Made by a program: the position numbers and the translations under genes
In this document: piece after piece, positions 1-64,000 of the stretch
Layout of the letters: every line of letters begins with the position of its first letter
Position numbering within the stretch: the first letter of the stretch is position 1
The notes under the pieces: generated by a model
The model's input: only the letters and a program-made list of their open reading frames with translations
What the model was told of the DNA's origin: nothing
Database searches by the model: none
Assembly: GCA_020353515.1 (NCBI GenBank)
Contig: CP070695.1
Span: 1,829,435 to 1,893,434 of the forward strand
Length of the DNA: 64,000 bases
From: Candidatus Heimdallarchaeota archaeon
Lineage (GTDB): Archaea; Asgardarchaeota; Heimdallarchaeia; Hodarchaeales; Hodarchaeaceae
Direction of reading: 5' to 3'

Positions 1-849
1 GGAGCAATTGATGGTATCGATGCTTTTTGGGCTACTGGAGTAGAAAGAAAAGACATTATTGTCGGTTCAGCAAGTTCTACAGGAGCGTTACGAAGATTGA
101 GAAAAACTCCAAAAAAAGAATACGTTAGCCGACTTGTTCAATGTTGTCAAATCGATAAAGGTCTATGGGTAGAGTTAATCCCATTTAATAATGTAGGTAC
201 CTCTCTTACTTGGCTTGCGGATAATTTCAGCTATTTGTTTGAAAATTATCTTACTGAAGATGCCCAATTAGATATTATAAGATTAGAGGGAGAGACAGAA
301 GATAAACTTGAAGAAAAGATTGGAGATTTGAAATCGTATCTCTTGAAACTCCCATTATACTTCCCATATATTGAAGGGGAACCCAGAGGGCCTAATGGAA
401 GAGGGAGAATAAGGGGAGGTTTTATATTCCAAATGGAACGACGAAAAAATAAAAAATGTGTTGACTTATACCTTTCAGTATTGATTGGTATTGTGAATAT
501 GTACAGACATAATCTTGAAGTTCTCGACCCTCCAGATGACTGTAAGGAAATTCGACTAACAGGGCTAATTGCTCAGAAGTCACGACTATTCTTAAGATTA
601 TTGGCATCATTGACAAACAAAAACATCGTTATAATGAGAACTGATCAATCGATAGCATGGGCAACTGGTATGAGGGCCCTAACTTACATTAATATTCTAG
701 ATACCATGCCAAAAGTTTCTGTACTAGACTCCATTTTACCAGAAAATAGTGAAATTCAACAATGTCTTGCACTCCTCTATAAAAAATACATGGAAGTCTA
801 TAACACACCAATGAATTATCAGATCACTCATTCGGAAAGAGAAATCTAA
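1..849 (+). CDS. FGGY-family carbohydrate kinase, probable gluconokinase (5'-truncated by the window edge)
   Basis: Frame is open from base 1 (GAIDGIDAFWATG..IVGSASSTG). FGGY C-terminal motifs PYIEGEPRGP and LTGLIAQ..; directly upstream of gnd. Confidence 0.7.
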   Translation, partial: GAIDGIDAFWATGVERKDIIVGSASSTGALRRLRKTPKKEYVSRLVQCCQIDKGLWVELIPFNNVGTSLTWLADNFSYLFENYLTEDAQLDIIRLEGETEDKLEEKIGDLKSYLLKLPLYFPYIEGEPRGPNGRGRIRGGFIFQMERRKNKKCVDLYLSVLIGIVNMYRHNLEVLDPPDDCKEIRLTGLIAQKSRLFLRLLASLTNKNIVIMRTDQSIAWATGMRALTYINILDTMPKVSVLDSILPENSEIQQCLALLYKKYMEVYNTPMNYQITHSEREI

Positions 850-918
850 AAAAATGAATTATTTAATCCTTATAAATTGACTGAGGGATTGAATCAACTA
901 CCAAAAATGTGAAATATA

Positions 919-2346
919 ATGAAAGCAGATATTGGTCTTATTGGACTAGCTACAATGGGTCAAAATTTAGCATTAAATATAGAAAGAAATCAATATACCA
1001 TTGCAGTATACAATAGGACTACAGAAAGACTTGATGAATTTATTAATGGAAAGGGGTTCGAGAAGAATATCATCGGGTGTTATGATGTTGAGAATCTCTG
1101 TAACACCTTAAAAAAACCTCGAATTATATTGTTGATGATAAAAGCTGGTAAACCTGTTGATGATTCCATTTCAATGCTCCTTCCATTCTTAGAACCAGGA
1201 GATATAATCATTGATGGAGGAAATTCCTTTTTTAGTGATACAATACGGAGATTAAAAAAACTAGAGAATAAAGGAATTCATTATCTAGGAGCGGGTATTT
1301 CGGGAGGTGAAGAGGGAGCATTAAAAGGACCTTCGATAATGCCAGGGGGATCATTGGAAGCTTGGAAACATGTAGAAGAGATCTTTACAAAAATTACAGC
1401 GAAAATCAATGGGGATCCATGTTGTAGTTACATTGGTTCTGATGGAGCAGGTCACTATGTTAAAATGGTGCATAATGGCATAGAATACTCTGATATGCAA
1501 CTGATTTCAGAGATATATTATATCTTAAAGAAATTTCTCAATTTGACTGCTTATGAATTAGCAAAAATATTCGCTGAATGGGATAAGGGGGATCTTAATT
1601 CTTACCTAATTAAAATTACCAGTAAAATTCTTTTAGAGGAAGATCCAGTCACAAAAAATCCTTTAGTTGACATGATTCTAGATTCTGCGAAACAAAAAGG
1701 GACTGGAAAATGGGCCAGTCAAGAAGCATTAGAGATGGGGGTACCTGTACCAAGTATCACAGAAGCAGTATATGCAAGGAATATTTCATCCAAAAGAGAG
1801 GAAAGGCTTGAAGCCTCCAAACTTTTGACAGGGCCCACCCCCCAATTTTCAGGAGAAAAATCTATCCTGGTTGAAGCAACACGTAAAGCACTCATTGCTG
1901 CTAAGATTTGTTCTTATGCTCAAGGATTCTCTTTACTTAAAGCAGCTTCAGATGAATACAAGTGGGAATTAAACCTCTCAAATATAGCTCAAATATGGCG
2001 TAACGGTTGTATTATACGAGCGCGATTCCTGAAACAAGTAAAGGTCGCTTTTCAACAAGATAAAGATCTTAGTAATCTTCTCTTAGATTCTTATTTCTCA
2101 GATGTTATTAAAACCAGCCAAGAAGATTGGAGATTTGTTGTTAACTTAGCTGTGGAGAATGGAATACCTATACCTGCCTTATCGTCAGCCCTATCTTATT
2201 ATGATAGCTATAGGAACCCTTCATTACCTGCTAATCTGATTCAGGCTCAAAGAGATTATTTTGGAGCTCATGGCTTTGAAAGAGTTGATAAAGAGCAAGG
2301 ACTAATCTATCATTATGAAAAGTGGGCTCCTCTTGACGAAGATTAA
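919..2346 (+). CDS. gnd: NADP-dependent 6-phosphogluconate dehydrogenase, decarboxylating (long form)
   Basis: IGLIGLATMGQN, YNRT, IIDGGN, SGGEEGA, VKMVHNGIEY, QKGTGKW, QAQRDYFGAH. Confidence 0.97.
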   Translation: MKADIGLIGLATMGQNLALNIERNQYTIAVYNRTTERLDEFINGKGFEKNIIGCYDVENLCNTLKKPRIILLMIKAGKPVDDSISMLLPFLEPGDIIIDGGNSFFSDTIRRLKKLENKGIHYLGAGISGGEEGALKGPSIMPGGSLEAWKHVEEIFTKITAKINGDPCCSYIGSDGAGHYVKMVHNGIEYSDMQLISEIYYILKKFLNLTAYELAKIFAEWDKGDLNSYLIKITSKILLEEDPVTKNPLVDMILDSAKQKGTGKWASQEALEMGVPVPSITEAVYARNISSKREERLEASKLLTGPTPQFSGEKSILVEATRKALIAAKICSYAQGFSLLKAASDEYKWELNLSNIAQIWRNGCIIRARFLKQVKVAFQQDKDLSNLLLDSYFSDVIKTSQEDWRFVVNLAVENGIPIPALSSALSYYDSYRNPSLPANLIQAQRDYFGAHGFERVDKEQGLIYHYEKWAPLDED

Positions 2347-2364
2347 CCTGAATTTTGCTACTAC

Positions 2365-3186
2365 TTAAACAGGGTAATATCGTTTAACTTGTTCATTATT
2401 CTGACTAGTCAAGGGAAATTCCAGATTAAACTTAATAAATGAGGATTGACAAGGTGGGCCTCTTGCTACATTGAACACTATCTTCGGATTCTTCCCAAAA
2501 TTAATCAAGATAAAGTAACTATAAACTGTCGTATAGGAATGATCTTGAAATGAGGAAAGCCCATGTCGGCATATTGCAGCCTTATTATGCGATCTCAAAA
2601 GAAAACGAATATCCTCAACATTAGAAGCATCTTTGAGTGTTTTTACGGATTCATTAAAACGATATACACTATGATCAATATTTAGCCTATCTTTAACTGG
2701 ATCAGCTTTTATTATGGCTTCAGTAGTCTCCAAGATTAAGTGGTGATTCGTTCGAACCATGTAATCATCTGATTGCTCACTAGCTAACTCGGAGGAGGTA
2801 AGTTCAATGGCAATTAACTGATCTGGGGTGGCTATAACCATATTACACCACTGATAATCCGTCCTTCCATGAACTTCTTCTTTACAAATATCAATTGCTT
2901 CCTCCACAGCCTTAGCTTCTAGAATAATCCGTTCAGTAAGCAAATCATAGGGTGAGTCCGAAGTAGCTAATATATTTGAGTTTACAGCCACCAGGTTATG
3001 ACGATTGACTCCGATTGAGAATCCAGCGGCCTTCTTACTACGAAGATTCACACCCCGCACTCCAAACGCATGGGAATGTTCAAAAGAAAGCTGATCAGAA
3101 TGGTTTTTGACTCTAAAATCTTTATTTTTGAATACAACTAAAATTTGTTCATCCTTAAAGATTTTCGCGCCTGTAGTGCACCCCAT
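2365..3186 (-). CDS. Ntn-hydrolase (C45/choloylglycine-hydrolase-like), Cys nucleophile
   Basis: N-terminal MGCTT, then FKNKD, GVN, RTNH, S..R, ICRH and GPPC, a typical C45-like pattern. Confidence 0.7.
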   Translation of the reverse strand: MGCTTGAKIFKDEQILVVFKNKDFRVKNHSDQLSFEHSHAFGVRGVNLRSKKAAGFSIGVNRHNLVAVNSNILATSDSPYDLLTERIILEAKAVEEAIDICKEEVHGRTDYQWCNMVIATPDQLIAIELTSSELASEQSDDYMVRTNHHLILETTEAIIKADPVKDRLNIDHSVYRFNESVKTLKDASNVEDIRFLLRSHNKAAICRHGLSSFQDHSYTTVYSYFILINFGKNPKIVFNVARGPPCQSSFIKFNLEFPLTSQNNEQVKRYYPV

Positions 3187-3312
3187 TCAATCACCATCAC
3201 AAAAAACATCTAGTATTAGGATAATTATGATTTTCTTAAGACTCTATCCGCTTATGACTCTTGGGAGAAAGACTTAGACACTCGAAGACAATGTCCTAAA
3301 AATAGGTTTAAA

Positions 3313-4287
3313 ATGGAAAACGAGGAATCTATAGCAAAATCCAAAGAGAAAGGATATGAGATAGGAGCATACCTTCTATTACTTGCAACAGCTGTCATTT
3401 GGGCTTTCACCTGGCCATTAGGCCGCTGGTTAGTATCCCCTGAAGTAGGTGGAGAAACAATTCCTCCTATGATTATTGCTTCTCTTCGATATTTACTAGT
3501 AATCCCTTGTTTCTTTTTAATTCTTAAAATAAAAGAGAAAAATCTAAACATTAGTTTTATGAAGAGTCATTGGAAGATTTTTGCCTTTATGGGTATAACC
3601 TCCGTAACTGTTTATCAGGCAGGATACTTAATTGGCGAATATTATACCTCTGCTAGTGATGCTGTTGTTATAGTGAGCAGTCATCCGATGTTAGTTTTAA
3701 TTTTTGCAAGCATAGTATTAAAAATGGAAAAATTAAATGGAATGAGAATTTTTGGAACATTATTGTCTTTTACAGGAATATTGTTGATCTTTGGCTTTTC
3801 TCCTAATGTTGATGTCCCTAATCGAATCTTGGGTGATATTCTGATTTTTCTTGGGGCAATATTTTATGCACAATACATAGTAGTATCACGATATTTCTTG
3901 AATAAATGTGAAAAGGAATCCTTCCAACCCTCTTCTTTGTATATCATTACTTGGGTATCATTTTTTGGATTACTTAGCACGATACCTGTATCATTAATCA
4001 TATCTCCAGAGTATATTAACCCAATTCTTTACTTTCAAGTTCCTGAAAGAGTTTGGTTCGGAGTGGCATATCTTGCATTTGTTTCAACAGTTCTAGGATA
4101 CTGGTTTTATCTTGAGGGAGTAAAGAGGCTGTCTGCAAGTCGGGCAGCAATATTTCAGAATCTGGTGCCGATATTTGGGGTCGGTCTTTCTGTTATTCTA
4201 TTAAATGAGATTTTTGACCCATTGATTCATATTTCATCAATTCTGCTAATAATAACTGGGATAACGCTTGTAAACAGAGGAAAATGA
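3313..4287 (+). CDS. DMT/EamA family transporter
   Basis: About 10 hydrophobic helices in two EamA halves; IWAFTW, LVPIFGV..LLNE. Confidence 0.9.
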   Translation: MENEESIAKSKEKGYEIGAYLLLLATAVIWAFTWPLGRWLVSPEVGGETIPPMIIASLRYLLVIPCFFLILKIKEKNLNISFMKSHWKIFAFMGITSVTVYQAGYLIGEYYTSASDAVVIVSSHPMLVLIFASIVLKMEKLNGMRIFGTLLSFTGILLIFGFSPNVDVPNRILGDILIFLGAIFYAQYIVVSRYFLNKCEKESFQPSSLYIITWVSFFGLLSTIPVSLIISPEYINPILYFQVPERVWFGVAYLAFVSTVLGYWFYLEGVKRLSASRAAIFQNLVPIFGVGLSVILLNEIFDPLIHISSILLIITGITLVNRGK

Positions 4288-4317
4288 GTGACACATTCAA
4301 TCATATTATATAATTAG

Positions 4318-5781
4318 TTGTACTCTAAGGAGACAAGTGAGAGTATGAAAGAGACATCTTTAATAATCCCATTAAGAAAGATCCTCCCTATAACTGCCAT
4401 CGGAACATTTATGTCTGCCATGGATGGAAGTATAGTTAACATTTCCTTATTTACGATTGCAGGTGCATTGAACACGAACATGGAAGGAGTCAGATGGGTA
4501 ACCATAATTTATCTTCTTGTTATTTCATCTTTAATTGGAATTGGGGGATCTTTGGGAGATAATTATGGCAGGAAAAAGATCTTCCAGCTTGGAATGCTAT
4601 TATTTATTTTGGGATCCTTCTTCTGTGCTTTCTCTCCTACTCTAGAAATACTGGTTCTCTCTCGGGCCCTACAAGCAATTGGAGCAGCTGGTCTTATGGC
4701 AAATGGATTAGCCTTAGTAATTACATATGTTGAGCCATCAGTAAGGGGACGCGCGATTGGTATAAATTCATTAGTTGTTGCATCCGCTCTTTCTACTGGG
4801 CCAGCTTTAGGTGGGATTTTAACGAGATATGTGGGATGGCCAAGTATATTTCTAATAAATATACCAATAGGATTTCTTGGAATACTACTTGTTCAATATT
4901 TTATTCCAGAAACTTCAGAAAAACGGTATAAACTTGATTTCGGGGGAATGGTTACTTTTATTATCACAGCTTTCTCTCTAGTTCAAGGAATTTTAACCTT
5001 GTTCAAAGGGGAACTCATTGGTGGAATACTCATTATGCTTGCCTTAGTTTGTGGTTTTATTTTCATTCGTATAGAAAGTAACCACACAACTCCGATGATA
5101 TCCATTGACATTCTACGGGATAAAACAATTTTAACTGGTATCATTTCTTCTTTTCTTTGTTACATGGTTTATTATAGCGTAGTTTTTCTTTTACCATTCT
5201 ATTATCAGGAGGTTCTCTTATTTGCACCAGATCAAACTGGAATCTTGATGGTCGTTCCCCCTCTCGCAATGGCGGTCATGGGCCCATTTGCAGGGTTTTT
5301 TGCCGAGAGAATTGATGCTAAACGGTCTACCTCATTTGGTGCTGTAATGCTAAGTTTTTTTGTATTATCACTTGCGTTTTTATTTACCATATTCCCCAAT
5401 AATTCGAGGGAGATTGTTTTTATTCTTGTACCATTAGTGGCGTTTTCAGCAGGGTCTTTAACTACATTTACTGTTTCAAATGGAACTTCTGTGATGAATG
5501 CAGCCCCTAAAGGTGATGTTAGTGTGGTAACTGGCCTTGTTGGCTTATCGAGAAATATAGGATTTGCATTAGGTACAACAATAAGTTCTTCTTTTTTTGC
5601 CTTATTCTTCTTGATAAACAATCCAAACAATATCACTTTAGGAGTGACGTTTATTTCAAGCTATTATATTAGTTTAGGGCAAACTTTCATTCTTTTTTCA
5701 ATATTTGCACTATTAGGTGCTATTATTTCTTATTTGAGAAGCTCTGACAAAATTGTCGAAAAAAACAAATCCACTACTTAA
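4318..5781 (+). CDS. MFS efflux transporter, DHA2 (14-TM) family; start may be ATG 4345
   Basis: D.SIVNISL motif, GSLGDNYGRKK motif A, RALQAIG, GPALGG motif C. Confidence 0.92.
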   Translation: MYSKETSESMKETSLIIPLRKILPITAIGTFMSAMDGSIVNISLFTIAGALNTNMEGVRWVTIIYLLVISSLIGIGGSLGDNYGRKKIFQLGMLLFILGSFFCAFSPTLEILVLSRALQAIGAAGLMANGLALVITYVEPSVRGRAIGINSLVVASALSTGPALGGILTRYVGWPSIFLINIPIGFLGILLVQYFIPETSEKRYKLDFGGMVTFIITAFSLVQGILTLFKGELIGGILIMLALVCGFIFIRIESNHTTPMISIDILRDKTILTGIISSFLCYMVYYSVVFLLPFYYQEVLLFAPDQTGILMVVPPLAMAVMGPFAGFFAERIDAKRSTSFGAVMLSFFVLSLAFLFTIFPNNSREIVFILVPLVAFSAGSLTTFTVSNGTSVMNAAPKGDVSVVTGLVGLSRNIGFALGTTISSSFFALFFLINNPNNITLGVTFISSYYISLGQTFILFSIFALLGAIISYLRSSDKIVEKNKSTT

Positions 5782-5865
5782 TCTACGATAGAAAAGTACC
5801 CAATGCGAATTGAGAATAGGTTTAAAAAGATTTGAGGACGACATTTTCTTCAGGAGGATGATCAA

Positions 5866-6951
5866 ATGGTAAAAGCGGTCATAATGAAAGAAGACGGAAC
5901 AATTGAATTACAGGAACAGCCATATCCAAATTTGGAACCAGGAGCCGTTTTAATAAAAACTGCTTACTCGGAGGTCTGTGGAACAGATGTACATCTCCAG
6001 AAAGGTCATTTAGATGAGGTTCCTTATCCAATTATTCCCGGACACGTATCTACTGGAACCATAGAAGAATTAAATGGTGATATTTATGATATTGACGGGA
6101 TTAAACTTCAAAAAGGGGATCCAATTACGTTCTTGGATGTCCATGAATCTTGCAACAACTGCTGGTACTGTCTTGTTGCAAAAGCAAGTACTCGTTGTCC
6201 AAGAAGAAAAGTTTACGGAATCACATATTCAGCAAAAGAGGGGCTTCTTGGTGGTTGGTCTGAATATATTTATCTTAAACCTGGTGTTAAAATTATTAAG
6301 CTTCCGTATAACGCTTTTATGAAGACATTCATGGCAGCAGGGTGTGGATTGCCCACTGCAATTCATGCAATACAACGATCGGAAATCAAGTTAGGGAATA
6401 CAGTTGCTATCCAGGGATCAGGACCTGTCGGGTTGATGGCAGCATTATTAGCAAAATTAAGTGGAGCATTTCACGTAATCATGATTGGAGGTCCTGATCA
6501 TCGCTTGAAGATCGCTAATTATTATGGGATTGACACTTCAATTAATATAATGGATTTTGATCCACAAGCTCGTGTTAGGCAAGTATTAGAACACACACAC
6601 AATCGGGGGGCTGATGTGACTATAGAAGCTACAGGTGTTCCTACAGCAGTTAAAGAGGGGTTAGAAATGACTAGAGATGGGGGAACATATACTATTGTTG
6701 GCCAATATACAAATGCGGGGAATGTAGAGATTAATCCGCACTTGGACATTAATAAAAAGCATTTGACAATAAAAGGATCTTGGGGTAGCGATTTCAGCCA
6801 TTTCTATTTAGCGGTTGATTTTCTTAAGCGGTATTCTACAATTTACCCCTTTAAGAATCTCATCAGTCATGAATACTCGTTAGAAGAAGCTGCTAAGGCT
6901 TTAGATGATGTTGAGCATCTCCGAGTCATGAAAGCGATTATTAAACCTTAA
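5866..6951 (+). CDS. Zn-dependent medium-chain alcohol dehydrogenase
   Basis: CGTD, PGH, C-xx-C-xx-C-x7-C structural Zn site, GSGPVG; SD AGGAGG upstream. Confidence 0.92.
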   Translation: MVKAVIMKEDGTIELQEQPYPNLEPGAVLIKTAYSEVCGTDVHLQKGHLDEVPYPIIPGHVSTGTIEELNGDIYDIDGIKLQKGDPITFLDVHESCNNCWYCLVAKASTRCPRRKVYGITYSAKEGLLGGWSEYIYLKPGVKIIKLPYNAFMKTFMAAGCGLPTAIHAIQRSEIKLGNTVAIQGSGPVGLMAALLAKLSGAFHVIMIGGPDHRLKIANYYGIDTSINIMDFDPQARVRQVLEHTHNRGADVTIEATGVPTAVKEGLEMTRDGGTYTIVGQYTNAGNVEINPHLDINKKHLTIKGSWGSDFSHFYLAVDFLKRYSTIYPFKNLISHEYSLEEAAKALDDVEHLRVMKAIIKP

Positions 6952-6984
6952 GAATACCACAAACCAATCGGAGGTAACTAATTT

Positions 6985-7848
6985 TTGAAGATCATTCTCA
7001 TAAACGTTCCATTTCATCTAGGCAAGGAAAATGTAGGTATGGGAATGGGACCAGTCCGCTATTTAGAAGCGGGAATCGACCAAAATTTGAAGGATCAAGG
7101 TTATAAGGTAAAAGTTGAGAAAATACAGCTTGTTAAGCAAAATAACGATGTGATGACAACTATTGCTATGTTGAATAATTCCTTAGGAAAAGTTGTTAAA
7201 AAGGCATTAAAGGATGGTTTCTTTCCATTTATTCTTGGAGGAAACTGCAATACATGTTTAGGTACACTCGCTGGATTTGATGAACCAAAACCAGGAATAA
7301 TCTGGTTTGATGCTCATGGTGATTTTAATACTCCAGAAACAACTCCTAGTGGCTTTCTTGACGGTATGGGACTAGCAATCGCAACAGGTCAGTGTTTTTA
7401 TGACATAAACACTATAATTGAAAATATGCAACCGATTCAAGAATCTTGGACGTTACATATCGGGGCACGTGATTTGGATCCCGAAGAACGCGAACTTCTT
7501 GAAAGTACCGAAGTTCTTGTCGTTGATAATATCACATTGAAGAAGAAAGGAATACGAAAGGGACTTCTACCGAAGTTAACTGAACTTCGATCGCAGACTC
7601 AAGAAATTTATCTCCATATTGACATTGATATTATTGATCCCTCAGAAGCTCCAGGTGTTGATTTTCCTACATCTGAAGGCCTCCTTCTAGATGAAATAGA
7701 AACAGCTCTCAAGTTAATTGGTGAAAAACTACAGATAAAAGCTGCAGCTCTTACAGCTTACAATCCAGAAAAAGACATTGCGAATAAAACCCTTCAGACT
7801 GGATTCAAACTGATAAATACAATCCTAGAGATAGTTGAAAATCAATAA
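6985..7848 (+). CDS. Arginase/ureohydrolase family protein
   Basis: GGNC, DAHGDFNTPET, GARD, HIDIDIIDP..APG; TTG start after GGAGGT. Confidence 0.88.
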   Translation: MKIILINVPFHLGKENVGMGMGPVRYLEAGIDQNLKDQGYKVKVEKIQLVKQNNDVMTTIAMLNNSLGKVVKKALKDGFFPFILGGNCNTCLGTLAGFDEPKPGIIWFDAHGDFNTPETTPSGFLDGMGLAIATGQCFYDINTIIENMQPIQESWTLHIGARDLDPEERELLESTEVLVVDNITLKKKGIRKGLLPKLTELRSQTQEIYLHIDIDIIDPSEAPGVDFPTSEGLLLDEIETALKLIGEKLQIKAAALTAYNPEKDIANKTLQTGFKLINTILEIVENQ

Positions 7849-7860
7849 AGGTGCATTAAT

Positions 7861-8193
7861 TTGTTAAAATGGAAAGATTTTGAGAAGGTTGATATGCGCG
7901 TTGGCACAATCATTGAAGTGACAGACTTTCCAGCAGCAAGAAAACCATCTTATAAATTTAAAATCGATTTTGGATCTCTAGGAGTAAAAAAATCATCAGC
8001 ACAGATCATCTCATTGTATAAGAAAGAAGATCTTATTAATCGTCAAGTTATTGCTGTTGTAAACTTTCCTCCAAAACAAATTGCTGATTTTATGTCTGAA
8101 GTTCTCATTTTAGGAGTATTAATGGAAAAGAAAGGGGAAGTAGTTTTACTTCAACCTGAAAGAAAAGTACCGAATGGTCTCAAGATAGCCTAG
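7861..8193 (+). CDS. csaA: CsaA/Trbp111-like tRNA-binding OB-fold chaperone
   Basis: DMRVGTI, ARKPSYK..IDFG, SSAQI, VVNFPPKQIA.FMSEVL.LG. Confidence 0.9.
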   Translation: MLKWKDFEKVDMRVGTIIEVTDFPAARKPSYKFKIDFGSLGVKKSSAQIISLYKKEDLINRQVIAVVNFPPKQIADFMSEVLILGVLMEKKGEVVLLQPERKVPNGLKIA

Positions 8194-8248
8194 TATTTTT
8201 TAGCGTGAAATAATTCTCCTTAATTACTAGCGTATCGCATGTGGTGAT

Positions 8249-9181
8249 GTGTTGGAATTTGGTGCTAAAACAGAATATGACCCTTTGCGAAAAGTACTAA
8301 TGTATCGTCCTGGAAAAGAAATCTCGCAAGTTACAAAAGACACATACCAAGAACTAACGTTTCGTGACGTTGTTTACTGGCGTCGATTCCAACAAGAGCA
8401 TGATGCTTTCTGTGATCTGCTACGAGGGGAGAATATTGAGGTTATTTTGCTTAATGACCTCCTTGAAGAGCAGGACTTCTCAGTTATTGATCCAAACTTG
8501 GTCTATACTCGAGATACAGGTGCAATCACCAAAGCGGGGTTTATCCAGATGCGTATGGCTCATCAAGTACGAAGGCCTGAGCCACCTCTTGTAGCCCGAT
8601 CATTGAAAAAACTTGGAATCCCTCTACTTGTGTCAATTGATGCTCCTGGACTATTAGAAGGGGGGGATTTCGTTTATCCTGATGAAGATACCTTAATGAT
8701 TGGTTCCAATGGAATTAGGACAAACGAAGAAGGGATCTCTCAAGCATCAAAAGCGATTTTGGAGAAAAAAATTGTTGACACAGTAGTTTATGTTCCACTT
8801 CCCTCTTGGCGAGTACATCTAGATGGAGGCCTTATGTTTGTCGATCAGGATCTTTTTATCTATCATCCTGCTTCTGTAGAGACCTTTCCCTTACGAATAA
8901 TACGTAATAATGAACCAATTGAATTTAAACCATTGATGGATTTCATTAAAGAGAATTATGATGCTGAGGGAATTCCTATTTCTGATAATGAATTATATCT
9001 ATTTGGTGCTAATGTTGTATGTTTAGATCAGAGAAAAGTTGTTATTTATGAATGGAATGAACGTATTAAAGACGAATTGCAGGATCGTAATGTAGAGGTG
9101 TTATCCATTCAAGCAGGAGAACTTTCTCGTGGTGGTGGAGGGCCACATTGTATGACATTACCTATTTTACGAAAGAAATAG
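8249..9181 (+). CDS. Arginine deiminase/amidinotransferase (pentein) family enzyme
   Basis: PNLVYTRD, LEGGD, HLD and GGGPHCMT with the catalytic Cys; 310 aa short form. Confidence 0.88.
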   Translation: MLEFGAKTEYDPLRKVLMYRPGKEISQVTKDTYQELTFRDVVYWRRFQQEHDAFCDLLRGENIEVILLNDLLEEQDFSVIDPNLVYTRDTGAITKAGFIQMRMAHQVRRPEPPLVARSLKKLGIPLLVSIDAPGLLEGGDFVYPDEDTLMIGSNGIRTNEEGISQASKAILEKKIVDTVVYVPLPSWRVHLDGGLMFVDQDLFIYHPASVETFPLRIIRNNEPIEFKPLMDFIKENYDAEGIPISDNELYLFGANVVCLDQRKVVIYEWNERIKDELQDRNVEVLSIQAGELSRGGGGPHCMTLPILRKK

Positions 9182-9199
9182 TAACAGGTACAAGATGAG

Positions 9200-9985
9200 T
9201 TGAAAATGACCAGAAGTGAAATTTCAGTATGTCTAACATTCGATTTTGATGCTGATAGTGCTCAAATCCGACAACTTGAAGAACCAGGGAGAATTTCAAA
9301 AGGGTTATTTGCAGTCCGTAGAGGCTTACCAAGAATTCTTTCTCTACTCAATAAACACGATATCAAAGCAACATTTTTTGTTTGTGGTTGGGTAGCCGAG
9401 AAATACCCTGAATTAACGAAAGAAATTGTTGAAAAACAACACGAGATCGCAGCTCACGGATACCTCCATGAATATTTTGATACTCTCTCAATCTATGACG
9501 AGAAAACCATTATTGATAACACAACAAAAATTCTAAAAGAATTCACAGACAAAATATATGGATTTCGAGCGCCTTACTTCAAACTCTCATCAAATACCTT
9601 GCAATTACACGCAGAAGCAGGATATATCTATGATTCTAGTTTAATGGCAGATGATCACCCTTATCTTCTGAGCTTTCCTGAATTGAAATATAAAATGATT
9701 GAGTTCCCAGTAGAGTGGTTTCTAGATGATTGGGTCATCTTTGAAACCCATCAACACTCCCCCGAAGTTGCCTTTAATATCTGGAAGAAACAATTTGACG
9801 CTATTCTCGAGATGGAAGATATTGCACCTGGTTACCGAATAATGAACTATACTTTTCATCCAGCCTGTATAGGTCATGCGTATCGAATTAACGTGTTAGA
9901 TCGCTTGATCTCTTATATGAAGACAAAAAATACGAAATTTGTCAGAATGATGGATGTAGCAAAAGAATTATTAACAAATAAATGA
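9200..9985 (+). CDS. Polysaccharide deacetylase (CE4, PuuE/PgdA-like)
   Basis: TFDFD, ATFF, AHGYLH, GFRAPY, YDSS, FHP. Confidence 0.88.
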   Translation: MKMTRSEISVCLTFDFDADSAQIRQLEEPGRISKGLFAVRRGLPRILSLLNKHDIKATFFVCGWVAEKYPELTKEIVEKQHEIAAHGYLHEYFDTLSIYDEKTIIDNTTKILKEFTDKIYGFRAPYFKLSSNTLQLHAEAGYIYDSSLMADDHPYLLSFPELKYKMIEFPVEWFLDDWVIFETHQHSPEVAFNIWKKQFDAILEMEDIAPGYRIMNYTFHPACIGHAYRINVLDRLISYMKTKNTKFVRMMDVAKELLTNK

Positions 9986-10014
9986 GATCGAGAAAATAAT
10001 AAAGGTGATAAAGC

Positions 10015-10476
10015 ATGAAACAAGTACACAGACTCTTAACATCTGCAGCTGAACGTCATTTTGAAGAAACCCAATTACTAATAGAACAATTAGATGATCA
10101 AAGTATTATCAGTGAACCTGTTCAAACAGGACGGCCACTCGGAGAAATAGTGCTTCATATGATCCGCTCACTCGAATTCTATTCACGAGGTCTAGCTACT
10201 GATCATTGGGAGCCATTAACCTATAATTTATCTGATTATGAATCAGCCCAAGAAATAAATAATCTATACAATGACGTAGTCAAGAAAGTTCTGACTTATC
10301 TCAAAGAAATAGCTCCTGATGACTTAAATGTTATCATAAAAAACTTCAATCGATCGGCCACTAAAGAAGAAATTCTCTTGGAGATGTTAGAACATAGTAT
10401 CCAACATAGAGGGCAACTACTTGTATATCTTCGCTTGGTGAATGTAGAACCTGCGAAAATACCTTACATTGTGTAA
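10015..10476 (+). CDS. DinB/YfiT-like four-helix protein
   Basis: EIVLH and EHSIQHRGQL..YLR His triad. Confidence 0.85.
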   Translation: MKQVHRLLTSAAERHFEETQLLIEQLDDQSIISEPVQTGRPLGEIVLHMIRSLEFYSRGLATDHWEPLTYNLSDYESAQEINNLYNDVVKKVLTYLKEIAPDDLNVIIKNFNRSATKEEILLEMLEHSIQHRGQLLVYLRLVNVEPAKIPYIV

Positions 10477-10529
10477 ATGATTCTCCAAGCCAAATATGCT
10501 AGCTCACAAAGGAAATGAGTCGAAAGTAG

Positions 10530-12617
10530 TTGGAATCAACAACACAATCATTGGAAAACAAATTTCAACTAATTATTAACTCTATTCCAATCAATTTCAA
10601 TAAAAAATTAACTTCTATCGAACAGAAACAATTATCTTGGTTTTCAGAAGCAACTGATATCCCCTTAGACTCATTAGATACCTTCAGACAGCTTACTGCC
10701 TTACTTATTCTCAATCGACTCAGATTCATTGCTTTATATGGTGAGGGACTCTTAGATAGTAAAACAATTTATGCTTCATATCAAACAACATCAGATCTAC
10801 TTAAACAAACTTATCCTCGGATATTTATTCCTTCTATTCTCGATTCTATTGCAAATTTAAGTTCTTTGATTATTTCTTCATCATTACTTAAGTTTGATAA
10901 AACATTTCTTAACCAATCAACAAAAATAGTATCTTCTTTATATCTAGAAGTGGTAAATCAAAAATTTCGACGAAAAATGGGACAATTCTGGACCCCCGAG
11001 TATATTGCGGAGCTTATGATAGAATTAGCTTTACAAAATGATCCAAGAAATATTCTAGATCCCTGTACTGGACCAGGAACTTTTATTCATACTCTTAAAC
11101 GGGTTTCACCAGATTATTATGGTAAAATTTCAGCAATTGAACTTCATCCCCTCTTGTACGAAATTGCTAGCGTAAATTTGCACACATCTTCTTATCAAAT
11201 GGAATTGAAATGTGGAGATTTTCTTACATCCCATTCAAATAGCTTTGCCCTAAGTATCCATGATATCCTAGCCTTAACCTCTCCAGGAGGTTTGGATTCA
11301 TACATAGAGCTGAAATCTAATGGTTTTGACTCAATAGTGTGTAATCCACCCTATTCACGTCATCATGTTTTATCATCCAAAATAAAAGCTGAAGTCGGAG
11401 GGGAGATTGAAAGTGCTTTTGGAGCTAGAAAATTCAGTAGAATATCCAGTTTATTCATGTATTTCATTCTTAAATCGCTGAAATTATTGATTAGAGATGG
11501 ACGAATGGTTTTTGTAACTCCAACGATAAGTTTTGAATCAAGAAATAGCATTTATCTTAAAAAAATATTGAAAGATTGGTATAGAGTTCCGTATATTATT
11601 GTTTTTCACCATTCGATGAATATTTTCTCTGGTGTTGATACAGCTGCTTGTATCTTCGTAGTCGAAGGAAAGAGACCAAAATCAACAGATGTTACTAAGC
11701 TCTTAATAGTGAAAAAGTGGACTTCCAAAGAAAAAATCCTTAATTATCTCAAAATTGAAAGTAATGAAGCTTTTAGATGGACAGAGGGAGGTTTATACAA
11801 TAAAAGGCAAATCGATCTTGACCCAGAACGTAATTGGACACGTTCAGAAGCCTTCTTGGAAAAAATGGAACACGAAAAATTAACAGAAATCTCTACTTTT
11901 TTCAAAGTTATGAGAGGAATTGCTACGGGAAGGAATAGTTTCTTTACTTTTAATGAGGACGAATTATCAGATCATCAGATTGACTCTAAATTCGTAGTCC
12001 CTACCTTAACTAAAACGCGATATGTCCAAAAATACCTCTTCTCAAAAGAGGATTTTATTTCTCTGAAAGAAGAAAAACGAAAAAGTTGGCTACTCTATAT
12101 TCAGCAAGAGTTAAACATGATTAAAGACCAGAACTTACTAAATTATCTTGAATTAGGACTAAATCAAAATGTACATAGTGGAAGTTTAGTAAAAACCCGA
12201 AAATTTTGGTATCAAACTGAAAAGAGAGAGATTCCTTATTTTATTTACACATACCTAAGTCGTGGTAATCCGAGGTTCATCTTAAATGAAGCAGAAGTTC
12301 GACCCTTGAACACATTCCTGATGATTTATCCAAAAAGAGAGAAAAATCTTTCAAAGGAAATTCTAACCCTTTTCTGGGTGATCTTTAATTCAAATAGTAC
12401 ATTTGACTCTTTACGTAATGTGGGAAGGTGTTATGGTGGTGATACATTGAAACTAGAACCTACTGAATTGATGAAGGCATGGATTTTGAATCCTTTTACA
12501 ATAACCACCAAATCGAAGAAAAAATTACTCAAATTAGCACGCAAATTAAGATCGATCAATACAAAGGATGAGGAAGTTAGAAGAAAAATTGACGCAATAA
12601 TTGAAGAAGAACTGTAA
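10530..12617 (+). CDS. N6-adenine DNA methyltransferase (gamma class) with C-terminal TRD
   Basis: GQFWTP, ILDPCTGPGTF (motif I), CNPPY (motif IV), GIATG, and a C-terminal RCYGG.LK.EP region. Confidence 0.9.
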   Translation: MESTTQSLENKFQLIINSIPINFNKKLTSIEQKQLSWFSEATDIPLDSLDTFRQLTALLILNRLRFIALYGEGLLDSKTIYASYQTTSDLLKQTYPRIFIPSILDSIANLSSLIISSSLLKFDKTFLNQSTKIVSSLYLEVVNQKFRRKMGQFWTPEYIAELMIELALQNDPRNILDPCTGPGTFIHTLKRVSPDYYGKISAIELHPLLYEIASVNLHTSSYQMELKCGDFLTSHSNSFALSIHDILALTSPGGLDSYIELKSNGFDSIVCNPPYSRHHVLSSKIKAEVGGEIESAFGARKFSRISSLFMYFILKSLKLLIRDGRMVFVTPTISFESRNSIYLKKILKDWYRVPYIIVFHHSMNIFSGVDTAACIFVVEGKRPKSTDVTKLLIVKKWTSKEKILNYLKIESNEAFRWTEGGLYNKRQIDLDPERNWTRSEAFLEKMEHEKLTEISTFFKVMRGIATGRNSFFTFNEDELSDHQIDSKFVVPTLTKTRYVQKYLFSKEDFISLKEEKRKSWLLYIQQELNMIKDQNLLNYLELGLNQNVHSGSLVKTRKFWYQTEKREIPYFIYTYLSRGNPRFILNEAEVRPLNTFLMIYPKREKNLSKEILTLFWVIFNSNSTFDSLRNVGRCYGGDTLKLEPTELMKAWILNPFTITTKSKKKLLKLARKLRSINTKDEEVRRKIDAIIEEEL

Positions 12618-12638
12618 CCTTATTTGGTAGGGAAATTA

Positions 12639-13490
12639 TCATCCTTGGTAAACTAAAGTGAAACTTACGATCGCAAATAATCCTAAACCTTCTTGACCCC
12701 AAAGAAAAGCGGACACCCCATAGAGATCATCTACAACAGCACTGGCTGTGGGGAAAATTGTGCAATTTCTAATGGCGGGGTTAAATCCTTCTAACGAAAA
12801 TGATACTGTGGTCCGGTTAACACCATCGATCATAAAGGTAATACTTTCAGGAGAATCAGTATACAGCTCAAGTTCTAGCTCTTGGTCTGCACTTCCATTA
12901 TTTGTTAATGTGAAATTAATGTCTAGTCCAGCAGCTCCTAAATTCAATGTGGAGACTTGATAGTCTAAGAATATTGGGCCAATTGTATTTCCTACCGATA
13001 ACAAATCGGAGCTAAATGTTTGGGCGGATCGTTCATTTGTACTATCTTTAGGAAATACTTTAACATGGATAAAAATAGTATCTTCACCAGGTAATAATTG
13101 ATCGCCTATTACTGGATCACAAATCAAGCTAATTGTTGTTATTTCTCTAGATGATAAGTAAATAGCTTGGTCAGGATCCATCGTCCATCCCTCGATTGGG
13201 GTCTCATCAAGTAACTCCATTGTGAACGCATCAGATTCTATACGAACATTACTTCGCTCTGCGTTATGAATAGTAACAGAAAATTGATCGACTAAAACAT
13301 TTGAATCAGTAGTTTCAAAGTCAGAAATGCCAAGAATTTCCACTTTCATCGGTGCAGGAGTATTAATTGTACCAAACATTACCACTGCGACAGCAATCCC
13401 TGCTATCACTACCAGGCCAATCAAAAGTATTGTAGCGATGACTGGGGTCACTCCACGGGATTTTCTTTGTAACAACTGCCTCATATTCAA
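12639..13490 (-). CDS. Archaeal type IV pilin/archaellin-like protein
   Basis: Class III signal peptide KSRG|VTPVIATILLIGLVVIAG followed by two beta-rich (Ig-like) domains. Confidence 0.85.
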   Translation of the reverse strand: MNMRQLLQRKSRGVTPVIATILLIGLVVIAGIAVAVVMFGTINTPAPMKVEILGISDFETTDSNVLVDQFSVTIHNAERSNVRIESDAFTMELLDETPIEGWTMDPDQAIYLSSREITTISLICDPVIGDQLLPGEDTIFIHVKVFPKDSTNERSAQTFSSDLLSVGNTIGPIFLDYQVSTLNLGAAGLDINFTLTNNGSADQELELELYTDSPESITFMIDGVNRTTVSFSLEGFNPAIRNCTIFPTASAVVDDLYGVSAFLWGQEGLGLFAIVSFTLVYQG

Positions 13491-13725
13491 TATAATACGC
13501 CTCTATAAAGTATCTGTTTGTATTTATATTGTAATTAGTTACATAACAGTACGGATAATTTATATCAAGTTAAAGAGACATTTTAGCACTCATAAGGGGG
13601 GATGCCTAGAACCTTATTCAGTATATTTTTGATAGCCATGATAGCTTTTGTAGCTTTCTAAAAGGTGTCGATTACAACGTTGTATCTAAATTATTTTTTT
13701 AAGGACGAGAGAAAAATTAGCACTA

Positions 13726-16488
13726 ATGAATGAAACACTAGCAATATCAGATGAAGTGGCTAAAAAACTAGCTCAAGCTGCTCTTGATATTCGTAATAAA
13801 ATCACCACTTTTTTCTCACTGGATGAAGAGAAGGATGACCTTACTCAAGTGTATCAAGATATTAAAGACATTTTAATTAACGATCTCACATTGGAAACAT
13901 TTGCGGACATGTATGCTCAAACGGTAACTTATGGATTATTTACTTTAAAAGCGTATCAATTAGAAGAATTCAGTTTGGAACAGATTTTAGGAACTACTAA
14001 TTCTTTTCTACAAAATTATCTAATTAAAGTTTTTCAGTTAAATGAAGACCAACAGTTACAGACGAATTTAAATAGAGAACTTGGAATCAATACACTAGTT
14101 CAAATACTTGAACAGATTGAAATAGAACCTGTAATTCATGACCTTAGAGAAAATAGGAGATTAAAAGACCCGATAATCTACTTCTATGAGAAATTCTTAC
14201 ATTATTACGATTCAAGCCAAAAGATAGATCGTGGTGTATTTTATACTCCAGATGCTGTTGTTTCATTTATTATCCGTTCAGTACATCTAATTTTGCAACT
14301 ATTTTTTGATTGTGAAAAGGGATTGGCAGATAATTCTTATGTAATATTTGAGGGAAAAAATACTCCAAAAGTTCAGATTCTAGACCCAGCAACTGGAACT
14401 GGTACGTTTCTTAACCACATCATTGATCTAATATATACAACATACAAGGAAAAGGAAAAATGTGATAGAAGAAAATTTACCAAGCAATGGAATTCCTATG
14501 TAGAAAATACCCTCCTATCAAGATTATTCGGGTACGAATTATTGATGATACCCTATATTATCGCCAACCTTAAGCTTGGATTAAAACTAAAAGAAAAAGG
14601 ATATAATTTTCAACATCAACGATTAGGAGTCTATTTAACCAATACACTAGAAGGACCCAACAGAATCAATGACACTTTAAGAAAAGTTTCTCCTGCTACT
14701 GGTTTATTATCAATTGAAAATAAAAGCGCTAATAAAATTAAAATGAATAATCCAATATCAGTAGTAATAGGTAATCCTCCGTATTCAGGACATTCCTCCA
14801 ACAAGTCTATGTGGATTGATGAGCTTTTACGAGGAAAAAATAAGGATAACACCCGTAAAGTCAATTATTTCAAGGTTGATGATCAACTTTTGGGAGAGAA
14901 GAACCCGAAATGGCTTAATGATGACTATGTGAAGTTCATTCGATTTGGTCAGTGGAGAATTGAAAAAACTGGATACGGCGTCTTGGCATTTGTAGTAAAT
15001 CATAGCTTTCTTGATAATCCAACATTCAGAGGGATGAGACGAGAACTGATGAAAACATTTACTGACATTTACATTCTTGACCTTCACGGAAATATGAGAA
15101 GGAAAGAGGTTAATCCTGATGGATCTAAAGATGAAAATGTCTTCGACATCCAACAAGGAGTATGTGTCTCGTTTTTTATAAAAAATCCAAATAAAAAAGG
15201 ACAAACAGAGATATTTAGAGCTGATTTATGGGGATTACGAGAAGCTAAGTATAGATTTCTAGAAGCTAATGACTTTTCTACTATTGATTGGAAAACAGTC
15301 AATCCACATAGTCCTTGGTATATGTTCTATCAACTAAACACTAGACGATGGAAGGAGTATCAATATTGGTGGTCCATACCAGATATATTTTCCCAATTTT
15401 CTGTTGGTATAATGACTGGCCAAGATGCTTTTACAATTCAAGACGATCCTTTAAAAGTTCAAAAAGTCGTCGAAGACATCATTTCATTACCTGAAGCTGA
15501 AGTAAGGATGAAATTTAGTTTGAGGAGTGATAAACGACAGTGGACTTACCAAAAAGCTAAATTTGATCTTGAAAGATGTGGATTAAACCAGAAAATACCA
15601 AAAGTAGAATTAAAGAATAGAATTCAAAAGAATATCGTTGATATTCTTTATCGGCCTTTTGTTAGACGTTATACTTTTTACACAGGAATATCAAGAGGTT
15701 TTCATGAGAGACCTAGAGGGAAAGTGATGAAACATATGATTGCAGGGGAGAATTTAGGTATAATCGTATCAAGGAATTCTAGACCTGCTTCTTGGAGAGA
15801 TGTTTTGATAACTAAAGATATAATAGAATTAGGTGTCATGGCAACAAGACCAGGAAATAATGCGCCGCTTTTTCCACTATTTTTATATAGAGAAACAAAG
15901 AATGGTTATGAAAGAGAAGGGAATTTCTCAACTGAATTCCAAAGATTTATTAAAGAGGAATATGAAGAAAAATATAAACCGTTAGCAGAAGATATTATAT
16001 ATTACATTTATGCGATACTCCATTCGAAACAATATAGAGAAAAATATGAAGATTTTCTGAAAATTGATTTTCCAAGGATTCCCTTCACAAGGAAACCAGA
16101 TTTATTTGTCGAACTGAAACGAATAGGTAGGGACTTATCCAATTTGCATTTAATGAGAACAGAGGGAAAAAATGAACATAGAATCAGATTGAGAGGATCT
16201 GAAGGTCTACTGAAAGTCAAAAGATTACGTTATGACACAGATCACAAATTATATGTCAATGATGACCAATATTTTGAAGGTATACATCCAGAAGTTTATA
16301 ATTTCTATATAGGAGGGTACAAAGTATGTCGAAAGTGGTTAAGAACTCGTAAGGGGAAAATATTATCAAAAAAAGATATTCAACAATTTTCGAAGATAGT
16401 TGGGATACTTCAAGAAACAATTAATTTAATGGAGAAAATAGACCAAACGATTGAAAAGTATCATGGTTGGCCTTTGGCCTTTACTTAA
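13726..16488 (+). CDS. Type IIG/ISP-like N6 DNA methyltransferase with specificity domain; no N-terminal nuclease evident
   Basis: FADMYAQT..YGLF, YFYE.FL..YD, GVFYTP, ILDPATGTGTF, GNPPY, DDYVKF.R, YRPF, FPRIP, IGGY.V..KWL..R. Confidence 0.88.
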   Translation: MNETLAISDEVAKKLAQAALDIRNKITTFFSLDEEKDDLTQVYQDIKDILINDLTLETFADMYAQTVTYGLFTLKAYQLEEFSLEQILGTTNSFLQNYLIKVFQLNEDQQLQTNLNRELGINTLVQILEQIEIEPVIHDLRENRRLKDPIIYFYEKFLHYYDSSQKIDRGVFYTPDAVVSFIIRSVHLILQLFFDCEKGLADNSYVIFEGKNTPKVQILDPATGTGTFLNHIIDLIYTTYKEKEKCDRRKFTKQWNSYVENTLLSRLFGYELLMIPYIIANLKLGLKLKEKGYNFQHQRLGVYLTNTLEGPNRINDTLRKVSPATGLLSIENKSANKIKMNNPISVVIGNPPYSGHSSNKSMWIDELLRGKNKDNTRKVNYFKVDDQLLGEKNPKWLNDDYVKFIRFGQWRIEKTGYGVLAFVVNHSFLDNPTFRGMRRELMKTFTDIYILDLHGNMRRKEVNPDGSKDENVFDIQQGVCVSFFIKNPNKKGQTEIFRADLWGLREAKYRFLEANDFSTIDWKTVNPHSPWYMFYQLNTRRWKEYQYWWSIPDIFSQFSVGIMTGQDAFTIQDDPLKVQKVVEDIISLPEAEVRMKFSLRSDKRQWTYQKAKFDLERCGLNQKIPKVELKNRIQKNIVDILYRPFVRRYTFYTGISRGFHERPRGKVMKHMIAGENLGIIVSRNSRPASWRDVLITKDIIELGVMATRPGNNAPLFPLFLYRETKNGYEREGNFSTEFQRFIKEEYEEKYKPLAEDIIYYIYAILHSKQYREKYEDFLKIDFPRIPFTRKPDLFVELKRIGRDLSNLHLMRTEGKNEHRIRLRGSEGLLKVKRLRYDTDHKLYVNDDQYFEGIHPEVYNFYIGGYKVCRKWLRTRKGKILSKKDIQQFSKIVGILQETINLMEKIDQTIEKYHGWPLAFT

Positions 16489-16491
16489 TAA

Positions 16492-17115
16492 CTATTCTCT
16501 TCTTAACCGAGGAAAAAAGCGTCCCACTCTTTTTTTATAGTCATTATATTCTTCTCCAAAATGGTCAACTAAAATACCTTCCTCATATTTTGATAGATCA
16601 TAATAACCATATATTCCAATAAGGAGAGGTAAAATTAGAACATTTTGAAGAATCATTGCAAAACCTAAGAAATAATAGCAATAGGAAGCATAGAGAGGAT
16701 GTCTAATATATTTATACATCCCTTCTTTCTCAAGTTTCTTTGGCACTCCCCATGAGAAAGCTCGTTTCCCCCGAGAAATCCTTCCCCAAGATGCAACAAA
16801 TGTACCAAATAGAACTATTACTAGTCCCAAAGATTGGATCAGAGTATTTAGGATATCAAAAGGAGATAGAGGTTGATAAAGGAATATTTGACGATTTAAA
16901 AGAGCAGTTATAGGAACTACAAAATACAACACCCACAAATACCCTGTAGTTAAAAAAGTTATAATCATTGTGAAATTTGTTTCAATCTGATGAGAACGTT
17001 CTTTTCCACTTTCAGAATTCCTTAGGTACGTTACTATATCCAAAGGAAGAGTAACAACTAGATAGATAGTTAAATTGATTGCAAAGAAGATACCAATTAC
17101 TTGATAATCAAACAT
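16492..17115 (-). CDS. ICMT/PEMT-family integral membrane methyltransferase
   Basis: G.Y..IRHPLY, EE..L...FGEEY..Y...V.RF; 5-6 TM segments. Confidence 0.88.
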   Translation of the reverse strand: MFDYQVIGIFFAINLTIYLVVTLPLDIVTYLRNSESGKERSHQIETNFTMIITFLTTGYLWVLYFVVPITALLNRQIFLYQPLSPFDILNTLIQSLGLVIVLFGTFVASWGRISRGKRAFSWGVPKKLEKEGMYKYIRHPLYASYCYYFLGFAMILQNVLILPLLIGIYGYYDLSKYEEGILVDHFGEEYNDYKKRVGRFFPRLRRE

Positions 17116-17175
17116 AAATTTCCCAAATTCCTTTTCAACTTAATTACTTGTTATCGAAATTACTTCACTACTTTT

Positions 17176-18480
17176 TCATACCCGAATTTTTCCTGATAAT
17201 AGCTTAGGGAGGAGATTATCTCTCAAATCAGATAATTTTTCATTTTCATGTAAATTATTGATCATGTATTGAAAGAATGGATCAAAGATAAGACCAAATT
17301 TTTTAATAATATCTTCAGGAGGAAGAGGAATTTCTATAGATTCAATATCTGAGCCACTAATATTGGGTTGGGCAGTGCCCTTAGCCATTCTCTTTAAAAT
17401 TCGTTGATACTTCTTACTAGACAATAGAAAGAAGATAAAATATATTCCATTTTCTATTCTTTCTTTAAACATACCAACCCGTTGATTTAACCAGAGGTTC
17501 CTATTAGTTTTTGGAACAATACCCATTTTTCCTGCATTGGCTCCCGTCAATGCTATAAGAATAGCTCCAGAAGTAATTGATAACTTACTGTCAAGCTTTG
17601 TCACTATTTCTCTTGAAACATACTGAGTATCTCTAATATCAACAAAATTTTCTGAAATATTCTTTATTTTAATTACACCGATGGTTCCATGTTCTAAAAG
17701 GTCTTTACTCTTAAATGCATACCCAGCTTGTATTTCAACAATGTCACCTATGGAGCCAATTCGCCAACCTTGTGGGATTTCATGACCTAATTTGCTTGAA
17801 AATTTTACCGACCTCTCACTAAATTCGCGTAGGTTGTTATTTTCTTCTGGGGATTTAAATTCCTCAAACCAATGCTTAAATAGTGTATAACCTATTGATT
17901 TAATAGTTTTATTTATCATAAAATTAAGTTTAATTTTATCATCTAATATTGAAAGGACTTTTCCAATTCTTTTTTGTTCAGAAATTGGAGGATATGGAAT
18001 AAATGACTTTAGAATTACATCTGGTGTAAAAGCTGGGTAAGCTGATGTATGGGTCTCTGCTATTGCTGCTAAAAAATCTGTGTAGTATTTATTGGTCAAA
18101 TAGTAGTACAAGAATCTAGGATCAATGTTCTTAGCAGAAATCACTACGAAACCTGTAGAAGCGATTAGTTGTTCTGAACTGTCCGATATGAAAGTGTAAT
18201 GTTTCAAATTAGGCCTAACCGTAGAAATTAAAATATCATTATTTCTAACAACTCTCTTTGCTCTACTCGGGGCCTGAGAAGTAGAAATCCTTTTGACTTC
18301 AACGATTCTCCCCTCTTTAACAGAGGAAATATCGATATAGTCTATTTCTTTATGAATGAAAGTTTTATCAATATGTAATTCATTAATCTTAGCTACTTGG
18401 TTGATTCTTTTAATTTTCCAGTCAACAGGGATAGTACCTACTTCAGTTTCTTTGAATTGAGTTGTAGGTTCAGAGATCAA
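17176..18480 (-). CDS. hsdS: Type I restriction-modification specificity subunit
   Basis: IPVDW, PP..EQ..I...L..LD.KI, IPQGW, LRD.LLPKLLSGKI; two TRDs; overlaps the hsdM stop by 11 nt. Confidence 0.93.
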   Translation of the reverse strand: MISEPTTQFKETEVGTIPVDWKIKRINQVAKINELHIDKTFIHKEIDYIDISSVKEGRIVEVKRISTSQAPSRAKRVVRNNDILISTVRPNLKHYTFISDSSEQLIASTGFVVISAKNIDPRFLYYYLTNKYYTDFLAAIAETHTSAYPAFTPDVILKSFIPYPPISEQKRIGKVLSILDDKIKLNFMINKTIKSIGYTLFKHWFEEFKSPEENNNLREFSERSVKFSSKLGHEIPQGWRIGSIGDIVEIQAGYAFKSKDLLEHGTIGVIKIKNISENFVDIRDTQYVSREIVTKLDSKLSITSGAILIALTGANAGKMGIVPKTNRNLWLNQRVGMFKERIENGIYFIFFLLSSKKYQRILKRMAKGTAQPNISGSDIESIEIPLPPEDIIKKFGLIFDPFFQYMINNLHENEKLSDLRDNLLPKLLSGKIRV

Positions 18481-19939
18481 ACCCTAGGTCACCAAGATTT
18501 TCTTTTATTGTGTCAACCAATTCCTCTGATTCTTTAAACTGTTCTACAAGCTCAGTCACTAAGTGATTCATTTTTTCATTGAATGGTTCATCTGGATCAT
18601 CTGGAGTTTTGGGTACTCCGATATAACGTGCAGGGGTAAGGATATATTTATTCTCACGGATTTGATCAATTTTGACCGACCGACAATACCCAAGGACATC
18701 TATATAATCACCTGAACTAGCTTTCCAAGAATTATATGTCCCAGAAATATGTTGAATTTCGTCTTCAGTAAGTTTTTTATGGACTCTATCAACTAACTCC
18801 CCAAATTCCCGAGTATCTATGAATAGTACTTCTTTTCTCCGATTCATACTCTTTCTTTGATTAATAATCCATAAACACGCAGGAATACTTGTATTATAAA
18901 AAAGTTTGTCTGGTAAAGTCACTATACAGTCAACCAGATCAGTTTCTACAATATTCTTTCGAATATTTCCCTCATTAGACATCGTTGAACTTAACGATCC
19001 ATTTGTAAGAATAAAACCAGCAATTCCAGAAGGGGATAAATGATGAATGAAATGTTGTATCCATGCATAGTTTGCATTTCTGACTGGAGGAATCCCATAT
19101 TCCCATCGTACATCCTGACGTAAGAGATTCCCTTTCCAATCTCTAACATTGAATGGCGGATTTGCCAAGATAAAGTCGGCTTTAAGACCCGTATGTAAAT
19201 CATTCGTAAAACTGTCTCCCCATCTAATGTCACCATCTATTCCACGAATCGCAAGATTCATCTTACAAAGACTCCAGGTAGTGCGATTAGATTCCTGACC
19301 GAATATTGAGATATCATTAGCTTTCCCTCCAGAATAGCGAACAAATTCATCGCTCAAAATAAACATACCCCCAGATCCACAACATGGGTCGTATACATTC
19401 CCTTTACGTGGTTTTATCATCTCTATTAAGAGTTTCACAACACTAGGTGGAGTATAGAACTGACCACCTTTTTTTCCTTCCGCTTTTGCGAATTGGCCTA
19501 AAAAATATTCGAAGATACGACCAAGAATGTCTTTGTTTTTGTTTTCCTCTGTTTCCAATTCGATCGTATCAATCAGAACTATGAGTTCACCTAAGCGTTG
19601 TCTATCTATACCCATAAGTGAATAATTCTTAGGCAAAACTCCTTTCAATGTAGTATTATCAAGTTCAATTAATTCCATTGCTTTATCAATAATTCTTCCA
19701 ATATCTGAATTATTGGTGTTTTCTTTTAGATATTCCCAACGAGCTAGTGGTGGGATTGTTAGGATTCTTTGGTAATTTTGCCTATCAGCACTAAGATCAG
19801 AAATGTATTTTAAGAAGATCAGACCTAAAACTACAGTACGATACTCTGAGGCATCAAGGTTACTTCGTAATTTTTCCGCAGAACTCCACAATTTCTCTTC
19901 AAGGTGAAGATGAGTAATAGTGGAATCGTTGTTGGCCAT
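18470..19939 (-). CDS. hsdM: Type I restriction-modification methyltransferase subunit
   Basis: LW..A..LR, LGLIFLKY, GQFYTP, VYDPCCGSGG, ANPPF, LTPARY. Confidence 0.95.
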   Translation of the reverse strand: MANNDSTITHLHLEEKLWSSAEKLRSNLDASEYRTVVLGLIFLKYISDLSADRQNYQRILTIPPLARWEYLKENTNNSDIGRIIDKAMELIELDNTTLKGVLPKNYSLMGIDRQRLGELIVLIDTIELETEENKNKDILGRIFEYFLGQFAKAEGKKGGQFYTPPSVVKLLIEMIKPRKGNVYDPCCGSGGMFILSDEFVRYSGGKANDISIFGQESNRTTWSLCKMNLAIRGIDGDIRWGDSFTNDLHTGLKADFILANPPFNVRDWKGNLLRQDVRWEYGIPPVRNANYAWIQHFIHHLSPSGIAGFILTNGSLSSTMSNEGNIRKNIVETDLVDCIVTLPDKLFYNTSIPACLWIINQRKSMNRRKEVLFIDTREFGELVDRVHKKLTEDEIQHISGTYNSWKASSGDYIDVLGYCRSVKIDQIRENKYILTPARYIGVPKTPDDPDEPFNEKMNHLVTELVEQFKESEELVDTIKENLGDLGFDL

Positions 19940-20097
19940 AGATATCGTTTCCGTTCTTTTAATATAATGAAAAAAGAAAAATGTTAAATCTTTCTTTGAA
20001 ATGAGCTAATTAAAGACAAACAATCTACTAACTTAAAAAAGAAAAAAGGTATTTTTACACCCTCTTATATACGTAGAAGAAAAATGAAGTATAGAGA

Positions 20098-22173
20098 TTA
20101 GTCAACTCCTTTTTCCTTCATCCGTTCACGCATTTTTTTAGGATCAAATCCTTCTTTTCTCATCATGGCGTGCATTTCTTCAGGATCTATTCCCCGTTCC
20201 TTCATCATAGCCCGTATCTGTTCAGGGTTAACTCCTCCTTCTTTCATCATGGCTTGTACATGATCAGGACTCATATCATGCCCCTGCATCATCTTCCCCA
20301 TACCTGCATACATGACGGTGGACATAGAAGTTGGTTCCCGTATAGGAGCCTTATAAACTTCAGCTAACTCTTCTACTCCTTGATGTGCGTAATAAGTATG
20401 ATATAGCTCAGCATATACTCCATTTTGGGCAAGAAGTTCCTCATGAGTACCAAGTTCAACCAATTTTCCCTTCTCAAAGACTGCTAAACGATCTACATCT
20501 CGAATAGTTGTTAATCGGTGAGCGATGACAAAAGTTGTCCTACTTTTAAATAAAGCTTTTTGTGCTTGCTGGACTAAGCTCTCAGAATAGGCATCAAGTC
20601 GTGACGTGGCTTCATCAAGTACAAGAATCTTTGGATCTGCGAGCATTGTCCGAGCAATCGTAATCATCTGTCTTTGTCCTGAACTCAAACCCTTACCACT
20701 TTCCTGCAGCATTGTTTGATAACCATTCGGTAATGCTTCGATAAAATCATCAGCTCCTATGAGTTTGCACAGTTCATAGAGCTCGCGATCACTCACCTCT
20801 GGATTCCCATAACGAATATTCTCTAGAACTGTATCTGCAAAAAGATACGGTTCTTGGGTAATTAATCCAATAGATGTATGTAAACTTTCCAGCTTTATCT
20901 CTCGTAAATCTTGATTTCCTATTAAAATCCGGCCTTCGGTTGGATCATAAAATCGTGTAAGAAGTGCAGCCAGTGTGGTCTTTCCAGCACCTGTATGGCC
21001 AACAATTGCAATTTTTTCTCCTTCTTTAACTTTGAAAGTGACAGCTTCAAGTACAGGAGTTCCCTTCACATATTCATAGGAGACATTATCTAAAGTAACA
21101 CTTGTGTCCTGTAATGTGAGGGGACTTGCACTCAATGAATTTGTAACTTGTGGTTTTTGCTCTAGGACATCTGCTACCCTATCCATCGCTGCTAATGAAG
21201 ACTGTAGTTGGGGGTAATACATCGCTAAGTGAAGTATGGGGCTTAAAAAGCGTTGGACAAGAATTGTACCAAGATAGATTGACCCGATAGTAATCGCGGA
21301 CTCTGGTAACCATCCACCAACGATCAATGTCAAGGCAACAAGAATAGTACTGACCATCGATACAGCAGGGAACATAAAATTAAAGATGGCACCTAATTGC
21401 TTGAAATATTGGTAAGTCCGCTGATTAAGTTCATAAAGAACAGAAGAGGACCATTCCTCGCGATTAAATGATTTAGCAATTGAAACTCCAGCAAGACTTT
21501 CCGCCATTTGGCCTGATACTTCTCCATACGATTTTCGGACACGATACATGATTTTTCTTCCAAGTGTACCAAGTATTCCAGCTAAAATCGCTGCCACTGG
21601 TATAGCGAGCAATGCAATTCCAGTTATTATCCAGCTGGTAGCTAAAAGAATAAAAAAGGTTCCAAAAGTCAAGAGGAGCTGGGAGCTCGCATTAGTAACA
21701 ACAGTTATTCCAGCAGCCAATTCATCCGTGTCACTCGTGACCCTACTGGTTACATTTCCACTTTGTTCTTGTTTGTGAAATGACATGTCAGCATATACCA
21801 ATCGATCAAAGACGTCAATTCGGACATCATGGAGCATCTTGGCTTTTAATCGGGCAAGTATATACGTGTTAACAGCATTAATAATCCAAATTGCTAATGA
21901 AAGAATCAAAAAGACAATAAATAGGAATCCAAGGAAATTAATGTCTGGATGAAGTGTCGCAACAGCTGCATCTAAACCTTCGCTTATTATTAGTGGGGAA
22001 ATAATCGATCCAATAGCGTAAGTAAGTATTAAAAACGCTGAAAAAAGAAGAAGCCCTTTAAAAGGAGTGAGGTATCCCCAAAGCATTTTAAGTAGTTGTT
22101 TAGTGGATCGAACTTTCTTATATTTAGTATCTGCAAAGAACCCATGGGGTCCACGACCTCGACGATGAGCCAT
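20098..22173 (-). CDS. Heterodimeric ABC exporter subunit (TMD-NBD; canonical Walker B and switch His) with Met-rich C-terminal repeat tail
   Basis: 6 TM, GHTGAGKT, LSSGQ, LVLDEAT, IAHR. Confidence 0.93.
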   Translation of the reverse strand: MAHRRGRGPHGFFADTKYKKVRSTKQLLKMLWGYLTPFKGLLLFSAFLILTYAIGSIISPLIISEGLDAAVATLHPDINFLGFLFIVFLILSLAIWIINAVNTYILARLKAKMLHDVRIDVFDRLVYADMSFHKQEQSGNVTSRVTSDTDELAAGITVVTNASSQLLLTFGTFFILLATSWIITGIALLAIPVAAILAGILGTLGRKIMYRVRKSYGEVSGQMAESLAGVSIAKSFNREEWSSSVLYELNQRTYQYFKQLGAIFNFMFPAVSMVSTILVALTLIVGGWLPESAITIGSIYLGTILVQRFLSPILHLAMYYPQLQSSLAAMDRVADVLEQKPQVTNSLSASPLTLQDTSVTLDNVSYEYVKGTPVLEAVTFKVKEGEKIAIVGHTGAGKTTLAALLTRFYDPTEGRILIGNQDLREIKLESLHTSIGLITQEPYLFADTVLENIRYGNPEVSDRELYELCKLIGADDFIEALPNGYQTMLQESGKGLSSGQRQMITIARTMLADPKILVLDEATSRLDAYSESLVQQAQKALFKSRTTFVIAHRLTTIRDVDRLAVFEKGKLVELGTHEELLAQNGVYAELYHTYYAHQGVEELAEVYKAPIREPTSMSTVMYAGMGKMMQGHDMSPDHVQAMMKEGGVNPEQIRAMMKERGIDPEEMHAMMRKEGFDPKKMRERMKEKGVD
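20101..20274 (-). repeat. Four 14-aa (42-nt) Met-rich tandem repeats at the exporter C-terminus
   Basis: MSPDHVQAMMKEGG / VNPEQIRAMMKERG / IDPEEMHAMMRKEG / FDPKKMRERMKEKG / VD. Confidence 0.85.
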
Positions 22174-23978
22174 TAGGAGGGACCTCCTACAACTTCAGGA
22201 AGTGCTTCAAATATCGTTTGATATTGAGGGCACGACTCTAGCATTTTATCATGTGGCCCATAAGCACAAATTTCTCCTTTATCAAATAAAACAACGAAAT
22301 CCGATTCAATAAGAGTCCTTAATCGTTGTGTTACAACGATAGATGTACGATCCTCCATCAACTTATCAAGAGCCCGACGAAGAAGAAGCTCAGTCTTGGA
22401 ATCAATGGCAGATACGGAATCGTCAAGTAACAAGACCTTGGGATCTGCTAAAATAGCTCGAGCAATCGCAATACGCTGTCTTTGACCTCCAGAAAGCTTT
22501 GATCCACGTTCTCCAATCCTAGTTTCAAACCCTTGGGGAAGTTTTTCAATAAATGTTAATGCTTGAGCGTTCTTCGCTGCGGAAGCAATTTCTTCATCTG
22601 AAGCATTTGGATCAGCAAATGCGATATTTTCTCTTACAGACGCAGAAAAGAGAAACACTTCCTGCTCAACCATCGTGACTCCTTGACGAATTTCACCAGC
22701 AGGGATTTCAGTTAAAGGAGTACCATTAATTTTGATTTCTCCTTCCGTTGGATCATATAAGCGAAGTAACAACTTGAGGAAGGTTGATTTCCCAGATCCT
22801 GGGCCCCCAATTATAGCTACTCTGGAACCAGAAGAAATAGTAAGATTTATGTTCTTTAACGCTGATTTTGTTGAATTTCCATAGTTAAAACTTACATCAT
22901 CGAACACAATGTCACCACCCCAATCAGGAACTACTCCTTCTTGAGCTGTATCAGGTACAGGATCCTTCCATGTCATCTTCAGCCAAATACGATCCGCATT
23001 GGTTTTCCCAGCTCTAATATTGAGAATTGCCATTGGAAGCATGAAATTAATGAATTGGAGTGATAATAGCATAGAAACGGAGGAAGTGAAAGTATCAATG
23101 GTACTAGGATTTTCTGCTAAGTTGATTAGACCTAAACCGAATATAATGGCCGTTAAAGCAATCAAAACTAATGCAGGCCAAAAGAATGCAGAAAGGCGTC
23201 CTTCTTTTGTTACTATATCTGCGTAGCTAGTACTACCAGAAGCAAAACGTTTGTTCTCCTGATCCTCTTGATTAAAACTTCGAACAACTTCGATTCCTCT
23301 AAAAATTTCTTGAGAATCACGTGTTACAACAGCTAAGCGAGAGGCAAGCTCTTCACGAATTGGCCCAATTACTGATGCATATCGGACAACTAAGAGAATG
23401 TAGAGTGGAAATCCCAGTAAAGCAATTAGGAAATAAGCAGGATCGAACGCTAGAAATACAATTGTAATAAATATCATACTTAGTAAGGAACCAGATAGCA
23501 TTCGCATACTTGGGTTGACTCCCATCCGCATTTGAGAGATTTCATTCATAGCCATGGATAACAGGCTACTACTGTCAATCTCATCATGAAATGTCATGGA
23601 GTGTTCCTGTACAATGTCGAAAAACTCTTGTCGAGTATCTCTTTCATATCTAAATGCGGCTACAGTCCATGAATAGTTTGTAACAAAGGTGATTACAAAA
23701 CTTAGAAGGGCAGAAATGATTATTCCTAAACATGCAAAGAGGAAAGCTTGAGAAAAACCATCTGATTGAAGAATACTGAACGCTTGCCCAAGAAGAATAC
23801 TGGGAAATAATATCAAGAAGGCACTTATTAAAGACATTCCTAAGCTCAACAAAACAAGACCTGGACTTCGCCAGAAAAAACTTAAATACCAATGTGTAGC
23901 AGAACGATACTTTTTGGTCGGTAACGGAGTGAATTTTCTCCGTTGTACATCGGTTGAAACTGTCTGGGGTACTTGCAT
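22173..23978 (-). CDS. Heterodimeric ABC exporter subunit (degenerate NBD; TM287/TmrB-like)
   Basis: GGPGSGKS, LSGGQ, Walker B LLDD (E to D), switch VTQR (H to Q); stop overlaps the partner's start. Confidence 0.93.
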   Translation of the reverse strand: MQVPQTVSTDVQRRKFTPLPTKKYRSATHWYLSFFWRSPGLVLLSLGMSLISAFLILFPSILLGQAFSILQSDGFSQAFLFACLGIIISALLSFVITFVTNYSWTVAAFRYERDTRQEFFDIVQEHSMTFHDEIDSSSLLSMAMNEISQMRMGVNPSMRMLSGSLLSMIFITIVFLAFDPAYFLIALLGFPLYILLVVRYASVIGPIREELASRLAVVTRDSQEIFRGIEVVRSFNQEDQENKRFASGSTSYADIVTKEGRLSAFFWPALVLIALTAIIFGLGLINLAENPSTIDTFTSSVSMLLSLQFINFMLPMAILNIRAGKTNADRIWLKMTWKDPVPDTAQEGVVPDWGGDIVFDDVSFNYGNSTKSALKNINLTISSGSRVAIIGGPGSGKSTFLKLLLRLYDPTEGEIKINGTPLTEIPAGEIRQGVTMVEQEVFLFSASVRENIAFADPNASDEEIASAAKNAQALTFIEKLPQGFETRIGERGSKLSGGQRQRIAIARAILADPKVLLLDDSVSAIDSKTELLLRRALDKLMEDRTSIVVTQRLRTLIESDFVVLFDKGEICAYGPHDKMLESCPQYQTIFEALPEVVGGPS

Positions 23979-24025
23979 AACTTTTCTTCCAGTGATAATG
24001 GATTATTTTTCTATATACCCAATAG

Positions 24026-24053
24026 CTAGAAAAACTATATATAGGTTTCCTAG
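24026..24053. promoter_or_regulatory. 28-bp imperfect palindrome over a TATA-like core; candidate PadR operator
   Basis: CTAGAAAAACTATATATAGGTTTCCTAG, 12 of 14 pairs complementary, between the divergent ABC exporter and padR genes. Confidence 0.55.
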
Positions 24054-24129
24054 ATATATTATGTACGAACTGTGTAGCGAAATCTAGGTTTTTTTATTCA
24101 CTGTTAGATAGAAAAGAGGTTTAATCAGT

Positions 24130-24729
24130 TTGGATTCGACAGATAAACTTGTAGAAAAGTGGATCCAAGGATTTCATCGTGGCAGTTTGCGTTTTTTCAT
24201 TCTACATCTTCTTCGTCACGAAAGAGAGGACAAAAACATCACACAAACAGGTGAAAACCTCTTTAGAAAAAAAATACATGGATACCACATTGCAAAGGCA
24301 ATTAAAGAAATTACAGAGGAAAAATGGGAGCCTACAACAGCTTCTATCTATCCAATACTCAATCAATTCGAAAAAGAAAGAATAATCGAAGAAATTGCAG
24401 AAGGAAATAATAAAGAGGGAAAACGATTCACTAAGAAGTATCGATTAACGGATTATGGACTAGAAGTAGCACAAAAATTAGAACAAGCACGTAAAGATTT
24501 TGCTAAAGCTTTTAGGATCCATCCTCGCCATATCCCACCTCCACAATCCCATCTACAGATGATAAAATCTAAGCTAGACCTTAGTGATGAAGAAATTTCT
24601 GAAATATTGGCAAGTGCTAGTTTAAGGGATCTTAAGATCGAAAAAAAACAGCTTGAAGAAAGTATTCTTCTGATTCAAGAGACTTTAAAAGCTGTTGAGG
24701 CTGAGATTGAGCGTAAGAAGACTTCTTAA
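24130..24729 (+). CDS. PadR-family transcriptional regulator
   Basis: RG.L...IL.LL, HGY.I...I, W.P...SIYP.L, K.Y.LT..G; C-terminal coiled coil. Confidence 0.88.
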   Translation: MDSTDKLVEKWIQGFHRGSLRFFILHLLRHEREDKNITQTGENLFRKKIHGYHIAKAIKEITEEKWEPTTASIYPILNQFEKERIIEEIAEGNNKEGKRFTKKYRLTDYGLEVAQKLEQARKDFAKAFRIHPRHIPPPQSHLQMIKSKLDLSDEEISEILASASLRDLKIEKKQLEESILLIQETLKAVEAEIERKKTS

Positions 24730-24907
24730 CTTTGAAGAAGAAAGAAAAAATTAAGGAGTTAATGAGATTAATAGTTTGATACTCTACGGAGAAGAAGACT
24801 CCAATAAATAAAATTGCCTCTCTTAAGAAAGGTTTTTTAAAGGTAAAACTATTTCTTTTTAATATCTCTCTGTATTGGGAAGAAAAGTAACTACTGATTG
24901 AGGAAAC

Positions 24908-26605
24908 ATGTGTGGGAGAAGAAATAGACCTCTAAAAATCATTATTTTATTTGTTGTTTTATTGTTTCATCCGAGTATTTCCTTTTCTATCGTCCAAATT
25001 AACTTATCAAACTCGCTGGTCTCTGCAACCAGATTAATTTCGCAGATTTATACGATATGTGATCCCATCAATGTTACAAACGATGATGAATTGGCTGCTG
25101 TAGCGAGTAGTGGCACAGGAACTGCTAACGACCCCTATATCATTGCAAACTGGAATATTACTGGTTCTTCAACTGATGGTATTTTTATCACAGGAACAAC
25201 GAAGTATATCAGAATAAATAATTGCTGGATTGTTAATTCTACTAATTATGGAATAAATGTGGATAATATAACCATAGGAACGGCGATAATTACCAACAAC
25301 ACCTGTAACAGTAATCGTTATGGTATCTATCTTGAGGATTCTGGTTCTTCAAATATAACCAACAACACCTGTAACAGCAACCGTTATAATGGCATCTACC
25401 TCCGTTATTCTACTAATACGATTATAGCTAACAACACCTGTAACAGTAATCGTTATGGTATCTATCTTGAGGATTCTGGTTCTTCAAATATAACCAACAA
25501 CACCTGTAACAGCAATGATAGGACTGGTACCTACCTTTACTCTTCTGGTTCTTCGACTATTACTAACAACACCTGCAACAGCAATGATAGGACTGGTATC
25601 TACCTTGAGTATTCATATTCTTCGACTATAGTTGACAACGTCTGCAATAACAATAATGAGCATGGCATCTTCATTTACGAAAATAGTTATTCAACTATAG
25701 CTAGCAACACCTGTAACAACAATAGCAGGACTGGAATCTACACTTGGGATTCTCTTTCTTTGGTTATAACCAACAACACCTGTAACAACAATAGTAATGA
25801 TGGCATCTTCATTTACGAATGTAATTTTTCAACTATAGATAATAACATTTGCAGCAGTAATGATGGGACTGGTATCTACCTTTATATCATCTTCCTCTCC
25901 TCTTCTGGTTCTTCGACTATTACCAACAATACCTGTAACAGCAATGACTATTATGGCATCTATATTGACTCTCCTGGTTCTTCAACTATTACAAATAACA
26001 CCTGCAACAACAATAGTGGAACTGGCATCTACCTTGAGGATTCTTCTTCTTCGACTGTAGCTAAAAACACCTGCAACAACAATATTGAGTATGGTATCTA
26101 TTTTTACTCTTCTAGTTCTTTAATTGTGACCAATAACACCTGTAACAGCAATATTGAGTATGGTATCTACTTTTATTCTTCTAGTTCTTTAATTGTGACC
26201 AACAACACCTGTAACAGCAATTATGAGTATGGCATCTACCTATATCGTTCTGGTTTTTCGACTATTACCAACAACACCTGTTACAGCAATGATGGGACTG
26301 GTATCTATCTATTTCGTTCTGATTATTCGACTGCAGCCAACAACACCTGCAACAACAATGTTGAGTATGGTATTTTCCTATATCATTCTGGTTCTTCGAT
26401 TGTAGTCAACAACACCTGCAACGATAATGGTGAAGATGGCATCACTTTTTGGGATCCTGATACTACTACTATTGCTACTTCAGAACCTACAACCAGTGGA
26501 ACCGAGACAAGTAGCTCTAATTCATTTTTATATAGAATTGGATTATTCTTATTTATCCTTGGGTTATTAGTAGCATTAATACTTGTTAACAGACGAAAAA
26601 AGTAG
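24908..26605 (+). CDS. Membrane-anchored right-handed beta-helix (NosD/CASH-repeat) surface protein
   Basis: Signal peptide, G.GT..DPYII motif, about 17 GIYL..S..STI.NNTCN.N repeats, Ser/Thr linker, TM followed by RRKK. Confidence 0.88.
   Translation: MCGRRNRPLKIIILFVVLLFHPSISFSIVQINLSNSLVSATRLISQIYTICDPINVTNDDELAAVASSGTGTANDPYIIANWNITGSSTDGIFITGTTKYIRINNCWIVNSTNYGINVDNITIGTAIITNNTCNSNRYGIYLEDSGSSNITNNTCNSNRYNGIYLRYSTNTIIANNTCNSNRYGIYLEDSGSSNITNNTCNSNDRTGTYLYSSGSSTITNNTCNSNDRTGIYLEYSYSSTIVDNVCNNNNEHGIFIYENSYSTIASNTCNNNSRTGIYTWDSLSLVITNNTCNNNSNDGIFIYECNFSTIDNNICSSNDGTGIYLYIIFLSSSGSSTITNNTCNSNDYYGIYIDSPGSSTITNNTCNNNSGTGIYLEDSSSSTVAKNTCNNNIEYGIYFYSSSSLIVTNNTCNSNIEYGIYFYSSSSLIVTNNTCNSNYEYGIYLYRSGFSTITNNTCYSNDGTGIYLFRSDYSTAANNTCNNNVEYGIFLYHSGSSIVVNNTCNDNGEDGITFWDPDTTTIATSEPTTSGTETSSSNSFLYRIGLFLFILGLLVALILVNRRKK
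25290..26440 (+). repeat. Coding tandem repeats of about 66-69 nt, including recent exact duplications
   Basis: 25295-25380 is identical to 25430-25515 (86 nt). 26081-26149 and 26150-26218 are near-identical 69-nt units. Confidence 0.9.
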
Positions 26606-26706
26606 GATTAGTAAAAAAGAAATTATCTTGAAGAAAATAAAACGTTCCATCAGAATAAAGTATAAATATATAAATTGCCTAATAAGTAAAAAAGGGTGAA
26701 TCATAA

Positions 26707-27042
26707 ATGTTTGAAGAAATTGAGGAATCTGAACAAGAAGAGGAAGAGAAGGAAGAAGAATTGGAGGAGGAAGATAACGAAAAAGTATTATTGGAGAGCG
26801 AATCCAAGAAAACTCCAGACGAAATCGCATCATTCTTAAGAGGATTAAGTGACCAGGTAGAAAAACGTTCGATTACCATGAAACAGGGAGGAAATCTACT
26901 CACACTCACCCTACCTGAGAATCTTGTCTTAGAAGTTGAAGTCGAAGAAGAGGGTGAAGGAGCCAAAAAGAAACAATCTTTAGAAATAGAGATTGAATGG
27001 TACGAAGAAGATATAGCCAAGGGAGCATTAGAACTGGAATAA
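26707..27042 (+). CDS. Amphi-Trp domain protein with acidic N-terminal tract
   Basis: EIASFLR.L.D....G/S.I, LEVEVE, SLEIEIEW. Confidence 0.8.
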   Translation: MFEEIEESEQEEEEKEEELEEEDNEKVLLESESKKTPDEIASFLRGLSDQVEKRSITMKQGGNLLTLTLPENLVLEVEVEEEGEGAKKKQSLEIEIEWYEEDIAKGALELE

Positions 27043-27057
27043 GGATCTCTTGTTGTA

Positions 27058-28773
27058 TTAGTTCCTTTTGATTTTTTTTCTTGATTTTATTAAGACAAGT
27101 GTGACTATAGAAAAAAATGGAATGAAAATTTCAATTGATACTTGAGCCTCTACTACCTGATCTTCTTGAATGGTTATAGGTCTGTACCCCATATACTCAT
27201 TTCCTATCAAGAAAGTAAGATTTGATCCTCGTGTGAAATCTTGCTCTAGCTCAAATTTGAAAGCCTTTTCTACAGCTTCCCCCGCAGATATTTCTGAAAT
27301 AGTCACGGGTGATCCTTTTCGTAAGACTGGTACAGAGATTTCCTTCATAACATTTAATTTACTAATGGAACCAATAATAGGGCTTTGACTCTTCATATTT
27401 AGTGTGACTTCTAAGATATCACTCGTATTTTTGTCTCCCACAACAGATTTAACTGATACTTCCAATCGAGGAGTAATTAGCAACCAGTAACTAAATACAG
27501 ATTGTATATCAGACCAGAGATCTTCGATTGCGGATTCTTCAGGAGCAAATTTCTCATAAATCCCATCCCATCGCCATATCTTCCTTGATCTGCCATCAGA
27601 TACAAGCGTTACAAGATCTTGAGAGGAAGTGTTATGATATACTTCAAAGGTAAGTGGAACTAGACAGTTTTTAACCGCATACATCCAATCACCCCACTCA
27701 CCTGCACAAGTATAGCCAATAGATTGAGGATCATCTGATTCAGAGAGATAGTTTGATGGCAAAAAAGTTTTCAAATCAGTATAAATCTGATTATACAGCT
27801 CCTCTTCAGCCCAATAAGTTTCTGATGCCCACGGAAAGTATGTTCCGTTAATTCCTGAATGAAGTGAAATTGCGGTGGCAAATGTTCTAGTTTCCATGAA
27901 ATCCCGAAATGTTTGTGTTTCAGGCTCCGAAAAGGGAGCAGTACCTTGGTAATCTTCACGTAAAGTATTCATTGACTTTCCGCTATCACAAGTAGAATCA
28001 CGCCATCGATAATCATAATTTCTATTAAGATCGACTCCACTAAGTGGATCTTCATTGATCAACCCATCCTCATCGTTATCTATTCCCTCATAATAATATT
28101 CAGTTTCGACCCACTCGTTATCTTTATTCTGGGTATAAACAATAAATTCGGAAATAACTCCATCGTTGTTAGTGTCTTCTGGGGGATCCTCATTAAATAC
28201 ACCGTCATTATCATCATCAATAGATCGGAAATTTTTCCGGAACCATGGATTTCCCTGCATTGTCTCGTTTCCTACAACATAATGAAGCCCATCTGGGTTC
28301 AGTGAAGGAATGAAAAATATCTCCTGATCATTTACTTTATTGGTAATATCTATGTTGTAACCATAACTATTCACCAATACAAGCATGAATCGCAGACTAA
28401 TTTCGACAGTTATCTGTTCACGAGCATGATGCTGGCCTACAAACAACACACCGGCTTTAGGAAGAGGATTCTGTTCATTCGTAATTCTAAGACAAAATAT
28501 ATCTCTACCCTCAATGCTTCTTCCTATTGAGTAAAGATCGACTATTTCTGAAGCAGTATCATTCATTTGTTGTAATTCTTCAAATAATTCTTCAGGAGTA
28601 TGGTATTGATCAGGATATAACAATGAGAGGCTAGTCCAGTTTCTCACTTTTCTAGCAACCTTAATCTCATTTACTTCATAAATGGGCGTTTCTTTGACCG
28701 ATTCAACTTGAGTAACGCTGATAGTAGACGCTAAAAGGAAAAGAAGGATGAATAGGAACGATTTCTTAGTCAT
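27058..28773 (-). CDS. Secreted, C-terminally anchored M14 zinc carboxypeptidase (carboxypeptidase T-like)
   Basis: Signal peptide, HARE, NPDG, RKN, VDLNRN, FSEPE, SLHS, TFE; DxDxDG Ca-type loops; TM plus basic tail. Confidence 0.9.
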   Translation of the reverse strand: MTKKSFLFILLFLLASTISVTQVESVKETPIYEVNEIKVARKVRNWTSLSLLYPDQYHTPEELFEELQQMNDTASEIVDLYSIGRSIEGRDIFCLRITNEQNPLPKAGVLFVGQHHAREQITVEISLRFMLVLVNSYGYNIDITNKVNDQEIFFIPSLNPDGLHYVVGNETMQGNPWFRKNFRSIDDDNDGVFNEDPPEDTNNDGVISEFIVYTQNKDNEWVETEYYYEGIDNDEDGLINEDPLSGVDLNRNYDYRWRDSTCDSGKSMNTLREDYQGTAPFSEPETQTFRDFMETRTFATAISLHSGINGTYFPWASETYWAEEELYNQIYTDLKTFLPSNYLSESDDPQSIGYTCAGEWGDWMYAVKNCLVPLTFEVYHNTSSQDLVTLVSDGRSRKIWRWDGIYEKFAPEESAIEDLWSDIQSVFSYWLLITPRLEVSVKSVVGDKNTSDILEVTLNMKSQSPIIGSISKLNVMKEISVPVLRKGSPVTISEISAGEAVEKAFKFELEQDFTRGSNLTFLIGNEYMGYRPITIQEDQVVEAQVSIEIFIPFFSIVTLVLIKSRKKIKRN

Positions 28774-28899
28774 AATATCATGACCTCAAATCATTAATTT
28801 TGAAGATCATTAAAAAATTTGTGATACCAGCAAAAATCAAATAATCCCTATTCCTCTCATAGATAACAATACTTCTTCATTCTTTTTTGACTCGGATAA

Positions 28900-29970
28900 T
28901 TATTCCACCTTATCTTCAAATAAATGATAGAATTCTGAAGGAAGCTGTTGATAATTCACTTGATCAGCCACTGAGGATAAATCTACAGAATTATAGGTAT
29001 TCCAGAACAAAATGGGTGCATTTGTCTTAGCTTCTTCCACATAGGCTAGGAGGGCTGCCAGTGTTTTTCCGGTATAGGTAGTCTCCAACATCACACCTTC
29101 TGTTTTCTTCACTATTTCAACAGCCTCTAATCCCTCTGGCGTCACTCTCCCATATTTTCCACCAAAAAAATGGTCAATAAGTTTAAATTTCGGTTTATAT
29201 TGAAACTTTCTAAGTTTAGAATCTTTTTGTAAAATTTTAAGAGCACCTTTAATAAGACTCTTTACTTTCCTACCTGTTGCCGCCATTTTATCAGTCACAC
29301 GAATCCCTATTACTTGCGTTTGTAAATTTGTTAACTGAACTCCTAATTCAATCCCCGCCATTGTCCCTGTTGTTCCTGCAGCTACATAGATCTGTTCTGG
29401 TTCAGGAAGCTTCCCCTCTTCGATCTGTTGTTTTAACTCCAGTACAGCATTCACATAACCCAATATTCCAATAGGTGTACTTCCTCCTGCAGGTAACCAA
29501 TATACTCGTTTTCGTTTCAGACGATCAAGGAAATAGAAGTTTAATCCTACTCCCAAATAGTTTTTCACATACTTCAATTCGGCTCCATAGTAGAAGTCTA
29601 ATTTGAGATTGTCAAGTACATGTTTCGACAGAGGTTGATTAATCAGATATAGAACGACATTCAAACCTTTTTCTTTAGCAAAAATTGCGGTTGCTAATCC
29701 GTGGTTTGTACCAATACCTCCAAGAGTCGCAATCGTTTCCTTTTCCTTCTCTAATGCATCAGCGATGAGAAATTCGAGTTTTCGTACCTTATTACCTCCA
29801 TATGTTGCTGAAGTAAGGTTATCCTGCTTTATCCAAATCGAGGTACCTGTTTTCAGATGATTTTCCAATTTCTCAAGATTTTTAACAGGAGTTGGAGTAT
29901 TTACCAATGATATCCATGGAATAACTCCATCTAAGTCCGAGAATTCCTCAAACAATAAAGGTTGTGACAT
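28900..29970 (-). CDS. PLP-dependent D-cysteine desulfhydrase/ACC deaminase family enzyme
   Basis: TP, GGNKVRKLEF (PLP Lys), GTTGT.AG, YTGK (Thr rather than the ACC deaminase Glu). Confidence 0.85.
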   Translation of the reverse strand: MSQPLLFEEFSDLDGVIPWISLVNTPTPVKNLEKLENHLKTGTSIWIKQDNLTSATYGGNKVRKLEFLIADALEKEKETIATLGGIGTNHGLATAIFAKEKGLNVVLYLINQPLSKHVLDNLKLDFYYGAELKYVKNYLGVGLNFYFLDRLKRKRVYWLPAGGSTPIGILGYVNAVLELKQQIEEGKLPEPEQIYVAAGTTGTMAGIELGVQLTNLQTQVIGIRVTDKMAATGRKVKSLIKGALKILQKDSKLRKFQYKPKFKLIDHFFGGKYGRVTPEGLEAVEIVKKTEGVMLETTYTGKTLAALLAYVEEAKTNAPILFWNTYNSVDLSSVADQVNYQQLPSEFYHLFEDKVE

Positions 29971-30173
29971 TAAAAAGAACACCACTCAAGTTTAATAGAA
30001 AGAAACTTGTTCTAATGTTGTAGTTTCATTTCTAAAAGAATTCAAAACCTTTTTGGGAGTATAATAAAATATGTCTTACTTGAAAATTAGGAAAATAAAG
30101 AGGACAAATTGGGGGTATTTTTCCGATACTCGGCCGCAGATCGGTGTTATTCTAAATAGGAGAGTCGAAAGAC

Positions 30174-30728
30174 ATTATACAAGGAGAAAATATTTCATTA
30201 AGAGGATTAGAACTCTCTGATGTTGACGAGCTGATGAAATTCTGGAATAATCCCGAACTACAACAATTTCTTTCCAGACCACGTATCGCTTCACGGGATG
30301 AAGAAGTAGAATGGATTAAAAATACCTGGGAGAGACGTCGAAAAGGGGAAGCATTTATTTTTGGGATTTTCCTCCACGAGAAAGATCAATACATAGGAAA
30401 CGTTGAACTACGAATAGATAACAAGATTGCCCAAAGAGGAGGATTAGGTATATCAATATTCAATCCCAACTATTGGAATAAGGGATATGGCACAGAAGCA
30501 GTTAAATTACTCCTCAATTTTTCATTCTCTTCGCTAAACTTACGTAGTATTGAATTAGAAGTGTTTGCTTTTAATGAGAGAGCACAAGCATGTTACAGAA
30601 AGGTGGGTTTTACCGAAATTGGAAGAAAACGACAAGCTCATTTTTTAAAGGGTAAATTTCACGACATAGTTCTGATGGATATATTAGCTACGGAATTTAC
30701 TGAGGCATTAGAAAAAAAAGGGGAGTAA
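30174..30728 (+). CDS. RimJ/RimL-type GNAT acetyltransferase; probable non-AUG start at 30174/30177 (first ATG is 30234)
   Basis: YWNKGYG.EA, N.RA..CY.K.GF; in-frame IIQGENISLRGLELSD strand lies upstream of the first ATG. Confidence 0.8.
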   Translation: MIQGENISLRGLELSDVDELMKFWNNPELQQFLSRPRIASRDEEVEWIKNTWERRRKGEAFIFGIFLHEKDQYIGNVELRIDNKIAQRGGLGISIFNPNYWNKGYGTEAVKLLLNFSFSSLNLRSIELEVFAFNERAQACYRKVGFTEIGRKRQAHFLKGKFHDIVLMDILATEFTEALEKKGE

Positions 30729-30729
30729 A

Positions 30730-31914
30730 ATGAATAAACAACAAACTCGGAAAACAGTATTACGGAGAATAAGATCTTATCTACGAAAACATCCTGAGGA
30801 ATTAAAGGGAGTACGAAACATTCAGAAAAATCGCTTAGATGGATTAATAAAACGGCTAGATGAGTTTTCACCGATTGAAACATTACGCTGGAATGTTCCA
30901 GACAGAAAACTTTTTCGAGACATCGCATTGGCTGCGGGGATTCAATTCGTCCGGGAATACCCCATGTTGTATCATACTCCCAATTCATTAAGGGCCTGTT
31001 TTGGAATGCCAACTAGGACAGATCGAAAAAAAGGACGATTTTCATCCATCTTCTATCGGAATGAGGCTGTCGAAAGGCAATTACGTCCACGGATTGAAGA
31101 TATAGAAAACTTACAGAGCCAAGTAAATCAAAAACGTGACGGCCAATTCTCAAATGAAATCGAAATCTTAAATCGTTATATTAAGCGAGCCATCAATCGG
31201 AGGTATGTTGATGATATTCTTGAGATTCCTGAGAGTGACCATTCTGAAAAGAGTATTTCCAATTTACGCAGATTTTTGGAGAAACATGGATTCGAGGATT
31301 TAAAAGAGGCTACTGATGTATCAGAAGAACATCTTCAAGATCTTGATGGAATTATCTTAGCACCCGACATGATAAGCCAGTGGAAAGGAAGAGAGTGTTG
31401 GATTGAGCTCAAAGAGTATCACGAGCTGAAATTTAACTTCAAAGTAGTATTTCAAGTTTTTCGTTATCTCTATCAAAATCCCTTTGTCTTACTAATTTCT
31501 ACTTCTCCACTTCCTAGCTTCACTCAACTACTTGATCAGAAGATATGGACAACAAAGACATTACAAGAATGGGCCCTTCAAAAACAAGATGAATTACAGG
31601 ATCGTATATCAGGATGGAATGAAATTCGAAGTACGTATGTCGCTTTAGGTAGGAAACTAAAATTGAATCCTCGGTTTGAGACTTTATTTCTTGTCTTAAC
31701 GAATGAAATAGTAATTAATGAGATTGGTTTGGCAGGAACAGAATTAAAAGGGATCGAAAAGTTTTTAGACCTAGTAAGTCATTTTAAAGGGGAAATAACT
31801 ATCTGTAGCTTTGATGAATTTGTGGAAAATGATCAAATTCCTACAAACTATTGTCTACTTATGAAAATGGATTTCCCTTTTGAGTTCAAATACGATTCAT
31901 CAGACAAGAATTAA
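30730..31914 (+). CDS. Hypothetical protein with a PD-(D/E)xK nuclease-like motif
   Basis: APD(213)...WIELK(226-228)...QVFRY(242-246); basic N-terminal half. Confidence 0.55.
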   Translation: MNKQQTRKTVLRRIRSYLRKHPEELKGVRNIQKNRLDGLIKRLDEFSPIETLRWNVPDRKLFRDIALAAGIQFVREYPMLYHTPNSLRACFGMPTRTDRKKGRFSSIFYRNEAVERQLRPRIEDIENLQSQVNQKRDGQFSNEIEILNRYIKRAINRRYVDDILEIPESDHSEKSISNLRRFLEKHGFEDLKEATDVSEEHLQDLDGIILAPDMISQWKGRECWIELKEYHELKFNFKVVFQVFRYLYQNPFVLLISTSPLPSFTQLLDQKIWTTKTLQEWALQKQDELQDRISGWNEIRSTYVALGRKLKLNPRFETLFLVLTNEIVINEIGLAGTELKGIEKFLDLVSHFKGEITICSFDEFVENDQIPTNYCLLMKMDFPFEFKYDSSDKN

Positions 31915-32684
31915 ACTAAAGAAAAGACGTAAGGCCCCCCAAAACTTGGCCAGATGAATAATAGACCAAAGATAATAACAAAAATTCCTGTCATAATCTC
32001 AACAATCCGAAATCTCTCTGCAAGTAATGTAGCAGCCCGAATTCTTGCCTCAGCTGTAACCAAAACTAAAATAAAGTAGGGAACGAGTAATCCAAGAGCA
32101 AAAAGGCCCATTCCTATGAATAGATAAAGGGGATTTCCAATAAGAGGAATAATTGACAATAATATAAGAAACACCGGGAACGCACAAGGTAACGCAATAA
32201 AAGTATACCCAAAACCAATCAGGAATAGGTCTAAATGGCGATATTCCTCCCGTTGGAAAGAATTAGTCACTCTTTGGGGGATAGGAATACGTGCAAAAGT
32301 TAATTCAGCTAAAATTGGAAATATAAGGAACATCCCCATTACAATTAATATCAAACCTAAAATAAAAGTGAGTTCGATGAATATCTCACTAAGGAATGAT
32401 CCTAAGTTAGTCCAGATATAAGCTGAAATCAGGATAGCCAGAAAGAACGTTATTAGAATACCACTGGTTAACAAAATGACCCATTGAAAAGCCATTCTTC
32501 GATTAGGGTATTGTTCCTGTCCCGAATCATCAGTAGTTGGCTTATTCATTATACGAAAAACTGTTAGTGGCATAATAGGAAAAAGACATGGGGATAACGC
32601 TACGTACAAGCCCACTAAGAAGAACAGAGGAAGACCAATCGATTCATCAAAAGGAATCCCGAAAATTTCCATATACGAGGTCAC
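31911..32684 (-). CDS. ccdA: CcdA/DsbD-beta transmembrane thiol-disulfide electron transporter
   Basis: SPCLFP and LPCAFP Cys pair, about 7 TM segments. Confidence 0.85.
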   Translation of the reverse strand: MTSYMEIFGIPFDESIGLPLFFLVGLYVALSPCLFPIMPLTVFRIMNKPTTDDSGQEQYPNRRMAFQWVILLTSGILITFFLAILISAYIWTNLGSFLSEIFIELTFILGLILIVMGMFLIFPILAELTFARIPIPQRVTNSFQREEYRHLDLFLIGFGYTFIALPCAFPVFLILLSIIPLIGNPLYLFIGMGLFALGLLVPYFILVLVTAEARIRAATLLAERFRIVEIMTGIFVIIFGLLFIWPSFGGPYVFSLV

Positions 32685-32687
32685 TCT

Positions 32688-33347
32688 TTAGCCTGAGGTT
32701 ATCCAATCTACCAAAGTGTCGTAGAAGACAACGCCCTGGTTAATTTGTTTCAGTTTCCCAGCGGAATTAATAAATGCTACGGTTGGTATTGAAGTGGCAG
32801 AGAATTTTTCTTTTCCAGCTTGGGTTGTATCACGACCTACAGTCCATGTAATTCCATTGTCGTTTTTATACTCTGTTAATTTGCTTATAGAATCATATGA
32901 TGGATCAATAGAAACAGAAACAATTTCAACACTGGGGTAATTCATACGCAATGTTTTTAGCTCACCTATCTGAGTTTTACAAGGCACGCACCATGTTGCC
33001 ATAAGATCAAGGATGATTGGTTTACCTGCATAATCAGACAACATAACCATTTCTCCATTTAATAATTCAAAAGAGAAATTTAACTTGTCAGAGATATTGC
33101 CTTCTGTAGGATTCGATTGTGCCAGCTGATAATTCCCTAAAGAAAAGACACCTAGAGAAATTATTGATAAAAATGCAAAAGCCAGAATAATTTTTGTAAT
33201 TGGAATTGACGAGGAGGTAGAAGACATTTTCTGTTGTTTACCTTGGATTGAATCGATGGAGGAGATGATGTCCGATACTTTTTTACTCTCAGACATCTCG
33301 AGCTCTTTAGACTGCTTTTGGGGAATTTTTATAGTACGTCTTGCCAT
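32688..33347 (-). CDS. Membrane-anchored TlpA/ResA thioredoxin-like protein
   Basis: One TM, GKPIILD.MATWCVPC, SIPT cis-Pro loop; co-oriented with ccdA. Confidence 0.88.
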   Translation of the reverse strand: MARRTIKIPQKQSKELEMSESKKVSDIISSIDSIQGKQQKMSSTSSSIPITKIILAFAFLSIISLGVFSLGNYQLAQSNPTEGNISDKLNFSFELLNGEMVMLSDYAGKPIILDLMATWCVPCKTQIGELKTLRMNYPSVEIVSVSIDPSYDSISKLTEYKNDNGITWTVGRDTTQAGKEKFSATSIPTVAFINSAGKLKQINQGVVFYDTLVDWITSG

Positions 33348-33488
33348 TATTCAGCCTTCATTGCATTCTATGATACCTTTCACAAAATAATTAATATTCT
33401 TCACGATTCGAAATCCAGAATCAGTAAAAGCCAATCTTTTTTATTTTGAACAGGTTTTTCTGTTTGTTGAAGGAATTACATCAACCTG

Positions 33489-33504
33489 TGTGCACGGTGT
33501 ATAC
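33489..33504. promoter_or_regulatory. Operator-like 16-mer, copy A (TGTGCACGGTGTATAC)
   Basis: 14/16 match to the reverse complement of 41480-41495; lies in the tlpA / surface-protein divergent intergenic region. Confidence 0.5.
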
Positions 33505-33581
33505 TAACTTTTTAATTTACTAGAATTCTCTCTTGAATTGGAGCTCAACCTCAATATTTACATCTTGGTGATTCAGTAATT

Positions 33582-35597
33582 ATGAGAAAGTATTGCATAA
33601 CTCATCTCACTCTAATATTAATACTCCTCATGTTAATTTTTCCAAGCAGGGATATTCTAACTGAATCTAATCTTCAAAATTCCAAAATAACTGACAATAA
33701 TGATTCTTCTTTGTATAAACCTTCTCTAGAACTTCAACAAGCATCTAATCCAGAGGAAACTATCTTACCTAAAACTAACCTAACGGTAAATAGTTATCGC
33801 GATACGAATCCTCAGAATACTTTTAATGCTACAGTTTTATCGTTAAATAGAACTCATTGGTTTATTCATTGCGATTATACATTCCTTCTTTTAGATGACA
33901 TATCGTGCGATTCAGTTGTGGATCGAGTGAGTTTTAATCATGGGTATAACGCAAGCAATTACTGGGAGTGGCACGGTCAACCAAGTCCATCATTCGATTT
34001 CTGGATAGATACAACTGGTTTTGATGATGATTACCAATTTGTTGTGGGTGAATATATTGCAACTGTTTCTTCTGACGTAATATATATGGCCAACATTGAT
34101 CAGGAATTTAGTGCTTGGAAAATTACAATTAATGTAGGAATAATAGTTACTATATGGTATGCTGCTGATAATGGTTTATTCCTTTGTATGAAGGAAGACT
34201 ATGTGGCAAACATTTGGTGGTACAATTTAACAAGAGCAGAAATCGCTCAGACACCTCACGATTATGTTGGTCCATTTCTGTTTCAAATATCTCATAGTAA
34301 TAATTCAAGATTGGCTTCAAATACATTGATCTCTATTGAATTAACCTCTCCTTATGGTATTGATGTAATCTATTATCACTGGGATGACAATTCCAATTCG
34401 ACAACCCTTTCAGCTTTTATCATTGTAAATTTACCTGAAGAAAATAAGTCTCATGATTTAATTATTATAGCATTTGATAATGTCGGTTACCAGAGTTTTT
34501 ATCATTTAATTTATACAACAGATAATACATTACCAGGTATCTCGTTAATTAACCAGCGAAACAATTCGAAAATCAGAGGTTCAACTCATATTCAGTTACA
34601 AATCTCTTCTGGTAATGGAACTATATTCTATCGATGGGATGGAGGAAATAATGGAACAATTGATGAGGGCACTTATATATTAGTTCCAAATCCCGATTTG
34701 GAAATTTCTCATTCTCTAGATGTCTATGTGAGAGGTTCTACTGGATTATGGGCTCATTCTAGTTTTTCTTGGATTGTGGATAATAGTCCTCCCTTAATTT
34801 CCTGTAATTTTGAAAATAACTCGATTATTAAGGGAAATATCAAGATTATTGTTTTTTCTTCAGAAGATATTAACTTAACATATAGATTAATAAACACTGA
34901 AAATCGAAGTGTTTTAATAAATACTGGTCAAAACCATACGATTTCTTATTCAAATCTAATTAATGGTAGTTATCAGCTATTTATTATTGGTTCAGATGAA
35001 GCTCACAACATTGCTTCCATTACTCTAATATTTTCAGTTTATACAAGTGCATTTAATTGGAATTGGGGATTAGAAGCGAAAATACCACGAACAATCAGAA
35101 TTATTGACGCCTCAAGTGACCTTTGGTTCATTCTTACCTTAACTTCAGCAATTGATCAATCCTTCAACCTTACGGTCTTATCAAAGGATTTGTATCCTGT
35201 AAAAAATGATATGATAGAATACGTGATAGAATTCAATTGTGAGAAACCAGATGATATAATTTTTATTAGTTTGACCCTCCAATTGAGTTCTAATAATAGA
35301 GTGGTCCCTGTGTATCAATGGGTACATTGGGATGTTGAATCAGAAGGATGGGTAAATATCACAACCTCATATAATGAGGTATCGAATAGTTGGGAAGCAA
35401 CATATAATGGGTTTGTTCTCTATTTTGCTTTAATAAATCAAGGAATTAAAACAACCCTTACCTCAGTAACTCCTGGAGGAGGTCAGATTCCTTCGTTTGA
35501 AATTATTCCAGCTATTATGTCATTAATCATGGTTTCAACCTTTGTTTTCAATAAAAGGAGAATGAAGAAGAACTCAAAACGTCTCGGACTGAATTGA
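33582..35597 (+). CDS. Secreted Ig-like-repeat surface glycoprotein with a PGF/PEF-CTERM-like anchor (IPSFE-TM-basic)
   Basis: Signal peptide; three Y.WD...D.. / DN..P.I beta-sandwich repeats; many N-x-S/T sequons; Thr-rich linker, IPSFE, TM, KRRMKK. Confidence 0.75.
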   Translation: MRKYCITHLTLILILLMLIFPSRDILTESNLQNSKITDNNDSSLYKPSLELQQASNPEETILPKTNLTVNSYRDTNPQNTFNATVLSLNRTHWFIHCDYTFLLLDDISCDSVVDRVSFNHGYNASNYWEWHGQPSPSFDFWIDTTGFDDDYQFVVGEYIATVSSDVIYMANIDQEFSAWKITINVGIIVTIWYAADNGLFLCMKEDYVANIWWYNLTRAEIAQTPHDYVGPFLFQISHSNNSRLASNTLISIELTSPYGIDVIYYHWDDNSNSTTLSAFIIVNLPEENKSHDLIIIAFDNVGYQSFYHLIYTTDNTLPGISLINQRNNSKIRGSTHIQLQISSGNGTIFYRWDGGNNGTIDEGTYILVPNPDLEISHSLDVYVRGSTGLWAHSSFSWIVDNSPPLISCNFENNSIIKGNIKIIVFSSEDINLTYRLINTENRSVLINTGQNHTISYSNLINGSYQLFIIGSDEAHNIASITLIFSVYTSAFNWNWGLEAKIPRTIRIIDASSDLWFILTLTSAIDQSFNLTVLSKDLYPVKNDMIEYVIEFNCEKPDDIIFISLTLQLSSNNRVVPVYQWVHWDVESEGWVNITTSYNEVSNSWEATYNGFVLYFALINQGIKTTLTSVTPGGGQIPSFEIIPAIMSLIMVSTFVFNKRRMKKNSKRLGLN

Positions 35598-35598
35598 A

Positions 35599-37296
35599 AT
35601 GAGCTACAAAGATCCGCCTTCGGACCTCCTAATTGTGAATCAGGACAAAGTTATCTTCAGTTCTGGGATGGGAAAGTTGACAAGACATCCAGAGATTTCA
35701 GCCACTCTTGCTAATGTACTAACTCTCTTCTCTCAAAGAATTCTAAAAGGAGAACATATCGATTCAATTCGTTTTGATAACCACCTGATGGTATTTTTAC
35801 CTTCTCAAAATCCTAATTTTCCAGAACTTGCTGCAGTAGTACTAGTTCCAATCGAAGTAAGTGCAAAACATGTTCTTCCTGGTATGAGAATCATCCTTAA
35901 TTTAATGGAAGAATATTTGCTAGGTAAAATTTACGATGCTAAGCTTCCCCAGTTAGATTGCTTCAATAGAGTCATTAACTTTCCTTCTCAGGCGATTTTC
36001 CTTTTACCAAAAACTGCTGAAGGAGTTCGCTCAGCTCTTGTGCTTTTAGCTTGTTTTGCCCACGATTTTCAGCTTGGTCTTGAGAAAATAACATCCAGGA
36101 TGTTCTTGGTTCGAGACGATGATTATTTATCTCTTGAAAATATTATTGAGAAAGTTGACAATCTTGGAGTCTTGTCTTTTTTTCCTCTTCCAAGCCATTT
36201 AAAGAAACCCTTGAATAAATTCTGTGAAATTGGTCACAAAACACCCACGCGTCAGTTTTTTTCAGCTTTTCCTGACGAAAAACCATTCCAAACATTTGCT
36301 AGACTCGCTGGGTCAAATTCGAATGCGTTTAAAATGAAAACCTTCATTGAAAATGACGAAGCATTAGAAATTATGCAATCAATCGCTTCTTTAAATAAAG
36401 TATATGATGTTTATGTACGGAATGAGATTCTCCAAGCCACAGTATTGAATCCAGGTCGGGATATCGTAACGACATTATCTTCCCCTCTTTTAAAGAAGAT
36501 GATGCAAATAGCAGAACAGAAAGAAGTTACCCACCCCCAAATTACAACTCAATATCGAGATTTAGATCAGGTTGACGGATTTGTTGAGCTAAAAAATGTC
36601 AACAGGGTCTATAAAATCGGAAATCAACAGATATTTGCCTTAAAGAATTTATCTTTGGATTTATCGGGTGGCCAACTTGTAGTGGTCCTAGGTCCATCGG
36701 GATCAGGTAAAACCACCCTTTTAAATGTCATAGGAGGGATTGACAAATGTGAGGGGACAATTAGAGTAGGTGATATTGAAGTCACAAAACTAAGCAAAGG
36801 AAAACTGACAAAATATCGACGGGAGAAGTGTGGGTTTATCTTTCAGTTCTTTAACCTGATACCTGTTCTAACAGCCATTGAGAATATTGAATATGCGGTA
36901 GATCTCTCTAAAAGTAGGAAGATGTCGAAGAACGAAGTAAGAACAAAGACAGAGGAATATGTTAAGAAAATTGGATTATGGGAGAAAAGGTTCCTATTCC
37001 CCTCTCAACTCTCTGGAGGAGAACAACAACAGGTAGCTGCTGCACGTGCGTTTGCTAAGGAACCAGAAATACTACTATGTGATGAACCAACAGGAGAACT
37101 TTCGGTAAAAGAAGGCAAGAAGGTATTAGCGGTCATTCAAGGAATAATTAAAGAGAGACCAAATATGTTAGTGATACTCGTCACTCATAATCAGAAGATA
37201 GCTTTAATTGGACATAAAGTTATTAGATTACGCTCTGGTAAAGTCGATTCTATTGAAACACAAATGCCAACTCCTGCAGAGAATATTACATGGTGA
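35599..37296 (+). CDS. Fusion protein: about 327-aa N-terminal longin/DENN-like region plus LolD/MacB-type ABC ATPase
   Basis: C-terminal [33 protein letters not shown]. The ATPase call is firm; the N-terminal fold call is from pattern only. Confidence 0.8.
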
Positions 37297-37303
37297 TAGA
37301 AAC

Positions 37304-39841
37304 TTGGCTAAAACGGCTAAAAATATATTTCGTGCTTTGAAAGCTCACAAAGTTCGTTTCTTTACAATTGCATTAGTTATTGCTATAGGAATCACATCAT
37401 TTAATGGAATGATCACTGCTTTCGTGCTTATGACAAGAACGTATAACCAAGCATTCACGGACCACAATATGGCTAGTTTCACAATGTTAACAGCAAATCC
37501 AGGGGGTTCTGGTGAAGATGCTTGGATTGATTATAATAATCTTACAACCTACATGGATGAATTTATGACCCTGGACGAAGGATCTGCAGTTATTGGATAT
37601 GAATTAAGGATCGTTTATGATACAATATTTGAGATCCGAGGTACTCGTCAAAATGGTCGAATTGTCGCATATACTACTGTTGATGAGAATGGAGACTATC
37701 GAGAACCTGATGTAAATGGCTTTAAAATAATGGATGGAGAACCATTTTCAGAGACAAGCCAGTACAGAAATGTTTGCCTTGTTGAGATACACCTAGCAAC
37801 ATATTGGAAGCTGAAACAGCACGAATTTATCGCAGTCGGAGATGATAATACACCCTTTGAAGTACAAGGAACCGTTGGTTCACCAGAGTACCTGATTAAT
37901 ATGGGATCCTACGCGGATATTATGCCAAGTCCCCGACGTTTTGGTGTTATTTATCTACCTTTAAGGACAGCTCAACGATTATTAAATGTTCCAGGAAAAG
38001 TAAATGAGATTTCTGTGTTACTTGGTACTGACCTCTTTACCCGCCAACGAGAAGCAATTGCGGATGATCTTCAGGACTTTCTAGAAGAGACTCATGATTT
38101 AAAGTTAAGTGATCCTATCGATAGAGACAAACAAGCCGCTTATTATGTGCTCAAATTAGATATTGAAGAGGCTAGGGAATTTGGTTATGTATTACCAGCA
38201 ATCATTCTGGTGATGGCGATGGGAGGATTATATGTGCTGTTAGGGAGAATGGTTGTCGCAGAAAGAAAAGATATTGGTGTCGCTCAAGCTCTGGGTTATA
38301 GTCGGAGAACGATAATCCTTCAGTATCTAGGTATTGCCATGGTTGTAGCCATTATCGGGACTATTTTGGGAACGATACTAGGTTTAGTATTTCTAGAGTG
38401 GTTTGGCCCCCTCTATACTCAAATGCTAACAATACCTTTTGACCCGAAAGTTACAATTGAATGGCCTATCATTATAGTAGGAGTTTTATTAGGTCTTCTT
38501 ACAGGATTCATTGGAGGATATATGCCCATTCGGGGAGCTATTCAACCTCTTCCTGCAGAAAGTCTTCGTTTTGATCCATCACTCCATATCACGACCGGAC
38601 GCGTACCATTCATGGAACGAATATTAAATAAACTAGGAATACATCTGAGAGTCACTGGTTACAAAATTCCAATTAGAAACTTTTTCCGCAGCAAACGACG
38701 AACCTTTTCTTCTGTATTCGCAGTTATTGTGGCAGTTTCCTTAATTTCTATGGTATTTGGTATGATGGAATCAATGACTTATTCTTTATTTTTTCAATAT
38801 GAAGTCGCAGAAGATTGGGACCTCAGGGTTGATTATTCAGAAATTCCAATTAATGCCTCTCAGATCGCCATGGGAATTAACGACTCAATTGATGGTGTAG
38901 TAAATGTCACGTACCATCTCATTTCAGGAGCAACAGTCACCTCAGATAATTCAGACGAGAGTAAACAGGTACAATTAATAGGGATGAATGATTCGAACGG
39001 CTACACGGGACATAAATTTGAATTTGAAGATGGAGGATGGGATCCAACGGGAATTGTACTAAGTGTTCCTGTAGCTGAAAAGTTAAAAGTATGGGAAGGG
39101 GATACTGTAAGATTGGAATTACCTCGTTTAACAAACATAACAAGTACCGCTCCGTTAAGAGCTCATTTTGATATGGTCAACTTTACATTCCGTATTACTG
39201 GAATTGTTGATGAATTTAATGGACTAGTCGCCTACATGGAACTGAATAAGTTAGTTGATGTAAGTGCGTTCCCTGGCCAACCTGCGAATGTGATTTTGAT
39301 TCAAGTGGATAATCCCACCCCGAGTAAACTGGACTCAATACGTAAGGAGATTTATCAAAAGTATAGCTACAATATTCGTAATATCTTCACCAAGGAAGAG
39401 CAGAGTAGTGATTTCTTGGATCTTCTTGATTTGATTTATTTTATTATTTACATTGTAGCAGTATTTGCGGTTATACTCTCATGTTCAATCGTTTATAATA
39501 CCATTTATATTAATTTACAGGAGCAGCAAAGAGAGATAGCAACTCTATTAACTATTGGGACACCAAGTAGACGCCTTGTTCGAAATGTAACAGTGGAAAA
39601 TCTCATCATCACAATCATTGGGACAGTCTTAGGGTTAATTCTGGGCTGGATCATGTTATGGTTTTTTATGAGAGTCATTCTGGATCTAGAATTTTTCCGA
39701 GTGAAACTGTTTATGAGTAATGAAACAATTTTAATATCATTTGGACTGACATTCCTCGGTGTTTTAGTAGCTCAATTCTTCCCCTTAAGAAGAGCTTTGA
39801 ATTTAAATCTCGCAGAAGCAACAAAGGAGAGAGTGGTCTAG
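37304..39841 (+). CDS. MacB/FtsX/LolCE-type ABC permease with two fused halves
   Basis: Two TM-ECD-3TM units with coupling helices ERKDIGV..ALG and QREIATL.TIG; TTG start after GGTGA. Confidence 0.9.
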   Translation: MAKTAKNIFRALKAHKVRFFTIALVIAIGITSFNGMITAFVLMTRTYNQAFTDHNMASFTMLTANPGGSGEDAWIDYNNLTTYMDEFMTLDEGSAVIGYELRIVYDTIFEIRGTRQNGRIVAYTTVDENGDYREPDVNGFKIMDGEPFSETSQYRNVCLVEIHLATYWKLKQHEFIAVGDDNTPFEVQGTVGSPEYLINMGSYADIMPSPRRFGVIYLPLRTAQRLLNVPGKVNEISVLLGTDLFTRQREAIADDLQDFLEETHDLKLSDPIDRDKQAAYYVLKLDIEEAREFGYVLPAIILVMAMGGLYVLLGRMVVAERKDIGVAQALGYSRRTIILQYLGIAMVVAIIGTILGTILGLVFLEWFGPLYTQMLTIPFDPKVTIEWPIIIVGVLLGLLTGFIGGYMPIRGAIQPLPAESLRFDPSLHITTGRVPFMERILNKLGIHLRVTGYKIPIRNFFRSKRRTFSSVFAVIVAVSLISMVFGMMESMTYSLFFQYEVAEDWDLRVDYSEIPINASQIAMGINDSIDGVVNVTYHLISGATVTSDNSDESKQVQLIGMNDSNGYTGHKFEFEDGGWDPTGIVLSVPVAEKLKVWEGDTVRLELPRLTNITSTAPLRAHFDMVNFTFRITGIVDEFNGLVAYMELNKLVDVSAFPGQPANVILIQVDNPTPSKLDSIRKEIYQKYSYNIRNIFTKEEQSSDFLDLLDLIYFIIYIVAVFAVILSCSIVYNTIYINLQEQQREIATLLTIGTPSRRLVRNVTVENLIITIIGTVLGLILGWIMLWFFMRVILDLEFFRVKLFMSNETILISFGLTFLGVLVAQFFPLRRALNLNLAEATKERVV

Positions 39842-39854
39842 GAGGTATACTCAA

Positions 39855-40601
39855 GTGGCATTTATTACACTAGAGAACATTCAGAAGAATTATACATTAG
39901 GGGAAACAACAATTCCAGCTTTAAGAGGAATTGATGTCAATATAGAACTTGGAGAACTCGTTATTATTTTCGGTCCATCTGGAGCTGGCAAAACAACACT
40001 TTTAAACATGATTGGTGGGTTAGATGTCCCTACATCTGGGACTGTGACTGTTGGTAAAATTGCTGTCTCTAAATTGTCTGATAAGTGGTTGACAATTTAT
40101 CGTCGAAAGAAAGTTGGGGTTGTATTTCAATTTTTCAATCTAATTTCACGCCTATCCGCTTTAGAAAATGTAGAATATGCTTTAGAATTAGTAGGTGTGA
40201 AGAAAAAGTCCAATGGTGAAGTTACATTTGATTCCAAAGTGATCCGCCAAACAGCGATCGACTACCTTGATAAAGTCGGTCTTCACGATCGGATCCATCA
40301 TTTTCCTGCTCAGCTAAGTGGCGGAGAACAACAACGAGTGGCCATTGCAAGAGCGCTAGCAAAAGAACCTGAAATCTTATTAGCCGATGAACCAACTGGT
40401 AATTTAGATTTTAAGATTGGTAGACAAGTCTTGGAAATTATGGAAGCTATGACTGGAAAGAAGTTGAATCGAACTGTGATTATTGTTACCCATAATGAAG
40501 CTATCTGTCCCTTAGGGGATCGTGTGATTCGTTTATCGGATGGTAGGATAGTTGAAGATTATACACAAACTTTTACCCCTGCAAAGGAATTATATTGGTA
40601 A
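39855..40601 (+). CDS. LolD/MacB-type ABC ATPase
   Basis: GPSGAGKTT, LSGGEQQRVAIARAL, ADEPTGNLD, VTHN; SD GGAGG. Confidence 0.95.
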   Translation: MAFITLENIQKNYTLGETTIPALRGIDVNIELGELVIIFGPSGAGKTTLLNMIGGLDVPTSGTVTVGKIAVSKLSDKWLTIYRRKKVGVVFQFFNLISRLSALENVEYALELVGVKKKSNGEVTFDSKVIRQTAIDYLDKVGLHDRIHHFPAQLSGGEQQRVAIARALAKEPEILLADEPTGNLDFKIGRQVLEIMEAMTGKKLNRTVIIVTHNEAICPLGDRVIRLSDGRIVEDYTQTFTPAKELYW

Positions 40602-40610
40602 AAACCGGAA

Positions 40611-40624
40611 TTATTTTTTTTATT
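40611..40624 (+). terminator. T-tract terminator after the ABC operon
   Basis: TTATTTTTTTTATT about 10 nt after the stop codon. Confidence 0.45.
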
Positions 40625-40947
40625 GACTTATCAGGTCTGCTTTACTTTCTCCTTTTATAGGAATTCTCCTTTGAAATATTACCAGGATTTAGCATGAGGA
40701 GAAACTGACCACTTATTATGACACAAAGAGCATATTGAATTCTTATTTCAAGCAGATAAAATGCTTTCAATCGAAGATCGTGAGAAGTTACTGCATCAAT
40801 ATGTTAAAAAAGCTGTGTTAGCATTGTCGACCTCATCAAATTCAGAGGTAGAGGCTTAGACTTTCTTTTAAATCTTTCCTTAAGAATTTAACGAAATACT
40901 GTGGGTGAAAAAAGAGAAAAAGAGAATGGATATTCTCTGATAATGTT

Positions 40948-41361
40948 CTATAGTCCCTCGGGTCGCTCATCCACGATTTTAACGACTTTTGTTCCTCCTC
41001 GCATGAAGAATAATCGCTTAAAATGTGTTCCAAACTTTCTTTTTGTGCTCGAATTGTCATCATAGACTACATTAAGACCCATTATTATTTTACCAACGGT
41101 TTGACCATTGGTAAAGCTGGGAACCAAAATGAAATAAACAACTATAGTAAAAATAATCATAAGCACAAAAACTGGAAGAAGTACTTCAGTATATGCAATA
41201 TCCTCAAAGGTGGGTAATAATTGTTGCATAACAAACCAATCAATTTGGCCTAAAAAAGTAAATATTACAGCCAGAATCACTATAACTACAAGATCGATTA
41301 TGAGAGCGATTAAGCGAGGGGCAATTGGGGAGGTTTCATACTTAATTCGTTCAGTTGACAT
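40948..41361 (-). CDS. RDD family membrane protein
   Basis: RLIALIID, GQTVGK..MGL.VV. Confidence 0.85.
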   Translation of the reverse strand: MSTERIKYETSPIAPRLIALIIDLVVIVILAVIFTFLGQIDWFVMQQLLPTFEDIAYTEVLLPVFVLMIIFTIVVYFILVPSFTNGQTVGKIIMGLNVVYDDNSSTKRKFGTHFKRLFFMRGGTKVVKIVDERPEGL

Positions 41362-41479
41362 ATTTTATCACTTATTTCTGTTCTTTTATTATATCTATTC
41401 AGTTTGTGACTATATCAGGAATCAAATCATCTTATGCGAGGTTTGTACTCCTATTCGACAATGATTATTAAATATTCTC

Positions 41480-41495
41480 GTGTACACTGTGCACA
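41480..41495. promoter_or_regulatory. Operator-like 16-mer, copy B (GTGTACACTGTGCACA), just downstream of a TATA-like box
   Basis: Contains palindromes GTGTACAC and TGTGCACA; follows TTATTAAATA; about 33 nt before the RHH start. Confidence 0.55.
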
Positions 41496-41528
41496 ACCCC
41501 TTATATGTCATTCCAGAGGATGCGTTAT

Positions 41529-41714
41529 ATGCGAACATCAACAATAACCGTGCGACTACCGTTAAAGGTTTTACACGACATTGAAAGGCTATCAGAAGTC
41601 ACAAAATTACGGCCCTCCGTTCTCTGTGCGTATGTGCTGCAAGACAAGCTGCACGAATGGGCTCATGAATATGCAGAGAATATTTCTAAGGAGATCATCG
41701 GTGATCGCAAATGA
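41529..41714 (+). CDS. Ribbon-helix-helix (CopG/MetJ-like) DNA-binding protein
   Basis: TITVRLP beta strand, helix to L..L, S.L helix 2; SD GAGGA 8 nt before ATG 41529; ATGA overlap with the next gene. Confidence 0.7.
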   Translation: MRTSTITVRLPLKVLHDIERLSEVTKLRPSVLCAYVLQDKLHEWAHEYAENISKEIIGDRK

Positions 41715-42460
41715 TTGATGTCATACTCCGTCTAAGTGCTATGGTTAGCATGTTCTTATTTGCAGCTTTATTCCTTTACGCTGCGATAAAATTTTTTAGA
41801 ATTTGGAGAAAATTCAGGGAGGAATCTTTGTTTCATCTTGGTATGTTGAGTCTAGGCATGATCTTCTATTTTCTCATTGTATTTCTTATGGTTGCTTTAG
41901 CAGGGGATCCTGAAACGACCGTATTTTTACTTAAAAGAGTGATTGGTATTGCGTACTCGATATTATCTCTTGAAATGAGTCTATTTTATGTCACTGCTTT
42001 CACAAATAGACGTACCCTCTGGGAAAAATATATCCCGTATTTCTTTGGGATCACTACTGGAATTTCTTTTGCTATCTTAGGTATGAGGGAAACAGATCCG
42101 TGGTTTTCGGTTCTTCTATTAATTGCATACATCGCACCCTTATTCTTGATAACAATTCTTGTTGTTAGAATTGTACTTAGTTCTTATCATCTTTTACAAG
42201 ATGACCAGCTTACCCCCGAGGACCGAGGATTCATCAAAACACTTGCAGGTACAGCTTTAATCCTCTTTATTGGTGCGATAGGAGATCTTTCATTCTTTTG
42301 GGCCGTTATTCTAATCGGGGCTGATCTTTGGACTTTTATTGTGTTACTCAGTGGAATTATAACACCTTTGATACTTGTTCTATCAATTTATCTCATTAGA
42401 GCTATATTTTTAAACATTGAAGAAGCTGATATTGTCTATTTAATGAATCTCTTGAGTTAA
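41711..42460 (+). CDS. Stand-alone seven-transmembrane protein (sensor-like)
   Basis: Seven hydrophobic segments, no cytoplasmic output domain, translationally coupled to the RHH gene. Confidence 0.65.
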   Translation: MIDVILRLSAMVSMFLFAALFLYAAIKFFRIWRKFREESLFHLGMLSLGMIFYFLIVFLMVALAGDPETTVFLLKRVIGIAYSILSLEMSLFYVTAFTNRRTLWEKYIPYFFGITTGISFAILGMRETDPWFSVLLLIAYIAPLFLITILVVRIVLSSYHLLQDDQLTPEDRGFIKTLAGTALILFIGAIGDLSFFWAVILIGADLWTFIVLLSGIITPLILVLSIYLIRAIFLNIEEADIVYLMNLLS

Positions 42461-42496
42461 AGCCCTTATTTTTACACTGTTAAGAAGAGGGTCATC

Positions 42497-42688
42497 TCAA
42501 GAAGTCTGTTTCGAGGGACAATGTGTATCCCCATAGGAACAAAACACGCAACAATCACCTACTTCAGGTTGAAGTATCGCTTGGCAATTCCTACATTTAT
42601 GAAGAACAACACACTGGTCAATAGGCATCTCCAGAGTATCAGCAAAATCACATTTCGGACAAGTAAGTATTGAACTGGTTTTCATCAT
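42497..42688 (-). CDS. GDCCVxC-domain small Cys-rich metal-binding protein
   Basis: TCPKC...MP...C...C..C...L.P..GDCCVFCSYGD..CP..Q. Confidence 0.85.
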   Translation of the reverse strand: MMKTSSILTCPKCDFADTLEMPIDQCVVLHKCRNCQAILQPEVGDCCVFCSYGDTHCPSKQTS

Positions 42689-42758
42689 ATCCCCTAGATT
42701 GAGAGAGGATAAAAAAAGTATTTCTTCTAAAATCAGACTTCATGAACATGACACACTC

Positions 42759-43964
42759 TCAAATCGACATGGAGTTTTCATCATTTGTCATAGATTTTCT
42801 TTCCACATTCTTTATTCGTTCAAGTATTGAGGGATGAGACATAAAAAATAATTTTTCCCACCATGGGGGGTCGACATCTGATAGATTTTGGTCCGCCATC
42901 TTGATGAACAGACTTTTAGCGACAGCTGGATTCCTGATAATAGAAGAAGCAAAATCATCTGTTTCTGCTTCTTGCCTTCTTGAGTACCAGAGACTCGGGA
43001 TATCTATTATAAAAGAGAATATCCAAAAACATAGGCCTATAACTGGGATACCGCTAACATCTCCAATGATTGAAGAATAACCTAAAAGATTGGTAAGAGG
43101 GGAAAAAGTCATATAGGTAAGCAAGAAGATCAAAAAAGTCGTAAAACTTCCAAGAATGATCCTTTTCCAGAAATCATGGTGTTTAAAATGACCAATCTCG
43201 TGAGCAAGGATCCATTTAATCTCATTCGGGGTATATCTATTTAGCATTGTGTCTGCAATGATAATGCGTCGAGTATTTCCAAGTCCTAAAAGAGCAGCAT
43301 TTGAAGTGGTTGCCATCTCACCGATTTTCCAGATGAATGCTTTTGTGGTTTTAATACCTATCTGCTCTGTCATTTCCACTAGCTCTACTGCTAATTCAGG
43401 ACGAGTGTCCTCTAATGGGTCAAATTTAAAGAAAAGCGGGAGTAAAACTATCGGGATCAGATTAGAAAAGATAATTGTGAATAGAATGAGTATTAGCGTT
43501 GCCCAAATCCACCAAGTACTTGGAAAAGTTCTCAGTAACCAATAAAATCCCTCAAACATGGGAAAACTTATCAGGAAACCAATGAAATTTCCTTTGATGT
43601 ATCGAATCAACCATTTCTTATTTGTAAGTTTAGATAATCCATATTTTCTAGATAACCTTGAATGTAAGTAAAAAGACACAGGAAACTCAGCAAAATTTAC
43701 AATAAGGAAACCCACAATAAAGAAGATACCTGTAAGAATGAAAGGATCATTTATGCCAATATTATTCAATAAATTACGAAAAAATACAGTTAATCGGGAA
43801 AGTAGTACACCAATAGAGAGTATGAAAGAAATAATCATCAACCGAACGCTATAACGGCGAGAAGTACGTGTATAGGCAATCGCTAGCTCACGACGTTTAG
43901 GATCAAACTCTGTTATTAGTGTGGGTTCAGTCAGAGGGATTTCATCTAAATTTTCACTATCCAC
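42759..43964 (-). CDS. M48A Ste24-like integral membrane zinc protease
   Basis: NA...G.G..RRII..DT, AHEIGH, SRRQE..AD-like motif, SHPS..ERI. Confidence 0.92.
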   Translation of the reverse strand: MDSENLDEIPLTEPTLITEFDPKRRELAIAYTRTSRRYSVRLMIISFILSIGVLLSRLTVFFRNLLNNIGINDPFILTGIFFIVGFLIVNFAEFPVSFYLHSRLSRKYGLSKLTNKKWLIRYIKGNFIGFLISFPMFEGFYWLLRTFPSTWWIWATLILILFTIIFSNLIPIVLLPLFFKFDPLEDTRPELAVELVEMTEQIGIKTTKAFIWKIGEMATTSNAALLGLGNTRRIIIADTMLNRYTPNEIKWILAHEIGHFKHHDFWKRIILGSFTTFLIFLLTYMTFSPLTNLLGYSSIIGDVSGIPVIGLCFWIFSFIIDIPSLWYSRRQEAETDDFASSIIRNPAVAKSLFIKMADQNLSDVDPPWWEKLFFMSHPSILERIKNVERKSMTNDENSMSI

Positions 43965-44287
43965 CGTAGTATCTTCCCTTTTTTTGGTTCTTTAATTGAG
44001 AGGAGACCTTGATTTATCAAAAAATTAAATTATTCTAAATTAATGTTGTTAATAATAATTTGACTCATTGCATCATTTTAGGATCTTGAATTTCTTTTAT
44101 GCTTTAATTGTGAAAACATTGGTTTTGTCGAATCCTCTTTACCTATGTTGCTATTTTAAAGTTTTTTTATGAATTTGTATAAATTTCATATGCAAAGCTT
44201 AAAATTTGGTGTTTTTTGATATTTATGTGTAATTATATATTATGGTTTAAATGAAAAACTGGATCCTAAGGAGACGAGGTGTAAACC

Positions 44288-47200
44288 ATGCAAATCTTAA
44301 AAAAGAACCCATTGTTAATTCTAACTTTATTTATAATATTAGCTCCATTGGTAGTTGGAATACAATTTTTTGGAGATAATATGCCAATAACAATTATTGA
44401 ATCGCTAAATGAAGATAATATAGAAACTATTCCCATATTGAATGAAAGAAACGACGATATAGAGTCAATCTATGAAAAAGAATCTAGTATTTATCTGAAT
44501 AACGTCTTAGAACGCCTTAGATTAGGAGAAGAGCCAAGTACTTCAGAAAGTGTATTTCTCTCTTATTCTAATCGAATACCTGATCTACCAGAATGGGTAG
44601 AAATACAAAGGTACTTTAAACTAATCCCCTTGATACAAGTAAGTACTACTCTTGAAAATATTCCCAATCTTACAGAAATTCGTCACGTTGACGCTGTTAT
44701 CCCAGTCGGAAAAGGAGTATTAGCAAAATTATCTAGTTTTACGGAGGATTATAATCCTTACATTGGTGAATTCCCCCTTTTATTAAATGAAACTGTTTCA
44801 TTGGTTGAAGCTGAAAATGATAATACAACTGGTTCTGGTGTTATAATCGCTATATTGAGCACCGGAATTGATGAGACCCATCCAATGTTGGATGATCAGG
44901 ATGACGATTGGTCGACAACTGATGATCTTAAGATTATTGATTCATATGATGCATGGGATGGAGGTATAACTGATGATCAAAATGGCCGAGGAACTGCTCT
45001 TGCCTCAATTGTTGCTGGAACAGGTGCCGTTGGTGGTAGATTAGAGACAGAATTATCCTTTACATATCCTTATCCTTATGAGACAGATCCAGAATATGAA
45101 ACCCAAATAGTAAATACGACCATTAATATTGGGACTCAGATGGGTCTTGCGCCTGAAGCTTCTCTTTTCGATGTGAAGATTACTAATGATGCTGGTGATG
45201 CATATGACGAGGGTATAGCAATTGAAGGAATTGAATGGGCTGTTGACCATGGAGCAGATGTAATTTTGTTAGATGATCTACCTTCAGCAACTTCTGCAAT
45301 TATTTCGGTGATTGAAGCAGCTACCTCTCGAGGAGCTCTGGTAGTCGTCCCAGCTGGAGACTTTGTCCCACCAGGAGGTTATGACGATGATAACATAGCA
45401 CCCTACTATTCAATAAACTCTCCTGCTTCTGCACCTACTGCATTAACCGTGGGAGCAACCACGGAAACTAATTCGTTATGGGTACAATCTGAACGAGGTC
45501 CAGTCCCCGTAACGGAACATTCAAAACCTGATGTCGCTGCTCCAGGAGTTTTTATGTTAGGAGCAAGCATTGATTATTCAACTAGTGAAGGATCAAACCC
45601 TGATGGTTGGCAAGGAGAGCCAGGTGACATTGATGATACTCTCTATTTTGATGTCTTTTCCAGTACAGCGATGGCTGCTGCAGTTACAGCTGGTGTCACT
45701 GCGCGCTTAATAGAGGCTTATCCTGGAGCTTCAGCAACAGCCATCAAAATAGCTTTAAGAAAAGGAGCGACTGATCTTGGATTTAACGAAATGGCTCAAG
45801 GTAAAGGAAAAATAAGTTTGTCAGAAGCCCTTGATATCTTAGAGGCAGCTCCTAAAGAAGCAAACAATTTAGTAGGGAATGTGTATAAAAAGGAATTCAC
45901 GGTTCCAATGGTAAATTATACTGATTTTTCAGGGAAAAGGATCCTCATTGATGGTTCCTGGTCTACATCCCCTCTAGCTTTTCCAGGTGGAGGACCTTAC
46001 GATTGGAGTCAGCAAACAAACGGTAATCTTAGCACATTAGGCGTTACCTCAAACTGGCAACATCCTTATGATGATACTGCGAACCAGTACACTTGGTATA
46101 ATGTAAGTTATCAAGGTGCGTCACAAGTACGGATCACCCTCAATAATCTAACAGTGGCTACTGGGGATAACTTTACCATTTATCGATCTTCCACTCCAAA
46201 TGGGCCTCTTACTAGTGTTTATGGTCCAACGAGTAGTAATTTTACTGGGAGTTTCACTGATACGACTACTGATAATTACTTCTACTTTAGATGGGGTAGT
46301 AATGGAGATGGATATACGACTGGTCAGAGTGTTTTTGGAATTTATGGCTTTGTTGATCTATGGTTCTATGCTGATACTACCCAACCACCCGCAGGGACTT
46401 TTGAATTTGAAGAACTCGTTACTCAACTTATTGACCTCGGAGCTGTCGTTGAATATTGGTATGCCAATTCTGCAGATGCACCTCCTACCTCTATATTATT
46501 AGAATACTATGATATTTACTTCCTTGGACAACCACTCGCAGTTGCGACCACAGGTATTCCTGGTGAATATTATCAATGGATGAGTGGAAATTTAACGAAT
46601 TATCTGAATGCAGGTGGTCGAGTACTATTTATTGGAGACTATGAAAATCAATATTATAATGATGCGACAGAGGCTTTGGGGGTGACGTGGCACTATGGTG
46701 GTGGTGGAGGGCCAACAACTGATATTGTGAATCATGTTCTTACAACTTATCCATTTACAATTGAAGAACTTTTAATAGACGCTCCGTATGCCTATTTTAC
46801 TGGTACTGCTCCAACTCTGGTTCAAGAAGCGGGAAAAGCGACAATCAAGTATTATAACCAAAACAATGGAAAAGCTGTATTCGTTGCGGATGAGGATGTT
46901 TTCAATGATGAAATGTGGGATAATCCATTCCCAACAAACCTTAACCCAAGCCGATATAATAATTCTCAATTAGCCATGAACATTTTCTATTGGCTGAGCG
47001 ATATCAGTTATCAGTCTGGAGAACGAGATGATGGAGGTGAAGAGCATTTTGAACTCATTTCTTATGAATATCGCCCAATTATGACTGATGAAGACCTCTG
47101 GGAGGTTGAGATTGTTCTCCAAAATATTGGGAATTTCACCAGTCAAGCATGGGTAGCTTTTGGATTCGATTACACACCAACATCATACACATTAGGTTTC

Positions 47201-50041
47201 GGAGCGATTGGTAACCCAGATGGAGTAATGGATACAGCTGGAGAAGATAATGCCAATGATACGTGGCACTTTTCTATTGGAGGAGATGGGGATATCAATT
47301 CATTACAATCTAATACCACAATAGAATTCTTTTACAATATTTCAGAAAACTATCCAGTAAGTCAGATTGCAATGCCCTATATTGAGATATCTGCCTCAGG
47401 AATGAATCGAGATACAGCGGAATGCCTTCTACTCTTAAATGGTTATCAAATTGGCCCAATATATGAAACAAACACATCTACTGGTGGAACTGGAGTTATG
47501 TATTATCCTATTCACCCTATTAGCAGATTACAACAGTATAATAACACTGTAGAAATCACTGTTCCAGATTCTATCGATTTAACTTTGGAATCCTTCAGGA
47601 TTGTAGGGTACAACTTCAGTAATTCTTTAGGCACTCAACATATTGCTACATCAAATATCGCTCCTAATCAAAACGCAGCCATAACATTTCAATATACTCC
47701 CCCTGATCTAGAGGAACCTGCTTATTATGAACCTGAAATCATCTTCACACCTTATAATATGACTCATGCTCAATTCTCACCTGGATATGCATCTTCTCTC
47801 TTCAAAGAGTTGGCTTTAACCGTCGATTATGGACTCATTGATCCAGGCTATTACAACGAATTTGGCACACAAGTATACGCAATTCCTAAGACAACACGTC
47901 AAGGTGATCTTCCACTCTTGTATGACATTACCCCAGGATCTCTTAGTTCCTCTTCGAGCACTAAGATTGCACAATTCCCAGGTGACATCAGAGTCGACGG
48001 ATTAACCGTGATGAGTAGCAGAATTGTTGATGATCCAAGTTTAAGGTTATCAGGAACTATAACTTCTGTAGCAGGACTTGGAAACTATTCAGAAGCCTCA
48101 CTAGGGATAAGTTCCTATGTGTTGGCCAATTTAGCACCAGAGCTATTCTTACTAAATGATACATGGGCTTCCACAGCTCAACTAGATATGAAATACCTTA
48201 ACCATTCCTCCATTGGTCCTATCCTTCAAGTCGACATCCCTCAAACCCAGTCACCAACCACTCTTAGTGGCACTCTCTCTTTGATTTCAAATGGAACGTC
48301 GCTATATCAAATTACGCTTCAAATAACTATTAGCAATCCTATATCTTCTTTCTTGCTTCTTGATTCTCTAGATATAACACAAGATCCTGGTGGATATCTT
48401 GAGCGAGACTATGATAAACTTTGGGATCAGCTATATGAGATGTGGCAAATAGCGGTTGAAGCGGGATATGATATAGATTCCCTCACTCAAACATGGTATC
48501 TGTATGGTCACCGAACTCATGATGACAGCGTGTCTGCCGATCCTTTCGAATTTTTAGATAAACATGTTTGTAGTGTTCCTCCAGAGGAAGATCTGCCATA
48601 TGAGGGACTTATTGGTGTTGATCTAGCTGACACATTCAATCCAGGGTATTTGGATGACTACTTTACCAGGGGTGGTAATCTAATTCAGCTCGGAATAGGA
48701 GGACCAGTACCAGCTAGCGGTGATCACTTGGGACCTAATTTTATTGCTGATATTGATTATTTTGACAGAGAAGAGGAGATGACAACTCTCGTAAGTGGAA
48801 CTGATTCAATTAATCCTCTCATGGACACAGTCAATCAACTTTTCTACCTTGGTGGAGGTTACATGGTAATCGATCAGGAGAGTTACGATGATCAACTAAC
48901 TTACGATGTGATTACTGGTCAAAATTGGCTATTTAGCGGTCCCATTGTGGCACCTAATCGTGATATAGCTTTCATTTATCATGATGCTGTTTATCCTGAT
49001 CGCTTTGGGTATGATCAAGGGCAATATACCAGTCTCGCACAAACCTATAAGGGATTAAAGGTTGTGGTTGGATCAGCTAGTATGACTCAAAGTTGGTTCC
49101 TTGAACAGACTGATTATTGGGCTTATGGGTCAATGAAATACGCAGCAGATCAAAATATCATTGCAGAAGAGTTCAGTGTTAATTTAGGCAATAATAAGTT
49201 TGTTGAAAACATCTTTAGAGTCGGTGGAAATAAAGCCCCTACAATAGAGTCAATAAACATGTCAACACCTCATGTAGGACCTGGAGATTATGTAACTGTT
49301 CGAGTAAAGGTATCTGATGATCAAGAGAATCCCTCTGAGTTGACTGTTTTATGCCCAGAGAAGATAACTCCTGGAATGAACTACATAAATTGCTCCTATG
49401 ATTCCAATTCCAGCACGTTCATAGGGAGCTTTGCAGTTGTTGACACCTCCTTCATTGATTTTTGGAACATCTATGTTATTGATGATCTCTATAGGATCAC
49501 AGAAGCTGTCGATGGGGTAAAAAGATTTCTAATCCCTGAAATGAACGTAAAACCTGTTGCTTGGATTCCCTTCAATGATGAAATGAACTATTATTCAATC
49601 ATTGATGTGGAAAAGGGTGAATTACTCTCTTTTGCGTTTTATTACGATGATTTCGAAGATGGAGACGCTATTATATGCAATATAAGTTTGGTTTATTATT
49701 TCAATGAAGAAGAAACAGAAATAATAAGTTCAGAGCTTTTTGCTGGATTGGGTCAAGGTATATTCTTAGTAGATACTACTACTTTAAGGGATGGAACTCA
49801 TATAGTTTTTGCATTTGTCACAGACACAGACGGTGGTACAGCAGAATACCAATTGGCAGGATTTAACATCGGCAGAGGAACTCTCTATAAACCAAAACCA
49901 AAACCAGCAGGCATTGATCCAGTCCCAATTCTCATTGTAGGTGGTTCAACGTTAGGTCTCGCTGCAGCAGTCGGTGGTGGATGGTATTTCTTGTTACATA
50001 GACGAGGTATGGGTATCAGAGATCTTTTCCGACGAGATTAA
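44288..50041 (+). CDS. 1917-aa membrane-anchored S8 subtilase homolog with substituted catalytic residues (pseudoprotease) and GATase-like/GIFT-type accessory domains
   Basis: Subtilase scaffold G.GV.IAILSTGI, G.AP.A.L, SPA.A..A.TVGA, S.RGP, KPDV.APG, QGKG. Catalytic positions read S191, R234, D358, A461. C-terminal TM followed by RR. Confidence 0.85.
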   Translation: MQILKKNPLLILTLFIILAPLVVGIQFFGDNMPITIIESLNEDNIETIPILNERNDDIESIYEKESSIYLNNVLERLRLGEEPSTSESVFLSYSNRIPDLPEWVEIQRYFKLIPLIQVSTTLENIPNLTEIRHVDAVIPVGKGVLAKLSSFTEDYNPYIGEFPLLLNETVSLVEAENDNTTGSGVIIAILSTGIDETHPMLDDQDDDWSTTDDLKIIDSYDAWDGGITDDQNGRGTALASIVAGTGAVGGRLETELSFTYPYPYETDPEYETQIVNTTINIGTQMGLAPEASLFDVKITNDAGDAYDEGIAIEGIEWAVDHGADVILLDDLPSATSAIISVIEAATSRGALVVVPAGDFVPPGGYDDDNIAPYYSINSPASAPTALTVGATTETNSLWVQSERGPVPVTEHSKPDVAAPGVFMLGASIDYSTSEGSNPDGWQGEPGDIDDTLYFDVFSSTAMAAAVTAGVTARLIEAYPGASATAIKIALRKGATDLGFNEMAQGKGKISLSEALDILEAAPKEANNLVGNVYKKEFTVPMVNYTDFSGKRILIDGSWSTSPLAFPGGGPYDWSQQTNGNLSTLGVTSNWQHPYDDTANQYTWYNVSYQGASQVRITLNNLTVATGDNFTIYRSSTPNGPLTSVYGPTSSNFTGSFTDTTTDNYFYFRWGSNGDGYTTGQSVFGIYGFVDLWFYADTTQPPAGTFEFEELVTQLIDLGAVVEYWYANSADAPPTSILLEYYDIYFLGQPLAVATTGIPGEYYQWMSGNLTNYLNAGGRVLFIGDYENQYYNDATEALGVTWHYGGGGGPTTDIVNHVLTTYPFTIEELLIDAPYAYFTGTAPTLVQEAGKATIKYYNQNNGKAVFVADEDVFNDEMWDNPFPTNLNPSRYNNSQLAMNIFYWLSDISYQSGERDDGGEEHFELISYEYRPIMTDEDLWEVEIVLQNIGNFTSQAWVAFGFDYTPTSYTLGFGAIGNPDGVMDTAGEDNANDTWHFSIGGDGDINSLQSNTTIEFFYNISENYPVSQIAMPYIEISASGMNRDTAECLLLLNGYQIGPIYETNTSTGGTGVMYYPIHPISRLQQYNNTVEITVPDSIDLTLESFRIVGYNFSNSLGTQHIATSNIAPNQNAAITFQYTPPDLEEPAYYEPEIIFTPYNMTHAQFSPGYASSLFKELALTVDYGLIDPGYYNEFGTQVYAIPKTTRQGDLPLLYDITPGSLSSSSSTKIAQFPGDIRVDGLTVMSSRIVDDPSLRLSGTITSVAGLGNYSEASLGISSYVLANLAPELFLLNDTWASTAQLDMKYLNHSSIGPILQVDIPQTQSPTTLSGTLSLISNGTSLYQITLQITISNPISSFLLLDSLDITQDPGGYLERDYDKLWDQLYEMWQIAVEAGYDIDSLTQTWYLYGHRTHDDSVSADPFEFLDKHVCSVPPEEDLPYEGLIGVDLADTFNPGYLDDYFTRGGNLIQLGIGGPVPASGDHLGPNFIADIDYFDREEEMTTLVSGTDSINPLMDTVNQLFYLGGGYMVIDQESYDDQLTYDVITGQNWLFSGPIVAPNRDIAFIYHDAVYPDRFGYDQGQYTSLAQTYKGLKVVVGSASMTQSWFLEQTDYWAYGSMKYAADQNIIAEEFSVNLGNNKFVENIFRVGGNKAPTIESINMSTPHVGPGDYVTVRVKVSDDQENPSELTVLCPEKITPGMNYINCSYDSNSSTFIGSFAVVDTSFIDFWNIYVIDDLYRITEAVDGVKRFLIPEMNVKPVAWIPFNDEMNYYSIIDVEKGELLSFAFYYDDFEDGDAIICNISLVYYFNEEETEIISSELFAGLGQGIFLVDTTTLRDGTHIVFAFVTDTDGGTAEYQLAGFNIGRGTLYKPKPKPAGIDPVPILIVGGSTLGLAAAVGGGWYFLLHRRGMGIRDLFRRD

Positions 50042-50070
50042 TTTTCTTCCCCCCCTTTTTTTTCCATTTT
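50042..50070 (+). terminator. Pyrimidine/T-tract terminator
   Basis: TTTTCTTCCCCCCCTTTTTTTTCCATTTT immediately after the stop codon. Confidence 0.5.
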
Positions 50071-50297
50071 AGAAAGTTATACATTCATGTCGGAGACATT
50101 CCCAAAGACAAAAAATGGAGTTAATCCGAATTATAACTTGTTTCTTGCCAAAAAAAGGATCTATTATGGGCTATGATTCTTTGATATTTCAGTTGAAAGC
50201 CTTATTATATTGTGCTTAAATCTTAAATATCAGATTAATATTAGATAGATTCAGAATTAGGAGCTGAATTTAACAGTAAATATTGGAATTAATTCTT

Positions 50298-51713
50298 ATG
50301 AAACTATACAATTCCTTAACCCGGAATAAAGAAGAATTTATCACTATTGAAGATAAAAAGGTTCGCTTTTACTCATGTGGCCAGACAGTTTATGAGGATG
50401 CTCATATTGGTAATGCACGAACCTATTCTTACTGGGATACATTAGTTAGGTATCTCCGTTGGCGCGGATATGATGTTTTTTGGGTTCAAAACTTCACAGA
50501 TGTGGGCCACCTGACAGATGATGCAGACAGCGGTGAAGATAAAATAATACGAACAGCCAAACGGAAATCTATCCAACCTATGGTTTTAGTGGAAACAAAA
50601 ATACGGCAATTCTTCGAAGACATGGATGCTCTAAACATCCAAAGAGCGGATATTTATCCTCGTGCAACGGCAGAAATCCCTGAAATGATTGAATTCGTTA
50701 AAGATTTACTTGTAAAAGAATATGCATACGAGGTAAATGGCTCAATCTATTTTGATGTGACAAAATTTCCTTCTTATGGAGAACTTAGCCCATCATCATA
50801 TTCTGAGGAATCAGCAGGTGCTCGTATTGCTGTTAATCCTGAGAAACGAGATCCTAGGGATTTTGCATTATGGATTCGAGCTCCTCCAGAACACCTTATG
50901 AAATGGCCATCCCCATGGGGTCTTGGTTATCCTGGTTGGCATCTTGAATGCAGTGTAATGTCTCAAAAATATTTGGGTACTACACTAGATATTCATGGGG
51001 GGGGAATCGATCATCTCTATTTACATCATCCAAATGAAATTGCTCAATCTGAAGCACGCACAGGTGAAAAGTTTGTAAACTATTGGTTACATGCAGCATT
51101 TCTCACTGTCGATGGTGAACGGATGGGAAAATCCAAAGGGAACTTCATCTTGGTTCGCGAGCTTCTTAACGAATTTGATCCAATGCTCATTAGGCTTTTT
51201 TTGATCAATTCCTATTATCGAAAAAGTGTAGATTTCAATCGAGATGCTCTTGTACAAACTCAGATTCTTCTCGATCGAATACGAACGACAATAGCTTCCA
51301 TCGATCGGGCAACAGGCGAGAAAGAATCTGATTTAATCACAGCTATCACTGAGGTTGAGGCAGATTTTATCGCTGCAATGGATGATGACTTAAACACTGT
51401 TGGAGCACTCCAAGCGATCATGCAGTTTGTCAAAAAAGTAAATGCTGCTCTTGACAATGAAAAGTCTCTCCTAGAAGAAGCTAAAAACAAGATTATAACA
51501 TTTATTGGTATCTTAGGGATTTCTCTTCAAGATGAAGCCCAGCAGGGAACAATTCCTTTATCTGCTTTGGTGGACATGTTGGTAGGTTTGAGAGATAAAT
51601 TACGAGAATCCAAGCAATATGAATTCTCTGATCAGATTAGAGCTGAGTTGTTAGAATTAGGTATTCAACTTGAAGACAAACCAGATGGAACCATTTGGAA
51701 ATTAAAGAGATAA
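50298..51713 (+). CDS. cysS: Cysteine--tRNA ligase (class I)
   Basis: CGQTVY..AHIGN, DFALW, GYPGWHLEC, DIHGGG.D, HHPNE.AQ, MGKS, AMDDDLNT. Confidence 0.97.
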   Translation: MKLYNSLTRNKEEFITIEDKKVRFYSCGQTVYEDAHIGNARTYSYWDTLVRYLRWRGYDVFWVQNFTDVGHLTDDADSGEDKIIRTAKRKSIQPMVLVETKIRQFFEDMDALNIQRADIYPRATAEIPEMIEFVKDLLVKEYAYEVNGSIYFDVTKFPSYGELSPSSYSEESAGARIAVNPEKRDPRDFALWIRAPPEHLMKWPSPWGLGYPGWHLECSVMSQKYLGTTLDIHGGGIDHLYLHHPNEIAQSEARTGEKFVNYWLHAAFLTVDGERMGKSKGNFILVRELLNEFDPMLIRLFLINSYYRKSVDFNRDALVQTQILLDRIRTTIASIDRATGEKESDLITAITEVEADFIAAMDDDLNTVGALQAIMQFVKKVNAALDNEKSLLEEAKNKIITFIGILGISLQDEAQQGTIPLSALVDMLVGLRDKLRESKQYEFSDQIRAELLELGIQLEDKPDGTIWKLKR

Positions 51714-51742
51714 TCTTTGTTGTCTTGTTTAACAAAATATAT

Positions 51743-52945
51743 CTAATTAAACGCCTTTGAAATTCTCTCTAGAGATTCTTCTAAGATAGAAAGTGGACAC
51801 GCAATATTTATACGTTCAAACCCCTCTCCTCCTGCTCCAAATTTATAACCCGAATCCAATGCCAATTTCGCTTCCTCAAGTATCTTTTTTTCTAACTCCT
51901 TGGAATCGAGTTCAAATGCTCGAAAATCTAGCCAAACTAGGTAGGTTCCTTCCGGTTCAATAACAGAGACAGAGGGAAGATTTTTGTTAATGAAAGATTT
52001 CAAGAAATTCAGATTCCGCTCAAGAACTTGAATAAGAGAGCTTAACCATTCCTCTCCCTCGTCATACGCAACTTGTAAAGCTAATGCACCGAATGCATTA
52101 GGAATGGTGAGAGCAAGTGCTTCCATCTGAACTTTAAAATTTTCATGAAGTTTCTCATTAGGAATTATTACATTTGAATGTTGAAAACCTGCAAGATTAA
52201 ACGTTTTACTTCCTGCGGTGCATGTGATAGACTGTTGTGCGAGTTCTTCAGAAATCGAAGCATAGACAATATGCTTGTGCTTTGGATATATTAGATCACA
52301 GTGAATTTCATCTGAAATAACTAAGACATCATTCTCGAGACAAATTTCTCCCAATTTACTTAATTCTTCTTTGGACCAAACACGACCGATTGGATTATGA
52401 GGACTACACAGTATCAAAGCCCTTGCACGTGGATCTTTGGCTTTTTCTTCAAGATCCTCATAATTCATTCGATAATAAGAATCATCTAGAATTAATTGGT
52501 TTGAAAGAACTTGACGACCATTGTTCTTTATAATTGAAGCAAAAGGATAGTAGACAGGATCTTGAATAATCACCTTATCTCCAGGATCGGTAAACCTCTG
52601 GATTATGTATGTGCAGGCCTGAACAATACCAGGAGAAAAAACCAACCAATCCTCATGCAAATCCCAATTGTGACGACGTTTAAACCAATTTATCACAGAA
52701 TTGTTGTATTTTGAAGGATCTGGTCCAGTATAACCAAATATCCCATGCTTTACTCTTGTAACAAGTGCATCAATAACTGGCTGAGGGGCACGAAAATCCA
52801 TATCTGCGACCCATAGTGGTAATAGATCTTCCTTACCAAATATTTTAGTTAAATAGAAAGGGTCCCATTTAATGGATCCAGTATTTGAACGATCAATAAC
52901 TTCATCAAAGATACTAAAATCTATTTTTGTCATTTTCAATACCAA
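51743..52945 (-). CDS. patB: MalY/PatB family PLP cystathionine beta-lyase (start may be ATG 52933)
   Basis: S.KW, WVADMDF, LCSPHNP.GRVW, SDEIH, SKTFNLAG, TYL.WLD, RIN.AC. Confidence 0.92.
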   Translation of the reverse strand: MVLKMTKIDFSIFDEVIDRSNTGSIKWDPFYLTKIFGKEDLLPLWVADMDFRAPQPVIDALVTRVKHGIFGYTGPDPSKYNNSVINWFKRRHNWDLHEDWLVFSPGIVQACTYIIQRFTDPGDKVIIQDPVYYPFASIIKNNGRQVLSNQLILDDSYYRMNYEDLEEKAKDPRARALILCSPHNPIGRVWSKEELSKLGEICLENDVLVISDEIHCDLIYPKHKHIVYASISEELAQQSITCTAGSKTFNLAGFQHSNVIIPNEKLHENFKVQMEALALTIPNAFGALALQVAYDEGEEWLSSLIQVLERNLNFLKSFINKNLPSVSVIEPEGTYLVWLDFRAFELDSKELEKKILEEAKLALDSGYKFGAGGEGFERINIACPLSILEESLERISKAFN

Positions 52946-52983
52946 CTTTCATTCATTAGAGATTAAGGAAATAAGATAAGTAT

Positions 52984-54774
52984 TCAAAGGTCCAAAGATG
53001 CAAGTTTGTCTTTCGTGGGAATTCCCTCTCGATCCCATCCTCTCAATTCATAGTATTTTGCTTTGGCTTTCTCAAAATCCTCTAATTTAATTCTTTGACC
53101 CTTTGGATCCCCTTTGGGTGCTTCATCTTGATAAAAACGGGGTGGTAAAATATCATTGAAAGCAGTCATTCCTTCTCGTGTATTAAATTGGCGGATAATA
53201 TTCCATACTCGTTCACCAGCCATCAGGTAACTCTCTGGGGTGTATGAAAAACCAGTTGCAGTGTTAAGTATTTCAACCATCTCATCAATATCAAATGGTA
53301 AGAAATCACATAGAACTAACGAGAAACATGCGGCTCTCTCATCTTGTGATTCTTTAACAAATTTTGGTACTCCTTCCATACTAAATCGAGTTAATGTACC
53401 AGATAGTTCCGCTCCAGGTGTCCAACAACGTTGATGACAGCCTCCACGATCAGAGGTAGCATAAGCTAATGCCATCCCAAAGGATCCTCGGGGTTCAACA
53501 CCTGCAAGTTCTAAATTTTTCACCTGAATTGCAAAATCAGTACTACCATGACCTATTATTTTTGCAGCAGAAAATGACCCCCTAGCAAACAGTTCCCCAA
53601 CTCCTTTTCGTTCTGCAATAAGACGTAGCATCTCATGTTGGGCCTCTACAGTGCCAAATTTTAAGCTTTGAATATCCTTCTGATCAAAAATTCCCTTTTC
53701 ACTACATTCCATAGCAAACGCAATTGTCCCACCGGCAGTAATTGTGTCCATTCCTAAGTCATCACAAATCTGATTGGATTTAGCTATTGCAGCGAGATCG
53801 TCGACCCCACAACTTGCCCCTAAGAGTGCACTTGTTTCATATTCAGGACCATCAACTTCTAATCCTGCATATTTGCCTTCAGTAAAGCGGGTTGTTTTTC
53901 CACAAGCAATCAGACAGCCATAACAAGCAGTATGACCAATAACGAACTCATCACGCATCCTTTCCCCAGAAATGGCCTCTGCACCCTCAAATACCCCTGC
54001 TTGAAAGTTCCTTGTTGGTAGAAAACCTGCTTCGTTCGCCATTTTAACCCACATGACTGTACCAATCTCATGACGGCGTTTAACTCCAGGATTCTCACGT
54101 ACCTTTTTCCTAAATTGCCTGGTTAATCCTCTGAATTTTTCAGGATTAGCGGCCTCAATCTTTTGATTTCCTCCCACAACAATTGCTTTGAGATTTTTTG
54201 ATCCCATTACAGCTCCTGCTCCTCCTCTACCAGCCATATGGGTTCGATCAGTCATAATATTAGCAAAAGTTACTAAATTTTCTCCTGCAGGGCCAATAGA
54301 ACAGACTTCAGAACCTTCATATCGTTTCTTCAATATTTCTTCTGTTTGATATGTTCCTTTACCCCAGAGATCGTCCGCAGAATGAATTTCAACCTGTTCA
54401 GAGGAAATTTCCAAATAACAAGGAGAAAGCGCTTTCCCGTGAAGAGAGACGAAATCATAACCTGCTCGTTTCAAACGGTGACCAAATTTTCCCCCGATTT
54501 GACTATCAAGATAGATTCCTGTATGAGGAGATTTTGTAACTATACACCATCGGCCAGAGGTCTGGACAGAGGTACCTGATAGAGGGCCAGTCATGAATAA
54601 GAGGATATTTTCAGGACCTAATGGTTCAACCCCAGGTTTCAGCGCATCAAAAAGAATTTTCGCCCCGAGACCTTTCCCTCCTATAAATTGTTCTGCAAGG
54701 TGCATATCAAGAGAATGTTCTGATATTTTTCCTATTGAGAGGTCAACATCCAAAGATTTACCCATATATCCCAT
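52984..54774 (-). CDS. aor: Tungsten-containing aldehyde:ferredoxin oxidoreductase
   Basis: KSP.TG, IGPAGE, GRGG.GAVMGSKNLKA, C..C...C, PEYET, D..GMDT, RGGCH. Confidence 0.93.
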   Translation of the reverse strand: MGYMGKSLDVDLSIGKISEHSLDMHLAEQFIGGKGLGAKILFDALKPGVEPLGPENILLFMTGPLSGTSVQTSGRWCIVTKSPHTGIYLDSQIGGKFGHRLKRAGYDFVSLHGKALSPCYLEISSEQVEIHSADDLWGKGTYQTEEILKKRYEGSEVCSIGPAGENLVTFANIMTDRTHMAGRGGAGAVMGSKNLKAIVVGGNQKIEAANPEKFRGLTRQFRKKVRENPGVKRRHEIGTVMWVKMANEAGFLPTRNFQAGVFEGAEAISGERMRDEFVIGHTACYGCLIACGKTTRFTEGKYAGLEVDGPEYETSALLGASCGVDDLAAIAKSNQICDDLGMDTITAGGTIAFAMECSEKGIFDQKDIQSLKFGTVEAQHEMLRLIAERKGVGELFARGSFSAAKIIGHGSTDFAIQVKNLELAGVEPRGSFGMALAYATSDRGGCHQRCWTPGAELSGTLTRFSMEGVPKFVKESQDERAACFSLVLCDFLPFDIDEMVEILNTATGFSYTPESYLMAGERVWNIIRQFNTREGMTAFNDILPPRFYQDEAPKGDPKGQRIKLEDFEKAKAKYYELRGWDREGIPTKDKLASLDL

Positions 54775-54800
54775 ATCTTATCCCAGCATTGACTTACTAT

Positions 54801-55838
54801 CTATCTGGAAACCTTTCGATGAATATCCAAGATATCAGTTAATAAAGCATAACCTGTAGCCTCACGACCTGCACCAGGTCCGACTATTGTCACATCACCG
54901 AGATATTTTGTAGTGTAAGTTAAGGCATTTATTGGGCCACTTACTGCAGCGAGAGGATGATCTAAGGGGATTTTCTCTGGCCTCACATATGCATCAACAA
55001 ATCCATCTTCTTTTAATTCAGCTCCCGCTATAAGTTTCCAGCGTTTTCCTTCCTTATTAGCTTCTTTAATATCCTGATAAGTGATCTTAGTAATTCCTTG
55101 ACAGGGGACTTGGTCTTTAGTGATGTTCCCACCCATTACAACATTGGTTAGAATCACGATTTTTCCCAAAGCATCATAGCCTTCAACATCAGCAGTCGGA
55201 TCAGCTTCAGCATAACCAAGGTCTTGTGCTTGTTTTAATGCTACCTCATAAGTCAAGCCTTTCTCCATCTCGGTTAAGATGTAATTAGTAGTCCCATTAA
55301 CAATCCCAGCAATTTTAGTTATTTTCGAGCTTGCTAGATTATTTACTCCTAAATTAAGAGCTGGAGTCCCACTTAAAACAGTCCCCTCAAATCTTATCTC
55401 AACACCATTTGTTTTTGCCATTGAAAGGAGTTCTCGCGCAGCCAAGGCAATTGGCCCTTTATTAGTCATAACTATATGTTTGTGACATCCAATAGCAGTC
55501 TTAATATGCGAAATTGCTGGTTCTCCTGTGTTAATATCTGTCCAAGACACTTCTACAATAAGGTTTGCATTTGTTTCTGTAATTGTTTGAATACTATCCC
55601 ATCCCTTAATCCCCTCTGGGTAATCCTCAATCTTGCCTGTAGATTTTACCAAATCTAAAAGCTTTTGAACATCTAATCCATTTTCTGCATAAACTGAACC
55701 TTTCATTTTGTCAGCTATAGCAACAACTTCAAATTCAAAACCAAACTGGTTTTTTAAATCGGTTTTCTGTTCCAAGAGTATTTCTGCAAGACCCTGGCCG
55801 ACAACTCCAAAACCGATAAATGCTATTCTTGTTATCAC
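54801..55838 (-). CDS. hom: Homoserine dehydrogenase (no ACT domain)
   Basis: GFGVVG, TNKGP, NGTTNYIL, AQ.LGYAE.DPT.DVEG.D, GPGAG..AT. Confidence 0.93.
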   Translation of the reverse strand: MITRIAFIGFGVVGQGLAEILLEQKTDLKNQFGFEFEVVAIADKMKGSVYAENGLDVQKLLDLVKSTGKIEDYPEGIKGWDSIQTITETNANLIVEVSWTDINTGEPAISHIKTAIGCHKHIVMTNKGPIALAARELLSMAKTNGVEIRFEGTVLSGTPALNLGVNNLASSKITKIAGIVNGTTNYILTEMEKGLTYEVALKQAQDLGYAEADPTADVEGYDALGKIVILTNVVMGGNITKDQVPCQGITKITYQDIKEANKEGKRWKLIAGAELKEDGFVDAYVRPEKIPLDHPLAAVSGPINALTYTTKYLGDVTIVGPGAGREATGYALLTDILDIHRKVSR

Positions 55839-55852
55839 TTAATCCACCTTTT

Positions 55853-57022
55853 TTAGAATGAATCCTTAATGCTTTCTATTGCCTCATTAATATTATCAAC
55901 AGACGTTGCATACGAAAATCTAAGATATCCTTCTCCCACATCTCCAAAAACTGTTCCTGGAAGACAAGCTACCCCATTCTCCTCTAATAATTTATCTGCC
56001 AATTCTTTTGAAGTTTTTCCAGTATCTTTAATATTAGGAAAAACATAAAATGCACCCTGGGGCCGCAAACAGGAAAATCCTGAAATGCTATTCAAGCCAT
56101 CAACGATAGCATCTCGTCTTTTGCGAAAGGCCTTCATATTCCTCTTCAGCTCCTCTTGAGGTTCTTTCATGGTTAATGCTGCGGCACCTGCTTTCTGGAT
56201 GAAAGCATTTACACAAGAGACTGTCATTGAAATTAAAAGCCCCATTCGATCAATGATTCTCTCTGGTCCTATTACATAGCCCAATCTCCATCCAGTCATT
56301 GAATAAGCTTTAGAGAAGCCGTCTAAAATGACTGTTCTTTCCTTACATTCATCATGTTCAGAACAAGAGTAAAAAGTCTCATCATAGGTCATTTTAGAAT
56401 AAATTTCGTCAGAAAGAAGGTAAACATTGTTCTCTTCTGCGAGTTCTGCAATGCGAATGATTTCTTCCTTCTTCATAACTGAACCTGTTGGATTTTGTGG
56501 GCTGTTTAAAACGATGACTTTTGTTTTAGGCGAAATTTTTTCTTCTACATCAGCGGGGTTTAATCGAAATTCATTTTCTTCTTTAAGGGGAAGCGAAATA
56601 TTTCCTGTATTTAGATAATGGACGACAGCCCTGTAAGTAGGAAATCCAGGATTAGGGTGAATTACTTCTTCTTTGAGGGGATTATCACTTGCTGCTCGTA
56701 TCATATAAAAAATTGCAGAGTTTCCTCCTGGTACAACTAAGATCTGATTTAATAAAGGACAAAATCCTCTTGTTTTTTCAATCTCGTCTTGAATGGCTTC
56801 TTTCAATTCAAGAATCCCTTGCGCTGAAACATATCCAGTGAAATTCTCATCCAGCGCTTTTTTGGCTACGTCTTTAACACATTCAGGAGTACAAAAATCT
56901 GGTTGACCTATTTCAAAGTGTAAAACTCGCTTACCTTGACGTTCAAGGGTTTGTGCTCGTGATAGAACATCAAAAATCCCTGCTCCAGTCCTTAAGCCCT
57001 CAAAATCGAGCATATTACTCAC
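55853..57022 (-). CDS. Class I/II PLP aminotransferase (aspartate aminotransferase-like)
   Basis: GQPDF, NSPQNPTG, SDEIY, SKAYSMTGWRLG, GAFY, LRFSY. Confidence 0.92.
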   Translation of the reverse strand: MSNMLDFEGLRTGAGIFDVLSRAQTLERQGKRVLHFEIGQPDFCTPECVKDVAKKALDENFTGYVSAQGILELKEAIQDEIEKTRGFCPLLNQILVVPGGNSAIFYMIRAASDNPLKEEVIHPNPGFPTYRAVVHYLNTGNISLPLKEENEFRLNPADVEEKISPKTKVIVLNSPQNPTGSVMKKEEIIRIAELAEENNVYLLSDEIYSKMTYDETFYSCSEHDECKERTVILDGFSKAYSMTGWRLGYVIGPERIIDRMGLLISMTVSCVNAFIQKAGAAALTMKEPQEELKRNMKAFRKRRDAIVDGLNSISGFSCLRPQGAFYVFPNIKDTGKTSKELADKLLEENGVACLPGTVFGDVGEGYLRFSYATSVDNINEAIESIKDSF

Positions 57023-58306
57023 TCAACGATGATGAAGGTTTCGTGCTGCAATAAATGGTAAACCATTCTCTGTAAGAATTCGAGCAGTAGTATTAATGGC
57101 ATCCTGTCTATCAAGATAGTTCGTACGTAAAGCATCCCAATCATTAGCGCTTATAATATCTTCTTTAGAACGGAAATAGTCTAGAATATCTGACGGATGA
57201 TCACGGGTTCTTTCAACTTCGACGTTGCCGCCTTCATGTTTTGCACTTATGTTTTTAACACGAGCTGCTAGTTCTACTAACTCCTCACGTCGATCATATG
57301 GTTGTCGTACGATACTTTTCCAAGTCTCAATCACATGATGTTCTAAGCGAACTACATCTTCAAAACCAAACTCGTTTCTAATATAAGCACTCAACTCAAT
57401 CGTCTGATTATTCACAGAATTTGCTAGATTAAATCCAATTAATGGACTACTACCATTTTCTCGAGCAAATAACTTCGCAGCAAGAAGAGTCCAAAAACAA
57501 GAATAAGGATTATCATTCCCAACAAATACAGAAATCTTGAATTCGTTGTTGATTCCTAATTTATGTAGAAAATAGCCTAAAAGAATGGTACCTAAATTAA
57601 TATTGAGAACTTGCTGAACACCATAATTTGTATAATAATAGAGATATTCATCTACCCATTTAAGAGCAAAATCATTAGGTTGACCGACTCCACCAAAATA
57701 ACCTGTGATAGTCCCTGGACCCCCTAAATGAACATTGACAGGATTTCCATCGGGGCCTGGAGCTGTCCCCTTAGTGTCCAAAGTTTCGACATAAGTTGCA
57801 CCAATGATCTGCATAGCTGCAGTCATTGCTAACAAATCCCCATCTTCTTCTTGTTCTTTCATTCTCCTAACTCGGATGATCCGTCCAGGTAATAACTCCT
57901 GATTGGCAATAGCACGTTTAGCTCCTTCAATCAGGAAAGGAAAATATTGACATGCTGAAAGTTCCAAAGTTACAGCAAAAGCATCATCAAACTTAAATTT
58001 ATTAACATCGCCCCCTAGTACTTTTCGATGATAATCCTCAATTGGAATGAATGCTTGTTGATCCCGTTGAGTGGTTAACCAATCTAAGTCTTTAACATAA
58101 TCTGGTTTCTTCTTCTCTAGTTTATATAAGATAGTCTCTAAGTCCCTAGCTTCCTTAGCTTTAAGATTAATGTTATCAATCCCACCATACTTATCTATAA
58201 CTTCTAAAAGATCGTTAATTAATGGATTATCCTCATTCAGCAAAAAATCATTTATTTCTTTTAGATTTTGGTCTGGTATTCGTAACTTTGCTCGTAAATT
58301 ATTCAT
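57023..58306 (-). CDS. Enzyme-like hypothetical protein, first gene of the aminotransferase-hom-aor operon
   Basis: 427 aa from ATG 58306 with SD GGAGG; Gly-rich ETLDTKG, VHLGGPGTITGYFGG, KHEGG and HPSD segments; abuts the next gene. Confidence 0.75.
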   Translation of the reverse strand: MNNLRAKLRIPDQNLKEINDFLLNEDNPLINDLLEVIDKYGGIDNINLKAKEARDLETILYKLEKKKPDYVKDLDWLTTQRDQQAFIPIEDYHRKVLGGDVNKFKFDDAFAVTLELSACQYFPFLIEGAKRAIANQELLPGRIIRVRRMKEQEEDGDLLAMTAAMQIIGATYVETLDTKGTAPGPDGNPVNVHLGGPGTITGYFGGVGQPNDFALKWVDEYLYYYTNYGVQQVLNINLGTILLGYFLHKLGINNEFKISVFVGNDNPYSCFWTLLAAKLFARENGSSPLIGFNLANSVNNQTIELSAYIRNEFGFEDVVRLEHHVIETWKSIVRQPYDRREELVELAARVKNISAKHEGGNVEVERTRDHPSDILDYFRSKEDIISANDWDALRTNYLDRQDAINTTARILTENGLPFIAARNLHHR

Positions 58307-58412
58307 AAAATAGGCCTCCAAAGCGTAATTCAAATTTCCCCTAATAATTTTAACATTTTTCAAAGTTTTTGTGCTTCTATTTAGTAGAGAGAATACTTAC
58401 GCTATGATGTCA

Positions 58413-58450
58413 AAGGTTGTCTCAAACAACCTTGGTTCTTTTTTTTTCTT
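58413..58450 (+). other. Perfect 8-bp hairpin followed by a T-tract in a divergent intergenic region
   Basis: AAGGTTGT-ctcaa-ACAACCTT, then a long T-rich run. Confidence 0.45.
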
Positions 58451-58527
58451 GATTGAACCTTAAGCTAATTTCAAAAACCACTTAATGGGATTTTATCCCT
58501 TGAATGGTAATATTATTCAGTATGGAA

Positions 58528-58570
58528 ATCATCCTGTATAAACTTCTAATTTTCAGAATAACAGGATGAT
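58528..58570. promoter_or_regulatory. Perfect 10-bp inverted repeat with a 23-nt spacer
   Basis: ATCATCCTGT (58528-58537) ... ACAGGATGAT (58561-58570), with an inner TTCT/AGAA stem. Confidence 0.45.
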
Positions 58571-58731
58571 ATTACCCTTTTGCTAATTAATTTTGATTCT
58601 AAGTTCAGATAAGTGCAGAAAGCAATAAATACTTAAAACTTAGTAAAACATAACTACTTTGAATTTGATTTCACATATTAGTTTAACAGTCTAGAGAGAA
58701 GACTTCTCCATGATAATAGGTGGTAATAAAT

Positions 58732-59844
58732 ATGAGTTTGCGTAATTATATCATTCGGCGTGTAATTTTTAGCATTCCTTTAATTTTAGGAATTTCTATC
58801 ATCCTCTTCACACTTATGTGGCTTAGTCCAATGGATTATGTTGATGTCCTAAAGCAGGGGGATCCCACTTTGACACAGGAAGAAATGGAAAACATGCGCC
58901 ATCAGCTAGGACTAGATCGCCCTCCCCAAGAACAATATTTGTTCTGGTTATTTGGAAAAAACTCTGAAGACAGCGATTATTTAACAGAGTTTTCAGATTA
59001 TGTTTTATTGGGATTGGGTAGAGGAATTCAAAGCACCTTCAAAATAGATTTAGATATTGGGCCGAGTGATTTTACCCCAGGCTTCGTTTTTGGTAATTTA
59101 GGACGTTCTTATTCAGGTTCCACTATTAACTCCTTGATTGGAGCATTAGCCTGGCAAACCATGAAACTCCAATTAGCCTCATTAATTATGAGTCTAATGC
59201 TAGGTATACCTCTAGGGATTTTTTCCGCAAGACGGCCTTACTCAAAAACAGACAATGTTTCTACAACATTTGCCTTATTTGGTGTCTCAATGCCAGTCTT
59301 TTGGACAGGAATCATGTGCATTTTACTCTTCTCGGACTGGAAAATATTCTTTGGAATCAAATTTCCCACAATTGGTGCATATAGTTATGACTTGACGGGA
59401 AATGAAACCTTCCTTGAGCTGATATGGGATGAACTATTTCATATGATTATCCCAACTGTCGTCTTAGGGCTAAGTGGAACCGCTTTGATTCTCAGGTTGA
59501 CGAGATCAAGCATGTTGGAAGTTTTACGGCAGGATTATATTCTGACAGCCCGATCGAAAGGTCTCTCAGAGAGATTAGTAATTTACAAACATGCTTTAAG
59601 TAACGCACTACTACCTGTAGTCACTGTTGTTGGATTAAGTATAGGTTTCTTATTGGCTGGTGCTGCATTAACTGAAACGGTTTTTTCGTGGCCGGGTCTG
59701 GGAAAGGAAGCTGTTTACCGAGTAAATGTCAGAGATTACAACTTTATGATGGGGATCAATATGTTGATCGCAGTCATGGTGATTCTCGCAAACTTATTGA
59801 CAGATATCACGTATGCATTTCTAGATCCAAGAATACGCTACTAG
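58732..59844 (+). CDS. dppB: Peptide/nickel ABC permease, DppB/OppB type
   Basis: YI.RR, LGLDRP..EQY..W, SMPVFW, R.TRS.MLE...DYI.TARSKG, ETVF.WPG.G, DPRI. Confidence 0.92.
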   Translation: MSLRNYIIRRVIFSIPLILGISIILFTLMWLSPMDYVDVLKQGDPTLTQEEMENMRHQLGLDRPPQEQYLFWLFGKNSEDSDYLTEFSDYVLLGLGRGIQSTFKIDLDIGPSDFTPGFVFGNLGRSYSGSTINSLIGALAWQTMKLQLASLIMSLMLGIPLGIFSARRPYSKTDNVSTTFALFGVSMPVFWTGIMCILLFSDWKIFFGIKFPTIGAYSYDLTGNETFLELIWDELFHMIIPTVVLGLSGTALILRLTRSSMLEVLRQDYILTARSKGLSERLVIYKHALSNALLPVVTVVGLSIGFLLAGAALTETVFSWPGLGKEAVYRVNVRDYNFMMGINMLIAVMVILANLLTDITYAFLDPRIRY

Positions 59845-59876
59845 AGTTATGAAACGCTTGAGGTGAAATTATAATT

Positions 59877-61574
59877 ATGGCTGAACATAGACTTGATGAA
59901 GCAAAATTAGAAGAACTTGAAAAGGAGAAGCAAAAGAGAAGACGCGTTGGCCGATTAATGGTTTTTTGGAGAAGATTCAGACGTCATAGGATGGGTGTTT
60001 TTGGATTATCAATCATTGTTTTCATAACTCTATTAGCTATCTTTGCGGATTTTCTCGCTGGAACTAATGGCCTTATCCCATATGGGCCCTCAGACGAACG
60101 TCTCGAAGCTCAATATGTTGCCCCATTTGGATTTGAACTGAATAAAGATAGAGATGCATCTTTAGCTGCTCAGGGTAAGGAAAAAACATTGGGAGCAGTT
60201 TATTATGATAGAGAAATTAATTTTACCAATGGGATATCTCAACAAAACCTAACACATTATCAACAACTAAGTCAAATTGATAGTATTGAATCAGCTAATG
60301 GTAACAACGAACTTTGGACGAACTCTGAAGGGGATTTTGACCATGATTCTGGTCAGATTACTCTTACCGACAATAGCTTTAGTGGAACTGCTCTTGTTGA
60401 TTATCGTGTGGCAGGAAAATGTGCACTAAGGATTACTCCCTACAAGAGTGATATTTCTCAGATTAAAATGTGGATGAAGGTCGCTACTGACTATGCAGAA
60501 CTCTCTTGGCCCGAGCCTGTTGATTTATATATTTTCGAGGACGGAGTAGATTTCGATACTGGGGAGGCAATAGCCACAACAAGTATCGATGGTCATAAAA
60601 TCGTTTCTGGTCCTGGTGCTATAAACCCTACTGGTGTCACTTTTAATTTTGGTTATAAAGCTGTAGGAGTAACCCCCCAACGGAATTATTGGCTCGTTCT
60701 TGACACAAATCTCATTAGGATGGAGTCACCAAGCGTAGATCTCCGTTTATTCATGGATTCAGGCAGCGATCCATTGGATCCTCTTAACTTAATGGGAAGG
60801 GGAAAGAACTGGAATAATTATGAAAAATGGGAAGGTACTACAATACCAGAGGAAGGAGAGTTACCTCGTATGAATGCCTATTTTGGTACAAATAAATTCC
60901 ACCTACTTGGTACAGATTCCTTAGGTAGAGACATACTCTCAGCTACTATCCATGGTGCTAGAACCTCACTTATTGTAGCTTTTGTTGCAATATCTATCCG
61001 AATCGTTATTGGTCTAGCTTTAGGTTCGATTGCAGGTTATTATGGTGGGAAAATTGATAATGCTATCATGAGACTAACTGATGTTTTCCTAGCAATTCCC
61101 TTTTTCTTTCTTATTCTTATTGCAATTACTATTTGGGAACAAGTAAGCTTAATAGTGCTTTCAATTACCCTTGGGTTGTTTGGTTGGTCACAAACTGCTC
61201 GAATTGTACGTGCTGAATTTCTCCACTTGCGAGAAATGGAGTATACCGATGCTGCTAAATCCCTAGGGGTATCTGATAGATCTATAATTTTCAAACATCT
61301 TTTACCCAATGCAATGGCCCCTGTTATCGTGACCGCATCATTAGGAGTTGCTACAGTAATATTAATTGAAGCAGGGCTCTCATTCCTTGGTTTTGGTGAC
61401 CCATTAGCAATTTCTTGGGGAACAGCTATTCAATGGGGGATAGCTGGGCAGTCATTGAGGTTTGCTCCTTGGGTAGCCACAATCCCAGGGCTTGCAATAT
61501 TCGTTGCAGTTGTTGGTTTTAATCTACTAGGAGATGCCTTAAGAGATGCACTCGATCCTAGGTTGAAAAATTAA
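59877..61574 (+). CDS. dppC: Peptide/nickel ABC permease, DppC/OppC type, with a large extracytoplasmic insertion
   Basis: WRRFRR, HLLGTD.LGRD, EAA-type loop, [15 protein letters not shown]; about 260 extra residues after TM1. Confidence 0.9.
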
Positions 61575-61589
61575 TCAAGAGGGTACATA

Positions 61590-62582
61590 ATGAGTACAAC
61601 ATCTACAGATGGGACCATCCTTGAAATGAAAGGATTAAAGACACAATTCTTCACTGAAGACGGAGTCGTAAAAGCTGTTGACGGTGTAGACCTTAAAATA
61701 AAAAGGAAAGAGGTTTTAGGGCTTGTGGGAGAATCAGGTTGTGGGAAGACGATGACTTCGCTCTCAATACTACGCCTGATTCCTGATCCTCCAGGTAAAA
61801 TCGTTGAAGGAGAAGTTTTCTTTAATGGTAAGGATCTCCTAAAATTAACTGAAGACGAAATTCGTTCAATTCGTGGTAATGAAATCTCAATGATTTTCCA
61901 AGACCCTATGACTTCACTTAACCCAGTTTTTACAGTAGAGAATCAGATTCTTGAGAATATTAAATTACACCAGAACCTAGACGATAAGGAAGCATTAGAA
62001 TCTGGAATCCAGATGTTAGACTTGGTAGGAATTCCTGAAGCTTCAAAACGAATACATGATTACCCACATCTCTTTAGCGGAGGCATGAGACAACGAGTAA
62101 TGATAGCAATGGCTTTATCATGCCAGCCTGATCTATTAATTGCTGATGAACCTACAACCGCTTTAGACGTTACTATTCAAGCCCAGGTTTTAGAATTAAT
62201 GAAAAATCTTCAAGAGGAACTTAATATGGCTATTCTTTATATTACACATAATCTGGGTGTTATTGCAGAGATTTCTGATAATGTCGCAGTTATGTACGCA
62301 GGCAACATTGTCGAGTACGCTGCTGTTGAACCACTATTTGGAAGTCCGAGTCATCCCTATACACAAGCCTTGTTAGGTTCAATACCACGAATGGATAAGA
62401 AATTAGATCGTCTAAGTGTTATTAAAGGAACAGTACCAAACTTAATAACCCCGCCAACTGGTTGTAGATTCCATCCCCGTTGTCCTTACGCGACTGAAGT
62501 ATGTAAGGAACAAAAACCTCCTTATATTGATGTTGAACCAAATCATAAAGTCTATTGCCATTATGCAGGACAATTAGAGTGA
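61590..62582 (+). CDS. dppD: Peptide ABC ATPase, DppD/OppD type
   Basis: [44 protein letters not shown]. Confidence 0.95.
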
Positions 62583-62593
62583 GGTAATATAAA

Positions 62594-63580
62594 TTGGCAA
62601 CTAATGGACAAGCAATTATTGAAGTGAACAATTTATACAAATTCTTTCCTGTGAAGGAAGGAATCATTCGACAGACTGTAAAAGGGAATATACATGCTGT
62701 AGATAATATTTCTTTTAAAGTTTTCAAAGGAGAGACAATGGGTTTAGTTGGAGAAAGTGGTTGTGGGAAAACAACTACTGCTAGAATGCTATTAAGGCTT
62801 GATGAACCGACTGATGGAGAAATTTGGATCAATGGGATAGAAATCTCTAAAATCAAGAAAAGGGATATGCACCTTTTTCGTAAATCGATACAAATGGTAT
62901 TCCAAGACCCCTACTCTTCCCTAAATCCTCGAATGACTGTTTATGATATCATATCTGAAGGGATAAAGCTCTTTAAACTAACCAGAAGTAAGACTGAGAC
63001 TGAAGAAAGAGTATTGGAATTAATGGATTTAGTAGGATTAGCTCCTTTTCACATTTATCGATATCCTCATGAATTTTCTGGAGGACAAAGACAAAGAATT
63101 GGGATTGCACGCTCCCTCTCCGTTAGTCCTGATATAATTGTGGCTGATGAACCTGTTTCAGCTCTTGACGTTTCAATACGTGCTCAAATATTAAATCTCC
63201 TTGATGATCTCCAAAATGAACTGGGTCTAACATATATTATTGTTGCCCATGACCTCTCAGTAATAAGACATGTATCTGATCGGGTTGCAGTAATGTACGT
63301 TGGTAAGCTTGTTGAAGTTGCAGAAACCAACGAATTATACGGACAGCCAATGCATCCTTATACTGAAGCACTTATGTCCGCTGTACCAATTCCAGACCCC
63401 AGTGTTCGGGACAAACGGAAACGAATAATTTTACATGGAGACGCTGCCACCCCATTTAATCCTAAACCAGGCTGTCGATTTAAAGAAAGATGTGCATATG
63501 CAAAGAAAAAGTGTGAGGAAGATCCTCCTTTAGAAGAAAAAACACCCGGTCATTTTGCTGCATGTTGGTTCCCCAAGTAA
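62594..63580 (+). CDS. dppF: Peptide ABC ATPase, DppF/OppF type
   Basis: [32 protein letters not shown]. Confidence 0.95.
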   Translation: MATNGQAIIEVNNLYKFFPVKEGIIRQTVKGNIHAVDNISFKVFKGETMGLVGESGCGKTTTARMLLRLDEPTDGEIWINGIEISKIKKRDMHLFRKSIQMVFQDPYSSLNPRMTVYDIISEGIKLFKLTRSKTETEERVLELMDLVGLAPFHIYRYPHEFSGGQRQRIGIARSLSVSPDIIVADEPVSALDVSIRAQILNLLDDLQNELGLTYIIVAHDLSVIRHVSDRVAVMYVGKLVEVAETNELYGQPMHPYTEALMSAVPIPDPSVRDKRKRIILHGDAATPFNPKPGCRFKERCAYAKKKCEEDPPLEEKTPGHFAACWFPK

Positions 63581-63627
63581 TTTGTTGTTCTAAAAATAAA
63601 GGTTGAATGAAGACACTGTAACTGTCC

Positions 63628-64000
63628 ATGCAAATGGAAAGAAGATTGATGCGATCGAATAAGTCTTCACAGGACTTTTTAAAGTTTTTAGAGGAAAACT
63701 ATCAAATATTATTTGCTATAATAGCCGCTTTTCTTTTATTTCTTAGTAATATCATTTTCACACAGGATATCGGTCTTTATATGGCATTCACTATTATTAC
63801 AATTCTCATAGAGGTAATGGTTGGCTCCATCTTCCTTTTATTCAACACTACCTCCTTGATTCTAGCACTGGTTCTTCAAGAAGGATTATCACCTATAGAA
63901 AAACGATGGGTACAACAAAAAACACGTAAAAATTTGGCAATAATTGTCATATGGCTTCTATTTTCAATATTCACTTTCATCATTATCGCGCCTAACTTCG
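63628..64000 (+). CDS. Membrane protein, 3'-truncated by the window edge
   Basis: Open frame from ATG 63628 (or 63649) to the end, with at least three hydrophobic segments (ILFAIIAAFLLF..., LAIIVIWLLFSIF...). Confidence 0.6.
   Translation, partial: MQMERRLMRSNKSSQDFLKFLEENYQILFAIIAAFLLFLSNIIFTQDIGLYMAFTIITILIEVMVGSIFLLFNTTSLILALVLQEGLSPIEKRWVQQKTRKNLAIIVIWLLFSIFTFIIIAPNF

Follow-up and report, generated by a model that had tools for sequence, protein, structure and literature searches.

Type VII ABC systems (MacB, LolCDE, FtsEX and YbbA-YbbP) couple ATP hydrolysis to work performed outside the membrane (bioRxiv 10.1101/2020.06.08.141481), and the MacB-family homologs of Asgard archaea are uncharacterised (PMC7997004). 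Longin-DENN proteins are known from Heimdallarchaea, and lineage-specific shuffling of such domains has been described in Asgard archaea (bioRxiv 10.1101/2020.10.19.343400), while GAP longins (FLCN, NPRL2, SMCR8 and Asgard look-alikes) carry a GP motif and an arginine finger (PMC12290439). Here we analysed a stretch of 64,000 nucleotides from a Candidatus Heimdallarchaeota archaeon, referred to below as the window (contig CP070695.1, positions 1,829,435 to 1,893,434), in which one gene joins a longin and a second, apparently DHH-like domain to a type VII ABC ATPase (Table 1). The architecture is a new arrangement of known parts, and no description of a longin, a dead DHH domain and an ABC ATPase in one protein was found in the literature searched, the coverage of which is incomplete.

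Table 1. Features of the fusion gene, its operon and the conserved neighbours, in window coordinates
Feature	Coordinates	Strand	Evidence
Fusion gene, 565 aa: longin, pseudo-DHH, linker and type VII ABC ATPase (NBD1)	35599..37296	+	
Longin core, aa 1-112, last helix reaching aa 127	35599..35934	+	DSSP, VIA, HMM
Putative catalytically dead DHH-like domain with helical extension, aa 113-311, without DHHA1	35935..36531	+	VIA, parent model, motif columns
Variable linker, about 15-45 aa across homologs	36532..36579	+	
NBD1, MacB/LolD/FtsE-like	36580..37296	+	
Double-half MacB/FtsX permease, 845 aa, 8 predicted TM segments	37304..39841	+	Pfam, hydropathy
NBD2, plain partner ATPase, canonical D-loop PTGNLD	39855..40601	+	
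Surface protein, 671 aa, hydrophobic segments at N- and C-terminus	33582..35597	+	hydropathy
RDD membrane protein	40948..41361	-	
CcdA/DsbD-TM and TlpA-like thioredoxin genes, conserved neighbours	31911..33347	-	

The fusion gene is the second in a tight run of genes for the surface protein, the fusion, the permease and the plain NBD. As the original prediction had stated, it is a single uninterrupted reading frame with about 327 residues ahead of the NBD, which starts at about residue 328, and all the peptides quoted in that prediction were found in it; the junction is likewise free of methionine, with none between residue 303 and the NBD, M301-M302 lying within the last helix of the module. 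The surface-protein gene opens the operon in fused and unfused genomes alike, while the RDD gene, which in unfused genomes separates the surface gene from NBD1, is found here downstream on the opposite strand. Two genes without a Pfam match, for a 394-aa soluble protein (30730-31914) and a 249-aa membrane protein (41711-42460), stand beside the operon throughout the genus. Elsewhere in the window (44288-50041), a 1917-aa secreted protein appears by inspection to begin with a subtilase-like part and to be anchored in the membrane at its C-terminus.

The locus shares with type VII systems a LolD/MacB/FtsE-like NBD and a permease with two MacB_PCD and FtsX halves and eight TM segments, the permease matching PF02687 twice and PF12704 twice and thus having both the FtsX fold and the MacB-like extracytoplasmic domain. 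Unlike the known systems, it has two unequal NBD genes, one of them with the 327-aa N-terminal module and an Asp-to-Ser change in the D-loop, and it stays below every equivalog cut-off, NBD1 reaching none of those for LolD, MacB or FtsE (LolD, 164.7 vs 307.75; FtsE, 155.3 vs 264.85). Walker A, the Q-loop, LSGGEQ, the Walker B Asp-Glu and the switch His are all intact in NBD1, in line with the predicted retention of Walker A/B and the switch His. The small deviations noted alongside them are present too, but they are not a consequence of the fusion: the D-loop reads PTGELS, with Ser for Asp, in 10 of 10 unfused orthologues as well, so that it belongs to the unequal NBD pair, and the QQQV position is Q or R among fused copies. 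The ABC operon is present throughout the genus. The genome itself encodes 24 LolD-type NBDs, 16 of which form 8 neighbouring pairs, and since one member is markedly longer (278-608 aa) in 7 of these 8, an accessory segment on one of the two subunits is the usual arrangement here. Two more extended LolD-type ATPases (G000 C1:3014269-3016089 and 2064242-2066065) have 387-aa soluble N-terminal regions that belong to no known family and are 21% identical to each other, and each has a plain NBD as its partner, with a large permease alongside.

Searches of JGI, NCBI, ENA and Logan yielded about 20 further clusters of fused sequences (61-87% identity), the homologs carrying the names Hodarchaeota or Hodarchaeales. 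Together with eight fused genomes, these clusters from four sources rule out an assembly chimera or a singleton, and the predicted fusion to a MacB/LolD-type NBD is therefore genuine and conserved. Among 22 genomes of the genus, the gene is fused in 8 (G015 included), split in 2 (G009 and G012), reduced to a 60-aa module remnant in 1 (G019) and a plain ATPase in 10, with G021 left unclassed. Given the plain, split and remnant copies, the add-on is optional: it is confined to part of one Hodarchaeales genus and is dispensable. In G015, a 70%-complete scaffold, the fusion gene stands 2 Mb from the rest of the permease and NBD2 (L021:8009-9769, L149:8003-9879), by rearrangement or mis-scaffolding. 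The G017 permease gene (L152:1450-4008) contains one in-frame TGA, either a real stop or a sequence error.

An AF2 model built on 33 homologs (pLDDT 90.5) supported the longin that had been read from the order of predicted strands and helices. Within the longin (residues 5-127), DSSP placed beta1-beta2-alpha1-beta3-beta4-beta5-alpha2-alpha3 at residues 9-127, with no leading helix, which is the element order of known longins. In VIA the longin matched 5ldd (Z 10.9, rmsd 2.9, 97 aligned), tied with roadblocks at Z 11.0; Mon1-Ccz1, MglB and roadblocks all matched at Z 10-11, and Foldseek added MON1A (E 5e-4). The fold is shared at Z 9-11 with longins (Mon1/Ccz1, Fuzzy/Inturned, TRAPP, sigma-adaptin and VAMP7) and with permuted roadblocks (MglB and LAMTOR), but unlike in these proteins the longin is single-copy and joined to a pseudo-DHH domain and an ATPase. 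A longin profile (HMM) also picked up a standalone 145-aa longin-like ORF in the same genome (E 2.4e-6). By inspection, the GP motif before strand 2 is absent, the beta1-beta2 loop reading NQDK, and there is no Arg in the beta4-beta5 loop, which we take to be the position of the arginine finger. Judged by the published hallmarks (PMC12290439), the label of GAP longin does not fit, and the fusion further differs from known longins in the erosion of a patch conserved in its parent.

The alpha/beta segment and helices that follow had been likened to the cDENN core; they match DHH-family structures instead. In VIA, residues ~106-312 matched RecJ-Cdc45, GAN, RecJ, NrnA-type enzymes and Cdc45 at Z 7.2-9.7, including 7e15_D (Z 9.7, rmsd 3.6, 166 aligned) and 7bhi (Z 9.7, rmsd 5.6, 175 aligned). 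At least 10 DHH-family entries stand among the VIA matches listed for the module, and DHH-family chains rank first in both structure searches for residues 113-311. The strongest argument came from the parent protein, a Hodarchaeales scaffold protein: when its matching part and C-terminus were modelled together, nearly all of the best 50 Foldseek rows were DHH/DHHA1 (best E 1.7e-6), and the alignments continued through the DHHA1 domain to model residue ~370. Because DHHA1 thus follows right after DHH in the parent, as in RecJ and NrnA, domain 2 is most probably derived from DHH. It has the DHH core and helical extension of the DHH/DHHA1 family (RecJ, GAN, RecJ-Cdc45, Cdc45, NrnA and GdpP), and like Cdc45 it would be catalytically dead. 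Unlike the enzymes, the fusion lacks the metal-binding motifs (DxD, D, DHH, D), the equivalent positions, mapped by strand order, reading PKTAEG, SFFP and IGH; it also lacks DHHA1, in the place of which it has the NBD. H213 occurs in 11 of 22 fused copies and in no parent. Similarity at the sequence level was not detected: three shallow Hodarchaeales DHH families, compared with domain 2 by hhalign, gave probabilities below 1%, Pfam, NCBIfam, PDB sequence and ESM Atlas feature searches with the module returned nothing usable (the first 327 aa have no Pfam family), and the ESM Atlas structure rows all had TM <0.5 by query. Residues 113-311 probably adopt the DHH (RecJ/Cdc45/NrnA) fold, an assignment at the level of fold only.

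DENN proteins (DENND1, FLCN, C9orf72/SMCR8 and the Asgard longin-DENN proteins) have in common with the fusion an N-terminal longin, the place of uDENN, followed by an alpha/beta unit and helices; they differ from it in this second unit, which in the fusion matches DHH structures. DENND10 (8p0v_M) did appear in Foldseek (E 1.5e-3), but with rmsd 19 and TM 0.21, and no DENN chain stood among the VIA matches listed, at Z >=7.2 for the module and Z >=5.5 for the later domains of the parent. The Pfam DENN profile matched 0 of 33 homologs, but PF02141 is too insensitive here, since none of 301 Asgard genomes gives a hit above its cut-off. Apparently, a longin with a dead DHH domain can pass for DENN when judged by sequence pattern.

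The parent protein (536-675 aa; G000 C1:2590548-2592548 = L017:10549-12549) consists of the longin, the dead DHH domain, an acidic Pro-rich linker, DHHA1 and a P-loop-kinase-like domain; in the model its last 95 residues are similar to the P-loop fold of T4 polynucleotide kinase (Z 7.8), and it ends GIGFSRW. Its longin and pseudo-DHH domain are 44% (own genome) to 60% (P0022) identical to those of the fusion, which ends in the NBD where the parent has its three further segments. The parent gene was found in 24 of 24 genomes of the order searched, and nothing above marginal scores was found in 376 other Asgard genomes. In 19 of 22 genus genomes it belongs to a run that also holds gelsolin-like, Rab-like, MglA-like and Sua5 genes, and follows the MglA-like GTPase gene at a distance of about 1.5 kb on its downstream side. 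The P0022 lineage has this neighbour too, and in G022 such a gene is less than 4 kb away; the more distant parents (G023 and P0043) are not beside GTPase genes. The parent protein appears a better candidate GTPase regulator than the fusion. The gelsolin-repeat protein, Rab-like GTPase (C1:2588480-2589019) and 250-aa MglA-like GTPase (C1:2589058-2589810) of this run (L017:7517-9811) are 83-98% identical in the genus, and in G022 a roadblock-like gene stands ahead of the run (L018:1-306).

In the tree, every fused or split module falls into a single clade (100/98), whose sister is P0022 (100/97) and which stands apart from the parents of the host genus, which rules out a recent duplication of the host's own parent gene. 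In the NBD tree a single clade of fused copies was not rejected (p-AU 0.38), and split and remnant copies grouped with the fused ones. The gene order is surface-RDD-plain NBD1-permease-NBD2 in the 10 unfused genomes and surface-RDD-fusion-permease-NBD2 in P0021, an intermediate layout. As shown by trees and gene order, the module appears to have entered an existing type VII ABC operon once, coming either by transfer from a P0022-like lineage or from an old duplication with losses. In G009 and G012, from two related lineages, the gene is split at A8-A11 runs within the linker, where the fusion described here has no A-run, and the split is present in seven non-identical sequences. The five split copies with DNA need a -1 shift in four cases and a +1 shift in one, as read from the assembled sequences, and would fit slipped-strand mutation. 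In the split genomes no stop interrupts the shifted frame of the linker between the A-run and the NBD; therefore, slippage could still give a fused protein. Close strains (L178, L179, L181, L183 and L026) carry A8-A11 frameshifts in different frames, possibly through slippage or phase variation that alternates fused and free module.

The dN/dS ratios of the two parts of the module were 0.06-0.17 and 0.07-0.14, against 0.04-0.09 for NBD1, rough values with dS near saturation. They are close to those of the NBD and permease and below that of the surface protein (dS partly saturated), which suggests purifying selection on both parts. Split lineages also conserve the module (dN/dS 0.16-0.19), while G019 has lost it; selection therefore shows that the module matters, without showing the same for its attachment. 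Among nine genome pairs, which are not independent, the dN of the fused longin was 1.6-2.8 times that of the parent in all nine, while that of the DHH-like part was lower in the fusion in eight. R63 is found in 22 of 22 parents and 11 of 14 distant homologs but in only 7 of 22 fused or split copies, this protein having L63; H55, present in 21 of 22 parents, is not the commonest residue in the fusion copies, and Q15, K32 and Q91 are likewise conserved in parents and vary in the fusion. These substitutions and the faster change of the longin suggest that the parent's longin interface was relaxed after the fusion.

Taken together, we favour, with chances that we put at about even, a model in which the module, a candidate for partner binding, serves one of two unequal ATPase subunits as a tether that is optional and has no catalytic role. 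From the architecture, NBD1 and NBD2 would pair under the double-half permease, and by the mechanics known for the family their ATP-driven closing would drive mechanical work at the membrane's outer face, where the substrates handled are probably envelope proteins, as the neighbouring genes suggest. The 310-aa add-on, the front half of the scaffold protein placed ahead of NBD1 on a variable linker and devoid of a catalytic site, would position the ABC machine or bring a cytoplasmic partner, and the pseudo-DHH surface would be at least as likely as the longin to make that contact. The fold assignments, purifying selection, single origin, P0021 layout, optional status, slower change of the DHH-like part beside a faster longin, and one-sided NBD extensions argue for this model, which is weakened by the assignment of DHH from fold only (Z 9-10, rmsd 3.6-5.6) with no profile-profile match, and by a selection signal that speaks for the module but not for its attachment.

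Alternatively, the module may do a job of its own, duplicating the front half of the scaffold, the link being nearly neutral and conferring only co-expression or membrane proximity, a possible but somewhat unlikely explanation. The 10 genus genomes without the module, the split at A-runs in at least two lineages and deletion in one, the conservation of the module even when split, and a linker varying in length and sequence would all fit, but the reading frame is maintained in about 20 fused clusters with identities as low as 61%, the open linker of the split genomes could allow a fused product by slippage, and one-NBD add-ons recur in the same genome.

It is doubtful that the longin docks a small GTPase, MglA-like or Rab-like as among the parent's neighbours, to switch or position the ABC machine without DENN. 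Its closest folds include MglB, Mon1-Ccz1 and Fuzzy, the parent neighbourhood described above is consistent with such docking, and a rough pattern count gave about 43 small-GTPase-like ORFs in the genome. However, none of the loci surveyed around fused operons contains a GTPase gene, erosion of the R63 patch argues against retained docking, the motifs of GAP longins are missing, the distant parents lack GTPase neighbours, and the NBD1/NBD2 pair offers a single longin, whereas MglB and Mon1-Ccz1 act as dimers. The direct coupling to small GTPases put forward in the original prediction draws on the parent's neighbours, while the fused longin itself has lost the parent-invariant residues. Also unlikely is the fuller scheme in which the module is a GTPase platform taken from a scaffold encoded beside Rab/MglA-like genes, a GTPase gates or positions an envelope ABC mechanotransducer in a lineage near to eukaryotes, and poly-A slippage toggles fused and free forms in some lineages.

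We consider it highly unlikely that the pseudo-DHH domain has kept the ability to bind a nucleotide or oligonucleotide and regulates the ATPase allosterically. The ligands of DHH/DHHA1 enzymes include pAp, c-di-AMP, nanoRNA and ssDNA, according to the titles of the structure matches, and the DHH-like part is the better conserved part of the fused module; however, DHHA1, which forms half of the substrate cleft in these enzymes, is absent, no metal-binding Asp/His set is left, and many of the invariant residues are common to P0022 and so predate the fusion. A true tripartite DENN (uDENN-cDENN-dDENN) acting as a Rab GEF is scarcely credible, for although the domain order, the DENND10 match and the longin-DENN proteins of Heimdallarchaea would fit it, that match superposes poorly, DHH-family chains lead both searches, and DHHA1 stands behind domain 2 in the parent.

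In Hodarchaeales, the fused ATPase thus combines a trafficking fold regarded as a eukaryotic signature with an envelope machine of prokaryotic type, a combination apparently undescribed, although its weight is limited by the known domain shuffling in Asgard archaea and by the optional nature of the add-on, which is restricted to part of one genus. The steps by which the fusion arose and decayed can be followed from plain operon through insertion and fusion to split and remnant. If a small GTPase does bind the module, a prokaryotic membrane transporter would be under direct GTPase control.

Follow-up and report, generated by a model that had tools for sequence, protein, structure and literature searches.

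A giant, predicted membrane-anchored subtilase of Asgard archaea in which all four catalytic positions are replaced

Why would an archaeon keep a giant subtilase in which every position needed for catalysis has been replaced? This question is raised by a gene in a 64,000-nucleotide stretch (the window) of contig CP070695.1 from a Candidatus Heimdallarchaeota archaeon. The protein and its orthologs carry the database label 'S8 family serine peptidase'. The 1917-aa open reading frame (Table 1) runs without an internal stop, exactly at the length given in an earlier note on this DNA, and its ATG is preceded by GGAG and GAGGTG motifs. We consider it likely that, taken as a whole, the protein presents a zymogen-like, dead subtilase ectodomain that offers a non-catalytic binding or scaffold surface and that had an active ancestor.

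Table 1. Features of the gene and its product, by position in the window
Feature	Position	Strand	Remarks
Whole gene	44288..50041	+	1917 aa plus stop; pI 4.05; about 211 kDa
Signal sequence or anchor, hydrophobic, N-terminal (aa 1-29)	44288..44374	+	hydrophobic window aa 3-32
Subtilase prodomain (aa ~57-145)	44456..44722	+	pLDDT about 90
Prodomain-S8 junction (aa 146-175)	44723..44812	+	conserved NPYxGEFPLLLNET; invariant N167-E-T sequon
Catalytically dead Peptidase_S8 domain (aa 176-530)	44813..45877	+	Pfam, HMMER, structure matches
Ser191 for catalytic Asp (ILSTG)	44858-44860	+	codon AGC; invariant in clade
Arg234 for catalytic His (NGRGT)	44987-44989	+	codon CGA; R, W or M across clade
Asp358 for oxyanion Asn (PAGD)	45359-45361	+	codon GAC; invariant in clade
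Loop after Asp358 (aa 359-374, FVPPGGYDDDNIAPYY)	45362..45409	+	holds conserved clade-specific 10-residue insertion
Ala461 for catalytic Ser (SSTAMA)	45668-45670	+	codon GCG; A, S or V across clade
GIFT domain (class-I glutamine-amidotransferase-like fold), aa ~548-917	45929..47038	+	model m975bdb3c414a
Beta-rich domains (aa 918-1352)	47039..48343	+	secondary structure; homologous to active sister family
Second alpha/beta domain (aa 1353-1665), specific to dead family	48344..49282	+	model
C-terminal region (aa 1666-1870)	49283..49897	+	conserved; only aa 1666-1700 within model
C-terminal TM helix (aa ~1879-1903) and short basic cytoplasmic tail HRRGMGIRDLFRRD	49922..50038	+	

Membership of the subtilase family is clear both from sequence and from fold. 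The Pfam Peptidase_S8 profile (PF00082) matches aa 182-501 with 92.8 bits against a cut-off of 21.8, and the S8 model aligns with subtilisins at a Z of about 38 (range to 42) and an rmsd of 1.6 Å over 265 residues. Most 10-residue blocks of the S8 and prodomain regions have pLDDT values of 85-97, and the model shows the subtilisin fold intact, prodomain included. The structural motifs are retained, as the earlier note had maintained. The catalytic positions were set by HMMER alignment to Tk-SP (3afg) and subtilisin BPN', which places ILSTG opposite I(I/L)DTG, NGRGT opposite NGHGT, PAGD opposite AAGN, and SSTAMA opposite GTSMA. The alignment and the codons bear out, down to the residue numbers, the four replacements that had been read from the sequence. 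Where active subtilases (MEROPS S8) have an Asp-His-Ser triad and an oxyanion Asn, this protein has S191, R234, A461, and D358. Two of the four replacement codons are two base changes away from the canonical residue by the genetic code, and because the replacement pattern recurs in all 18 full-length orthologs, it reflects neither chance nor sequencing error. Read as a statement about function, the label is almost certainly mistaken, and metabolic reconstructions of Asgard archaea that rely on it would count too many proteases.

Could the protein nonetheless be an enzyme of another kind? About 19 Asgard orthologs with identities of 36-89% carry S at the first of the four sites, R, W, or M at the second, D at the third, and A, S, or V at the fourth. 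T460 is invariant in the clade, as are S191 and D358, and position 461 is Ser in three orthologs. In sedolisins (family S53), the oxyanion residue is an Asp, and perhaps Asp358 acts in this manner, or Ser191 serves as a new nucleophile. We find such activity very hard to credit. The residues at the nucleophile and general-base positions vary among the orthologs, such that no nucleophile-base pair is conserved at the canonical sites, and the substrate-strand motif SLGG has been altered as well, to LLDD.

The former active site is the most constrained part of the protein. Across the 18 full-length orthologs, mean column identity is 52%. The S8 domain is the most conserved (mean top-residue frequency of 0.74, with 26% invariant columns), followed by the GIFT domain. 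In the loop after Asp358, residues Y365, D367, A371, P372, Y373, and Y374 are invariant, and the 10-residue insertion at the former active site corresponds to a 10-column gap both in an active sister family and in another dead family, each of which is described below. The inserted loop is acidic and adjoins the former oxyanion hole. Orthologous DNA for codon tests came from genome contigs, with two true orthologs of which one is partial, and from metagenome contigs, with one; the 83-89% identical orthologs were left out of the dN/dS and synteny comparisons. Comparison with locus L043 gave a dN of 0.107 and a dS of 0.90, or a dN/dS of about 0.12, a value that rests on a single 648-codon pair because dS is saturated in most pairs. 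In the S8 domain, dN is the lowest or second lowest among the three regions compared. These sequence comparisons indicate that the dead state is old and selected rather than a product of decay. Thus, the earlier proposal of selection for a non-catalytic role gains support from the dead residues shared by the whole clade, from the conservation of the S8 domain, from the low dN/dS of the one pair, and from the intact fold.

The prodomain is retained as well. The best structural matches are unprocessed pro-subtilases, and 3afg_B and 3whi_A align from model residue 57 or 85. Because self-cleavage is impossible without catalytic residues, the prodomain presumably stays covalently attached, and the outermost module would be a subtilase zymogen that can never mature. 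A motif like that conserved at the prodomain-S8 junction is also present in the active sister family.

The gene product is predicted to be a type-I membrane surface glycoprotein. Its parts are arranged in the order of signal, prodomain, dead S8 domain, GIFT domain with a beta-sandwich insert, beta-rich region, second alpha/beta domain, putative Ig-like region, transmembrane (TM) helix, and tail. Most orthologs and the sister families share the N-terminal hydrophobic segment. The protein has 28 N-X-S/T sequons, compared with 16 +/- 3.5 expected, and 11 are positionally conserved, each being kept in at least 15 of the 18 orthologs. The protein is probably N-glycosylated, is very acidic, and has few cysteines. 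Large size, acidity, sequons, a C-terminal anchor, and few cysteines are typical traits of archaeal surface glycoproteins, and there are also low-probability Foldseek matches to the Nitrosopumilus S-layer. Perhaps the protein is a bulk envelope component, either S-layer-like or part of a glycocalyx, in which the dead S8 domain is a stable building block without a specific ligand. However, we judge this to be unlikely. Conservation peaks at S191, D358, and the adjacent loop, beyond what stability of the fold needs. In addition, the distribution is patchy, which argues against a core envelope role: the dead family occurs in only four of the 22 genomes of the genus and was not found in other genomes among the 400 Asgard species sampled.

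Beyond the S8 domain lies the GIFT domain, which is split after its first strand by a beta-sandwich insert at aa ~601-692. Known GIFT proteins are the best structural matches to the model. Against the GIFT domains of IFT52 and of site-1 protease (S1P), the VIA Z is 19.4 and 15, respectively, and against chain G of the oligosaccharyltransferase structures from human and yeast it is 17-18. The best five of 48,161 chains in a Foldseek-independent search were 5fms_A (19.4), 6s7o_G (17.7), 6c26_B (15.8), 8bd7_B (15.2), and 8uw8_A (15.0). At the sequence level, no Pfam GIFT family (PF23355, PF09822, PF14258) matches above its cut-off, and GIFT profile A4 has no match below E 0.7 among PDB sequences. 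A weak ABC_transp_aux match spans aa 839-898 (E 0.06; 13 bits, with the cut-off at 34.7).

For aa 918-1700, both VIA-align match lists were occupied by the GIFT domain. The second alpha/beta domain has no PDB sequence match, and an origin as an internal GIFT duplicate is unsupported at the sequence level (hhalign probability of 0.8%). All ESM Atlas look-alikes of aa 1190-1665 score below 0.9 and are uninformative. From its sequence, the C-terminal region is read as putative Ig-like beta-sandwiches. A stand-alone or split version of the C-terminal module was not found, with only contig-end fragments recovered.

Gene context and paralogs bear on another role in the earlier list, namely that of an inhibitor of an active paralog. 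The genome has nine other S8 genes, and these carry canonical residues wherever they could be aligned (par10 aligned only around its Ser). None of the nine matches the C-terminal 1377 aa, and the protein has no close or adjacent paralog, which leaves the inhibitor role unsupported. Neighboring genes differ among the three loci seen, with no shared synteny: an M48 peptidase and CysRS in the window, an unknown 624-aa ORF and small ORFs at L040, and TPR proteins at L029.

Active relatives are found only in a separate family (P0020-P0024 and P0076-P0092, with the P0020 cluster carrying Bathyarchaeota labels), which is 31-38% identical over the first 560 residues. The earlier note had allowed that active close orthologs alongside a neutrally evolving copy would undermine its reading, and this is not the situation observed. 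The members of this family are giant archaeal S8-GIFT surface proteases, also uncharacterized, with the same signal and C-terminal TM topology. In contrast to the dead family, they keep D/H/N/S and SLGG and lack the 10-residue post-oxyanion loop. An hhalign comparison of the two families yields an E of 3e-121 over 1318 columns. Given homology over about 1300 columns, descent of the dead family from a working archaeal surface protease of the same full-length architecture, with pro-S8, GIFT, beta domains, an alpha/beta domain, and a TM helix, is probable. An insertion in the S8 domain is likewise common to both families. The members of the dead family form a single clade (100*), and its stem is the longest internal branch (0.65). 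However, a tree built from the S8 domain only places the dead clade apart from the active family, and an AU test gives a p of 0.046 against grouping the two. The S8-only tree and the AU test therefore count against regarding the origin of the dead state as settled.

The same AU test does not reject the grouping of all dead S8 domains as one clade, which brings in a second dead subtilase-GIFT family of Asgard archaea (P0026, P0028, P0031-33, L031). Its members are likewise type-I surface proteins that combine a prodomain and a dead S8 domain (Asn to Asp, Ser to Ala or Gly) with a GIFT domain and, at the C-terminus, a TM helix. However, they keep the Asp and often the His, are about 1400-1600 aa in length, have a cytoplasmic tail of roughly 75-100 residues, and adjoin ABC-2 transporter genes. 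At L031, for example, a 1470-aa protein of the S-H-D-A type overlaps the end of an ABC-2 permease and ATPase pair. It is conceivable that the protein in the window likewise belongs to a membrane transporter as its external, non-cutting subunit, comparable to GldG with the GldA/GldF ABC-2 system, and that its partner is encoded elsewhere in the genome. The GIFT domain, the weak ABC_transp_aux match, and a MacB-type ABC operon located 3.7 kb upstream in the window agree with this idea, yet we hold it to be improbable. ABC-2 genes are missing beside the gene at all three loci (the window, L040, and L029), and the MacB operon is absent from the latter two and separated by unrelated genes in the window. 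Moreover, the two dead families have no detectable homology beyond S8 (hhalign aligns aa 77-521 only), and the S8-domain insertion shared with the active family is absent from the ABC-2-linked one.

Binding or scaffolding by a non-catalytic ectodomain is therefore the function that we infer, rather than cutting, because the replacement of all four catalytic positions is ancient and has been maintained. Catalysis was probably lost once, on the long stem branch, with purifying selection acting since then. The dead S8 and GIFT domains, which are the most constrained parts, would together form a surface on the cell exterior in which the cleft is predicted to be remodeled. This surface could belong to a receptor, an adhesin, or an envelope organizer. 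Of the roles suggested at the outset, the inhibitor has no support, and the choice among receptor, adhesin, and scaffold has hardly been narrowed.

Full-text literature searches on Asgard GIFT domains, Asgard site-1 protease, and archaeal subtilase pseudoproteases gave no description of the dead family. The family illustrates cleanly how a large protease of the cell surface can become a non-enzyme, with an active, ancestor-like family available for comparison.

The catalytic residues of S1P are D218, H249, and S414. Its domain order is prodomain, S8, beta-sandwich, GIFT, C-terminal TM helix, and basic tail, and its oxyanion residue is N338 (PMC11231238). The same order of parts, preceded in both by a signal, is found here when site-1 protease (MBTPS1, S1P, or SKI-1; PDB 8UW8, 9CSD) is compared. 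Its GIFT domain (618-874) aligns with an rmsd of 3.5 Å over 186 residues, and its S8 domain gives a Z of 37.7, no better than any subtilisin. Unlike the dead family, S1P is active with D/H/N/S, its GIFT domain is not split by a sandwich, and it lacks the roughly 950 further residues that follow GIFT here. A specific sequence relationship is not apparent: the profile of the active sister family ranks S1P about 55th, through the S8 stretch only, and the GIFT region has no sequence-level match to S1P. The resemblance is one of architecture and fold only. As a speculation to which we give little credence, archaea might hold a radiation of pro-S8-GIFT membrane surface proteins, some active and others inactivated on repeated occasions, that gave rise to site-1 protease and possibly to the GIFT modules found in OST48 and IFT52; the Asgard protein would then be an S1P-like-derived receptor whose remodeled cleft reads a peptide or glycan signal at the surface. 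Because an S1P-like layout is combined with a fold otherwise seen in IFT52, OST48, and GldG, and because Asgard surface biology is nearly unknown, it is reasonable to choose the protein for structural and binding studies.

Another instructive comparison is with CspC and CspA of Clostridioides difficile, which are subtilase germinant sensors whose degenerate site is kept by selection, as here (PMC6636752, PMC7200643). CspC is a pseudoprotease whose prodomain is not autoprocessed because of its triad substitutions (PMC6636752). A degenerate triad together with a prodomain that presumably cannot cleave itself is also what we find in the dead family, which might similarly act through binding or signaling. 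The likeness does not extend to the features specific to Csp proteins: the jelly-roll is not found, the NCBIfam model germ_prot_CspBA reaches 22 bits (cut-off 1250) over a local stretch of only 57 residues, and the structural score to CspB is no better than those to subtilisins. At about 550 aa, the Csp proteins are soluble components of the spore that carry a jelly-roll insert, retain the Asp, and lack only two of the triad residues, whereas the archaeal family has all four positions replaced in a 1917-aa protein that is predicted to be membrane-anchored and that carries GIFT and further domains.

The claim of the earlier note that four catalytic positions have been replaced in the 1917-residue subtilase is exact: aligned by HMMER with Tk-SP and subtilisin BPN', the protein has S191, R234, D358 and A461 at these positions. 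The reading frame (44288-50041, + strand) is the sole long frame at the locus, and GGAG and GAGGTG motifs lie close upstream of its ATG. Its product carries one Peptidase_S8 domain at aa 182-501 (Pfam, 92.8 bits versus a cut-off of 21.8).

Replaced catalytic positions and modelled domains of the 1917-residue protein
Feature	Codon and position	Strand	Residues (aa)	Remark
Asp to Ser191	AGC at 44858	+		ILSTG opposite IIDTG
His to Arg234	CGA at 44987	+		NGRGT opposite NGHGT
Oxyanion Asn to Asp358	GAC at 45359	+		PAGD opposite AAGN
Ser to Ala461	GCG at 45668	+		SSTAMA opposite GTSMA
Alpha/beta domain			~548-917	First strand split off from the rest by a beta-sandwich (aa ~601-692); model of aa 540-1700
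Beta-rich domains			up to ~1352	Model of aa 540-1700
Second alpha/beta domain			1353-1665	Model of aa 540-1700

A search of 5.8 billion proteins recovered 18 further family members of 1222-2177 residues (mostly ~1900) that are 42-88% identical to the target across its first 560 residues. Their source labels read Thor-, Heimdall-, Hod- or Promethearchaeota, and one partial member is labelled Kariarchaeaceae. Separately, P0003, an ortholog of 88-89% identity, is labelled Thorarchaeota, and the GTDB genus of the window includes a genome labelled Hodarchaeota (the source of ortholog locus L029). Submitters' labels conflict in this way, and those of the family should not serve to infer its range.

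Throughout this dead clade Ser replaces the catalytic Asp and Asp replaces the oxyanion Asn, with R, W or M at the His position and A, S or V at the Ser position. The best-conserved domain is the dead S8 domain itself (mean top-residue frequency 0.74, 26% of columns invariant), followed by a GIFT (glutamine-amidotransferase-like) domain (0.71 and 20%); the signal region and linker are conserved least, along with the TM helix and tail. For the target and its ortholog at locus L043, the sole unsaturated pair and the one on which omega rests, the Nei-Gojobori method yields dN 0.107, dS 0.90 and omega ~0.12 (648 codons, C-terminal part). Against the ortholog at locus L040, the S8 domain shows dN 0.21 (dS 1.35), less than the middle region does. 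Dividing S8 divergence by the divergence of all other parts gives 0.77 for the dead clade versus 0.64 for its active sister family, and therefore constraint on the dead S8 domain has not collapsed. The dead residues are thus common to orthologs and under selection, the catalytically dead state of the clade is old and selected, and the non-catalytic role proposed in the earlier note is supported.

The surroundings of the lost residues differ as well. Relative to the active sister consensus, HGTH has become RGTA, the substrate-strand motif SMSLGG has become ILLDD, and 10 residues are inserted right behind Asp358 (PAGD-FVPPGGYDDDNIA-PYY), with Y365, D367, A371, P372, Y373 and Y374 invariant across the clade. 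Judged from these alignments, the former active site was rebuilt and then frozen, which suits a newly made binding surface more than the simple upkeep of a stable fold. It is possible, but less likely, that the protein is instead a cryptic catalyst.

An AlphaFold2 model of aa 1-620, computed from 37 aligned sequences, has pLDDT values of 85-97 in most 10-residue blocks, both in the prodomain (aa ~57-145) and in the S8 domain. Its top Foldseek matches are unprocessed zymogens, namely ProN-Tk-SP (3afg), pro-subtilisin E (3whi) and pro-Tk-subtilisin. With VIA-align, mature subtilisins superpose at Z ~38 (rmsd 1.6 A over 265 residues), and pro-forms match starting at model residue 57 or 85. Given these matches, the model indicates a protein that is a complete subtilase zymogen in shape, with the S8 fold intact. 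The prodomain cannot be self-removed because the nucleophile is missing, and the CspC pseudoprotease likewise does not remove its own prodomain (PMC6636752). Most likely, then, the subtilase head has been remodelled and would be permanently zymogen-like.

Beyond the head, a hydrophobic segment at aa 3-32, a C-terminal TM helix (aa ~1879-1903) with a short basic tail, a predicted pI of 4.05, and 28 N-X-S/T sequons (versus 16 +/- 3.5 in shuffles) together point to a putative type-I glycosylated ectodomain of ~1850 residues. Eleven sequons are positionally kept in 15 or more of the 18 orthologs, among them an invariant N167-E-T where the S8 domain begins. A bulk envelope protein is a possible, though less likely, reading of such a molecule. 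The model of aa 540-1700 (pLDDT 73) was compared with 48,161 PDB representatives by a Foldseek-independent structure search. The first alpha/beta domain best matches the GIFT domain of mouse IFT52 (Z 19.4, rmsd 2.4 A, 190 residues), followed by chain G of a human oligosaccharyltransferase structure, which we take to be OST48 (Z 17.7), yeast oligosaccharyltransferase chain 6c26_B, presumably Wbp1 (Z 15.8), Chlamydomonas IFT52 (Z 15.2) and human site-1 protease (S1P) residues 618-874 (Z 15.0). Generic glutamine-amidotransferase-like proteins rank below these five. By modelled fold this is a GIFT domain, an identity that neither Pfam nor a profile search against the PDB detects in the target sequence. 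We favor a role in which the remodelled head and the GIFT domain would form a binding or scaffolding surface carried on a glycosylated, membrane-anchored stalk.

The closest non-orthologs are proteins of ~1400-1750 residues (P0020-P0024 and P0076-P0092, the latter from an exhaustive search of 1.84 billion representatives) that keep D/H/N/S and share the signal and C-terminal TM topology; one cluster bears Bathyarchaeota labels. They are uncharacterised archaeal surface subtilases in which prodomain and S8 domain are joined by a GIFT-homologous region and a C-terminal TM helix, and with their catalytic residues intact they stand nearer to the S1P layout than the dead family does. Profile-profile alignment joins the dead clade to this family (E 3e-121) across 1318 columns that run from the prodomain almost to the TM helix, and both have an S8-domain insertion, at aa ~246-281 of the target. 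This insertion is missing from another dead lineage, the second (P0026, P0028, P0031-33, P0094 and others), which shows D-H-D-A and D-R-D-G patterns and is alignable to the target only over aa 77-521. In the S8-domain tree the two dead groups form separate clades, each with 100* support, the target clade on the longest internal branch (0.65). However, AU tests on S8 only are at odds with the architecture: grouping the target with the active family is borderline rejected (p-AU 0.046), whereas uniting both dead lineages is not rejected and improves on the likelihood of the unconstrained search. Weighting full-length homology and the common insertion above the S8-only tree, we read catalytic loss in the target clade as probably independent, with the caveat that inactive domains may be drawn together in phylogenies. 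Further degenerate homologs occur at L032 (an Anaerolineales MAG), L033 (a marine group III euryarchaeote), and L021 and L025 (other Asgard genomes), with patterns that read ILSTGI plus V, D and D; ILSTGI plus G in place of His; G-H-D-A; and D-R-D-G. Catalysis seems, from such sequences, to have been lost many times among large surface subtilases.

Members of the second dead lineage have cytoplasmic tails of ~75-100 residues whose last residues look conserved within subgroups. Within L031:6720-13924 (Promethearchaeota MAG DZ2M.269) one of them, a 1470-residue S-H-D-A pseudo-subtilase with GIFT/ABC_transp_aux matches, follows directly on an ABC-2 permease (ABC2_membrane_3) and ABC ATPase (ABC_tran) gene pair, whose end it overlaps. 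That the target is likewise a transporter subunit, its partner encoded elsewhere, is possible but less likely, since ABC-2 linkage is absent at all three loci of its family (the window, L040 and L029). The target gene stands alone: it is flanked by a divergently transcribed M48 peptidase and by cysteinyl-tRNA synthetase, the peptidase is not kept beside orthologs, and the L040 and L029 flanks hold genes unrelated to those of the window. The M48 gene (42759-43964, - strand, upstream) matches the N-terminal five-helix domain of Ste24-type CAAX prenyl protease (Peptidase_M48_N, E 1.8e-21).

Of the 21 further species genomes in the window's GTDB genus, 3 contain family-specific domains (G062 and G202, 55-63% identity; G211, 82%), and among the 400 Asgard species genomes sampled the second alpha/beta domain turned up in no additional one. 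The nine other S8 genes of the target's genome have canonical residues wherever alignable, and none resembles its C-terminal 1377 residues. A 1628-residue S8 paralog outside the window (G000:C1:3407165-3412048, - strand) has very large protease-domain insertions; its His, Asn and Ser motifs are present, and a simple pattern search finds no D[ST]G Asp motif.

S1P comprises prodomains, an S8 subdomain, a P-like beta-sandwich, a GIFT subdomain (617-998) reported to pack on loops bearing the oxyanion residue, and a membrane anchor (PMC11231238). The target has the same order of parts. Specific kinship found no support: S1P matches the target S8 domain at Z 37.7, level with all subtilisins; the active-sister profile ranks it ~55th, via the S8 stretch alone; and the GIFT profile has no sequence match in the PDB, S1P included. 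The resemblance is architectural only. CspC and CspA are already-known pseudo-subtilases of the same kind as the target. New relative to them are the replacement of all four positions, the giant S1P-like architecture, the archaeal source, and an identifiable active sister family.
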